Positions 1 to 49,202 of a stretch of 49,202 nucleotides of DNA are shown piece after piece; within the stretch, counting starts at the first letter, position 1, and every line of letters starts with the position of its first letter. Under the pieces are notes generated by a model. It was given only the letters and a program-made list of their open reading frames with translations. It searched no databases and had not been told where the DNA came from. The translations under genes were made by a program, and so were the position numbers. Source of the stretch: Marine Group I thaumarchaeote (lineage in GTDB: Archaea; Thermoproteota; Nitrososphaeria; Nitrososphaerales; Nitrosopumilaceae); assembly GCA_044358425.1 (NCBI GenBank), contig CP054849.1, positions 306,826 through 356,027 on the forward strand, given 5' to 3'.

Positions 1-20
1 TGGGATTTGCTTTGTTGTAC

Positions 21-119
21 GTGGAAGATTTTATTATTTGTTCAAATTGTGGTTTATCTTACTCTACTGTTGAAAATGAATTATGTAGTCATTGCGGGTT
101 TACCGTTAAAGCAAATTAA
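21..119 (+). CDS. C4 zinc-ribbon microprotein (32 aa from GTG; frame is open to the window edge)
   Basis: Manual translation VEDFIICSNCGLSYSTVENELCSHCGFTVKAN*; two CxxC motifs. Confidence 0.6.
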   Translation: MEDFIICSNCGLSYSTVENELCSHCGFTVKAN

Positions 120-198
120 ATTTCTTCATAACTCTTACGAGATTTTATAGTGATTCAAAAAGCAATCATCTTTAAGTGGAATGATATGTGCTTAGAGT

Positions 199-363
199 AT
201 GAGTAGAAAAATAGAAGAAGAATTAGAGGAGATGAACAGATTGAAAAGATTAGAATTAGAATTTTTGTTTTTTAAAACTAGGATGGATGAAACTATGTCT
301 AAAAAATTCAAAGATGCATTAGTGAATAAGAAAATTGTTTTTGAAGCAATGTATGCAGAATAA
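199..363 (+). CDS. small helical hypothetical protein (54 aa)
   Basis: Manual translation MSRKIEEELEEMNRLKRLELEFLFFKTRMDETMSKKFKDALVNKKIVFEAMYAE*. Confidence 0.55.
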   Translation: MSRKIEEELEEMNRLKRLELEFLFFKTRMDETMSKKFKDALVNKKIVFEAMYAE

Positions 364-422
364 GTGATTTTGTTCCTCTTGCATCCTTTTCCTTTAATAT
401 CTAACCGACGTATCAAAATAGA

Positions 423-545
423 ATGAAATGCAATTTGTGCAATAAAGAAATGTCCATATCTGAGGGAATCATTGAATCAAAAGGTAACAGATACCACATA
501 ACATGCAAAAAACAATACAACATGAAATGGCAAAAAGTCAAATGA
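423..545 (+). CDS. CxxC...HxxC (LIM-half-like) zinc-finger microprotein (40 aa)
   Basis: MKCNLCNKEMSISEGIIESKGNRYHITCKKQYNMKWQKVK*. Confidence 0.6.
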   Translation: MKCNLCNKEMSISEGIIESKGNRYHITCKKQYNMKWQKVK

Positions 546-684
546 TTAGTTCGTAATTATTCATGTTTCAAATTCATATTTACTCTTATTTTTCACATAC
601 CTAATACAACCCTATTTATAACTAAGAATATATCTATATTTAGAATGATTTTTTGGAATCCTGTTCAATTTAGAATCCTCCCGA

Positions 685-704
685 TTCAAGTCCCTCTGGG
701 TCCA
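685..704 (+). mobile_element. tRNA 3'-end remnant, putative att site of an integrated element
   Basis: TTCAAGT-CCCTC-TGGGTCC-A reads as T-loop + 3' T-stem + 3' acceptor strand + discriminator; no 5' tRNA half upstream. Confidence 0.55.
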
Positions 705-821
705 ATTAATGAATAGATTATCAGTTCATAGTTATTTTAATTGCGAGAACACAATATATGAAAATTTTATTCTTTTACAGAGTTGCTTGAAATTTGATTA
801 TGAACAATCAAGGAGAAGGTT

Positions 822-1607
822 TTGAGCAACATTGCAAGTCAACCAAAATCAGATAGTCATTTTTCAAGGATTGCTTCAAAATACAAAAATTTGAGAACCA
901 CTGATACTGATCACATCCAATACATAAAAAATCAATTATCTAAAAAATCCCAAATAGTTATGGCAGATATCGGTTGTGGTGATGGACGATATTCATTAGA
1001 ACTTTTAAAATGTTTAGAGGAAGATTGCTATCTTCACTGCATAGATTTCAATGAAAATATGATTAAATATCTAAAATCATATTTAATGGATCAAGGCATT
1101 TTTAATTTTTCTGCGGTACCCGGACATTCCAGTAAATTGCCCTTAGAAAGTGAAACAATAGATTACCTCGTCACATTTAATGCCATACATCATTTTGATA
1201 TTCAAAAATTTCTGACAGAAGTCTATGGATGTCTTAAAGATGATGGTCGTGCATTCATTTACACACGTTTACGAAATCAAAATTCAAGAAATGTTTGGGG
1301 GCAATATTTTCCATTATTTTCTGAAATGGAAGATCGTTTGTATGAATTTGATGAATTACAGTATGCCATTAAAAAAGCAGACATGAAAATTGTTCACACC
1401 AATGTCTTTGGACATGATAGAACATCCACTCTAACAAATCTTGTAAACAAAGCAAAAAACAAACATTATTCTACGTTTGATCTGTATAGTGAATCTGAAT
1501 TTAAAAAATCATTAAAGATATTCAAACAAAATATTGCAGATAATTTCGATGATATAGAAAACATTCAATGGCAAGATGAGAATATTCTCATAGAGATTAG
1601 CAAATAG
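822..1607 (+). CDS. class I SAM-dependent methyltransferase
   Basis: ADIGCGDG motif I, 'CIDFNENM' motif II, NAIHHF, LKDDG; AGGAGAAGG upstream of the TTG start. Confidence 0.85.
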   Translation: MSNIASQPKSDSHFSRIASKYKNLRTTDTDHIQYIKNQLSKKSQIVMADIGCGDGRYSLELLKCLEEDCYLHCIDFNENMIKYLKSYLMDQGIFNFSAVPGHSSKLPLESETIDYLVTFNAIHHFDIQKFLTEVYGCLKDDGRAFIYTRLRNQNSRNVWGQYFPLFSEMEDRLYEFDELQYAIKKADMKIVHTNVFGHDRTSTLTNLVNKAKNKHYSTFDLYSESEFKKSLKIFKQNIADNFDDIENIQWQDENILIEISK

Positions 1608-1611
1608 TATC

Positions 1612-1785
1612 ATGGCAGGTTACATGGGAGATAAAGCAAGTATGATTGTACATCATTTAGCCCAAATGACTACTGATTGTCGTATCTATTATATTAAAAA
1701 AGAAAATAGACTTTATTTTGTTCCTGATACTGTGGATCAGGCAATAAAAGAAAAGTTTGTTCCATGTACATCCTGTATACCATAA
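1612..1785 (+). CDS. small Cys/His metal-binding protein, Ada metal-binding-like (57 aa)
   Basis: MAGYMGDKASMIVHHLAQMTTDCRIYYIKKENRLYFVPDTVDQAIKEKFVPCTSCIP*; H..C...'A.K..F.PCxxC.P' pattern; 4 nt after the methyltransferase. Confidence 0.7.
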   Translation: MAGYMGDKASMIVHHLAQMTTDCRIYYIKKENRLYFVPDTVDQAIKEKFVPCTSCIP

Positions 1786-1822
1786 TAGGAATTATCTAAT
1801 AAAATAAGTTGAGATGCGCTGA

Positions 1823-2284
1823 GTGACTTCTAATAAAAAAATAATTTCGAGGATAGGATTTTTTTTAATATTTTGTTTTACAAGTGACACTTTCTTTATG
1901 GAAAGGAATTTAGCATATGGGGGCACAACTCCTCCAACAGTTATTTCAGCAGTGACTGTAACTACCACTACAATTGATGTGACATTCAGTGAGGATTTAG
2001 ATGCACTTACAGTTGATGCAAGTGATTTTGTGATTCAGGGCAATAATGATGTTATTGCTGCTGCAGAAACTTCTCCATGAGTTGTAACTCTTACATTAAA
2101 TTCTGCAATAGGTACTGGGGATACCCCCACAGTTAAAGGATCTAGCGGCTGTAAATCAACTATTTCAGATGTTGCTGGAAATGAAATGTGTCCCGTTTCT
2201 TTCACTGTAACTGATGGACTTTCTCCAACTGCTACTATTGCGATAATGAAGACAGATTTCAATTTATTTTCTAAGAATGACTAA
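1823..2284 (+). pseudogene. truncated secreted/surface protein with Ig-like repeat, in-frame TGA at 2078-2080
   Basis: Signal-like N-terminus, then PPTVISAVTVTTTTIDVTFSEDLD...; frame continues past TGA as VVTLTLNSAIGTGDTPTV...ISDVAGN...VTDGLSPT. Confidence 0.65.
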
Positions 2285-2334
2285 TATTTATCAAATTATT
2301 TCTGTTTTGAAAAAGCCTTATTTTCTTTCAATCC

Positions 2335-2367
2335 GTAACGGTAGGGTGGAGTGACTTTTTTAGAATA
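2335..2367 (+). repeat. ~33-bp dispersed repeat, copy 1
   Basis: GTAACGGTAGGGTGGAGTGACTTTTTTAGAATA; 4 mismatches and 1 indel versus copy 2. Confidence 0.75.
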
Positions 2368-2551
2368 CCCAAAGATCTTAAACTTAGGATTGTTATCAAC
2401 TGCATATGTCCTTTGAAGCTAATTTGCTGAGGATAATTAACAGAATAATCCCAATTTGGTAAAGAGTTAGTCAGTTTAGTTAAACAATCTTAGGCTCATA
2501 TTCTGTTTTTACAAGAGAGTTTTTCTATGATCATGGTGTGTTGAATAGTAG

Positions 2552-2671
2552 ATGGTATTACTATGGATAGGAATTGCAGTTGTGGCTCTAATTGTAATAA
2601 TACTAATTGTTAAATCTGTAAAGACACCCTCTCGTGATACTAAGGATAAATCTCAAACATTTGGAGTTTGA
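2552..2671 (+). CDS. single-TM microprotein (39 aa)
   Basis: MVLLWIGIAVVALIVIILIVKSVKTPSRDTKDKSQTFGV*. Confidence 0.55.
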   Translation: MVLLWIGIAVVALIVIILIVKSVKTPSRDTKDKSQTFGV

Positions 2672-2716
2672 TAAAATATTTTCTGATTTCAAATAACGAG
2701 TATTACATTATCATAT

Positions 2717-2750
2717 GTAATGGTAAGGCGGAGTGTCTTTTTTTAGAATA
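2717..2750 (+). repeat. ~33-bp dispersed repeat, copy 2
   Basis: GTAATGGTAAGGCGGAGTGTCTTTTTTTAGAATA. Confidence 0.75.
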
Positions 2751-2860
2751 ATCCATGTTATGCTAAAATTAATTTTAAAAATTAAAATAAAAAAATTATT
2801 GGAATGGATCGATAAATGGACAGTTGAACATTCTAGAGAAAAGATCAAACAAAGGGGAAA

Positions 2861-3016
2861 TTATTCTTGATAGTGAACAATCAAAGCATTTTCCATTACA
2901 GGCATTACTGCAATTATGTTTTCACCTTTTTCTGCTAGAAAGTCATTTACCACATCTTGAAGATATACTCCTTTAGATAGTGTCTTTGTTTCAAAATAAC
3001 GAATTTTATGAATCAT
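2861..3016 (-). CDS. small hypothetical protein (51 aa)
   Basis: MIHKIRYFETKTLSKGVYLQDVVNDFLAEKGENIIAVMPVMENALIVHYQE*; protein-like beta-alpha-beta-beta pattern. Confidence 0.7.
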   Translation of the reverse strand: MIHKIRYFETKTLSKGVYLQDVVNDFLAEKGENIIAVMPVMENALIVHYQE

Positions 3017-3080
3017 CTATATCCTGATGAAACTAATGTGTATTAAGAATTCAATCATCGTCTTCTCAACTGTTCTCTAA

Positions 3081-3230
3081 CTATTGGGGAGCCATATGAT
3101 CGATTTCATTAGGAGTCCTAATGGTAATGAATTTATGACACCGTGTACATTCGTACATGTCCTTGTATCCTGGCATTTTGACTTTGGCATCATGCAAACA
3201 AGTTTCTTGAGAAATTACACCATGTGTCAA
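3081..3230 (-). CDS. CxH...CxxC zinc-binding microprotein (49 aa, TTG start)
   Basis: MTHGVISQETCLHDAKVKMPGYKDMYECTRCHKFITIRTPNEIDHMAPQ*. Confidence 0.6.
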   Translation of the reverse strand: MTHGVISQETCLHDAKVKMPGYKDMYECTRCHKFITIRTPNEIDHMAPQ

Positions 3231-3306
3231 AACTGTTTTAATTTCCCCTTCATGTAAAACCTAAAATCAATACATGTCTCAAATGTCGTATTTTTACTAT
3301 GTCGCA

Positions 3307-3801
3307 TTACAATTCACTATCTCGTAATTTGTTATAGTCTAACATGATTTTTGGAAGCCTATCATCAGGATTAAGACTTATTTTGTGTTCTTCACAATAA
3401 AGAAGATAATTTGGCCAGTTCTTTTTGACCGTTTTCATAAAGTCTTCTCCAACCATCTTATCATACCAATCAATAATGTTAAAACCATAAGCAAAAAATT
3501 TTTCAAAGTATTTTGCAATTCCATTTGGAATTCTATCAGTAATATCCAAAAATGCTATTTCATCTACTGTATTGAGATAATCATTTGCATATCTCTTACA
3601 GTCATCTGTGGTTTTAAGAATAGAGTTTTTGTTAAGACGATTTGTTAAATCCTCATGAAATCCTCGTAATAATTGTGAGTATGTTGCATTGTTGATTTGA
3701 TGAATATTTTTCCAAGTGATGGCAACCATTGCTGCAAGTATTGTTGCAGTTATAGAGCTCACCATTATTGCAATTACGGATAAATCTAGTAAATGTGGCA
3801 T
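3307..3801 (-). CDS. N-terminally membrane-anchored hypothetical protein (DUF4760-like)
   Basis: ORF track 3307-3837; TM segment followed by a helical domain with YLNTVDEIAFL; ATG at 3801 preferred. Confidence 0.65.
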   Translation of the reverse strand: MPHLLDLSVIAIMVSSITATILAAMVAITWKNIHQINNATYSQLLRGFHEDLTNRLNKNSILKTTDDCKRYANDYLNTVDEIAFLDITDRIPNGIAKYFEKFFAYGFNIIDWYDKMVGEDFMKTVKKNWPNYLLYCEEHKISLNPDDRLPKIMLDYNKLRDSEL

Positions 3802-3883
3802 TTGCAATAAAATATTTTCAAAATTAAATAATATCATATTGTCCTTCTTTTAGCTTATGTTCTAATTGAGTATCCATGTCTCG

Positions 3884-3961
3884 TCAAGGCTCCCAATGAC
3901 AATCACAATTACATCCTTCTTGACATCTAATTCTGTTGCAGTCAGAACATCTCTTTTGCAT
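3884..3961 (-). CDS. Cys-rich metallothionein-like microprotein (25 aa)
   Basis: MQKRCSDCNRIRCQEGCNCDCHWEP*; 6 Cys + His, CxCxCH end. Confidence 0.55.
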   Translation of the reverse strand: MQKRCSDCNRIRCQEGCNCDCHWEP

Positions 3962-4174
3962 ATATGATGGAGCAGTATTCATGATCTTACGTGCACGTTC
4001 ATTATACTTAAGCTCAACAAAATGAAACTTTTTAACCGATAATGATGTAATATCAGTAACGTAGTGGTGTGAGTCTGCATATCTGCAAGGAAGAACTGAA
4101 TTGATTAAGCTATGTATTGTTGTATTGTGATTGGAATTTTCTGTCTTTATATGCCAGTAGTGACCTAGTGAATC

Positions 4175-4285
4175 ATGTTAGAAAATATTTTTGCAAGACT
4201 AAAAGGAAAAAAAGAAAAGACATCAAAGGACATAAACGCATTCAAAGAATCTGAAGAAAAGAAACCAGTGGGGATAGAAAAATAA
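4175..4285 (+). CDS. small basic hypothetical protein (36 aa)
   Basis: MLENIFARLKGKKEKTSKDINAFKESEEKKPVGIEK*; TTTATA box upstream; stop abuts next ATG. Confidence 0.5.
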   Translation: MLENIFARLKGKKEKTSKDINAFKESEEKKPVGIEK

Positions 4286-4414
4286 ATGACGTATCATTGT
4301 AAACACTGCAAATTTACTTGGGATTTCGCTGAAGGGGATGTTCAAAAACTGCTTCTTCATGAAAAGACTCATCTGAAAGAAAAGGCAATATCCATTGCAG
4401 GAAAAACAGCATAA
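4286..4414 (+). CDS. C2H2 zinc-finger microprotein (42 aa)
   Basis: MTYHCKHCKFTWDFAEGDVQKLLLHEKTHLKEKAISIAGKTA*; YxCxxC...LxxHxxxH. Confidence 0.7.
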   Translation: MTYHCKHCKFTWDFAEGDVQKLLLHEKTHLKEKAISIAGKTA

Positions 4415-4418
4415 GACC

Positions 4419-4544
4419 ATGATTGCAAATGATGATTTGAGATCCTGTGAGAATTGTGGTAACGTGTTCTTAAAAAAAATAGCAAGCAAGTTGACAAACA
4501 GATGTCCTGCATGTAATGTGTGGAAGAAAGACTCTATCCAATGA
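4419..4544 (+). CDS. C4 zinc-ribbon microprotein (41 aa)
   Basis: MIANDDLRSCENCGNVFLKKIASKLTNRCPACNVWKKDSIQ*; ATGA overlap with next gene. Confidence 0.7.
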   Translation: MIANDDLRSCENCGNVFLKKIASKLTNRCPACNVWKKDSIQ

Positions 4545-5053
4545 CATCAAATATGTTATCTTGCAAAACCAAATTGAGTGAAGAGAGAGTAATACATACT
4601 ACAGAATACATGCACAAAGACATACCTGATGGAACTGAAGTTTGCATACTAAAATATCCATTAACACTTGAGGAATGGAATCGGATTCTGCAAAATCAGG
4701 AAATAGTTACAAAAATGACTGAACAGCAGGATAATTCAAAGCAAAATCCTAATGAGTACATGCAGAAGATTAATTCTACAATAGAATATGGAGAAAACAA
4801 GATCAGGCATATCCAAAAAAGGATCTCAATAAACGAGGTTAATCAGGAATCAATGGAATCTCATTCAGATTATGACTACAAAGACTTGCTCAAGGAATTA
4901 AACGAATCAGAAAAGGAACACAAAAAAGATTTGAGGTTATTTCTTGACTTGCTTTGCAAATATAAAATCACAAGCAAAGAAATTGGTTTTGACATGACAA
5001 CTCCTAAAACAGGATTTGAGGATGATGGAGAATACTTGAATGAAGAAGGATGA
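4541..5053 (+). CDS. hypothetical coiled-coil protein
   Basis: ORF track 4520-5053; ATG at 4541 overlaps the upstream stop. Confidence 0.65.
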   Translation: MTSNMLSCKTKLSEERVIHTTEYMHKDIPDGTEVCILKYPLTLEEWNRILQNQEIVTKMTEQQDNSKQNPNEYMQKINSTIEYGENKIRHIQKRISINEVNQESMESHSDYDYKDLLKELNESEKEHKKDLRLFLDLLCKYKITSKEIGFDMTTPKTGFEDDGEYLNEEG

Positions 5054-5193
5054 TGATTGAAATGAATGTTTTTGCTTCCGTATGTGCCTAATTTGGTTTT
5101 ACCTACAAACCTATTGACGGCACGTTCAGTTCAATTGACATGTATTAAATCAAGAGAATGATTGATTTGTGACCTTTACTTGGATTCTAAACT

Positions 5194-5307
5194 CTAGTCT
5201 AAAGGTAGTCTTCGATACTTTTCCTCTAGGTATTCTTTATCATAATCAGTGAATTTTTTTCTAAGACCTAAAATAACTTCTTCAAAGATTTTTTCTTTTT
5301 TTGTCAT
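5194..5307 (-). CDS. small hypothetical protein (37 aa)
   Basis: MTKKEKIFEEVILGLRKKFTDYDKEYLEEKYRRLPLD*. Confidence 0.5.
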   Translation of the reverse strand: MTKKEKIFEEVILGLRKKFTDYDKEYLEEKYRRLPLD

Positions 5308-5353
5308 AATGTAATAGGCAGTTCATTATACATAAAGAGCACTTAGATTCTAA

Positions 5354-5467
5354 TCATTCAACTGGATAATGGAAATGACAACTAGGGCAAACCCACCATT
5401 GAGTATCTGACTCTCTAATCTTTTCACATAACACATAACATTTCTCACAAAAGTGGCAATACAACAT
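5354..5467 (-). CDS. Cys-rich zinc-ribbon microprotein (37 aa)
   Basis: MLYCHFCEKCYVLCEKIRESDTQWWVCPSCHFHYPVE*. Confidence 0.65.
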   Translation of the reverse strand: MLYCHFCEKCYVLCEKIRESDTQWWVCPSCHFHYPVE

Positions 5468-5561
5468 AGTTCCTAACGGCCTATCAAGTAAATGAACGTG
5501 GTTATTTGGAAATCAACACTCGCTTTTTATTCTAGAATTATACACAAAAAGATTTTCCAAC

Positions 5562-5654
5562 TTAGTTTTTCTTAGATTCTTGTTTATGCTTTTTGCGTCT
5601 TTTTTGTTTGGCGCCACCGCCAATATTATGCCCACGTGGTAATTTCTTAGTCAT
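5562..5654 (-). CDS. very basic microprotein (30 aa)
   Basis: MTKKLPRGHNIGGGAKQKRRKKHKQESKKN*; GGGGAGTGA upstream. Confidence 0.5.
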   Translation of the reverse strand: MTKKLPRGHNIGGGAKQKRRKKHKQESKKN

Positions 5655-5797
5655 ATCTATCACTCCCCTATCGTTCATGTATGCCTTTGTAGTTTCTTTT
5701 TCTTGTCACTTAGGTTATTTGGATAGTTAGGGTTAGATTCTAAACTCTTTTGATAATAATCAATATGCTTAAGTTCTTAGAAAATGTAATAGATGTT

Positions 5798-5952
5798 ATG
5801 GGATTTCTAGACAAATTCAAAAAAACTAAAGACACATCAACTGATTCTGAAAATAGGTCAGCTAGCAAGAAGAGATGAGAGACGAACAGCATCAACTTGA
5901 CTTGAAAGAAAACTATGAAAGTGACGAAAATTACGAAGAATCTAAAGACTAG
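5798..5952 (+). pseudogene. possible frameshifted small gene
   Basis: MGFLDKFKKTKDTSTDSENRSASKKR* overlapping, in another frame, QEEMRDEQHQLDLKENYESDENYEESKD*. Confidence 0.35.
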
Positions 5953-6308
5953 TCAATCATACTTAAGTTCATAAAAAATATCTTTTAACGACAATGAACA
6001 AAATATGCCCTTGCAAGTGTGGATGTGAACGAAAAATATCCAATGTCTATTACGATACTTGTATCTTTTGTCTACTTGGAGAACATAAAAATGACTCAAA
6101 CTCTTAATTTGTTCATTTCTTGTCCAATACTCGGTAAACAGTATTTGGCGTGCAAGCCAATGACTCACAATTTCACCCATTTTTGATAAAGTCAGTAATT
6201 AAAAGAGAAAGTCAGTATTTCCTAGTCTAAATTATAGTTAAAAAATTATACAGTCACTAAAACATTCACCCATAACTTTTTAATACAATTTTTTATTCAT
6301 AATTCATT

Positions 6309-6479
6309 ATGAGTTCAGATGCTGAAACCATTTATGAAAGGGTTGCAAAACTTGAAGATGAAATTGCACTACTTAGAAGTGAAGTTGATATCTTGAAAGG
6401 AGCTTTAAGAAATAAAATTGCTCGTCATGAGATATCTATGATCAAAAAGGGTCAAGATGTTGATTCCATTATTGATTAA
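6309..6479 (+). CDS. small coiled-coil hypothetical protein (56 aa)
   Basis: MSSDAETIYERVAKLEDEIALLRSEVDILKGALRNKIARHEISMIKKGQDVDSIID*; TATA-like TTTTTAAT upstream. Confidence 0.75.
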   Translation: MSSDAETIYERVAKLEDEIALLRSEVDILKGALRNKIARHEISMIKKGQDVDSIID

Positions 6480-7294
6480 TCATTTTTCTTCATACTTCTA
6501 ATTAATTCTAAAATAAAATCTACGTCTTCTGCATTAGGATTTATTTCTAAATATTTGTTCAAATATTTTAAAGCCTTTTCTGAATTTAGTAATCTTTGTT
6601 CTAAAATTCCTTTATCTCTAATATCTTCTGGAGATTCTGGTTCGATTGCTAAAACCATATCAACACAACGTAATGCTTTATCATAAACAAATGATTGAAT
6701 ATATGAATTTTTTAAATTACGAACCATTCTGATAAGAATTTGTTCTGCTTTAACTTCATCAAGAAATTCTGGTTTGAATTCTAATTCTCCTCCAAAATTA
6801 ACATCTAAAATTTCTTGCAAATCATCAATATCTAATAAACGACCATCATAAAATGGATCTAATATCATTTCTTCATTATATTTTACTAACACATGACCTG
6901 GAAATCCAACTATCTTAAGATCTAATCCTACAAATTTTGCAATTTCAGCATATAGAATTGATATTGTTATTGGAAGACCAGTTTTTTTATCTATTACCTC
7001 GTTAAGAAAATTATTTTTTGGATTATAGTAATCATCATCATCTCCACTATATCCTAAATTTTCAAAAAGATGTTCGTTTAACATTGAAATTAGATATGTT
7101 GGATTTTTAACATCACTAATTGATTCTTTTAATGACATTCCCATTCTATGAATTTTTTTAATGTATTCATCAACTTGTAATTCTGGATACTCTATTAATT
7201 GTGAAAATTTAAGGCATTTTTCAATTAAATTGAAATTGGGATTTTTTACAAATGATATCCATTCTGCAACCAGTGGATCAAAATTTTCACTCAA
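6476..7294 (-). CDS. SirB1-family protein (transglutaminase-like domain + TPR)
   Basis: YYNPKNNFLNEVI..KTGLPITISILY, GFPGHVL, LDPFYDG, RMVRNLK, C-terminal TPR. Confidence 0.9.
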   Translation of the reverse strand: MSENFDPLVAEWISFVKNPNFNLIEKCLKFSQLIEYPELQVDEYIKKIHRMGMSLKESISDVKNPTYLISMLNEHLFENLGYSGDDDDYYNPKNNFLNEVIDKKTGLPITISILYAEIAKFVGLDLKIVGFPGHVLVKYNEEMILDPFYDGRLLDIDDLQEILDVNFGGELEFKPEFLDEVKAEQILIRMVRNLKNSYIQSFVYDKALRCVDMVLAIEPESPEDIRDKGILEQRLLNSEKALKYLNKYLEINPNAEDVDFILELIRSMKKND

Positions 7295-7300
7295 TTATTA

Positions 7301-8494
7301 CTAACTCAGTTTTTTTAGGTATAGTTGAGGATCTTTCAATTCTTTTGTATTTGGAGGAATTTCAATCATTTTTTTGAATGTTTTTGTGCCTAATTTTTCA
7401 TAAATTATTTTTGTAAAGTCTTTCCCCATACTTTTCCTTACTTGATATGATGAGAAATCCGTACCCATGAATGTTGTAAGATAATTTTGAAAATCTTTAT
7501 CATCTTTTAGAATATTTTCAATTGCAAATGCTGCCATTCCTTCCATTGCTGTAAATGCTGCATGATGTTGTTGTATTGGAACTAACCATTTTTTGTAAAT
7601 ATCTAACAGTTGAGGAATTGCTTCTCCTATTTTTGGATCTATCTCTACGTGGGTGAATGTCATTACATCAGGACCTATTTGTTCAATTAAGAAATGATCT
7701 GGATTCAAAAAGAAGAATAGATTGGCTTTTTTTGCAAATGGAAAATCATCTGGAACAGCTTGCAATTGACAATATTCTGAAAGATTGTTAATTGTTTCAG
7801 TATCTAATGACAAAATTATTCCTGCTAATTCTTCATTAATTTTATTTACTTCAATAGCAGCATTTTTGTTTACTTGTTGTAGGTTTTCTTGAGCAGCATG
7901 AATTAATTCCTCAACAACTGTCATTTTTACAGCACCTAGATATCCTGAATTTACATTATCAAATCTTACGTCATATGGCTCACCTTGCTTATGAAGAATT
8001 ATTTCTGGATATCTTGATAGGATGAATTTATTCAAATAAATAATTGAATCTAGATAATCTCCATAAGTTGTTGTAATTTTAGAAATGTATTGAATTGCAT
8101 ATGTTGAATATACTAAATACTTGGCTGTATCCTCTTGCATTAATTCTGCTATTCTTGTTTTATCTTCTTTTGCAACTGCATTAAACAATTCTGTAACAAA
8201 TTCTTTTGATTCTTTATCTGCAAATACTTTTTCCCCTTTCAATCTTTTCAAATCTGTTAACTCTGGAAATTTTAATTCAATATTTTCAGGAATTTTCACA
8301 TCTAGAAATTCTTCAACTTTATTTTTATATGTGGAAAAAACATCTGTAGCGATACTTTCTAAGTTATTGAATTCCACTTTGCCTTTTAGATCTTCTTTTG
8401 CTCTACTTGCTAATTTGATAATCTCTTTTTCTTCATCAATTTCAACTGATAATTGTCCAAATAATGCCTCAGTAAACTCTTGAAATTCTCCCAA
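7301..8494 (-). CDS. conserved hypothetical protein, zincin-like fold
   Basis: 397 aa; VEELIHAAQ and MEGMA motifs resemble the HExxH...EG of zincin/DUF2342 proteins. Confidence 0.6.
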   Translation of the reverse strand: MGEFQEFTEALFGQLSVEIDEEKEIIKLASRAKEDLKGKVEFNNLESIATDVFSTYKNKVEEFLDVKIPENIELKFPELTDLKRLKGEKVFADKESKEFVTELFNAVAKEDKTRIAELMQEDTAKYLVYSTYAIQYISKITTTYGDYLDSIIYLNKFILSRYPEIILHKQGEPYDVRFDNVNSGYLGAVKMTVVEELIHAAQENLQQVNKNAAIEVNKINEELAGIILSLDTETINNLSEYCQLQAVPDDFPFAKKANLFFFLNPDHFLIEQIGPDVMTFTHVEIDPKIGEAIPQLLDIYKKWLVPIQQHHAAFTAMEGMAAFAIENILKDDKDFQNYLTTFMGTDFSSYQVRKSMGKDFTKIIYEKLGTKTFKKMIEIPPNTKELKDPQLYLKKLS

Positions 8495-8609
8495 TTTGAT
8501 TAAAATTTGGAAATACTACATTTAACATTAACTTGAATTTCCCTTAAAATGAAAAATCTAGTCACAAAAAAGAATAACAATGAAATATACAATTGTCTGT
8601 AGTTATCGT

Positions 8610-8912
8610 ATGGCTGCTGCTGTGATAATAATTCCAATTTTAGTCGTTAGTATGGTTGCAATCTCTACTTATCTCGTGTATCAGTTATTTTTGAAAAACT
8701 TCTTAGCAAAACGTTCAATTTCTCAAACTCTTGAAAAATATAATATTCAAAAAACCCCTTTTCAAATTATTAAAGAATATCATGAGAATAAAGGTGAAAA
8801 TTTAACTCATGATGAAATTCAAAAACTTGAAAAAAATTATACTAGAAACGAACCCGAACAATTTCTTGCAATGTATGATGCAATAAGAGAAAATTCTAAG
8901 GATAGAAAATAA
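8610..8912 (+). CDS. membrane-anchored hypothetical protein
   Basis: N-terminal TM helix, soluble C-terminus. Confidence 0.7.
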   Translation: MAAAVIIIPILVVSMVAISTYLVYQLFLKNFLAKRSISQTLEKYNIQKTPFQIIKEYHENKGENLTHDEIQKLEKNYTRNEPEQFLAMYDAIRENSKDRK

Positions 8913-8927
8913 TTTTTTTTAATTTAC

Positions 8928-9791
8928 TTATGGTTGTACTGGAATTTGAATAAATGGTGTTCCACCTTCTCCAACTACTAGAGGAAGTTTACCATCCCAT
9001 GCTTGTGTCTTTAACCATTCTAAATAATATGGATTTACTGAAAGTGCCTTATTGATAATTGAAATTGCTTCTGCTTCACCTTGTGCCTCTGCAATGTTTG
9101 CTGCTGCTAAACCTACTGCTTGGGCTTCTAATTGTCTAGCTTCAACTTCAATTCTAATAAGATCATTTTCTGCTTTTTTGGCCTTTTGTTCTGCTTCTAC
9201 TTTAGATTCAATTGCTTGTGCAAATAATGGTGAAAATTCGAAATCTGTAATTGAAATTACTTCTGTAGTTACGAAAAATTGGTTTAATCTATCTCTGATT
9301 GCATTTTCAATATCTGCCTTAACTAACGGTCTTTTTGTAATTAATTCTTCGGCATTATAATTTGCTGTAACTTGTTTTACTGTTTCTTCAACAGCTGGTC
9401 CAATAACTCTATTTTCATAGTCTAATCCGATTTCCTTGTAAAGAAAATTTACTTTCTCATATTCTGGATGATAGTTTACAGTAACTGTAGTTTCTACAGT
9501 TTGAAGGTCTTTTGATGCACTTCTAGTCTCTTTATCATATTTTAGAGTACGGACTTCAATTTGTACTACTTCATCTTGGAACGGAACTACAAAATGAATT
9601 CCTTCTTGAAGTGGTGGTTCTGTTAAATCTACTGCACTCCATTGTGTAAGTACTCCTCTGTTACCTGATTCTACAATTTTAACTGATGCTCCTGCTACAA
9701 CTCCAATTATGATTAATAGAATAATAGCGCCCACAACTAATTTGGCTGCACCTACGTTTACTTTAACTGGAGATGATTGATATTTTGACAT
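8928..9791 (-). CDS. prohibitin/SPFH (band 7) family protein
   Basis: GIHFVVPF, SKDLQTV, AIESKVEAEQ, WDGKLP. Confidence 0.95.
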   Translation of the reverse strand: MSKYQSSPVKVNVGAAKLVVGAIILLIIIGVVAGASVKIVESGNRGVLTQWSAVDLTEPPLQEGIHFVVPFQDEVVQIEVRTLKYDKETRSASKDLQTVETTVTVNYHPEYEKVNFLYKEIGLDYENRVIGPAVEETVKQVTANYNAEELITKRPLVKADIENAIRDRLNQFFVTTEVISITDFEFSPLFAQAIESKVEAEQKAKKAENDLIRIEVEARQLEAQAVGLAAANIAEAQGEAEAISIINKALSVNPYYLEWLKTQAWDGKLPLVVGEGGTPFIQIPVQP

Positions 9792-9896
9792 CTAAAATGG
9801 TAGAATTTTTCCTACTATTATACCCATCACTATTCCATTCTTAAACTAGGGAAAAAACTCATCAACAAATTTATCTTATTAATACATCAGACTGGT

Positions 9897-10340
9897 ATGG
9901 AAGCAGATTTTTCATGGGTTTATTTGATATTCTTTTTAATGATTCCGTTAGCACGAATTTTGCCACGTGTTTTAAGAAAATTCAAAACCGGTGATTTTGA
10001 TTCCCAAAATATTTCACAAAGACAATATGGTTCTGATTTTGGTAGATTTGAAAAACAGTCTGATGAGCAATTTGAATCAAATCCTGCTGAATATCAAGAA
10101 CCTCCAAAATCTTCGAAACCTCAAACCAAAAACATGCTAGTTTTAGGCGAGTTACATAGAGGAGTTAGATTGTTTGAAAATATTCAAAAAAATACCGGTT
10201 TGACTACTGAGGAACTTAATTCCATTTTAGAAGATTTAGAAAGTAATGGATTGATGAAAGCCCAGCAAAAATCTGGATTATTTGGTATGAAAACTGAATT
10301 AGTCCCTACAGATAAGGGCTTCAAAGAATACTATTCTTAG
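9897..10340 (+). CDS. membrane-anchored winged-helix protein
   Basis: N-terminal TM, linker, C-terminal wHTH (IQKNTGLTTEELNSILEDLE...PTDKG). Confidence 0.7.
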   Translation: MEADFSWVYLIFFLMIPLARILPRVLRKFKTGDFDSQNISQRQYGSDFGRFEKQSDEQFESNPAEYQEPPKSSKPQTKNMLVLGELHRGVRLFENIQKNTGLTTEELNSILEDLESNGLMKAQQKSGLFGMKTELVPTDKGFKEYYS

Positions 10341-10403
10341 AATTCGATTCACAAAATTTTTTCATAGAGACCCCCATCTTACGATTTTTAATAATAATCT
10401 GTG

Positions 10404-10518
10404 TGCCGGGGGCGAGTTTCGAACTCGCGACCTCCAGATTATGAGTATTGCCTTAGTTGGAGAACCGTTAGAGTTTACCAATTGAACTGGCACTCTAACC
10501 AGGCTGAGCTACCCCGGC
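10404..10518 (-). tRNA. tRNA-Met(CAU), elongator type, with ~40-nt intron (10447-10486)
   Basis: GCCGGGG/CCCCGGC acceptor stem, D-arm GCTC..GAGT, anticodon stem CCAG[intron]A-CTCATAA-TCTGG, T-arm GCGAG-TTCGAAA-CTCGC. Confidence 0.9.
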
Positions 10519-10605
10519 ATACTATATGGTCGAAAATATGGGAAATTAAATGATTCTACGGTGCTAAATTATGTCCTATTCTTTGATTTTAGTGACATCT
10601 GAATT

Positions 10606-12267
10606 TTATTTTAGATCTTTCCATTCCACATCCTCGTTTTTTACCCAGAGGAATTTCTTTTGTAAGGCTGCTGTGTATAATTTCTCCCATTCTGCTCCCA
10701 CTTCATCAGTCCATGCTTTGAAAACCCGTGGATCTATGTAATTTCTAAGGGATGTTCCGATTGCATAATCTTTGGTTTTTTCTGATAAATCTAATTGAAG
10801 TTCTAATTTTTGTAATCTTTCTTTATGTTTTGATTTTTGTTTCTTGATTTGTTCATTTAGTGTCTTGATTCTTTTTGTTTTACTTTTCTTTTGGATATCT
10901 GTTTTTGGTTCCTTTAATTCCACTTTTTTAAGAGTGTCTTGAGTTTTTACCCATGCTTTTTCTTTTTCTAATTTTTTAATAGAATCTCTTTTCTTTTGTA
11001 ATGTTTGTTCATATGTTTTAGGAATTGTTCTTTTGTGATTGCACATTATTGCAGCCTCCAAGTTTGCTAATTTTGCATGGTATAGTTTTTCATTTGCTGT
11101 TTTTGATTTGATTGTGTCATGTTCTAGTAGGTATTTTTTAACAACTGAAGTTGCTAGGTATGTCCTAAACACTTTGGCAGTTAATCCTTTCACAATTCCT
11201 GAATAATATTGGTTAACGTGTCTTGATGTAATTCCTTCAAAAATTTCATCTTTTGGTTTTTTCTTTTCTATGAGATTTTTAAGATTTTTATGAAATTGCT
11301 CGTCATGACCTTCAGCTACTACTGTTTCTTGCCATCTGACACTATCCTTACCTAGAAAATCAAATTCAATTGTACTTGCTGTAATTTTGATGTGCTCTTT
11401 TCGAAGAGTTGTTGCGCCTACGGTATCTGCCTCATCTGGGTCTTTTTCGTCTCCTACCCTCATAGCAGTTCTATAAATCAAATAACATGCAGTTGATATT
11501 CTATTAATTTTAGGATCTTTACTTTTCATATCCTTGACGATTCTATCTTTTATCTTTTCAATTTCATTTCCAAGTTTGACTGCTTTTTCATATTTTTCCT
11601 TGTCTCTATCTTGTTTGAGTCCTGCAGTATCTGCCAACCATACATATTTTCTTTTTTGTGTAAGAAAGTCCATCCAACTTGCTAACCACATTGAATCATT
11701 ATCGTGAATAATTTTGCCCCAATTACCTTCTGGCTTTTTTGCATCTTTTCCCATGTTTAGTGTAACATCCTTTGCTGTAACTCTTGGTTTCCATTTACCT
11801 CTTAGTGGATGTTCTCCTCTGCCTATGAAAATTCCTGGAGGTTCTGCCATATAGTTTCCAACTTCAACTTCTTTTCCATCCATGATGGCAATTCCGTATT
11901 TTATTTTTAATTTTTCACGTAATTCTTTTCTTTTTTTAGCTAGTTCTTTTTTTTCTTCTTTTGTCATCATTTCTTTGAGATCTTTTTCTTTATCTACAAT
12001 TTTGTATGCATTTGAAAAATCAATGTCTTCATATGATGTTTTTTTAAATTTTGAATCTAATGTTTTGACAAAATCTGCTGTAAAGTTTTTTTGAAAAACC
12101 TTGTCTTGTGCATATGGTGTATCTTTTTTCTTTGCCCACTGATATACCATTTCTTCTTGATTTATGTCAAGATCGATAGTATCTCCTTGAATTTTTATTT
12201 TAATTCCTTGTTTCTCATATTCCGGAGGAAACAAGATTCCATTATGTTGTAATTTTTTCCATTTCAT
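10606..12267 (-). CDS. top1: DNA topoisomerase IB (eukaryote-like)
   Basis: Catalytic motifs MRVGDEK, FLGKDS, AKVFRTY, CNHKR, RNYIDPR. Confidence 0.95.
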   Translation of the reverse strand: MKWKKLQHNGILFPPEYEKQGIKIKIQGDTIDLDINQEEMVYQWAKKKDTPYAQDKVFQKNFTADFVKTLDSKFKKTSYEDIDFSNAYKIVDKEKDLKEMMTKEEKKELAKKRKELREKLKIKYGIAIMDGKEVEVGNYMAEPPGIFIGRGEHPLRGKWKPRVTAKDVTLNMGKDAKKPEGNWGKIIHDNDSMWLASWMDFLTQKRKYVWLADTAGLKQDRDKEKYEKAVKLGNEIEKIKDRIVKDMKSKDPKINRISTACYLIYRTAMRVGDEKDPDEADTVGATTLRKEHIKITASTIEFDFLGKDSVRWQETVVAEGHDEQFHKNLKNLIEKKKPKDEIFEGITSRHVNQYYSGIVKGLTAKVFRTYLATSVVKKYLLEHDTIKSKTANEKLYHAKLANLEAAIMCNHKRTIPKTYEQTLQKKRDSIKKLEKEKAWVKTQDTLKKVELKEPKTDIQKKSKTKRIKTLNEQIKKQKSKHKERLQKLELQLDLSEKTKDYAIGTSLRNYIDPRVFKAWTDEVGAEWEKLYTAALQKKFLWVKNEDVEWKDLK

Positions 12268-12332
12268 TTTAGATCTGTGGACTTTGACAAAAACTCGTCC
12301 GTATCTGTATATAATTTAAGATAAAGTGATTA

Positions 12333-13163
12333 TCAGCCTGGAAATAGCTCTTTACTCATATATTTTTCAAATTCTAGGTCAGTTTTGGCTTGCTTTGCCT
12401 CCATAAACATAGCTGCATCAGTACCCACAATATATCGTGGTAAGATTTCATTACTGTTGATGGCTTTAACTATCACATCTGCAACTTGTGATGGTGGAGT
12501 TCCCATTTCAGCCATCATTTTGAGACCTGCTAAAATATGATCAGTTAATTCTTTGTATTTTGGATCTGTTTTTGATTCTGGGATTTTCATTGAATTGAAG
12601 AAATTTGTTTTAATTACTCCTGGTTCAATTAGAGTGGTTTTAATTCCAAATTGACCAAGCTCATATCTTAAACATTCACTAAATCCCTCTAAAGCAAATT
12701 TTGTACTAATATAGGCTGGCGAACCTGGTAATCCAATTTTTCCAACAACTGAACTGATATTTACAATGGTTCCTGATTTCTGATTTCGCATTATTGGAGA
12801 AACTTCTTGAATTATTCTAACAATACTAAAAAAATTTGTATCAAATTGTTTTCTAAAATCATCTAACGTAATGTCTTCAGTACATCCAAACTGACCGTAT
12901 CCTGCATTATTTACTAAAACATCTAATCTTCCACATTCTGTTGAAATTTCTTTAATTGCTGAAACTATTGATTCTTCTTTATCTACATCTAATTGGATAA
13001 TTTTTATTTTGAGATCTTCTTTTTTTGCAGCATATTCTAATTCTGCTGATTTTTTTACATCTCTCATACTTGCATATGTTTCATAACCGTCTCTAGCTAG
13101 TGCTAATGCTGTTTCTAGTCCAATACCTGATGAACTACCTGTTACAAGAGCAACTTTTTCCAT
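12333..13163 (-). CDS. short-chain dehydrogenase/reductase
   Basis: TGSSSGIG, NNAG, YISTK. Confidence 0.95.
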   Translation of the reverse strand: MEKVALVTGSSSGIGLETALALARDGYETYASMRDVKKSAELEYAAKKEDLKIKIIQLDVDKEESIVSAIKEISTECGRLDVLVNNAGYGQFGCTEDITLDDFRKQFDTNFFSIVRIIQEVSPIMRNQKSGTIVNISSVVGKIGLPGSPAYISTKFALEGFSECLRYELGQFGIKTTLIEPGVIKTNFFNSMKIPESKTDPKYKELTDHILAGLKMMAEMGTPPSQVADVIVKAINSNEILPRYIVGTDAAMFMEAKQAKTDLEFEKYMSKELFPG

Positions 13164-13207
13164 AGTTATGTTATTTTTTTTCTTATATTTATCCCATTTT
13201 GATTTTT

Positions 13208-15718
13208 TTATACTAATGGTTTGTCTCCTTCCATTGGATCAATCAACTCTGTTTTCTCTCCATTGTTGATTCTTTCTAGAATTTCTAATGCTGAATATTT
13301 ATGTAAAAATTCATTATTGTTTCCGCATCTGTATGAAAATGTACATCTTGGACATCCTGCCTCATTTTTACAAGGGCATTCTTTTACAATATGCATACTT
13401 CTTTCTAGTGCTTTTTCAAATCTATCGTATAATGCCTTACTAGCACCACTTCCTCCAATTGCACCATCATAAATGAAAATTAAGCCTGATGTGCCTAAAG
13501 AAATTCCTCCTAAATCTTGAGATACTCCTCCTGTAATCATGTTGCTTCCCTCAATTACAACATGTTCTGTTGCATGATATCCACTGGCTTCTGTATATTC
13601 TTCATCTTCAGATTTTTCCATGATTTTTAGAGGTCTTGGTGCATGAAATACAATTCCTTTTGTAATAAAGTCGTATTCTAGTGGTGTGTCTAACATCACT
13701 TTTTCACCTTGTGCAACTTCTTGCCCTAATTCTATATTCACATAACCATAAACTTTTTTCTCTATGTGCAATTTGCAAAATGCTATTTCAATTCCTCCTG
13801 CATTTCTTTTTTCAAATATTGTTTCAATTGTTGGCCATTCTTCTGTTAATGATTTTGTATAGTATGGATAATCTTTTTGTACTCTTTCAATTTTAGCATA
13901 ATTATTTTTTGGATAATTCAATTCTTTTACTTTGTAGCGTGAACCAGCTAGAAAATAGATTGCATCTTTATGTAATTCTTCTAAAGCAATAGGTAGTATT
14001 CTGTCACCTACTTTTTTTTCATTTAGAAAAATATCTATTGATTTACCAATACCTCTAATGCTATAGTCATTTAAAATTGAATTAATTTTTTCAAAATTGG
14101 GAACTAATCTATTATTTGATTCTATTAAATTTCCTTCTGTTAAATGATATTCAATCATTTTTTCATGCTCTTTTAATTCATGTTTTGAAATTGGTTTATC
14201 ACAAGCAATGGCTAGAATTTGAAATTCTTCTACAAATGGATTCTTTGGATCAATGTATGTTTTTTCAATATCTTCAAAATAATCATTAGGATGATTTTTG
14301 TAATATTGTGAAATGGGATCATTGCCTAATGCTAAAAATGCATATCCTCTTTGTCCTTTTCTTGCAGCTCTTCCTATTCTTTGAGTCAGTCTGTTTACTG
14401 GAATTGTAGATGAAATAACACAATCAACATTTCCAACATCTATGCCTAATTCTAGGGTAGGTGTGCATGAAATTGCTTGTAATTTGTCTTCTTTGAATTG
14501 TTTTTCAACTGACATTCTATAATTTGCCATTAATCCTGCTCGATGTACTTTGATGTTGATTTTTTGTTTTTTTGTTTGCATTGCTAGAAGTTCAGCATTC
14601 AAATGAGAATTGCTAAAAATCATTGTCTTATGATTTTTATCTGTTAATTTTTTTGTCAATTCTACCATGAGATTTCTCTGAGTTCTAAGTGTTGGAAATA
14701 TCATCACAAAATCGGTTTCCCCCTTTTTGCCTGAACCCTTTACTAATTGCATTTTTTCTCCAAATAATTGCTCACAAAATGTTTTAGCATCCTCAAGTGT
14801 TGCTGATGCGGCAACAAATTGTAATTTATTTTTGCAAATTCGTTTTAGTCTTTTTATGATATAGTGAACATTAGATCCAAAAATTCCTGAATAAACATGT
14901 GCTTCGTCTACCACTAAAATCTCTGTTGAATTTAATAAATTTGAAAATTTAGTTTGATGCCATAAATGATAATGTAGAACATCAAAATTGGTAATTATAA
15001 TTTCTGGTGGTGTATCAATAATTTCTCTTCTTTCTTCTAATTTTGTATCTCCATCAAAAACTTTAACATTAATTTTAATTTTATCTGCAAATTTTTGAAT
15101 TTTTGGAAATTGATCTCTAGCTAATGCTTTTGTTGGATATACAAAAATTGCAAAAATCTTGCCTTTGTTTGATTCTTTTTTTATTCTTTGAATAACTGGA
15201 ATTAAAAATGCCTCTGTTTTTCCTGATGCGGTTGGCGCTTCAATAACAATATTTTCTCCAAATACTATTTCTTGTATTGCATCTTCTTGAAATTTATAGA
15301 ATTGTTTAATTTTTGATTCATTTAGAAAATTTGAAATATTTTCATCTAATCCTAATTCCTCAACTTTGCATCCCATTTTAGGCTCAGAATTCTTTAAAAT
15401 TTTATAATCAGAAATAAAATCTTTTTTTGAATGCAAAATTTCTTCCAGAAATTTTTCGGGATTTGATTCCCCAATCATTTCATTAATTTCTTTTTTTGTT
15501 CTGATTATCCCTTCATCTGCTAATTCATCAGTTAGTTCTTTTTGTTTAACTAATCCTTTGTCAAATCTTGCTAGAAATTCTAGGAATACTTCATCAGGAT
15601 TTTTTGAAAATTCTAGGATATCTTGAATTCCACATTTACTACACGACACATGCATTTTTTTATTGAATGTTTTTTGAATTTCAATTTTTGATTTACATTT
15701 TGGACATGAAAATTTCAA
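13208..15718 (-). CDS. SF2 DEAH helicase with C-terminal DUF1998 (Hrq1/MrfA/SftH-like) and N-terminal zinc ribbon
   Basis: APTASGKT, DEAH, SAT, LELGIDVG, QRIGRAAR, CPC..GCPRC...C. Confidence 0.92.
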   Translation of the reverse strand: MKFSCPKCKSKIEIQKTFNKKMHVSCSKCGIQDILEFSKNPDEVFLEFLARFDKGLVKQKELTDELADEGIIRTKKEINEMIGESNPEKFLEEILHSKKDFISDYKILKNSEPKMGCKVEELGLDENISNFLNESKIKQFYKFQEDAIQEIVFGENIVIEAPTASGKTEAFLIPVIQRIKKESNKGKIFAIFVYPTKALARDQFPKIQKFADKIKINVKVFDGDTKLEERREIIDTPPEIIITNFDVLHYHLWHQTKFSNLLNSTEILVVDEAHVYSGIFGSNVHYIIKRLKRICKNKLQFVAASATLEDAKTFCEQLFGEKMQLVKGSGKKGETDFVMIFPTLRTQRNLMVELTKKLTDKNHKTMIFSNSHLNAELLAMQTKKQKINIKVHRAGLMANYRMSVEKQFKEDKLQAISCTPTLELGIDVGNVDCVISSTIPVNRLTQRIGRAARKGQRGYAFLALGNDPISQYYKNHPNDYFEDIEKTYIDPKNPFVEEFQILAIACDKPISKHELKEHEKMIEYHLTEGNLIESNNRLVPNFEKINSILNDYSIRGIGKSIDIFLNEKKVGDRILPIALEELHKDAIYFLAGSRYKVKELNYPKNNYAKIERVQKDYPYYTKSLTEEWPTIETIFEKRNAGGIEIAFCKLHIEKKVYGYVNIELGQEVAQGEKVMLDTPLEYDFITKGIVFHAPRPLKIMEKSEDEEYTEASGYHATEHVVIEGSNMITGGVSQDLGGISLGTSGLIFIYDGAIGGSGASKALYDRFEKALERSMHIVKECPCKNEAGCPRCTFSYRCGNNNEFLHKYSALEILERINNGEKTELIDPMEGDKPLV

Positions 15719-15811
15719 GATCTATTATATTAGAAATATTTGATGATTTATTGTTTAATTTCTTTATTAACCAATGAGATTATTAACCTAGAAACAATCT
15801 TTAATTTAAAA

Positions 15812-16588
15812 ATGAAGAAAGTGGAAATAAACAAAATTTACAATGAAAATTGTATTGATGGAATGAAATTAATCCCTAAAAATAGAATTAATCTTGTAAT
15901 TACTGATCCTCCATTTGCTATTAATTTTAAAGCAAAAAAAGCTAATTACAATAGAACTGCTTCCAGAGTTCTATCTGGATACAATGAAATAAAACCTGAG
16001 GACTATTATGATTTCACGTTTTCTTGGATGAGTGAGGTGTTTAGAATTTTAAAAGATTCTGGAAGCATGTATGTTTTTTCAGGTTGGAATAACCTCAAAG
16101 ATATTTTACGTGCCTTGGATGATGTTGGATTCATTACCATTAATCATATTATCTGGAAATATCAGTTTGGGGTAGTTACAAAAAAGAAGTTTGTCACTTC
16201 ACATTATCATTGTCTCTATGTTTGTAAAGATGATAAAAAAAGAAAATTTTTTCCTTTTTCTAGATTTAAAAAAGATGACAAATCTGAAGATGGACGAAGT
16301 CTTCATTATCGTGATAAAGAGGATGTTTGGGATATTAAAAGAGAATATTGGTCTGGTGATGAAAAGACTCCGACTAAACTTCCTTCAGAAATAATTAAAA
16401 AATTATTGGAATATTCTAGTGAAAAAAAAGATATTGTTTTTGATCCTTTTTTGGGTTCTGGACAAACTGCAGTTGTAAGTAAATCTCTTAATCGGCGTTA
16501 TCTGGGATTTGAAATTGTTCCTGATTATTACAAATTTGCTAAAAAAAGATTAGACAAAAATCTTTATCGAATTAAAAAATCAAAATAA
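15812..16588 (+). CDS. orphan N4/N6 DNA methyltransferase (beta class)
   Basis: DPPF catalytic motif precedes DPFLGSGQT SAM-binding motif; no adjacent endonuclease. Confidence 0.9.
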   Translation: MKKVEINKIYNENCIDGMKLIPKNRINLVITDPPFAINFKAKKANYNRTASRVLSGYNEIKPEDYYDFTFSWMSEVFRILKDSGSMYVFSGWNNLKDILRALDDVGFITINHIIWKYQFGVVTKKKFVTSHYHCLYVCKDDKKRKFFPFSRFKKDDKSEDGRSLHYRDKEDVWDIKREYWSGDEKTPTKLPSEIIKKLLEYSSEKKDIVFDPFLGSGQTAVVSKSLNRRYLGFEIVPDYYKFAKKRLDKNLYRIKKSK

Positions 16589-16591
16589 TTT

Positions 16592-16936
16592 TCATTTTTT
16601 TTCAGATGTATCCGTTGTTTTTTGACCCATTTTTGCAGATATCTCTTTTTGAATTTCATCATCTGTTTTACCTTCTGTTTTGATACCTGCTGATTTTGCA
16701 ATCATTTCTAATTTTTCTCTTTCAGTCTCAACTGGTCCTGAAATTTTTGGTACTTCCTCAGTTACTTCTTTCATTTGTTGTTGAATTTCATTTTTGGCGT
16801 TGTTGTATTCACTAACAACTTTTCCCATTTTTTTCGCTGCACCTGGAAGCTTTCCTGTTCCTAAAACTAGTACCACTGCAACAAATATGATTATCATCCA
16901 TTCACTACCACCTATATTTAGTGAATATTCTAACAT
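16592..16936 (-). CDS. tatA: twin-arginine translocase TatA/B subunit
   Basis: IGGSEWMIII..VLGTGKLP..AKKMG. Confidence 0.85.
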   Translation of the reverse strand: MLEYSLNIGGSEWMIIIFVAVVLVLGTGKLPGAAKKMGKVVSEYNNAKNEIQQQMKEVTEEVPKISGPVETEREKLEMIAKSAGIKTEGKTDDEIQKEISAKMGQKTTDTSEKK

Positions 16937-17007
16937 GTTCAGATATTTTCTAATTTAAAATTAAACGTAATGTTTCAAATTGTGCCTAATCCTTTTTTAA
17001 TTTTGAA

Positions 17008-18168
17008 TTATTGATCTTCCTGAATTTTCAATGGTTCCAACTTTTTTCTTGATATGATAGCTAATACTGTAATTCCTACTCCAATAATTGAAAATATGAT
17101 GTATGGTGTCTCGTCTCCAAATGATTGTGTTATTGGTCCACCTATAGTTGGTCCCACTGCCCAACCCAACCCAAAAATTGTTTCATAAGCTCCAATTATT
17201 TTTCCAGATATACCTTTTTTTGTTTTGCTTAAAATAATTTCTAAAGTAAGTGGGAAAAATATACTAAATCCAAATCCCATTAAAACCAAAGCAATTCCAA
17301 ATGTGATAATTGAATCTGCAACAACTGAAATTGCTAATCCTATAGAAACTGCTAATGTGGCTGCAATCAATGTATGGCTTGTTTTCTTTGCAAATTTTCC
17401 TGCTAATGCTAGTGAAATTACTCGTGAAATTCCAAATGCAAAAAATAAATACAAAACATCAGTTGCATTCATTCCTTTATCGTTGAGATATGCAGGAAAA
17501 ATTGTCAGAATAATCCCAAATGATGATGTGCAGAAAATTAGTAATGTAATTACTTCTGGAAATTTTTTCATGTCTTTAATTGCTGAAAAAGAAAATCTTT
17601 CGTGATGTACTTTGATTCTCTTTTTTGATGCTAATAATGCTGTAATTATTGCTGCTGCTAAAATGAATGCTGCAATTTGGAATAATATTCTATATGTGAT
17701 GTCGAGATTTTCTAAAAATGCAGTTCCTAATAGTGGTCCTATCATGAAACCCATCACAAAAAACATTGTAAACCAAGAGATGTTTTTAACTCTGTTTTTC
17801 TCTGTACTTTCATTTGAAATAATTGATTCGCATGGTGGCCAGAAAAATGCATGAGCCACTCCTGTCATTATTCTAAATCCTAATAATTCTGGAACTGATT
17901 GTGCAATGGATAAAAGATAGATTGATGCTGAATTGATTGCTGCTCCTATTGCTAATAGATATGCATTGTTTATTCTATCTAGTAATATTCCTACAAAAAG
18001 TGGAATGAACATGTATGGTACAAAATTTGCTAATCCAATAAGACCTAATTCTGAATATGTTGCACCAATTACATTTTTTGCAAAAATTGGTAATATTGGA
18101 CCATGAAGCCCATATGAAATACCTATGATTAATCCTGTTAGATTTACTAAGATTAGAACTCTATTCAT
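17008..18168 (-). CDS. MFS transporter
   Basis: ~12 hydrophobic segments, GILLDRIN motif A. Confidence 0.9.
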   Translation of the reverse strand: MNRVLILVNLTGLIIGISYGLHGPILPIFAKNVIGATYSELGLIGLANFVPYMFIPLFVGILLDRINNAYLLAIGAAINSASIYLLSIAQSVPELLGFRIMTGVAHAFFWPPCESIISNESTEKNRVKNISWFTMFFVMGFMIGPLLGTAFLENLDITYRILFQIAAFILAAAIITALLASKKRIKVHHERFSFSAIKDMKKFPEVITLLIFCTSSFGIILTIFPAYLNDKGMNATDVLYLFFAFGISRVISLALAGKFAKKTSHTLIAATLAVSIGLAISVVADSIITFGIALVLMGFGFSIFFPLTLEIILSKTKKGISGKIIGAYETIFGLGWAVGPTIGGPITQSFGDETPYIIFSIIGVGITVLAIISRKKLEPLKIQEDQ

Positions 18169-18857
18169 TTGTATGCCGCAACCATTATTGCGCCACCCAT
18201 AAGATCTTTTTCAAATTCTACTCGTGAAAATTTTTCTAATAACAATTCTTCTAATTTTTTATTTTGTGGCCATCTTTTGAATGTTCCATAAAGTGTTCCA
18301 AATTTTAATCCTAATTTTCCCCCTGCACTAAAAGCAAGAATTGGTAAAATGCATCTTAGATAAAATGCAACCCCTGCTCTGATAAAACTTTCATCTGGTT
18401 TACCTAAATCTACAATTACCATTCGTCCCTCTTTTTTCAATACTCGATGAATTTCAGAAATAGCAACTCTCAAATTAATTGCATCTCTTAGTGAATAACC
18501 GCATAATACTGCATCAAATTCTTCATCTCTGAATGGAATATGTTCAAAAACTCCATTTGCCATATCTGGAATTTTTTCAAAATGTGAGCCTGTATTTTTG
18601 AGCATTGGTACAAGAGGATCATAAAGAGTGATTGAAATTTCTCCGTCTGTTAGTTTTAATGCAGTTTTTGACATGTTTCCAAAACCAGAACCTGCATCTA
18701 GAATTTTATTTCCTTTGAGAACTCTTCCTGAAATTCCTCGATTTCTATGTTCTACATCTTTTCCTAATGAAATTATTGAATTTACTTTATCATAAATTGG
18801 AATGATTTCACGGAGTACTTCGATTACTTCGCTCCAGTAACTACTTCCTAAACCCAT
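18165..18857 (-). CDS. UbiE/MenG-like methyltransferase
   Basis: YDKVNSIISLG, LDAGSGFG, EIHRVLK. Confidence 0.85.
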   Translation of the reverse strand: MGLGSSYWSEVIEVLREIIPIYDKVNSIISLGKDVEHRNRGISGRVLKGNKILDAGSGFGNMSKTALKLTDGEISITLYDPLVPMLKNTGSHFEKIPDMANGVFEHIPFRDEEFDAVLCGYSLRDAINLRVAISEIHRVLKKEGRMVIVDLGKPDESFIRAGVAFYLRCILPILAFSAGGKLGLKFGTLYGTFKRWPQNKKLEELLLEKFSRVEFEKDLMGGAIMVAAYK

Positions 18858-18907
18858 TATCTAAATTCTCCTTATGTCTGATTGAATATTTTTCAAATCT
18901 AAAACTT

Positions 18908-19633
18908 CTATTCGTTTGAAAATTTGGATACATTTTTAGAATAATTTTCTAAATCTGCTTCTGAAACTTTTTCAAAAACTTTTGATTCTGATGAAACTTT
19001 GGCCATTTTGACATTCTTAATTTCATCTTTAACTTCATCTTTCAAATTTATACATGCAATAGCTAATGCTGCTGCATCTTCTAAACTCATGTCTGGATTA
19101 TAATTTTTTTCTAAAAATGAATTGACTTCATCTGCACCTGCACCAATTGCAACTGCTGTGAATTGTACATATGTTCCGCTAGGATCAATTACATAGATTG
19201 CTTCTCCTTTCTGATCAATTCCTGCAATAATCATTGAGACTCCGTTTGGACGCACTCCACCATATTGAGTAAATTGATGAGCTGTATCTGCTAAGTATTT
19301 TGAAACAGTAGCAATTTCTACTGATTCATCATATGTCATTCTATTTCCTTGTGAGAATGCTCTTGCATTATCCACTTGAACTCGTGCATCTGGAATATAT
19401 CCTGCTGCTGCAACTCCAATATGATAATCTACTTGAAAAATTTTTTGTGTAATATTTTTAGTTTGTAAAGTTCTTGCTTTTTCTTCTACTGCCATGATTA
19501 CGCCTTGTTTGGTACTAATGCCAATAGCTAATGTTCCTCTTTTTACCGTCTCAATTGCATATTCGACTTGATAGATTCTACCATCAGGAGAATACATTGT
19601 TGGTGTCATGTCGTAACCGCGTGATGCCATCAT
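18908..19633 (-). CDS. psmA: proteasome subunit alpha
   Basis: GYD..TMYSPDGRIYQVEYA signature. Confidence 0.97.
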   Translation of the reverse strand: MMASRGYDMTPTMYSPDGRIYQVEYAIETVKRGTLAIGISTKQGVIMAVEEKARTLQTKNITQKIFQVDYHIGVAAAGYIPDARVQVDNARAFSQGNRMTYDESVEIATVSKYLADTAHQFTQYGGVRPNGVSMIIAGIDQKGEAIYVIDPSGTYVQFTAVAIGAGADEVNSFLEKNYNPDMSLEDAAALAIACINLKDEVKDEIKNVKMAKVSSESKVFEKVSEADLENYSKNVSKFSNE

Positions 19634-19768
19634 GATAATACAACTTTATTCCCAGTCAATTTAAGGGTAATTATCTCTCAATTATTTTAGAATTTTTGAA
19701 AATCTAAAATCTTAATATTCAATTTTAAACCAAACTTATATAATCTGAATTAGAATACTATCGTTATC

Positions 19769-21043
19769 ATGGTAAAATCTGATCCATTTGCCAATGCAAC
19801 TAAGCAAGTGAATGATGCTTGTGACATACTTGGAATTAATGATAAGGGCATTCGTGAATATCTTGCAATGCCAAATAAAATGTTGAGAGTTAAAATTCCT
19901 GTAAAAATGGATAATGGAAAAATTAGAGTATTTACTGGTTTTAGAAGTCAACACAATAACGATAGAGGTCCATACAAAGGGGGCATTCGTTATTTCACCC
20001 CTGAAGGTGGTGTTGAGTATATGGAAAGAGAAGTTATGGCATTATCATCATGGATGACTTGGAAATGTGCAATTGTTGATGTTCCACTAGGTGGAGCAAA
20101 AGGTGCTGTTTACGTAAACCCAAAAACTGAAAAACTCAGTGATGGGGAAATGGAAAGATTGACTAGAGGTTTTGCTTACAAAATTGCAGAAATTATTGGA
20201 CCTGAGAAAGATATTCCTGCACCTGATGTTTATACTACTGGTAGAGAAATGACCCAAATTATGGATACGTTTAGTAAATTAAATGGAAACAAATACTCTC
20301 CAGGTGTAATTACTGGAAAACCAATTCCTATGGGTGGTTCTTTAGCAAGAAATGTTGCTACTGGATTGGGTACAGCATATACTGTTAGAGAAGCTGCAAA
20401 AACTTTGAAAATAAAATTAAAAGGTGCAAAAGTAATTTTACAAGGATTTGGAAATGCTTCTACTTTTGCTGGTGAATATTTAGAAAAAATGGGTGCAGTT
20501 GTAGTTGGAGTCAGTGATTCCAAAGGTTCAATTTTAATTCCTAAAGGTGCCAAAGTAAGTAAAATTTTAGAACACAAAGACAAAACTGGATCAGTTGTAG
20601 GATTTACTGGAAGTAAAAAAGTCTCAACTGAAGAATTGCTAACTGCAAAATGTGAAATTTTAATTCCTGGAGCCTTAGAAAATCAAATAACTGCAAAAAT
20701 TGCTGAAAAATTAAATTGTAAAATTATTGGTGAAGCTGCAAATGGGCCAACATTACCTGAAGCTGATCCTGTAATTGAAAAGAAAAAAATTCTTGTAGTT
20801 CCTGATATTTTAGCAAATTCTGGTGGTGTATGTATCTCCTATTTAGAATGGGTTCAAAACAATATGGGATACTATTGGAGTTTTGATGAAGTTGCATCAA
20901 AGATGGAAAAAAATATCACACAAGGATTCAAAGATGCATATGCATTATCCAAAAAACACAAAGTTGACATGCGAAAAGCTACCATGGTTTTAGCTGTTGA
21001 ACGTGTTCTAGAAGCATTTAATCATAAAGGCATTTGGCCATAG
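19769..21043 (+). CDS. gdhA: glutamate dehydrogenase
   Basis: GPYKGGIR, GGAKG, PAPDV, QGFGN, EAANGP. Confidence 0.95.
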   Translation: MVKSDPFANATKQVNDACDILGINDKGIREYLAMPNKMLRVKIPVKMDNGKIRVFTGFRSQHNNDRGPYKGGIRYFTPEGGVEYMEREVMALSSWMTWKCAIVDVPLGGAKGAVYVNPKTEKLSDGEMERLTRGFAYKIAEIIGPEKDIPAPDVYTTGREMTQIMDTFSKLNGNKYSPGVITGKPIPMGGSLARNVATGLGTAYTVREAAKTLKIKLKGAKVILQGFGNASTFAGEYLEKMGAVVVGVSDSKGSILIPKGAKVSKILEHKDKTGSVVGFTGSKKVSTEELLTAKCEILIPGALENQITAKIAEKLNCKIIGEAANGPTLPEADPVIEKKKILVVPDILANSGGVCISYLEWVQNNMGYYWSFDEVASKMEKNITQGFKDAYALSKKHKVDMRKATMVLAVERVLEAFNHKGIWP

Positions 21044-21066
21044 TTTGATTATTTTTAATTTCTATA

Positions 21067-21750
21067 ATGTCTGATGTTTTATTAGTACAAAATACTAGAA
21101 TTGAGGGCTCAGGACATTTAGGTCAATTATTGTCTGATGATGGATTTGATATTACATCAGTTCATGCAAAACATGAAAAAATACCTAAAAGACATTTTTC
21201 ATTTGCAGTAATCTTGGGAGCTCCAGAAAGTGCAAATGATGATTTACCATATTTAATTGAGGAACGAAAATTAATTAAAAATTATGTTGAAAATTCAATT
21301 CCTGTCTTGGGAATTTGTTTGGGTTCTCAATTAATTGCAAAAACTTTTGGATCTTCAGTATATAGGGGTCCGATTACTGAAATTGGATTTTATGATGATT
21401 TGACTATTACAAGTAATTCTAAATTATTTGATGGATTCAAAAATCCTTTTTCAGTATTTCATTGGCATGGGGATACTTTTGATTTGCCTTCAGGTGCTAC
21501 TAGATTAGCCTCATCTGAAAATTATCAAAATCAAGCATTTCAATACAAAAGTGCAATTGGTCTCCAATTTCATCTTGAAGTAAATGAACAAATGGTAAAT
21601 CTTTGGTTAGATAAAACCGAAGAAAAATTGCATAAAATCCCTCACATAGATCCACAACAAATTCGTTTAGATGTTGATCGAAATATTTCCACTGTTAAAT
21701 CTAACATGGGAACTTTTTACAAAAATTTTAAATCACAATTTTCGCTTTGA
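21067..21750 (+). CDS. class I glutamine amidotransferase-like protein
   Basis: GICLGSQL, WHGD, QFHLE catalytic triad. Confidence 0.9.
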   Translation: MSDVLLVQNTRIEGSGHLGQLLSDDGFDITSVHAKHEKIPKRHFSFAVILGAPESANDDLPYLIEERKLIKNYVENSIPVLGICLGSQLIAKTFGSSVYRGPITEIGFYDDLTITSNSKLFDGFKNPFSVFHWHGDTFDLPSGATRLASSENYQNQAFQYKSAIGLQFHLEVNEQMVNLWLDKTEEKLHKIPHIDPQQIRLDVDRNISTVKSNMGTFYKNFKSQFSL

Positions 21751-23910
<2,160 letters not shown>

Positions 23911-23937
23911 ATAACATTTAATTCTCGCATGTCTTGA

Positions 23938-24708
<771 letters not shown>

Positions 24709-24814
24709 GCTATTTCAATCTCTTTTTATTTTTATTATATTTTGAGCCTATTTTAATTACTAGTGTGTTGCAGGGGAAAAGCTTATTATAATTTAAAATT
24801 GATTTTTGATCATA

Positions 24815-25165
24815 ATGGCAACTGAACAAACACAAAAAATGGTTACAGTTACTGCAAAAGCAGCTGAGAAAATTCATGAATTCATGAAAGAGGAAGCCGA
24901 ATCACCTGAATACTTACGAGTATATGTTCAAGGTGGTGGTTGTTCTGGATTATCTTATGGAATGGGCTTTGAAAAAGCACCAGAAGAAGATGATTTAGTT
25001 CTTGAAGAAAATGGAGTTAAACTCTTAGTTGACAGTTACAGTGTCGATCATTTACAAGGTGCAAACGTTGACTATATTGAAAGCCTAATGGGATCTGGAT
25101 TTAAAATTAATAATCCAAATGTTACAAAATCCTGTTCATGTGGTCACTCATTTAGTACTGAATAA
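24815..25165 (+). CDS. erpA: A-type Fe-S carrier (IscA/ErpA/HesB)
   Basis: GGCSGLSY, CSCGHSF. Confidence 0.92.
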   Translation: MATEQTQKMVTVTAKAAEKIHEFMKEEAESPEYLRVYVQGGGCSGLSYGMGFEKAPEEDDLVLEENGVKLLVDSYSVDHLQGANVDYIESLMGSGFKINNPNVTKSCSCGHSFSTE

Positions 25166-25295
25166 ACTAGTATCATTATTTTCATTTTTTAATATCTTTA
25201 GCGTATGCTATATTGAAAATTTACTCTATTTTGCGATACCCTCATATATCCTAGTTTGGAAATGAGAATATAATGATAAAGGAGATGAAGAATTT

Positions 25296-26438
25296 ATGCC
25301 TCAATCAGGAATTGTCAAATATCACGTTAAACTTTCCTATGAAGTTGATGGACTCGTTGAAAGAGCAGATATAATCGGAGCCATCTTTGGCCAAACAGAA
25401 GGACTGTTAGGCCCAGAGATGAATTTGAATGAACTGCAACGAGTTTCTAAAGTAGGACGTATTGAAGTTATTGCAAAATCAACAGCTAATACTACAAGTG
25501 GTAATGCTGTTATTCCAATGAGTACTGACATTGATACTTGTGCATTAATTGCAGCTGGTATAGAAAGTATTGATAAGGTTGGTCCTTTTGATTGTAAATT
25601 TGCATTAGATGCAATTGATGATGTACGTGCAGCAAAGAAAGACGATATTGTAAAACGTGCAAAAGAAATCAAACAAAAATGGGCAACTAAAACAGTTAGT
25701 GAAGGTGAAACTATGTTAAATGATGTTCACCAAGGTGATTCTGGAAAATTATCAAGTTATGGACCATCTAAATTAACATGCAGTTCTGGAGTCTTTGATT
25801 CTAACTGGATTATTTTAGTTGAAGGTAGAGCTGATGTGATTAATCTTTTGAGAGCTGGATATGATAATGTCCTTGCAATTGAAGGTGCAAAAATTGATGA
25901 ATCAATTAAAGAATTATGCTCAGAAAAAGATACTGTTGTTGCATTTATTGATGGGGATAGAGCCGGTGGTTTTATTCTCAAAGAATTAAAATCTGTTGTA
26001 ACTCTAGATTATGAATTACAAGCTGACACTGGTGTTGAAGTTGAAGAATTAACCCCTCAAAGATTAGACGAAATTCTACAACCAATTGTTGATGAAATTA
26101 AAAATGGTAAACCTGCTCCTGCATTAAAGAGTGAGGATGATAAATCTATTGCAGATGTTGCTTCAAAAATTTTCCCAAATCTTAATGAAACTTTAGAAGC
26201 AGTTGCATTAGATGGTGATCAAAATGAAATCTTTAAAGTTCCAATCAGTGAAGTTGTAAGTAAATTATCTTCTCAATCTGGCATCAAATATCTTCTATTG
26301 GATGGAATAATCACCAAGAGATTATTAGAAGGCGCTAAAAATGCTGGAATTGAATGTGTTATTGGACATAGAGTTGCAAAATTGACTAACTCTGATGGTA
26401 TGACACTAAAAACATTTGCTGATTTAGGCGTATCTTAG
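25296..26438 (+). CDS. dnaG: archaeal DnaG-like protein
   Basis: IIGAIFGQTEGLLG, TOPRIM VEGRADV...DGDRAG. Confidence 0.95.
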   Translation: MPQSGIVKYHVKLSYEVDGLVERADIIGAIFGQTEGLLGPEMNLNELQRVSKVGRIEVIAKSTANTTSGNAVIPMSTDIDTCALIAAGIESIDKVGPFDCKFALDAIDDVRAAKKDDIVKRAKEIKQKWATKTVSEGETMLNDVHQGDSGKLSSYGPSKLTCSSGVFDSNWIILVEGRADVINLLRAGYDNVLAIEGAKIDESIKELCSEKDTVVAFIDGDRAGGFILKELKSVVTLDYELQADTGVEVEELTPQRLDEILQPIVDEIKNGKPAPALKSEDDKSIADVASKIFPNLNETLEAVALDGDQNEIFKVPISEVVSKLSSQSGIKYLLLDGIITKRLLEGAKNAGIECVIGHRVAKLTNSDGMTLKTFADLGVS

Positions 26439-26446
26439 GATTTTAG

Positions 26447-27130
26447 ATGACTGAACTAAAAATTCAGCACCTTTTAACTCTCTCTTATCTATTATCTAAA
26501 GGAGCAAAATACAACTATGTTACAATAACAACTTCTGCATTAGGAAAAAATATCCATAAATCACAACAAGCTGCCTCAAAACATTTGTTAGAATTAGAAC
26601 AAAACAAATTCATCTCTAGAATAATTAGTGGAAGAAATCTATCTGTAAAAATTACTAATAAGGGGTATTCTGAGATTGTGAAATTATCTTCTATGTTGCA
26701 AAAAAGTTTGGATTCTTCTCCTTCCGTTGTTAATCTTCAAGGAACTTTAGTTTCAGGAATGGGTGAAGGAGCTTACTATATGGGATTGAAAGGATATACA
26801 AAACAGTTTAAATCAAAAATTGGATATGTTCCATTTCCTGGAACTCTAAATGTTCGTTTAGACAAAAAAATTCATCAAGAAGCAATGAAACAATTTGAAA
26901 CTCTGGATGGAGTTAAAATTAAAAGTTTTTCTGATGGAAAGCGAACATATGGTTGGGTTAAGTGTTTTTCTGCTAAACTAAATAATTCAATTAAATGTCA
27001 ATTAATTATTCTTGAACGAACTCATCATGATGAATCCGTAATTGAATTAATTTCCAAAACATGTATTCGTAAAAACACTAAATTGAAAGATGGTTCAAAA
27101 ATTTCAATAAAAATTGAAATAGATTCTTAG
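26447..27130 (+). CDS. ribK: CTP-dependent riboflavin kinase with N-terminal wHTH
   Basis: SQQAASKHL HTH, VSGMGEG, PFPGTLN, ERTHH. Confidence 0.92.
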   Translation: MTELKIQHLLTLSYLLSKGAKYNYVTITTSALGKNIHKSQQAASKHLLELEQNKFISRIISGRNLSVKITNKGYSEIVKLSSMLQKSLDSSPSVVNLQGTLVSGMGEGAYYMGLKGYTKQFKSKIGYVPFPGTLNVRLDKKIHQEAMKQFETLDGVKIKSFSDGKRTYGWVKCFSAKLNNSIKCQLIILERTHHDESVIELISKTCIRKNTKLKDGSKISIKIEIDS

Positions 27131-27744
27131 ATCCCGTGAATTGATTCCCCGTACTCTTTTTCTATTTTAGAGCTAGAGCTTTCTGGAATAGGTGATTGTA
27201 ATCTGGCGACTTTTGCATCTAATTTGATTTTTTTACATCCTTCTGTAATGAACTGTTCTTGATGAACTTGATCATATCCTAATGCAATAATTTGTGGTTT
27301 AACTAAATTTACTGTTTTAAAAATATCATTTTCTTGTCCAATCAAACATAAATCTACTACAGATAATGAATTAACTAATTCTTGTCTTTGTTCTTGACTG
27401 TGAATTGGTCTTCTTTTTTTCATTTTTACAGCTGTATTGTCTGTGGCTACAACCACAACTAAGACATCCCCTAATGCCTTAGCTGCATTCAATGTAGAAA
27501 TATGACCTGGATGTATGATATCAAATACTCCTCCTGCTAATACTACTCGTAATGACCCCCTACCAATTTCAGTTAATGTCATTTCATCTTGATTAACTAA
27601 ATTATCTTGGGTTAGTTTTTCCATTTTTTCAGAAATTTGTTTTTCTGAAATCATATTATTTTGTAAAATTTTCTCTATGGGGTTTTCTCCAGTAATCTCA
27701 CTTAGATATAATGTTGATAAGATCTTGTTTTCAATTTGTTTCAA
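27127..27744 (-). CDS. ribL: FAD synthetase (cytidylyltransferase family) with N-terminal wHTH-like extension
   Basis: GGVFDIIHPGH, LGYDQ, SSSKI; next to ribK; TTG start inferred. Confidence 0.8.
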   Translation of the reverse strand: MKQIENKILSTLYLSEITGENPIEKILQNNMISEKQISEKMEKLTQDNLVNQDEMTLTEIGRGSLRVVLAGGVFDIIHPGHISTLNAAKALGDVLVVVVATDNTAVKMKKRRPIHSQEQRQELVNSLSVVDLCLIGQENDIFKTVNLVKPQIIALGYDQVHQEQFITEGCKKIKLDAKVARLQSPIPESSSSKIEKEYGESIHGI

Positions 27745-27787
27745 TGTCTTTTTACCTTTTGACCTACTCTTTAATTTATTGATAATA

Positions 27788-28825
27788 TTACATTTTAAAT
27801 TCAAGGCCTTTTGCTAATCTTAGTGCATCTACTAACCCATCAGCATACCCAATGCTTAAAATCGCATTCTCATCTCGACCTTCACCTAGAAATATCTCTG
27901 CATCCTTAATGTATCGTTCAGCATTATCCAAAATTACTTCAAACTCTTTTTGATTTTTATAAAGTGGTTCAATTTCTTCTAGTGCTTCTCTAACCATTGG
28001 AACATATTTTTTCATCATTTGATTTGAAATTTTTTCTGTTTTTTCAGAATTATCAAATGGTTCATCAATACATTTTCCAAATAATTTTAATGCATCTGAT
28101 TCTGTAAAATGTAGTCTGCCTGGAATGATGATTGTATGTGGTGGTTTTCCAAAATCTGTTTCTTTCAAATTAGATATTTTCCCACAAATAATTGCTTGAT
28201 CCTTAAAACCTATTCTTGATGCAATAATTGCATAATTTGATTCTGTAATTACATTTCTTGTTTGACCTTGTTCAGTTTCCAATAAACCTTTTAATGCATC
28301 TTTAGGATCCAAGAAAAATTTTTTGTCTTGATTATATTCTAACAAAAGCACTGTGTGATTACCTTCAATCAAATTTTTATAAATTACATAATATGGTGTT
28401 GTAAGTGATTTCATTTCACTCATTATTGTTGCAATTCTCCCAATTTTGTAAAAATGCAAGCCACATTCTCCAATCATAGATGTCAATGATGATGAAGCAT
28501 GGATAGAATGTGTTTTAATTTTATTTTCAATTGCTCTTGCTCTTAATTCGATATGTGTTGTTGCAATGTATGGATCCCCATATGCTAATAAAACTACATT
28601 TTTTTCTTTTGACATTTCTAAAATTTCATTTCCATCTTCCACTAACCATCTTTTAGCCAGCTTGAATTCACCTTTGATTGAATCTTGAATTTTTTTTAAA
28701 TCTGATTCACTAATGGGACTAGTAAATTGTTCTAAATACACAATGTCTGCAGTTGAAATTGTTTCTAATCCTTCAATGGGGATTGATTCAAAACCTGATA
28801 TTCCTAAACCTACAAACGATAACAT
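27788..28825 (-). CDS. dph5: diphthine synthase with C-terminal DUF357-like domain
   Basis: GDPYIATTH, GLHFYKIG, HTVLLL, FGKPPH; tail YIKDA..F...AILSIGYADG..DA. Confidence 0.93.
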   Translation of the reverse strand: MLSFVGLGISGFESIPIEGLETISTADIVYLEQFTSPISESDLKKIQDSIKGEFKLAKRWLVEDGNEILEMSKEKNVVLLAYGDPYIATTHIELRARAIENKIKTHSIHASSSLTSMIGECGLHFYKIGRIATIMSEMKSLTTPYYVIYKNLIEGNHTVLLLEYNQDKKFFLDPKDALKGLLETEQGQTRNVITESNYAIIASRIGFKDQAIICGKISNLKETDFGKPPHTIIIPGRLHFTESDALKLFGKCIDEPFDNSEKTEKISNQMMKKYVPMVREALEEIEPLYKNQKEFEVILDNAERYIKDAEIFLGEGRDENAILSIGYADGLVDALRLAKGLEFKM

Positions 28826-29952
28826 TATTGCAATTTTTTATCATGTAGCCTTTTTAAATGCTGTAGAGTAGCTTTGAAAATTTCTATTCCTTTAAGATAT
28901 TCCTCAATTGAAACTTTTTCATCAATTGTATGTGCTTCGTGAGGATCCCCTGGACCATATGTTACAACTGGAATTTCCCACTGATTCCCTAAAACATTCA
29001 TGTCTCCAGTACCTGTTTTTCGAATTAATGTTGGTCTTGATTTCTCCACTTGCATAATTCCTAAAGTAAATGCTCTTACTAATGATGAATTATGAGGTGC
29101 TTCAAATGGTTCAGTCTCATCTAAAATTGAATAAAATGCATCCACTTCTCTTTCTTGAGAGATTTCTTTAACTAGTGTTGCAATTTTTTGTTCAATACTT
29201 TTACAATTCATATCTACCGGAATTCTGATGTCAAAAAGAGTTTCACATTCTTTAGGGGTGATGTTGTGACTTGTTCCTCCTTTAATTTCTGTCATTGTCG
29301 CTGTTAACAACATTCCTTTTGTTTTGTCTTCTTGATTTGCTTCTAGTTTTTCTTTTAATTCTTTAACAAATATTATTGATTCTTCAATTGCATTTTTTGA
29401 AAGCCATGGAGCACTAGCATGAGAACTATCTGCAGCACTAATTTTTAGTTTGATTGCTAATCTTCCTTTGTAAGCAATTGTCACTTGTTTGATTCCACTT
29501 GGTTCTCCAAATACTGCATAATCTATATCCATTTTCTTTTTTACAATATTTTTAATTCCTACTGCATTTCCTTCTTCATCCACAGCTCCTACAAAAGTAA
29601 CAGTTCCTTGATTTTTTTCAATTGATGCAGCCGCAAAAAGCATTGCCATTAATGGTGCTTTGGCATCAGAAGCACCACGACCATAAAGTGAATCTCCTTC
29701 TTTTCTGACTTTGACTTTTCCTGGAACTACATCCATGTGTCCACATAACATGATTTTTGGTGAACCTGAACCTTTCTTTGCGATAATATTCCCAACTTCA
29801 TCAATTTGTATGTCTTCAAATCCTAAATCATCGCATTTATCAGCTAAAAATTCTGCCATTGGTCTTTCGCTAAGTGATGGTGTGTATAGTCGAAGTGCTT
29901 TTTCCAGCATTTTTGTTGCAAATTTTGGTGTTACAGTGAAATGGGTGTTCAA
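28825..29952 (-). CDS. lysK: [LysW]-lysine/ornithine hydrolase (M20)
   Basis: GHMDVV, GRGASDAK, DEEG, YGPG..AHT; context in lys operon. Confidence 0.9.
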   Translation of the reverse strand: MNTHFTVTPKFATKMLEKALRLYTPSLSERPMAEFLADKCDDLGFEDIQIDEVGNIIAKKGSGSPKIMLCGHMDVVPGKVKVRKEGDSLYGRGASDAKAPLMAMLFAAASIEKNQGTVTFVGAVDEEGNAVGIKNIVKKKMDIDYAVFGEPSGIKQVTIAYKGRLAIKLKISAADSSHASAPWLSKNAIEESIIFVKELKEKLEANQEDKTKGMLLTATMTEIKGGTSHNITPKECETLFDIRIPVDMNCKSIEQKIATLVKEISQEREVDAFYSILDETEPFEAPHNSSLVRAFTLGIMQVEKSRPTLIRKTGTGDMNVLGNQWEIPVVTYGPGDPHEAHTIDEKVSIEEYLKGIEIFKATLQHLKRLHDKKLQ

Positions 29953-29954
29953 CT

Positions 29955-30797
29955 TTATCGTTCTACTTTCATTGCGTAATCCAGCATTAGAGAAGGTATG
30001 TCTACATCACATACTCTTACAGTGTTTTTGTATTCTGTTGTATTGTTAACTTCATGAACCACTAACCCTTTTTCTTCACTTTCCATTAAATCTACACCTA
30101 CAATATCTCCTTGTACAGCTTGTTTTGCTTTGATACACATTTCTTCCATTTCTTGTGTAACTTTGCATGGTTCAGCAATTCCACCTAATGCCATGTTTGT
30201 TTTCCAATGTTCTGATTTTCTATATATTGCAGCAACTATTTTGTCTCCTACCATAATTGCTCTGATATCTCTTGGAGGTCTTTTTACAAATTCTTCTAAA
30301 TAATGAATTTGGTAAATTGGATACATAGTTTCTCTGCTTTCAATAATTCCTTCTGCTGAATCTTTGTCATTTAGTTTTGAAATTAACCTGCCCCAACTGC
30401 CAACTGTTGGTTTTATGACTTTTGGATATCCATCTGTTTCTAATGCTTGAATAGCTGCATCTTTTGAAAATGCTACTGTTGCATCTGGTGTTGGAACGCC
30501 TGATTTTTTTAGTAACATATGTGTGAATAATTTATTTCCTGCAAAAACTCCTGTGTTTAAACAATTGATTACTTTAACTCCCATTCCTTCAAGAGCTGCT
30601 GTTGAATGTAAATTTCTGTAGTAACTAACACATCGTTGAATAACTACTCCGTAATCTTCAGGTTTTTTTTCTAAATCTAAAGCAAGTTTTTTACAATCAA
30701 CCATCTGTATGTTGATGTCTTTTTTTTTACCTGCTTCTAGTAGAGCTTTTTCTTCCCAACGTATGGAATCGTAAAGAATTGTAACATCAGGATTCAC
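29955..30797 (-). CDS. lysX: alpha-aminoadipate--LysW ligase
   Basis: RimK-type ATP-grasp, KPTVGSWGR, WKTNMALG, EVNNTTEY; GTG overlaps lysW stop. Confidence 0.9.
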   Translation of the reverse strand: MNPDVTILYDSIRWEEKALLEAGKKKDINIQMVDCKKLALDLEKKPEDYGVVIQRCVSYYRNLHSTAALEGMGVKVINCLNTGVFAGNKLFTHMLLKKSGVPTPDATVAFSKDAAIQALETDGYPKVIKPTVGSWGRLISKLNDKDSAEGIIESRETMYPIYQIHYLEEFVKRPPRDIRAIMVGDKIVAAIYRKSEHWKTNMALGGIAEPCKVTQEMEEMCIKAKQAVQGDIVGVDLMESEEKGLVVHEVNNTTEYKNTVRVCDVDIPSLMLDYAMKVER

Positions 30798-30961
30798 TGG
30801 CCCCAATCCTCGCCAACTGTTTGAGCAGGCTTTAGATCAAAACCATCTGAACCTTTTGCTAATTCAAAACTTGCGCCACATTCGGGACATGTTACAATTT
30901 CTCCTTCAAGTGCATCACTTGGTATTGAGATATCTGCATCACATTCTTCGCATTTTGACAT
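30794..30961 (-). CDS. lysW: amino-group carrier protein LysW (C-terminus EDWGQ)
   Basis: Manual translation MSKCEECDADISIPSDALEGEIVTCPECGASFELAKGSDGFDLKPAQTVGEDWGQ*. Confidence 0.93.
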   Translation of the reverse strand: MSKCEECDADISIPSDALEGEIVTCPECGASFELAKGSDGFDLKPAQTVGEDWGQ

Positions 30962-30983
30962 AATTCTTATTCATTTCTCCTCT

Positions 30984-32150
30984 TTATTTATCTTCAATAA
31001 TCTTTTTTTCGAGTCTATCTTCAAGTGGGATTTCTATTAGATCTCCCATTCTAAGATTTTTTAGCCCTGATGCAACTGCTTTTGCACCTACGTCGTCTTT
31101 TTCTAATCCTAATAATGACATCAAATAAGCTGCACCTGTTTTTCCTGCTAATTCTCCAAATACAATTCGTCTCCTATTTCCTACAGCTCTTGGTGGGATT
31201 GGCTCATATGCTGCTGGATTGCGTAGAATTGCTGCAAGGTGTGTGCCTGCTTTGTGTTTGTATGCAGCTGCACCGACAATTGGTTTTGAATCATACGGTT
31301 TGATTTCTGTATAATCTTCAATTAGTTTTGATAAATCCAATAGCATATCTAATCTAAAATCATTTGGTGATTTGTACAAGTAAGTCAATGCGACTGCTAC
31401 TTCTGCAAGTGGTGGAATTCCTGTTCTTTCACCAATTCCATCAATAGTTGTATGAATTTGATCAACTCCCGCATCACAAGCTGAAAATGCATTTGCAACA
31501 GCAAATCCTATATCATTATGTACATGTGCATCTAATGGTACATCTACTACTTCTCTAACTTTTTTTACAAAGTTAAACATTCCAACTGGACGTAAAATTC
31601 CCACTGTGTCTGGTAGACTGATTCTATCTACTCCTGCTTCTTCAATTGCTTTACAAACTTTAAGTAAAAATTCTGGTTCTGCTCTGCTACCATCTTCTAC
31701 TGTAAATCTAATTTTTAATCCATGTGATTTTGCATATTCTACAGTCTCTACAGCTCTTTCTAATGCTTCTTCTCTTGATATTCGAAGTTTATCTTTAAGA
31801 TGTATGTCTGAAATTCCTAAATATGCTGCACACCATTTTGCATCACAATCTAATGAAATATCGATATCTTGTTTAAGTGCACGACCATGTGAAACTATGT
31901 CTGCTGTTAATCCTTGTTTGATAATTGTTTTAGTTGCTTCTTGATGATCTTTAGAGACTACTGGAGAAATTTCAATTTGATCAACTCCAAAATAATCTAA
32001 CATCCATGCAATCTGAATTCTTTGTTTATTTGTAAATGAAACACCTGGATGTTGTTCACCTTCTCTTAAAGTACTATCTAATACTCTAATTTTTTTTGGA
32101 TTTTTTTCATATGCATTGTAGATATTTGCATAGTGATTCGGATCTTTCAT
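30984..32150 (-). CDS. homocitrate synthase (LeuA/HCS family)
   Basis: DSTLREGEQ, HVHND, GIGERTG, HKAGTH; no LeuA regulatory domain; heads lysW-lysX-lysK. Confidence 0.85.
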   Translation of the reverse strand: MKDPNHYANIYNAYEKNPKKIRVLDSTLREGEQHPGVSFTNKQRIQIAWMLDYFGVDQIEISPVVSKDHQEATKTIIKQGLTADIVSHGRALKQDIDISLDCDAKWCAAYLGISDIHLKDKLRISREEALERAVETVEYAKSHGLKIRFTVEDGSRAEPEFLLKVCKAIEEAGVDRISLPDTVGILRPVGMFNFVKKVREVVDVPLDAHVHNDIGFAVANAFSACDAGVDQIHTTIDGIGERTGIPPLAEVAVALTYLYKSPNDFRLDMLLDLSKLIEDYTEIKPYDSKPIVGAAAYKHKAGTHLAAILRNPAAYEPIPPRAVGNRRRIVFGELAGKTGAAYLMSLLGLEKDDVGAKAVASGLKNLRMGDLIEIPLEDRLEKKIIEDK

Positions 32151-32266
32151 TACTAAATTCGTTGAACAAAATTGATGATATAAACATATTCGTACTATTT
32201 TCGTTGGAAATATTTTTAATTGATCCTAAATTAGTTTTGAATTAAATTTTTGAAACGAAACTCGTT

Positions 32267-32686
32267 TTACGCAACTTTTCTTAAAATTATTACAGTATTG
32301 GTATCTACTACTCCGGAAATTTTTCTTAAAGCATCAATACTGTTATTAATTTCTGCAATACTTGAACCACTCATTATTGTTGTAATATCGTATTGTCCTG
32401 TTATTTCATAAACTGTTTTTACTCCTTCTAGTTTAGCAAGTTTTGCTGAAACTTTTGATGTATCTGTAGCAGAATCAACTGATACTAAAACAATTGCACT
32501 TGTAACATTATCTTCTCCAATTTCAATTGTAAATTTACTAATTGTTTTACTGTCTACTAAATTTTTAACTCTTCGTCTAACTGCTGATTCTGAAAGTTTG
32601 AGTTTTTTTCCAATATCTACAAATGATTCTCTTGAATCTTCTTTAAGATACCCTATTATTTTTTCGTCTATTTTGTCCTTATACAT
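32267..32686 (-). CDS. lysM: Lrp/AsnC regulator LysM
   Basis: HTH LSESAVRRRV, YEITGQYD RAM domain; lys cluster context. Confidence 0.88.
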   Translation of the reverse strand: MYKDKIDEKIIGYLKEDSRESFVDIGKKLKLSESAVRRRVKNLVDSKTISKFTIEIGEDNVTSAIVLVSVDSATDTSKVSAKLAKLEGVKTVYEITGQYDITTIMSGSSIAEINNSIDALRKISGVVDTNTVIILRKVA

Positions 32687-33854
32687 TTCTCTTTTCTTCC
32701 TCTTTAGTTAATACAACATCTAAAGCATGTAAAACTTTTGTTACATCCTCTTCTTTAATTACTAAAGGTGGTAATATTCTGAGAATATTTCGTCCTGAAT
32801 ACAACATTAAAACACCTTCTTCAATTAATCCCATCAAAATATCTTTTACTTCGAATTTCATTTCAACTCCAATCATTAGTCCTTTTCCTCTTACTTCTCT
32901 AATCATTGTGTGTTTTTCTTTTAATTTTTCTAATCCTTCTCTAAAAATTTCTCCCATTTTTTTGGAATTCTCAATTAATCCATCTTCTGTTAATGATGTT
33001 AGTGCTGCAATTCCTGCTGCACAAGATATTGGATTACCTCCAAATGTTGATGAGTGTTCTCCTTTACTTATGGCAGCTAAAATGCCTGGTTTAACTAATG
33101 TGGCCCCCATTGGTACTCCTCCTGCAATTCCTTTTGCCAAACATAAGATATCTGGTACTGTATTCCAATGTTCACCTGCCCATAATCGTCCTGTTCTTCC
33201 TAATCCTGCTTGAATTTCGTCAAAAACTAATAAGATTCCTTTTTCATCACATAATTTTCTGACTTCTTGTAAAAATCCGTCTGGGGCAACTACAATACCA
33301 CTTTCACCTTGAATTGGTTCTAAAATAATTAAAGCTGTATCTTCATCAATTGCAGAACGTAGTGAATCCATATCTCCAAATGATGCAAAAGTAACTTTTT
33401 CAACTAATGGTGCAAATGCTTTTCTATATTTTGGATTAAATGTTAATGACAATGCTCCAAATGATTTTCCATGATATGATCCTTTCATAGCAACCATTCC
33501 TTTCTTTCCAGTAAACTTTCTTGCAAATTTCATTGCAGCTTCAACGGCTTCTGCACCACTGTTGTTTAGATGTACTTGTGTTAATCCTTCAGGAGCTATT
33601 TCGATAAGTTTTTTCAAAAATCCTTCCCGTGTTTTATTGTATAATGAACTATGTACTGTAATTATTTTATCAACTTGTTCTTTTATTGCCTTGTTAACTC
33701 TTTGATTTTGATGTCCAACTAGTGCAACACCATATCCTCCCATACAATCGATATACTCTTTTCCTTCTGTATCCCATACATGTGCATCCACACCTTTTTC
33801 AATTGTAACTGGAAACCTCTGATAGAGATTACCCATATGTTGATCTTCACTCAT
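32679..33854 (-). CDS. lysJ: [LysW]-aminoadipate semialdehyde/glutamate semialdehyde transaminase
   Basis: SGAEAVE, EPIQGESG, DEIQAG, LAKG. Confidence 0.9.
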   Translation of the reverse strand: MSEDQHMGNLYQRFPVTIEKGVDAHVWDTEGKEYIDCMGGYGVALVGHQNQRVNKAIKEQVDKIITVHSSLYNKTREGFLKKLIEIAPEGLTQVHLNNSGAEAVEAAMKFARKFTGKKGMVAMKGSYHGKSFGALSLTFNPKYRKAFAPLVEKVTFASFGDMDSLRSAIDEDTALIILEPIQGESGIVVAPDGFLQEVRKLCDEKGILLVFDEIQAGLGRTGRLWAGEHWNTVPDILCLAKGIAGGVPMGATLVKPGILAAISKGEHSSTFGGNPISCAAGIAALTSLTEDGLIENSKKMGEIFREGLEKLKEKHTMIREVRGKGLMIGVEMKFEVKDILMGLIEEGVLMLYSGRNILRILPPLVIKEEDVTKVLHALDVVLTKEEEKRNV

Positions 33855-34650
33855 GTTCAATCACCGTACAATTATCATGTGCAATAGCTGTAGAAATAGG
33901 ATTCTCTTTTTGACCATTTGCAATAAAAGCTTGTTTTACACCCATATCTAGTGCTTCAGTTGAAGCTAAAATCTTTTTTTCCATACCTGGACCTATTTTA
34001 GGTCTAATTTCTTTTGCTTCAGCTAATGTCAATTTTGGAACAACTTTATCTTCCATTAACAGTCCGTCTACGTTTGTTATGAATAATACTTTGTCACTTT
34101 TTACACTTCCAGCCACATATGCCGCAGCTCTGTCTCCATCTATGTTAAGAAATTCTGATTCCTCACTAATTGCAATTGGGGAGATAACGGGTGTTAATCC
34201 TTTTTCTAATAATGATTTAATAAATTCTGAATTTACATTCTTAATTTTTCCTGTATATCCTCCATCAATTGCTTGTTTTCTGCCTTTTTCGTTCATGATT
34301 AGGAGTTTCTTTTTCCTCTCGGCTTCAATGAGTCTTGCATCTACACCTGATAACCCGATGGCATTAATTCCATTTTTTTGAAGCATCTGGACAATTGTTT
34401 TATTAATTCTACCTGACATAACCATGGTAAAAATTTCTGCAGTTTCCTTGTCTGTATATCGACTTTTAATCCCACTCGGTGAAGTTACAAATTTTGGTTC
34501 TTTTCCCAATTGTTCACATACTTTTGTAACTTCTTTTCCTCCACCATGAACAATTATGATGCCTTCAGTTTCTGCAATTTTTTTAATGTCTGAAATTGTT
34601 GATTGATGTAAATCATCTACAACACTTCCACCAATTTTAATCGTAATCAT
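33847..34650 (-). CDS. lysZ: [LysW]-aminoadipate/glutamate kinase
   Basis: KIGGS, VHGGG, SRYTD, NIDGDRAA. Confidence 0.9.
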   Translation of the reverse strand: MITIKIGGSVVDDLHQSTISDIKKIAETEGIIIVHGGGKEVTKVCEQLGKEPKFVTSPSGIKSRYTDKETAEIFTMVMSGRINKTIVQMLQKNGINAIGLSGVDARLIEAERKKKLLIMNEKGRKQAIDGGYTGKIKNVNSEFIKSLLEKGLTPVISPIAISEESEFLNIDGDRAAAYVAGSVKSDKVLFITNVDGLLMEDKVVPKLTLAEAKEIRPKIGPGMEKKILASTEALDMGVKQAFIANGQKENPISTAIAHDNCTVIEHE

Positions 34651-34652
34651 TT

Positions 34653-35699
34653 CTAAACCGGAGTTAATGGAGTATATCTTAGTCCACTCATTTCATCAAA
34701 ACCACACATAACATTCATGTTTTGAATTGCAGAACCTGCTGCGCCTTTCATTAAATTATCTGATGCTGACAAAGCAATTAATCTATTATTATCTTCATCC
34801 AAATCAAATCCAATATCACAAAAGTTTGAACCTACTAAGAATTTTGGATCTGGGAATTTGTAAAGTCCTTTTTTATCTCTAATTAATCTGATAAATTTTT
34901 CATCACCATAAGCTTCACGATATATTTTCCATAATTCTTTTTGTTCCATATCTTTTTTCAAAAATGTATGATTTGTACATAAAATTCCTCTAACAACATC
35001 TACTGCATGTGGACTCATTGATACTTTGATTTTGCTTCCTGCAATTTCACTTAACTCTTGTTCAATTTCACCTGTGTGTCTGTGTTTTGCTGGTTTGTAT
35101 GGTCTGATTACTCCTGCACGCATTGCATGTGCTGTTCCTGAACCTGAACCTGCACCAGATGATCCAATTTTTGAATCTACAATTATGTGATTTGTATCAA
35201 TAAGGTCATTTTTAATTAATGGTGCAAGTGCTAGTGTTGATGTTACTGCCATACATCCTGGACAAGAAACAAGTTGTGCTTTTTTAATTTCTTCTCTATG
35301 TAATTCTGGAACGCCAAAAACTGACTTTTCTAAATAATCTGGATGTGGGTGTGTCCAACCATACCACTTATCATATGCTTCTTGATTATGTAATCTATAA
35401 TCTGCACTTAAGTCGATAATCTTGATTCCTCTATCGTATAATGCTTTTACAATTTCTGTTGCAGTTCCATGGGGTACTGCTGTGAATACTAAATCACAAT
35501 TATCAGTTAATTTATCGTAATCTAATTCTGAAAAGGTTAGATCTGTGAATCCTTTCAAACTAGGTTGAACTCTGTGTAGATATTCACCAACATGTTGTCT
35601 TGAAGTTACTGTAGTGATCTCAACCTCAGGGTGGTTGACAAGCAGACGAAGTGTTTCTCCTCCTACATATCCTGATGCGCCTACAACTCCTACTTTCAT
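34653..35699 (-). CDS. lysY: [LysW]-aminoadipyl/glutamyl-phosphate reductase
   Basis: GASGYVG, DLSADYR, PGC, DNLMKGAAG. Confidence 0.9.
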   Translation of the reverse strand: MKVGVVGASGYVGGETLRLLVNHPEVEITTVTSRQHVGEYLHRVQPSLKGFTDLTFSELDYDKLTDNCDLVFTAVPHGTATEIVKALYDRGIKIIDLSADYRLHNQEAYDKWYGWTHPHPDYLEKSVFGVPELHREEIKKAQLVSCPGCMAVTSTLALAPLIKNDLIDTNHIIVDSKIGSSGAGSGSGTAHAMRAGVIRPYKPAKHRHTGEIEQELSEIAGSKIKVSMSPHAVDVVRGILCTNHTFLKKDMEQKELWKIYREAYGDEKFIRLIRDKKGLYKFPDPKFLVGSNFCDIGFDLDEDNNRLIALSASDNLMKGAAGSAIQNMNVMCGFDEMSGLRYTPLTPV

Positions 35700-35862
35700 G
35701 ATAAATCTCATCAAAAGTAGTATAATTTATCTTGTTATATTGAACCTTGATTGTTGAATTTTTTTATTTAAACAGAGGCTATATCTGGAAAAAATTTAAT
35801 CTTATTTCACAAAATTTCTATTTTTAAAATAAATTTATAGGAAGTCTGACAAATATGCTCTT

Positions 35863-36807
35863 ATGGTTGAGATTGGTCGTCCTGTGAAAGATATTGAAAT
35901 TGATTCAAATACTTCAATTGAAAAAATCTTTGAAGAATTATCTCAATCTGGTGGTTTTGAATCTGTGAATCTTTCAGATGGATTGGATATTTTAAGTAAA
36001 ATGATTTCTGATGAAAAATGTTTGAAATTTGTTTCATTTGTAGGTGCAGTTGTTTCAACCGGACTAAGAGGAATAATAAAAGATATGATCAAAAACAAAT
36101 GGTTTGATGTAGCAATTACAACATGTGGTGCATTAGATCATGATATTGCAAAACATTTCTCAAAATATCATGAAGGTTCATTCACAATGGATGATAATGA
36201 ATTGGCTGATCAAAATATTCATCGATTAGGTAATGTCTTAGTACCCATGGATAACTATGGCCCACTTATTGAAGAAAAAATGCAATCATTTCTTGAAGAA
36301 GAATACAACAATGGTGTAAAAGAAATGTCAACTGCAGAAATTTGTAAAATGATTGGAAAACATATGGGTGAGGATTCTTTTCTTTACTGGGCATACAAAA
36401 ATGACATTAGTGTAGTAGTACCTGGAATTATGGATGGTGCAGTTGGAAGTCAAATCTGGATGTTTACACAAAATCACAGTGATTTTAAATTAAATTTAGT
36501 TGGAGATGCAAATTTACTTTCAGGTTATATTTTCAAAGCAGAAAAATCTGGAGCATTTATGATTGGTGGTGGAATTTCAAAACATCATACTTTGTGGTGG
36601 AATCAATATCGAGAAGGATTAGATTATGCATTCTATATTACAACCGCACAAGAATTTGATGGCAGTTTAAGTGGAGCATTAGTTAGAGAGGCAATTTCAT
36701 GGGGAAAGGTTACAAAAATTGCACGACAAGCTACATTGCATGCAGAAGTAACAACAATTTTGCCCTTCATTTATTCTGCATTATTATCAAAATTAAAAAA
36801 GAATTAA
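35863..36807 (+). CDS. dys: deoxyhypusine synthase
   Basis: GGGISKH, DGSLSGA..EAISWGK. Confidence 0.95.
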   Translation: MVEIGRPVKDIEIDSNTSIEKIFEELSQSGGFESVNLSDGLDILSKMISDEKCLKFVSFVGAVVSTGLRGIIKDMIKNKWFDVAITTCGALDHDIAKHFSKYHEGSFTMDDNELADQNIHRLGNVLVPMDNYGPLIEEKMQSFLEEEYNNGVKEMSTAEICKMIGKHMGEDSFLYWAYKNDISVVVPGIMDGAVGSQIWMFTQNHSDFKLNLVGDANLLSGYIFKAEKSGAFMIGGGISKHHTLWWNQYREGLDYAFYITTAQEFDGSLSGALVREAISWGKVTKIARQATLHAEVTTILPFIYSALLSKLKKN

Positions 36808-36903
36808 TGATTTTTTATATTTTTTATTTTTGAATTTTTTAAGATTAATGATATTTTTTAATGCAACTTTTTATTCTTACATTTGGAAATAATTGTGACT
36901 ATT

Positions 36904-37254
36904 ATGTTTCCTAAAACTATCTTAACTTCTATTTTTCTATTTGTAATTGCTGGATTGTTGGAAATTGGTGGTGGTTACCTTGTTTGGTTGTGGTTAAGAC
37001 ATGACTTTAGTTGGATGTTGGGTGCATTAGGTGGATTTGTCTTATTTCTTTACGGTGTAGTTCCGACATTTCAAAAAACTCATTTTCATAGGATCTATGC
37101 TGCATACGGTGGTGTGTTTATTGTAATGTCTGTTTTTTGGGGATGGTTAATTGATGGAATAATCCCTGACCAATATGAAATAATTGGAACAATAATTGCG
37201 GTAATTGGAATTTTAATAATTTTCTATATTCCTAGAAAAGGAGAAAAAATTTGA
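36904..37254 (+). CDS. YnfA (UPF0060) family small membrane protein
   Basis: EIGGGYLVWLW, RIYAAYGGVFI. Confidence 0.9.
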   Translation: MFPKTILTSIFLFVIAGLLEIGGGYLVWLWLRHDFSWMLGALGGFVLFLYGVVPTFQKTHFHRIYAAYGGVFIVMSVFWGWLIDGIIPDQYEIIGTIIAVIGILIIFYIPRKGEKI

Positions 37255-37580
37255 TTGACACAGTAAGTTCTTTGGGACTTTTCTTTTTTGCAGCTTTATT
37301 GGAAATAACTGGTGGATATTTGATTTGGAGATGGTTAAAAAATCATCAGGGAAAAATTCTTGGATTAGTTGGGGGATTAATTTTATTTTCATATGGTATA
37401 ATCATGACTTTTCAGCCTGAAAATTTTGGAAAAGTATATGCTGCATACGGTGGATTTTTTGTGATATCCTCTTTATTTTGGGGTTATTGGATAGATAAGA
37501 AAAAACCTGATAAATTTGAAATCATTGGTTCTATTGTAGTTTTGATTGGCATTGCAGTAATGTTTTATTTTCCTAGATGA
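37251..37580 (+). CDS. YnfA (UPF0060) family small membrane protein, second paralog
   Basis: EITGGYLIW, FGKVYAAYGG, PDKFE. Confidence 0.9.
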   Translation: MIDTVSSLGLFFFAALLEITGGYLIWRWLKNHQGKILGLVGGLILFSYGIIMTFQPENFGKVYAAYGGFFVISSLFWGYWIDKKKPDKFEIIGSIVVLIGIAVMFYFPR

Positions 37581-37614
37581 TTTTATTTTTTAAAATATTT
37601 TATGTATGACTAAA

Positions 37615-38472
37615 TTATTTTCTGGCATAATCTAAAGCAAATTCAATCATTTCTCTTGGTATATTTCTTTTAGCAACTTTTGCTAATCCTTTGAATTCTA
37701 CTGTATTGTTAACTTCGTGAACTACTATTCCTTTTTCTTCATCCTCCATCATATCTATTCCTAAAATTCCTCCTCCCATAGCTTTTGATGCTTTAATTGC
37801 CATCTCTTCCATTTCTTTTGTAATCTCACAAATTTCAGGGTCTGCACCTAAAGCAATATTTGTTTTAAATCCTCCTGATGATTTTCTATACATTCCTGCA
37901 ATTGGTTGATCACCTACTGTAATTATTCTGATATCTCTTGGAGGTCTTTTTACAACTTCTTGTAAATAATAAATTCTATCATGTGGACTATCAGTGATTT
38001 CTCTTACTTCTACAATTCCGTCCATTGTATCTTTATCTTTAATTGGCATTACCCCTCTTCCCCAACTACCAATTACTGGTTTGATAACTAATGGATATCC
38101 TACACTTTCTAAATTCTCAGATGCACTTTCACTTGAAAATGAAAAATATGTTTTAGGTGTTGGGATATTATTTTTTTTCAATAATAGTGTCATGAACATT
38201 TTGTTTCCACAAATACTTGCAACATCAAATTTGTTTAATACTGGAATGTCTAAAAATTCTAAAGCTGATGTAAAATGAAGACCTCGGAAATAACTAACAC
38301 ATCTCTCTAAAACTACGTCGCCTAAATCTAAATCCTCTTTTTTAGTATCTGTATTGATTTGTGTAATTTTGGCATCCAACATTTCTGTGGAATGTCCTAA
38401 TTCGGCGGCTTCCTTTTGGAGCATTTTTTCTTCCGTTCTTAAACGGTCAAAAACAATGCTGATTTTTGACAT
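37615..38472 (-). CDS. argX: glutamate--LysW ligase (ArgX-like LysX paralog)
   Basis: ATP-grasp, KPVIGSWGR, FKTNIALG, EVNNTVEF; in operon with argG. Confidence 0.8.
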   Translation of the reverse strand: MSKISIVFDRLRTEEKMLQKEAAELGHSTEMLDAKITQINTDTKKEDLDLGDVVLERCVSYFRGLHFTSALEFLDIPVLNKFDVASICGNKMFMTLLLKKNNIPTPKTYFSFSSESASENLESVGYPLVIKPVIGSWGRGVMPIKDKDTMDGIVEVREITDSPHDRIYYLQEVVKRPPRDIRIITVGDQPIAGMYRKSSGGFKTNIALGADPEICEITKEMEEMAIKASKAMGGGILGIDMMEDEEKGIVVHEVNNTVEFKGLAKVAKRNIPREMIEFALDYARK

Positions 38473-38639
38473 TACTCTCCCCAGTCTTCGCCTACGCTTT
38501 CTGCTTCTTTGAGCTCAATGTTTGATCCTTCTTTTTTAGAAATCTCATAATCAGCTCCACAATCAGCACAAGAGACTATTTCTCCTACTGCGGCATCTTC
38601 TGGGATATTGAGTTTTGCGTCACATTCTGGACAGTTCAT
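38472..38639 (-). CDS. lysW: amino-group carrier protein LysW/ArgW (C-terminus EDWGE)
   Basis: MNCPECDAKLNIPEDAAVGEIVSCADCGADYEISKKEGSNIELKEAESVGEDWGE*. Confidence 0.93.
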   Translation of the reverse strand: MNCPECDAKLNIPEDAAVGEIVSCADCGADYEISKKEGSNIELKEAESVGEDWGE

Positions 38640-39835
38640 GTTTTTGATTTCCTTTTCTTTTGTAATTTATTAGCTTCCGTTGATTGAATTCCCCATAATT
38701 CAACGAATCCTTTGGCTAATCTTTGGTCAAATGTGGATTCTACCCCGTAAGTAGCAATATCGTGACTGTACAATGAATTTTTTGATTTTCTTCCCACTAC
38801 TCTTAAACTTCCTTTATATAATTTCAATTTGACAGTACCTGAAACTGGTTTTTGTGATTTTTCAATAAAACCATCTAGATCTGTTTTAAGTGGATCTTGC
38901 CAAAGTCCTGAATACACTAAATGAGACCATTCATCGTCAATAATTGATTTAAATTTATTTTCATGTTTTGTATGTACCATTTTTTCTAAATCTGCGTGTG
39001 CTTCAATTAGACAAGTGGCTGCTGGTGTTTCATAGACTTCACGTGATTTAATTCCTACAACTCTATCTTCAATATGATCTATTATTCCAACACCTGCTGC
39101 ACCAGCTTTTTTGTTTATGTATTCAATTATTTTTTGAGAACCTTTTACTTTCCCATCAACTTCTATTGGTACTCCTTTATCGAATTTAATTTCTAAGTAA
39201 GTTGGTTTGTCTGGCAAGTCTTTTGTTTTAACCCAAATGAAAGCATCGTCTGGTGGTTCGTTATATGGATCTTCTAAAACTCCTCCTTCAATTGCACGTC
39301 CCCATAAATTCTGATCAATACTAAATTTTTTAGCAACTGAATCAATTTCAATTCCATGTTTATTTGCAAATTTTAATTCTGTATCTCTATCTAAATTTTT
39401 ATCACGAATTGGTGCAATAATTGGAAGATCCGAACCTGAACGTAATGTAATGTCAAAACGTACTTGATCATTTCCTTTACCTGAACAACCGTGTGCTAAT
39501 GAAGTAACTTTTTCTTTTTTTGCAATATCTAAAACTTTTTCTGCAATTAATGGTCTTGCAAGAGCTGTTGCTAAACAATATTTTTTTTGATAAAGTGCAT
39601 TTGCTTTAATTGCTGGGAATATGTAATCATCAACAAATTCTTTTCTTGCGTCAATATTGTAGTGTTTTTTAACTCCTAATTTTTTTGCTTTTGTTGCAAT
39701 TTTTTTTGCATCATCGCCTTGACCTACATCCACAGTAACTGTGATTACATCCATGTCGTGTTCTTCTTGCAAGTATTTCACAACAACTGATGTATCCAAT
39801 CCTCCTGAGAATGCTAAAATTCCTTTTTGAGTCAT
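38636..39835 (-). CDS. argG: argininosuccinate synthase
   Basis: AFSGGLDTS, GKGNDQVRF, GIKSREVYE. Confidence 0.97.
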   Translation of the reverse strand: MTQKGILAFSGGLDTSVVVKYLQEEHDMDVITVTVDVGQGDDAKKIATKAKKLGVKKHYNIDARKEFVDDYIFPAIKANALYQKKYCLATALARPLIAEKVLDIAKKEKVTSLAHGCSGKGNDQVRFDITLRSGSDLPIIAPIRDKNLDRDTELKFANKHGIEIDSVAKKFSIDQNLWGRAIEGGVLEDPYNEPPDDAFIWVKTKDLPDKPTYLEIKFDKGVPIEVDGKVKGSQKIIEYINKKAGAAGVGIIDHIEDRVVGIKSREVYETPAATCLIEAHADLEKMVHTKHENKFKSIIDDEWSHLVYSGLWQDPLKTDLDGFIEKSQKPVSGTVKLKLYKGSLRVVGRKSKNSLYSHDIATYGVESTFDQRLAKGFVELWGIQSTEANKLQKKRKSKT

Positions 39836-39968
39836 AAAACAATATTTCCGTAGCATTTTGGAATTTATCTTTTGTGTTGTGCTCATTTTTTTGTTTTTTT
39901 ACAAAAAATTACGACTAGCTTGAGCTAAAATTCGATGATTATTTAACCGCCGAATATAACGCTGTTTT

Positions 39969-40994
39969 ATGTCCGTTAAAATGATACTGTCAGTAGGCAT
40001 TGCAGTAATTATACTAGGTTCTATTGCAGCAATCATATTAAATTCAAATGAAAAATTAAATGAAAATAATCTAAGAATTGCATATTTTCCAAATGTTGGA
40101 CATGTTATTCCCATAGTAGGAATTGAAAAAGGATTTTTCTTAGAAAAAATTGATTCTGATACTGAAATTGAAAGTAGAATTTTTGATAGTGGACCACAAG
40201 TAATTGAATCACTTTTTGCAAATTCTGTAGATATCGCATATGTTGGACCTGGACCTGCAATTAATGGATTCTTAAATTCTGAAAATAAAAATATTAAAAT
40301 TTTATCTGGTGCTGCTAGTGGTGGTGCAAGTTTCATTGTACACCCTAATTCTGAAATAAATTCTGCATCTGACTTTGTTGGTAAAAAAATTGCTGCACCA
40401 CAAATTGGAAATACTCAGGATGTTTCTTTGCGACATTATTTATCTGAAAATAATTTGAAACCCGCTGAAAAAGGTGGTTCTGTAGTAGTTTATAATATTT
40501 CAAATCCTGACATTTACACATTATTTGTTAAAGGTGAAATTGATGGTGCATGGGTTGCAGAACCTTGGGCAACAATTTTAGAAACTGAATTGGGTGGAAA
40601 TAGATTATTTTTTGAAGAAGATTTATGGCCTAACAAACAATTTGCATCAGTTTTACTAATTGTAAATTCCAATTATGCAGAAAAAAACCCAGAAATAATA
40701 TCTAATTTTCTATTATCACATCAACAAACAGTAAATTGGATTAATAACAATCCTATTGAAACTAGAAATATTTTTAACAGTTTTTTAAAATCTCATTTGG
40801 GTCAATCTTTATCTGACAATGTTGTTGACATTTCATTATCTAATCTTGAAATTACATCCGACCCTGTAAGTAATTCTGTTTATTCTTTTGCTGAAAAAGC
40901 TGATGCTTTAGGATATTTGGGAAGAAATGGATATGATTTATCTGAAATTTTTTACACTATTGATTCAAATTCTCACTCTGGAGAGGATACGTAG
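39969..40994 (+). CDS. ABC transporter substrate-binding protein (SsuA/TauA/NitT family)
   Basis: IAYFPN, AYVGPGP, GNTQDV, EPW. Confidence 0.88.
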   Translation: MSVKMILSVGIAVIILGSIAAIILNSNEKLNENNLRIAYFPNVGHVIPIVGIEKGFFLEKIDSDTEIESRIFDSGPQVIESLFANSVDIAYVGPGPAINGFLNSENKNIKILSGAASGGASFIVHPNSEINSASDFVGKKIAAPQIGNTQDVSLRHYLSENNLKPAEKGGSVVVYNISNPDIYTLFVKGEIDGAWVAEPWATILETELGGNRLFFEEDLWPNKQFASVLLIVNSNYAEKNPEIISNFLLSHQQTVNWINNNPIETRNIFNSFLKSHLGQSLSDNVVDISLSNLEITSDPVSNSVYSFAEKADALGYLGRNGYDLSEIFYTIDSNSHSGEDT

Positions 40995-41759
40995 ATGACC
41001 AAATTAGAGGCAAAAAATATTGTAAAATATTTTAGCCATGATTCTCATAAACTAACAGCACTAGGAGGTGTAAATTTAAAAATTGAATCTGGTGATTTTG
41101 TATGTTTAGTTGGACCTTCGGGCTGTGGAAAATCTACTTTTTTACGAATAGTTGCTGGATTGGAAAAACCTGATGATGGTCAAATAATTTTTGATGGTCA
41201 TCCTGTCAGTGAAACCGGACCTGAAAGAATCATGGTCTTTCAAGAGGGTGCATTGTTTCCTTGGTTGAAGGTTCAAGACAATGTTGAATTTGGATTGAAA
41301 ATGGCTGGAATTTCAAAAGAAGAACGTGCAAAAATATCTCACAGATATCTTGATATGATGCAATTGACAAAATTCGCAGATTCATATACTTATCAACTTT
41401 CAACTGGAATGAAACAACGTGTAGCTATTGCTAGAGCTCTTGTTATGGATCCTGATGTTTTACTTATGGATGAACCTTTTGCAGCCCTTGATGCGCAAAC
41501 TCGAGATTTGTTATTAGTTGAAATGCAATTAATTTGGGAAAAAACAAAAAAAACTATTTTATTTGTTACACATAATGTTGCAGAAGCTGCCGTTCTTGGA
41601 ACTAAAGTTGCAGTATTCAGCAATAGACCATCTGTAATTAAAAAAGAATTCAAAAATGATTTTCCTAGACCTAGAACAGCTGAAGATGAATCATTGACAA
41701 AATTTCAACAAGATATTTTACTAGAATTGCGACCTGAGGTAAAGAAAAACATCGAGTGA
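40995..41759 (+). CDS. ABC transporter ATP-binding protein (SsuB/TauB family)
   Basis: GPSGCGKS, LSTGMKQR, DEPFAALD. Confidence 0.93.
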   Translation: MTKLEAKNIVKYFSHDSHKLTALGGVNLKIESGDFVCLVGPSGCGKSTFLRIVAGLEKPDDGQIIFDGHPVSETGPERIMVFQEGALFPWLKVQDNVEFGLKMAGISKEERAKISHRYLDMMQLTKFADSYTYQLSTGMKQRVAIARALVMDPDVLLMDEPFAALDAQTRDLLLVEMQLIWEKTKKTILFVTHNVAEAAVLGTKVAVFSNRPSVIKKEFKNDFPRPRTAEDESLTKFQQDILLELRPEVKKNIE

Positions 41760-41764
41760 TAATT

Positions 41765-42523
41765 ATGGCAAAAAATTTTACTCCTCATAGAATTGCATTT
41801 TACGTTGGAATTATTGTTTTATGGCAAGTAATTGCTATGGCTGGAATATGGCCTGATAATATTTTTCCTTCACCATATGAAGTAGCTGAAGATTTGTTTT
41901 ATGGTGGTGCAGATGGAAGTTTGTTTTATGGTATTGCTACTAGTATGTGGAGATTATCCATTGGATTAGCAATTGCAATAGCTGGTGGAATTGTTTTAGG
42001 AATTTTTATGGCAAGAATTGAAGTAATTAACCAGACAGTAGGTTCCCTAGTTTTGGGATTACAATCTATTCCTTCAATCGCTTGGGTACCATTAGGTATT
42101 CTTTGGTTTGGTTTAACTGATGGTGGAATAATTTTTGTTACTGCAATTGGAGCCATTTTTGCTGTTACCATTAACACGTATACCGGAGTCAAGAATATTG
42201 ATCCTCATTTTATCGAGGCTGCAAGAAATATGGGTGCTAAAGGAACTCAATTAGTTACTTCTGTGCTCATTCCTGCTGCTTTTCCGTACATGATTTCTGG
42301 ATTTAAACAAGGTTGGGCTTTTGCATGGAGGGGAGTGATAGGAGCTGAAATTTTATTCTCCTTTTTGGGATTGGGATTTTTACTCAATGCTGGACGTTCA
42401 CTCAATGATGTATCTCAAGTAATTGGAATAATGGTTGTCATTATGTTAATTGGTTTGATCATTGATGGAGTGATCTTCAAACGTTTAGAAAATAAAGTAA
42501 TGTCTCGATGGGGATTACGATAA
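41765..42523 (+). CDS. ABC transporter permease (SsuC/TauC family)
   Basis: PSIAWVP, EAARNMGA. Confidence 0.92.
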   Translation: MAKNFTPHRIAFYVGIIVLWQVIAMAGIWPDNIFPSPYEVAEDLFYGGADGSLFYGIATSMWRLSIGLAIAIAGGIVLGIFMARIEVINQTVGSLVLGLQSIPSIAWVPLGILWFGLTDGGIIFVTAIGAIFAVTINTYTGVKNIDPHFIEAARNMGAKGTQLVTSVLIPAAFPYMISGFKQGWAFAWRGVIGAEILFSFLGLGFLLNAGRSLNDVSQVIGIMVVIMLIGLIIDGVIFKRLENKVMSRWGLR

Positions 42524-42526
42524 ATC

Positions 42527-43627
42527 CTATTTACCAATTTTTAATGAAACCAAAAATGCACCAATTATTATTATGATTGCAAAATACATTACAGCAACAT
42601 AGTCAAACATGAATGCAATACTTCCTGCAATGATTGGCCCTATTACCGTTGAAATTGATAGTGTTGAACTAAATATGCCCGTTGATGTTGAACGTGGATT
42701 GTTTTCCATTAGGTGAAAGTTTCCTCCAATAAACAAAAATGCCCATGTTGCACCAACCAATGACATGAATGGCATTGCCATCCACCATTCTGTAACAAAT
42801 GATAATCCAATAAAGACAAAAGTTGTAAACCCAATTCCTATTTTGAATTTTGTAATATTTGAAAGATGAATTTTACTTGCCATTACATTCATCAAGATAA
42901 ATGCTGTCAGTGTATTGGCAACATACACTATAGAAATATGGTACAAATCACCTCCCCACCTTTCAACAATCATTATTGGAAGAATTGTCCATACAGCTGC
43001 AGCACCAATATGTCTTAGTAATAATGATAAAAATAGGAATTTATTTTTTAAAATAACTAGTTTTGTTGTTCCCGGTTCAATCTCTTTTTTTTGTTCTGGG
43101 TTTGGAAGTTTGATTGTAAAAATCAAACCAATTACAAATGATGCTGCACTGATTAAGAAAATTAATCTAAGATCACTTGCTATTCCAGCTGCAGCTATTC
43201 CTGCTAACCACCCTAAAGCATGAAATGAAATGACTGTTGCTGCTCTTTTTTTGTCAATATTTGCTTCATATGTGTACGCAATCATTGCTGGAATCATTAT
43301 TCCACTTGCTATTCCAGCAGCAATTCTTACTAGGAATAATAAAGTTAGATCATCGGCAAAATAATGCAATCCAAATGCTATGGCGCATCCTATGAATCCA
43401 ATTCTGATAAATTTGAGTCTAGTTCCTTTCTTATCTGAATATCTTCCAAAATAAATTTCTGACAGAATTTGTGCAAAACTAAATGAGGCTATCAATAACC
43501 CAATTTCAAAAATGGAATCTGTAACTCCTTTTCCAATAATTGGCATGAATACAAATACAATGGAAATTCCTGCATGTTGAAAAAATGTAGCAATACGAAC
43601 TAAGTTGTTAATCTGTAACTTTGACAT
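42527..43627 (-). CDS. MFS transporter
   Basis: Multiple TM segments, GRYSDKKG motif A. Confidence 0.88.
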   Translation of the reverse strand: MSKLQINNLVRIATFFQHAGISIVFVFMPIIGKGVTDSIFEIGLLIASFSFAQILSEIYFGRYSDKKGTRLKFIRIGFIGCAIAFGLHYFADDLTLLFLVRIAAGIASGIMIPAMIAYTYEANIDKKRAATVISFHALGWLAGIAAAGIASDLRLIFLISAASFVIGLIFTIKLPNPEQKKEIEPGTTKLVILKNKFLFLSLLLRHIGAAAVWTILPIMIVERWGGDLYHISIVYVANTLTAFILMNVMASKIHLSNITKFKIGIGFTTFVFIGLSFVTEWWMAMPFMSLVGATWAFLFIGGNFHLMENNPRSTSTGIFSSTLSISTVIGPIIAGSIAFMFDYVAVMYFAIIIIIGAFLVSLKIGK

Positions 43628-43703
43628 AAATATACAAAAATTCCATTTTCACCTAATTTCAACATACGTGTACATTTGAGTCTAGTTCCTTTCTTTATCT
43701 GAA
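43411..43703 (+). repeat. 29/30-bp direct repeat (43411-43439 and 43674-43703)
   Basis: ATTTGAGTCTAGTTCCTTTC(T)TTATCTGAA, identical except one extra T. Confidence 0.85.
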
Positions 43704-43737
43704 AAGAGTTAAACTGTCCAAGTATTTTTTAAAATTA

Positions 43738-44700
43738 TTGACTGAAAAAGAATCTTTCTTAGATGCATTAAAAAATAGAATTTTACTCTTTGATGGAGCT
43801 ATGGGAACTGAAATTCAAAAATATGATCCTGCCCCTGAAGATTTTCCAAATAATCAAGATGGATTTAACGATGGTTTGATTTTAACTCATCCTGATTGGA
43901 TAAAACAAATTCATCGAAATTATTTAGATGCTGGTGCTGATTGTATTGAAACAAATTCTTTCGGTTCTAACAAAATAAAATTAGATGAATATGGTTTTGG
44001 TGATCAAACGGTTGATTTCAATAAAAAAATTGCTTTACTTGCATCTGAAGTTTGTGCTGAATACTCTGACACTCCCAGATATGTAATTGGCTCCATGGGT
44101 CCAACTGGATATTTACCAAGTTCTGATGATCCTGATTTAGGCCAAAAACCTCTTGATGAAATCCGTGAAGCTTTTGAATTACAAGCTGAAGGATTAATTC
44201 TTGGTGGTGTAGATGCATTGTTAATTGAAACAAGTCAGGATATTTTGGAAGTCAAATTAGTAATTGAGGCATGTCATAATGCAATGTCTAAAACTGGAAA
44301 GAAGGTTGCAATTATTTCTAATACTACACTTGATCAATATGGAAAAATGTTACTTGGTACTAACATTCAATCTGCATACACCACCGTATCTGATATGGGG
44401 ATTGATGTTTTTGGATTAAATTGCTCTACTGGTCCTATTGAAATGAACCCTAGTGTTCAATGGCTAGATGAACAAAATGAACATAATCTTTTGGTAGTTC
44501 CAAATGCTGGGATGCCTGAAAATCAAGGAGGTAAAGCTGTTTACAAAATGACTCCTGAAAAAATGGCTGATGCCTTGGGTGATTTTATTGATCAATACAA
44601 CAAAGTAAGAATAATTGGCGGATGCTGCGGCACAAATCCTGAACATATTCAGTCTTTACGAAAAATTATTGACGAAAAAGCCAGTTCTATCAAGGGTTAA
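43738..44700 (+). CDS. metH: cobalamin-dependent methionine synthase, homocysteine-binding subunit
   Basis: DGAMGT, GLNC, PNAG, GGCCGT. Confidence 0.93.
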   Translation: MTEKESFLDALKNRILLFDGAMGTEIQKYDPAPEDFPNNQDGFNDGLILTHPDWIKQIHRNYLDAGADCIETNSFGSNKIKLDEYGFGDQTVDFNKKIALLASEVCAEYSDTPRYVIGSMGPTGYLPSSDDPDLGQKPLDEIREAFELQAEGLILGGVDALLIETSQDILEVKLVIEACHNAMSKTGKKVAIISNTTLDQYGKMLLGTNIQSAYTTVSDMGIDVFGLNCSTGPIEMNPSVQWLDEQNEHNLLVVPNAGMPENQGGKAVYKMTPEKMADALGDFIDQYNKVRIIGGCCGTNPEHIQSLRKIIDEKASSIKG

Positions 44701-44731
44701 GTATTTAGAAAAACTGATGTGATTTTAGAGT

Positions 44732-47230
44732 ATGACTGTTCCAAGAGTAAGTTCTGCATTAAAAGCAGTTGATCTTAAACAAATCCCTGCACCTTTGATT
44801 ATTGGAGAACGAATAAACACTCAAGGCTCTAGAAAAGCCAAAAAATTGGTTCTTGCTGATGATTTTGATGGTTTAGTTGACTTGGCACGAATTCAAGCTG
44901 AAGATGGTGCACATTGTTTGGATGTTTGTGTTGCTACAACTGAACGCTCGGATGAGCGTGAATTTATGTTAACTTTGGTCAAAAAATTAAGTTTAGAAAT
45001 AGATGCTCCTTTAGTAATTGATTCAACTGATCCAGAAGTAATTGCATCTTCTGTTAATCAAATTCCTGGCAGACCCATTATCAATTCTATTAATTTAGAG
45101 GGTGATGGTAGTAGATTTGAAAAACTAGCTCCAGTAATGGCAAAGTATGGACTACCTGCAATAGCTTTATGCATCGGTCCTAATGGAATGGCAAAAACTC
45201 CTCAACAAAAACTAGATACTGCGGAATTACTTTATGAAACCGGTAAAAATTATGGATTAAAAATTGAACAATTTATTTTTGATGTACTTACATTTACTTT
45301 AGCAACTGGTGAGGATGAATTTCTTGATGCTGGTAAAAATACTTTGGAAGGAATAGGTCTTGTAAAAGAAAAATTTCCCAATTGTTTTACTACTTTGGGA
45401 TTAAGTAACATTAGTTTTGGATTAATGCCTTATGCTAGAAAAATTGTTAATTCTGTATTTTTACATCATGCAGTTAAAGTAGGATTGGATTCTGCAATAG
45501 TAAATGCTAAAGAAATTATTCCATATGGTGAAATTGATTCTAAAGAAAAAAAACTAGCTGAGGATTTAATTTTTAATACTCATCCCGATGCTTTATCTGA
45601 ATTAATTTCTTATTTTGAAAAGGCAGGACCTCAAACCAGTAATAATGTAAAAAAAGTTGATGTTGATCCTTCGTGGCCTCCTGGGAAACGAGCTAATTTC
45701 AGAATTGTAAATAGACTCAAAGATGGAATTCAAAATGATGTTGTTTGTGCAATTGCTGATAAACTTGGAAAAACTGACTTAATTTTAGACAATGATGGAA
45801 TATTGAGCCTAGATCTTCCTAAAGATGTGACTCATGCTGGAGCTATCAAGACTCTCAATGAAGATTTACTGCCTGCAATGAAAGAAGTAGGTGATAAGTT
45901 TGGAGCAGGCGAATTAATTTTACCATTTGTTTTAAAATCTGCTGAATGTATGAAAGCCTCTGTTGGGGAACTTGAAAAATATCTAGTAAAGGAAGAAGGA
46001 ACTAGTAAGGGTAAACTTGTTTTAGGAACAGTTTATGGTGACGTTCATGATATTGGAAAAAATTTGGTTAAAACAATTTTTCAAAATAATGGATATTCTG
46101 TATATGATTTAGGAAAACAAGTTCCGCTTCAAAAATTCTTAGAAAAAATTGATGAAGTAAAACCTGATGCTATCGGCTTATCTGCATTATTGGTTTCAAC
46201 TTCTAAACAAATGCAATTTTTTGTTGAACATGCTAGAAAAAATAACATGACTGTTCCAATTCTTTGTGGCGGAGCTGCAATTAACAGTAATTACATTAAT
46301 CGAATCGCTAAGGATGGCGGAATTTATGATCCTGGTGTGTTTTATTGTAATACGATGTTTGAAGGCCTAAAAACTATGGATGCCTTAATTTCTGATGACA
46401 AACCAAAACTTTTGGAAGAATGGAAGACAAAATTAGAAAATTGGAAGGAGAAATCAAACACTGATGTTGATCCATCCACTCTTCCAAGAAGTAACGTTCA
46501 ACCTGTAACTCCCCCTACTCCAAAAATAATTGGTCAACCAATTCGTTTGAAATTGGATCAAATCAATATGGCGGAGGTTTGGACAATGATTGATAAAAAA
46601 TCTCTATTCAAATTATCTTGGGGATTGCGTGGAAAAGCAGGTTCTGAATCCGAAGAAGAACATGAACAATTACTTACTGAATGGAAAATGAAATTACTGC
46701 GAGATAAATTAATTGAACCTGAAATTGTGTATGGATATTTCAAATGTCATAATAATGGACAAAAATTATTGGTTGAAAATCCTTCTGGAGATGATGTTGA
46801 ATTTGATTTTCCGCGCTCTACTCGCCCTGAACATCTGTGTTTGACTGATTATTTTGGAGATGATGATATTGTTGCATTTCAATCTGTAACTGTTGGAACA
46901 AAGGTTGCTGATGTCCTTGAAAAATGGAATGATGAGGATAAATACTCTGATGCCTACTATCTTCATGGACTAGCTGTTGAATTAGCAGAAGCTTTAGCAC
47001 AATGGGTTAATGTAAAAATTAAATCTGAATTAGAGTTAGATAAAGGCGGTTTGAGATATAGTTGGGGATTTCCTAGTTGTCCTGATGTGTCTCAACATCA
47101 TTTAGTATGGAAATTATTACAACCTGAGAAATCTGGAATGACTATTACTGAATCTGGCCAAATAATTCCTGAGCAATCCACTGCAGCTATTGTTATTCAT
47201 CATCCAAATGCACAATATTTTGTAATTTAG
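44732..47230 (+). CDS. metH: cobalamin-dependent methionine synthase, pterin/B12/AdoMet-activation subunit
   Basis: IGERIN, SNISFG, GDVHDIGKN, RYSWGFPSCP, PEQST. Confidence 0.93.
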   Translation: MTVPRVSSALKAVDLKQIPAPLIIGERINTQGSRKAKKLVLADDFDGLVDLARIQAEDGAHCLDVCVATTERSDEREFMLTLVKKLSLEIDAPLVIDSTDPEVIASSVNQIPGRPIINSINLEGDGSRFEKLAPVMAKYGLPAIALCIGPNGMAKTPQQKLDTAELLYETGKNYGLKIEQFIFDVLTFTLATGEDEFLDAGKNTLEGIGLVKEKFPNCFTTLGLSNISFGLMPYARKIVNSVFLHHAVKVGLDSAIVNAKEIIPYGEIDSKEKKLAEDLIFNTHPDALSELISYFEKAGPQTSNNVKKVDVDPSWPPGKRANFRIVNRLKDGIQNDVVCAIADKLGKTDLILDNDGILSLDLPKDVTHAGAIKTLNEDLLPAMKEVGDKFGAGELILPFVLKSAECMKASVGELEKYLVKEEGTSKGKLVLGTVYGDVHDIGKNLVKTIFQNNGYSVYDLGKQVPLQKFLEKIDEVKPDAIGLSALLVSTSKQMQFFVEHARKNNMTVPILCGGAAINSNYINRIAKDGGIYDPGVFYCNTMFEGLKTMDALISDDKPKLLEEWKTKLENWKEKSNTDVDPSTLPRSNVQPVTPPTPKIIGQPIRLKLDQINMAEVWTMIDKKSLFKLSWGLRGKAGSESEEEHEQLLTEWKMKLLRDKLIEPEIVYGYFKCHNNGQKLLVENPSGDDVEFDFPRSTRPEHLCLTDYFGDDDIVAFQSVTVGTKVADVLEKWNDEDKYSDAYYLHGLAVELAEALAQWVNVKIKSELELDKGGLRYSWGFPSCPDVSQHHLVWKLLQPEKSGMTITESGQIIPEQSTAAIVIHHPNAQYFVI

Positions 47231-47962
47231 TTACCAGTTTTTTTCTAAATACTCTCTTAATCCATTAAAATCGTTTGGTGATGTAATTAGAATATCTTTT
47301 GTAATTTTGTATGTTTCAGTTACTAATTTATGAAATTCATTATTGTATTCCTCTAAATTCAATCCCAAAAAATCTGCTGATTTTTGATTTTTTTCTGATG
47401 GAAATAATATAATTGGAATAATAGAAAATTCTTTTAGATTATCTGACAGATTTTGAACTTGTTGAATATTTTGAATTACTTGAGTCATGAATCCTTTGGG
47501 ATTTGCTTTAATTTTTTTTCCAATTTTTAGGAAATTTGGTTTATTTGATATTGAAAGATACAAATCAATTTTTGTTCCATATTTTTTTTTCAAATTTGAT
47601 ACTACTGCACTGGGAATTAAGCCTAAATCTTGTGATTTTGACTGTGATGGATCACCCATAAGTATCAAAATTCCTTCAATATTTGTAACAATACAGGTTT
47701 CTACAAATTTTTTAATTTCTTCCTCATTTTTGTCTCTGACTCTTAGGCTTACTGTAATTGGATGATTTGGTATTTCTTTTTTCAAAATTTTTCCAACTTC
47801 TAATGGCGATACTCTTTCATGTCCTAACACATTTTCAGTTAAGTGAATTGCGTCACATTTTTTAGATATTGTTTTAATTTTTTCTACAAATTTTTCAATA
47901 GATTCATCCTTGTTGATATTTGGTAAAATTTTAGGTGGATTTGCTTCATATCTAATCGTCAT
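47231..47962 (-). CDS. methylenetetrahydrofolate reductase-like protein
   Basis: EANPPK, RVRD.N, GDP, FMTQ; adjacent to metH. Confidence 0.75.
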   Translation of the reverse strand: MTIRYEANPPKILPNINKDESIEKFVEKIKTISKKCDAIHLTENVLGHERVSPLEVGKILKKEIPNHPITVSLRVRDKNEEEIKKFVETCIVTNIEGILILMGDPSQSKSQDLGLIPSAVVSNLKKKYGTKIDLYLSISNKPNFLKIGKKIKANPKGFMTQVIQNIQQVQNLSDNLKEFSIIPIILFPSEKNQKSADFLGLNLEEYNNEFHKLVTETYKITKDILITSPNDFNGLREYLEKNW

Positions 47963-48033
47963 ATTTTCATTTTTTCAATACTTGGTTAAAACCTTTGAAT
48001 ACTAAAACCTCTGTATAATTGTAGGAAAATATT

Positions 48034-48585
48034 ATGCATTTTGATAAATTAAAATCTATTTTATCTACTCCCATAAACCCAGAAATTCAATCTGACATGG
48101 ATTACAGATTAGCTGCTGTTTTAGTTATAATTTATGGTAAAACTCCGCTAATCATTATGACTGAAAAACCAAAAAGTATGAAATTTCATGCCGGCGAAAT
48201 TTCATTTCCTGGTGGAAAACTGGACACAAATGATTCTAATCTTTTGGATACTGCATTACGTGAAACAAGCGAAGAAATTGGATTAAATGTCTCAAAAAAT
48301 GAGATAGTTGGTCAATTAAATCCTGTCAAGACTCTGACTACTGGATTTCTAATTTTGCCATTTGTTTGTATGTTGGAACAAATCCCGCCTCTTGTAACTA
48401 ATTCTGAAGTTAAGAAAATTCTTCATATTCCATTAAGCCCATTTCTACAAACTGTTGCAAAAGATTGCGATCCTAGTCATAACTTAATGAATGAAATGTA
48501 CACCTTTGAGTATCAAAAACAGATTGTTTGGGGTGCTTCTGCTAGAATATTAAAACAAATTGAGAATACACTGAGATTCATTTAA
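48034..48585 (+). CDS. Nudix CoA pyrophosphatase
   Basis: HAGEISFPGGK, ALRETSEEIG, VWGASA. Confidence 0.9.
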   Translation: MHFDKLKSILSTPINPEIQSDMDYRLAAVLVIIYGKTPLIIMTEKPKSMKFHAGEISFPGGKLDTNDSNLLDTALRETSEEIGLNVSKNEIVGQLNPVKTLTTGFLILPFVCMLEQIPPLVTNSEVKKILHIPLSPFLQTVAKDCDPSHNLMNEMYTFEYQKQIVWGASARILKQIENTLRFI

Positions 48586-48611
48586 AAAGAGCTCTTCGTG
48601 CCTGAAAAACT

Positions 48612-48770
48612 ATGGCTGCACGCAAGTCCTCTCCAAGAAAAATTCGTCTGCTAAAAAAAACAAAGCAGGCTACTGCAGTACCAGCTTGGATTATACTAAA
48701 AACTAACAGAACAGTTAGAACTAATCCAAAACGTAGAGCTTGGAGATCAACTGATGTGGAGGTTGGATAA
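48612..48770 (+). CDS. rpl39e: 50S ribosomal protein L39e
   Basis: MAARKSSPRKIRLLKKTKQATAVPAWIILKTNRTVRTNPKRRAWRSTDVEVG*. Confidence 0.93.
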   Translation: MAARKSSPRKIRLLKKTKQATAVPAWIILKTNRTVRTNPKRRAWRSTDVEVG

Positions 48771-49157
48771 TTGTCACAAGAATTAGAACGTGTTTATACA
48801 ATCCCATTAGGTAAAGTATTACTTTCACAATCACAACATCGAGCAGTTAGAGCTATCAATATGATTAAGGAATTTGCCCAACATCATATGAAAGTGGAAA
48901 CCATTAAAATTGATGAAGAGTTATCTCATCAAATTTGGGCTAGAGGTGTTCGTAGTCCTCCAAGAAAAATTAAAGTTAGAATGAGTAAAACTGATGAAGG
49001 TTATGTTCTTGTAACTCCATTTACTGACGATGTAGAATCAGCTGCTAGTCCCGCAAAAGAAAATAAAAAAGTTGAAGATAAAGTTGAAGATGTTGTAGAA
49101 GAAGCACCAGCTAAAGAAGAAGCACCAGCTAAAGAAGAAGCACCATCTAAAGATTAA
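48771..49157 (+). CDS. rpl31e: 50S ribosomal protein L31e with acidic tail
   Basis: ERVYTIPL, RAVRAI, IWARG..PPRKI. Confidence 0.95.
   Translation: MSQELERVYTIPLGKVLLSQSQHRAVRAINMIKEFAQHHMKVETIKIDEELSHQIWARGVRSPPRKIKVRMSKTDEGYVLVTPFTDDVESAASPAKENKKVEDKVEDVVEEAPAKEEAPAKEEAPSKD
49098..49151 (+). repeat. 18-bp tandem repeat x3 (EEAPAK)
   Basis: GAAGAAGCACCAGCTAAA twice plus GAAGAAGCACCATCTAAA. Confidence 0.9.
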
Positions 49158-49202
49158 AAATTAAAATTTTCGTAATTCTAATAAAATTAGTTAGACTAAA
49201 AT

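What the first reader, a model, noticed from the sequence alone, without database searches (positions are those of the whole stretch)
30794..30961. LysW carrier ending in EDWGQ instead of the essential EDWGE
Seen: the lysW between homocitrate synthase and lysX ends GAG GAT TGG GGC CAG TGA (EDWGQ), while the paralog at 38472-38639 ends EDWGE. Known: LysX/ArgX phosphorylate the gamma-carboxyl of the C-terminal Glu to attach aminoadipate or glutamate, and Gln has no such carboxyl. Inference: this LysW is either made as a blocked pro-carrier needing deamidation, uses the alpha-carboxyl, or acts as a decoy/regulator. LysK, which cleaves gamma-glutamyl amides, and the orphan GATase at 21067 are candidate deamidases. 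Any of these would be a variant of the pathway I do not know to be characterised.
Basis: partly seen in the sequence, partly recalled or inferred. Interest (0 to 1): 0.75.

Follow-up and report, generated by a model that had tools for sequence, protein, structure and literature searches.

The report
Lysine carrier protein ending in glutamine
A small carrier protein of lysine synthesis is encoded with glutamine where its essential attachment residue, glutamate, should be; this holds across most ammonia-oxidising archaea and some other archaea, so an undescribed activation step probably exists.

Summary
lysW1 (30794-30961, minus strand) ends GAG GAT TGG GGC CAG TGA (EDWGQ). The paralogue at 38472-38639 ends EDWGE.

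It is not an error or a private mutation:
- All 30 nearest orthologous loci end in Q.
- The EDWGQ-stop pattern occurs in 305 of 401 genomes of the class, and the reversed-pattern control gave no hits.
- Contigs from RNA libraries carry an unchanged CAG.

It is not a decoy. In 99%-complete genomes both LysW copies end in Q. In three other families of the phylum the only LysW ends in Q and sits in a full lysYZWXJK cluster.

Q and E have swapped at least 7 times, in both paralogues. No LysX or LysK residue tracks the swap. The orphan GATase does not co-occur with Q.

Best reading: a pro-carrier whose terminal Gln is converted to the Glu-linked state by a core pathway enzyme, as Dop does for Pup. 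LysK is favoured. This is inferred, not shown. No paper in the searched library mentions the Gln-ending form. I rate it a new variant of a known kind.

The parts
30794..30961 (-). lysW1: 55-aa zinc-ribbon amino-group carrier protein ending EDWGQ
   Evidence: ORF and translation. NF041070 scores 89.2 bits against a cut-off of 75. The four Cys are in CEEC...CPEC.
30797..30799 (-). Terminal CAG (Gln) codon at the position of the essential C-terminal Glu
   Evidence: The codon is CAG in 43 of 44 family-f1 lysW1 loci and GAG in 1. It is unchanged in RNA-library and DNA contigs.
29955..30806 (-). lysX1: RimK-family ATP-grasp ligase. The ORF is listed from TTG 30806. The likelier start is GTG at 30799, which overlaps the lysW1 stop (CAGTGA).
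   Evidence: TIGR02144 LysX_arch scores 332.8 bits against 275.6. The GSWGR motif is present. It falls in the LysX-type clade of the tree.
28825..29952 (-). lysK: M20 [LysW]-lysine/ornithine hydrolase, the favoured candidate for removing the amide
   Evidence: TIGR01902 scores 280.9 bits against 163.1. NF003367 [LysW]-lysine hydrolase scores 280.7, below its cut-off of 363. It is the only LysK-like gene in the genome.
30984..32150 (-). Homocitrate/isopropylmalate-synthase-family gene upstream of lysW1
   Evidence: TIGR02146 scores 375 bits (cut-off 413.6) and NF002085 scores 418 (cut-off 517). It is a member of the family, but the substrate is not resolved.
32267..32686 (-). Lrp/AsnC-type regulator inside the cluster
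   Evidence: Pfam HTH_AsnC-type plus AsnC_trans_reg. An orthologue also sits in the f28 clusters.
32679..33860 (-). lysJ/argD aminotransferase
   Evidence: TIGR00707 scores 430 bits against 410.
33847..34650 (-). lysZ: [LysW]-aminoadipate/[LysW]-glutamate kinase
   Evidence: NF010662 scores 311.8 bits against 194.
34653..35714 (-). lysY/argC reductase
   Evidence: TIGR01850 scores 420.7 bits against 233.6.
38472..38639 (-). lysW2: the paralogous carrier, ending EDWGE
   Evidence: NF041070 scores 87.9 bits.
37615..38472 (-). ArgX-type ligase paired with lysW2
   Evidence: TIGR02144 scores 289.9 bits. It falls in the ArgX-type clade of the tree.
38636..39886 (-). argG, argininosuccinate synthase, upstream of lysW2
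   Evidence: NF001770 scores 520 bits against 334.
21067..21750 (+). Orphan class-I glutamine amidotransferase. Considered as the deamidase and not supported.
   Evidence: Pfam GATase scores 78 bits. Its distribution does not follow Q-type LysW.

Best explanation
lysW1 encodes a working amino-group carrier that is translated as an inactive precursor. Its last residue is Gln, so the gamma position is an amide that LysX cannot phosphorylate. Before or during its first use the amide is removed, giving the normal Glu gamma-carboxyl. From then on the protein cycles like any LysW: LysX loads it with aminoadipate, LysZ, LysY and LysJ modify the cargo, and LysK releases lysine and regenerates the Glu form. 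The enzyme that removes the amide belongs to the core pathway and is not a dedicated accessory. The most likely one is LysK, which already hydrolyses gamma-glutamyl amides on the same C-terminus; Gln is simply LysW-gamma-NH2. This mirrors Pup, which is encoded with either Gln or Glu at its C-terminus and is deamidated by Dop, the same enzyme that cleaves the Pup-lysine isopeptide. Shown here: the Q is real, conserved, expressed as CAG, and the only carrier type in several complete genomes. Inferred: that deamidation happens, and which enzyme does it.
For: 1. The Q is real and conserved. All 30 nearest orthologues end in Q. 114 of the best 120 homologues end in Q. 305 of 401 class genomes carry EDWGQ plus a stop, with no reversed-pattern control hits.
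2. The Q form must function as a carrier. G269, G310 and G319 (99% complete) each have exactly two LysW genes over the cut-off, and both end in Q; G083 is the same. In G454, G468, G461, G475 and G595 (98-99% complete, three other families) the only LysW gene ends in Q. Where I fetched the surroundings it sits in lysY-lysZ-lysW-lysX-lysJ...lysK...argG clusters.
3. Q and E are interchangeable over evolutionary time, as in Pup. The label needs at least 7 changes on the LysX/ArgX tree. The swaps affect both paralogues: G397 and G278 have Q on the Arg-type copy and E on the Lys-type copy, G241 and G261 the reverse, and G238 in the window's own genus has E on both.
4. The ligase and the hydrolase show no adaptation. 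No LysX column out of 308 tracks the partner's Q or E, and GSWGR is kept in 84 of 85 sequences. No LysK column changes in the same direction across 5 contrasts between Q and E lineages. This fits enzymes that meet the same Glu-ended substrate, or that handle the amide natively.
5. No accessory gene was found. No amidase lies in the clusters I fetched in four lineages. The window's genome has only two LysX-family genes and one LysK.
6. Precedent from papers. Passages of PMC8599861 say that Pup is encoded with Gln in some species and that Dop is both deamidase and depupylase. Passages of PMC12998189 say that LysK is promiscuous. Passages of PMC10433800 say that the terminal Glu of the EDWGE motif is the attachment site.
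Against: No data here show that the protein is deamidated; there is no mass spectrometry and no assay. LysK's known promiscuity, as described in the passages I read, concerns the acyl side (acetyl versus LysW), not ammonia as the leaving group. M20 enzymes of this type normally grip the alpha-carboxylate of the leaving amino acid, which ammonia lacks (recalled, not checked here). The lack of any LysK signature is equally what one expects if LysK is not involved. Within the window's family each paralogue holds its state tightly: Q in 219 of 223 genomes and E in 217 of 223. That suggests Q and E are not equivalent there, and a simple 'harmless precursor' model does not explain it.
Confidence: 0.5

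Rival explanations
1. LysX loads the Gln form directly, without prior hydrolysis. With ADP and phosphate bound, phosphate attacks the amide to give the same gamma-glutamyl phosphate intermediate, and aminoadipate then displaces it. This is the equivalent of the gamma-glutamyl transferase reaction of glutamine synthetase, and of the phosphate-dependent chemistry of Dop.
For: No accessory gene is found near Q-type lysW in four lineages. No third LysX paralogue exists in the window's genome. lysX is always adjacent and is translationally coupled to lysW1 (CAGTGA overlap in 43 of 44 family loci). Dop, a homologue of the Pup ligase, uses a catalytic phosphate in its active site (passages of PMC8599861). 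The glutamine synthetase transferase reaction is textbook knowledge that I recalled and did not check here.
Against: LysX is an ATP-grasp enzyme, not of the glutamine-synthetase fold, and I know of no report of such a reaction for LysX. If LysX had to bind an amide, some co-variation with Q or E would be expected, and none was seen.
Confidence: 0.15
2. A separate amidase or glutaminase encoded elsewhere in the genome matures LysW-Q. Candidates include the orphan GATase at 21067, the second M20 peptidase, or an unrecognised enzyme.
For: Dedicated deamidases for protein glutamine exist in other systems. The GATase orthologue is present in all 5 Q-bearing genomes of the order that I tried. Every Q-only genome tried has at least one M20 besides LysK.
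Against: The GATase orthologue is also present in E-only genomes G238, G402, G253, G274, G293, G330 and G318. It is absent from the Q-only genomes G454, G475, G595, G586 and G612, where the best hits (E 1e-7 to 1e-10) are paralogues of about 515 aa. Independent origins of Q in at least five lineages would each need such an enzyme to be in place already.
Confidence: 0.15
3. In these organisms the cargo is attached to the alpha-carboxyl of the last residue, as RimK does on ribosomal protein S6. The side chain (Gln or Glu) would then be irrelevant.
For: LysX belongs to the RimK alpha-L-glutamate ligase family (TIGR00768, 286 bits). This would explain why Q and E can swap without any change in LysX.
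Against: Papers describe attachment to the C-terminal Glu of LysW in Thermus, Sulfolobus, Thermococcus and Natrinema (passages of PMC10433800); that the linkage is through the gamma-carboxyl is my recollection. An alpha link would shorten the tether by two carbons for all five enzymes. Yet LysX, its GSWGR motif and LysK show no lineage-specific change. The basal relatives all have E.
Confidence: 0.08
4. LysW1-Q is never loaded and acts as a decoy or regulator. For example, it might bind pathway enzymes and hold them inactive.
For: In the window's family each genome usually has one Q copy and one E copy, so the E copy could in principle carry both pathways, as the single LysW of Sulfolobus does.
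Against: Genomes with only Q-type LysW exist in the same order and in three other families, with full pathway clusters. lysW1 has its own LysX-type ligase and sits between the synthase gene and lysX-lysK.
Confidence: 0.04
5. The Glu form arises during translation. Archaea make Gln-tRNA(Gln) from Glu-tRNA(Gln), so a fraction of chains could receive Glu at the final CAG.
For: The indirect tRNA pathway is general archaeal biology, recalled and not tested here. A carrier is recycled, so only a small active fraction might be enough.
Against: Misincorporation rates are normally far too low to supply a stoichiometric carrier. Nothing in the sequence marks this CAG as special. No call bears on this.
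Confidence: 0.03

Closest known systems
LysW / amino-group carrier protein (AmCP) of Thermus thermophilus, Sulfolobus, Thermococcus and Natrinema
   Same: It shares the 55-aa zinc-ribbon fold family (NF041070 over cut-off), the acidic EDWG tail, and an adjacent LysX with the GSWGR motif. The full LysZ/Y/J/K set is nearby.
   Different: The last residue, which is the covalent attachment site, is encoded as Gln instead of the Glu described as crucial (passages of PMC10433800). Two carriers, each with its own ligase, are present, rather than one shared carrier.
Pup (prokaryotic ubiquitin-like protein) with Dop and PafA
   Same: Both are small proteins whose C-terminal Glu gamma-carboxyl is phosphorylated by a ligase and joined to an amine. 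Both are encoded with Gln in some species and Glu in others. In Pup, the enzyme that cleaves the isopeptide also deamidates the Gln form (passages of PMC8599861). The Q/E mosaic is seen here too.
   Different: There is no homology. The Pup ligase and deamidase have a glutamine-synthetase-like fold and are paralogues of each other. Here the ligase is an ATP-grasp enzyme, the hydrolase is an M20 metallopeptidase, and there is no third ligase-like paralogue. Deamidation of LysW has not been shown.
RimK and ribosomal protein S6
   Same: LysX is a RimK-family ligase acting on a protein C-terminus (TIGR00768).
   Different: RimK extends the alpha-carboxyl with glutamates, whereas LysX makes a single link to the terminal Glu of LysW. 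The RimK system is relevant only to the alpha-carboxyl rival.

Membership tests
LysW/ArgW amino-group carrier protein (NCBIfam NF041070, Pfam PF21344) | Profile score above the curated cut-off | tested here: met
   89.2 bits against a cut-off of 75, aligned to model positions 3-57 of 57. Homologues carry PF21344.
LysW/ArgW amino-group carrier protein (NCBIfam NF041070, Pfam PF21344) | Zinc ribbon with two CxxC pairs | tested here: met
   CEEC at residues 4-7 and CPEC at residues 25-28 in the translation.
LysW/ArgW amino-group carrier protein (NCBIfam NF041070, Pfam PF21344) | C-terminal EDWGE motif whose last Glu is the attachment site | tested here: not met
   The gene encodes EDWGQ. EDWG is kept and only the last residue differs. 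Whether the mature protein ends in Glu cannot be told from sequence.
LysW/ArgW amino-group carrier protein (NCBIfam NF041070, Pfam PF21344) | Adjacent LysX/ArgX ligase with the GSWGR motif that recognises the tail | tested here: met
   LysX_arch scores 332.8 bits. GSWGR is present in 84 of 85 LysX/ArgX sequences next to LysW genes, including this one.
LysW/ArgW amino-group carrier protein (NCBIfam NF041070, Pfam PF21344) | Covalent loading with aminoadipate or glutamate | not testable with these tools
   This needs mass spectrometry or an enzyme assay.
Pup-type Gln/Glu pro-form system (a works-like comparison, not homology) | C-terminal Gln in some lineages and Glu in close relatives | tested here: met
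   at least 7 changes on the tree, and E in the orthologue of G238, which is in the same genus.
Pup-type Gln/Glu pro-form system (a works-like comparison, not homology) | A deamidase that is a paralogue of the ligase (Dop next to PafA) | tested here: not met
   tblastn of LysX1 and ArgX against the whole genome finds only these two genes, plus one weak unrelated ATP-grasp hit.
Pup-type Gln/Glu pro-form system (a works-like comparison, not homology) | The enzyme that cleaves the isopeptide also removes the amide | not testable with these tools
   LysK is present, but its activity on LysW-Gln is unknown.

The most novel reading that the evidence does not exclude
Amino-group carrier proteins have a hidden maturation step. 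A large share of LysW genes are encoded as Gln-ended pro-carriers: 19 of 109 representative clusters, most ammonia-oxidising archaea, and several other archaeal lineages. These must be switched on by removal of the amide. Selection holds the Q state because the step works as a checkpoint, for example by tying the supply of active carrier to the presence or product state of LysK. That would make it a second, independent invention of the Pup/Dop logic, this time in primary metabolism.
Probability: 0.3. Interest if true: 0.85.

Novelty: new variant of a known kind. Interest (0 to 1): 0.72.

Why it matters
LysW chemistry is described as depending on the terminal Glu. Here, the main lysine carrier of the ocean's and soil's dominant ammonia oxidisers is encoded without it, and in some archaea so is the only carrier.

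If the Gln has to be removed, three things follow:
- There is an undescribed post-translational step in lysine and arginine synthesis.
- Recombinant Q-form LysW would be inert in reconstitution experiments unless it is matured first.
- Metabolic models of these organisms lack a reaction.

It would also be a second natural case of the Gln/Glu pro-form switch known from Pup. It is directly testable with one peptide mass measurement.

Tried and rejected
**Sequencing error, private mutation or RNA editing.** Rejected. Caveat: rests on contigs, RNA libraries can hold DNA, and the DNA run may be the source of the window.

**Orphan GATase at 21067 as deamidase.** Its distribution does not follow Q.

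**A second LysK or a third LysX paralogue.** None in the window's genome. The other M20 is a 455-aa dipeptidase-like protein. M20 counts in Q-only genomes do not discriminate.

**An amidase inside Q-type clusters of other lineages.** None found. The neighbours were a CobW/HypB/UreG-like GTPase, a thiolase, an HpcH aldolase, an FAA hydrolase and argH.

**Co-variation of LysX with the partner's Q or E.** None.

**Convergent change in LysK.** None. The contrasts are few and related genomes are not independent.

**Taxonomy and context of about 14 divergent metagenomic Q-type clusters.** These are at most 59% identical to any LysW I held.
- The listing of cluster members gave no organism.
- The two atlas calls gave no taxa for the nearest clusters.
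- The first related-loci run failed because the alignment had no conserved stretch.
- The single genome contigs and metagenome-contig scans, run with a smaller alignment, returned only Nitrososphaeria-like lysW2 genes.
- Where these clusters come from stays open.

**Other items.**
- An apparent LysX-LysK fusion in G252 is an out-of-frame GC-rich run.
- The Q-pattern hit in G481 is a chance match outside any LysW.
- No structure or complex prediction was run. LysW with LysX or LysK are textbook pairs, and a pass would not tell the rivals apart.
- Supplementary files of papers were closed, so any proteomic tables listing LysW peptides could not be seen.
Full report
**1. The observation**

The reverse complement of window 30794-30811 reads GAG GAT TGG GGC CAG TGA. 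The ORF 30794..30961 on the minus strand gives a 55-aa protein ending TVGEDWGQ. The second copy, at 38472..38639, ends GAA GAC TGG GGA GAG TAA, that is VGEDWGE. Both pass the curated cut-off of NCBIfam NF041070, the archaeal LysW/ArgW carrier (89.2 and 87.9 bits against 75), and the final Q aligns with the last model position.

The surrounding genes, all on the minus strand:
- 30984-32150: a homocitrate/isopropylmalate-synthase-family gene
- 30794-30961: lysW1
- 29955-30806: lysX1
- 28825-29952: lysK
- 32267-32686: an Lrp-type regulator
- 32679-33860: lysJ
- 33847-34650: lysZ
- 34653-35714: lysY
- 38636-39886: argG
- 38472-38639: lysW2
- 37615-38472: an ArgX-type ligase

The window is part of a single 1.36-Mb contig that holds exactly these two LysW genes.

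**2. The Q is not an error or a private mutation**

- A protein search of 151 genomes of the window's family found LysW in 149. All 30 loci returned for the nearest orthologues, each from a different species-level genome, end EDWGQ.
- In the 5.8-billion-protein collection, 306 proteins matched at E up to 0.001. Of the best 120, 112 end EDWGQ and one each ends VDWGQ and DDWGQ. Three more read EDWGQ followed by a read-through of the TGA stop. One, P0018, ends EDWGE (91% identical, 20 member sequences). One is the same E form with read-through, and one breaks off inside the motif into unrelated sequence.
- The DNA pattern for EDWGQ plus a stop is in 305 of 401 genomes of the class. The same pattern read backwards hit nothing.
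- Contigs from three RNA-library runs (two studies) and one DNA run cover the codon with no differences. This argues against RNA editing. The caveats are that these are contigs, that RNA libraries can contain DNA, and that the DNA run may be the source of the window.
- Five genomes and four are flagged as unpublished (G306, G077, G382, G345, G413). They enter only these tallies. Without the five flagged, that count is 300 of 396. Without the four flagged, that count is 317 of 397. The tally likewise includes unpublished G077, G092 and G093, all with matches; without them it is 146 of 148.

**3. Distribution of Q and E**

| Group | EDWGQ pattern | EDWGE pattern |
|---|---|---|
| f1 (the window's family) | 219 of 223 | 217 of 223 |
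| f3 | 78 of 78 | 25 of 78 |
| f2 | 6 of 10 | 10 of 10 |
| f5 | 1 of 4 | 4 of 4 |
| f4 | 0 of 11 | 10 of 11 |
| f6 to f11 (10 genomes) | 0 of 10 | 9 of 10 |
| f12 to f20 (65 genomes, other orders of the class) | 0 of 65 | 45 of 65 |

- In f1 the usual state is one Q copy and one E copy per genome.
- Many f3 genomes have two Q hits.
- f13 has neither pattern (0 of 14 for both).
- The E pattern overall is in 321 of 401 genomes, with two stray reversed-pattern control hits.
- Record titles returned by the genome-contig scan show that relatives in this class include Nitrososphaera, Cenarchaeum, Nitrosopelagicus and Nitrosopumilaceae.

The patterns require exactly E-D-W-G-Q/E followed by T-R-R, so variants are missed and TGG is admitted as a 'stop'. 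One Q hit that I inspected, in G481, is a chance match outside any LysW gene.

**4. The Q form has to be a working carrier**

- A family search of five genomes showed that G269, G310 and G319 (all 99% complete) each have exactly two LysW genes over the cut-off. Translation shows all six end EDWGQ, one of the Lys type and one of the Arg type per genome. G083, in the window's family, is the same. G238, in the window's own genus, has E on both.
- In a sample of 401 genomes of the phylum (at least 80% complete), the Q pattern also appears outside the class: f28 in 13 of 16, f34 in 9 of 27, and single genomes of f49 and f55.
- In G454 and G468 (f28), G461 and G475 (f34) and G595 (f49), all 98-99% complete, the only LysW-family gene is the Q-ended one.
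- In f28, f34 and f55 that gene sits inside canonical clusters such as lysY-lysZ-lysW-lysX-lysJ...lysK...argH-argG. In G595 (f49) only lysX lies beside it in the stretch I fetched.
- Among the best 150 of 281 matches in the library of 50%-identity representatives, 109 have an intact W-G-x end. Of these, 90 end in E and 19 end in Q. About 14 of the Q clusters are at most 59% identical to any LysW I held, and I could not place them taxonomically.

**5. Q and E have swapped repeatedly**

I extracted LysW and the ligase gene downstream of it from 95 gene pairs across the loci and kept 85 ligase sequences. Ten were left out: six lacked a downstream frame of 200 aa or more, one frame was over 330 aa, and three lacked the N-terminal motif used for trimming.

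The quick maximum-likelihood tree was used because the careful search did not finish. It splits into two clades:
- an ArgX-type clade of 26 sequences, 21 with an E partner and 5 with a Q partner;
- a LysX-type clade of 59 sequences, 43 with a Q partner and 16 with an E partner.

The Q/E label needs at least 7 changes on this tree, and at least 4 are forced by well-supported branches. The early-branching families f4, f6 and f8 to f11 are all E.

The mosaic runs in both directions:
- G397 and G278: Q on the Arg-type copy and E on the Lys-type copy.
- G241 and G261: the reverse.
- G274: E on both.

Within the window's family, however, each copy keeps its state in about 97-98% of genomes, while the neighbouring Gly codon varies freely (GGA 22, GGG 20, GGC 2 of 44). 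I take this as a sign of purifying selection on the residue. No formal test was made.

**6. Which enzyme handles the amide?**

- *LysX.* No LysX column out of 308 has a residue shared by at least 90% of Q-partnered sequences and at most 10% of E-partnered ones. Five sister contrasts give no consistent substitution. The GSWGR motif is kept in 84 of 85. The LysX1 of G238, whose partner ends in E, is 88.7% identical to the window's LysX1.
- *LysK.* I aligned 36 LysK sequences and made five contrasts between Q and E lineages, including one within a single genus of f34 (2 Q against 4 E). No column changes in the same direction across contrasts. Two positions are fixed differently in the Q-bearing families of the order (Thr232 and Glu222 in window numbering, 9 of 9) than in five early-branching E-only genomes. 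The other lineages do not share this, so it may simply reflect ancestry.
- *The orphan class-I GATase at 21067-21750*. A full-length orthologue is present in all five Q-bearing genomes of the order that I tried. It is also present in seven E-only genomes (G238, G402, G253, G274, G293, G330, G318). It is missing from E-only G252 and G347, and from five Q-only genomes outside the order.
- *Other candidates.* No amidase lies in the clusters I fetched. The window's genome has one LysK, one unrelated M20 peptidase and only two LysX-family genes.

**7. Interpretation**

According to the passages I read, the terminal Glu of the EDWGE motif is the residue that links aminoadipate or glutamate, and GSWGR in LysX/ArgX recognises the motif (PMC10433800). 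That the link is through the gamma-carboxyl is my recollection of the primary papers, which the library does not hold.

A Gln has no carboxyl there. Yet Q-only genomes keep the whole pathway, and Q and E swap without any visible change in the enzymes. The simplest account is that the amide is removed by an enzyme that is always present.

LysK already hydrolyses gamma-glutamyl amides on this same tail, and it is described as promiscuous (passages of PMC12998189). The parallel with Pup is close. Pup is encoded with a terminal Gln in some actinobacteria and Glu in others, and Dop both deamidates the Gln form and cleaves the Pup-lysine isopeptide (passages of PMC8599861).

I put about 0.5 on 'a pro-carrier deamidated by a core pathway enzyme, LysK favoured'. 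The rivals:
- direct phosphate-dependent transfer by LysX: 0.15
- an unlinked dedicated amidase: 0.15
- use of the alpha-carboxyl: 0.08
- a decoy: 0.04
- Glu arising by mistranslation: 0.03

None of the chemistry is shown here.

**8. What the model does not explain**

If Q were a harmless precursor, the two copies in the window's family should drift between states. They do not. Some advantage of having a Gln-ended Lys-type carrier there is implied. A checkpoint on carrier activation is one idea, and nothing tests it here.

**9. Literature**

All searches were of the held library only.
- 'EDWGQ' matched no paper, while 'EDWGE' matched 12.
- 'LysW' with 'deamidation' matched one unrelated review.
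- 'LysW' with 'C-terminal glutamine' matched none.
- 'LysW' with 'Thaumarchaeota' matched three papers. The one I opened (PMC6038301, passages only) merely infers a LysW pathway in Nitrosopumilus maritimus from gene presence.
- A further search combining LysW with names of ammonia oxidisers listed nothing on the point among the 20 papers shown.
- A 2025 paper on the Thermus LysW pathway (PMC12998189) does not contain the word 'glutamine' in its main text.

Most primary LysW papers are in subscription journals that the library does not hold, and supplements were closed. 'Not in print' therefore holds only for these searches.

**10. Verdict**

The protein is a LysW by homology and context, but it fails the one feature that defines how LysW works. 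It is best filed as a new variant of a known kind, with a mechanism that is inferred and that one mass measurement could test.

Noticed in passing
L150:10179-11387 (-), L152:4896-6107 (+), L155:10507-11736 (-): In the f28 clusters, a conserved ORF of 403-410 aa with a weak CobW/HypB/UreG GTPase domain lies between lysJ and lysK. It could be a metal chaperone for the zinc-ribbon carrier or the di-metal hydrolase.
   Followed up: no
window 30794-30811: lysX1 most likely starts at the GTG that overlaps the lysW1 stop (CAGTGA). In 44 of 44 loci of the window's family the stop is TGA and the Glu codon of EDWG is GAG, so GAGGAY may double as a ribosome-binding site.
   Followed up: partly
window 19769-21750: The orphan class-I GATase directly follows a 424-aa ORF that looks like glutamate dehydrogenase. 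That label comes from reading the translation; the ORF was not scanned. In the genomes I tried, the GATase orthologue was found only in families f1, f2, f3 and f5.
   Followed up: partly
window 27788-28825 (-): A tetrapyrrole-methylase-fold protein is fused to DUF357. The resemblance to diphthine synthase is my recollection.
   Followed up: no
window LysK residues 222 and 232 (within 28825-29952): All 9 LysK sequences from Q-bearing families of the order have Glu222 and Thr232. The 5 early-branching E-only genomes have K/L and I/L/M/V at these positions. This is clade-specific and is not repeated in f28 or f34.
   Followed up: partly
window 36883-37580 (+): Two adjacent, overlapping ORFs of 123 and 109 aa encode similar small hydrophobic proteins between the deoxyhypusine synthase gene and the ArgX-type gene.
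   Followed up: no
G347:C4:26359-27435: The LysK match in this 99%-complete E-only genome contains one in-frame TAA.
   Followed up: no
P0197, P0152, P0224, P0242: Some LysW-like representatives end EDFGQ, EDFGE or VDYGE, so the Trp of the tail motif is not universal.
   Followed up: no
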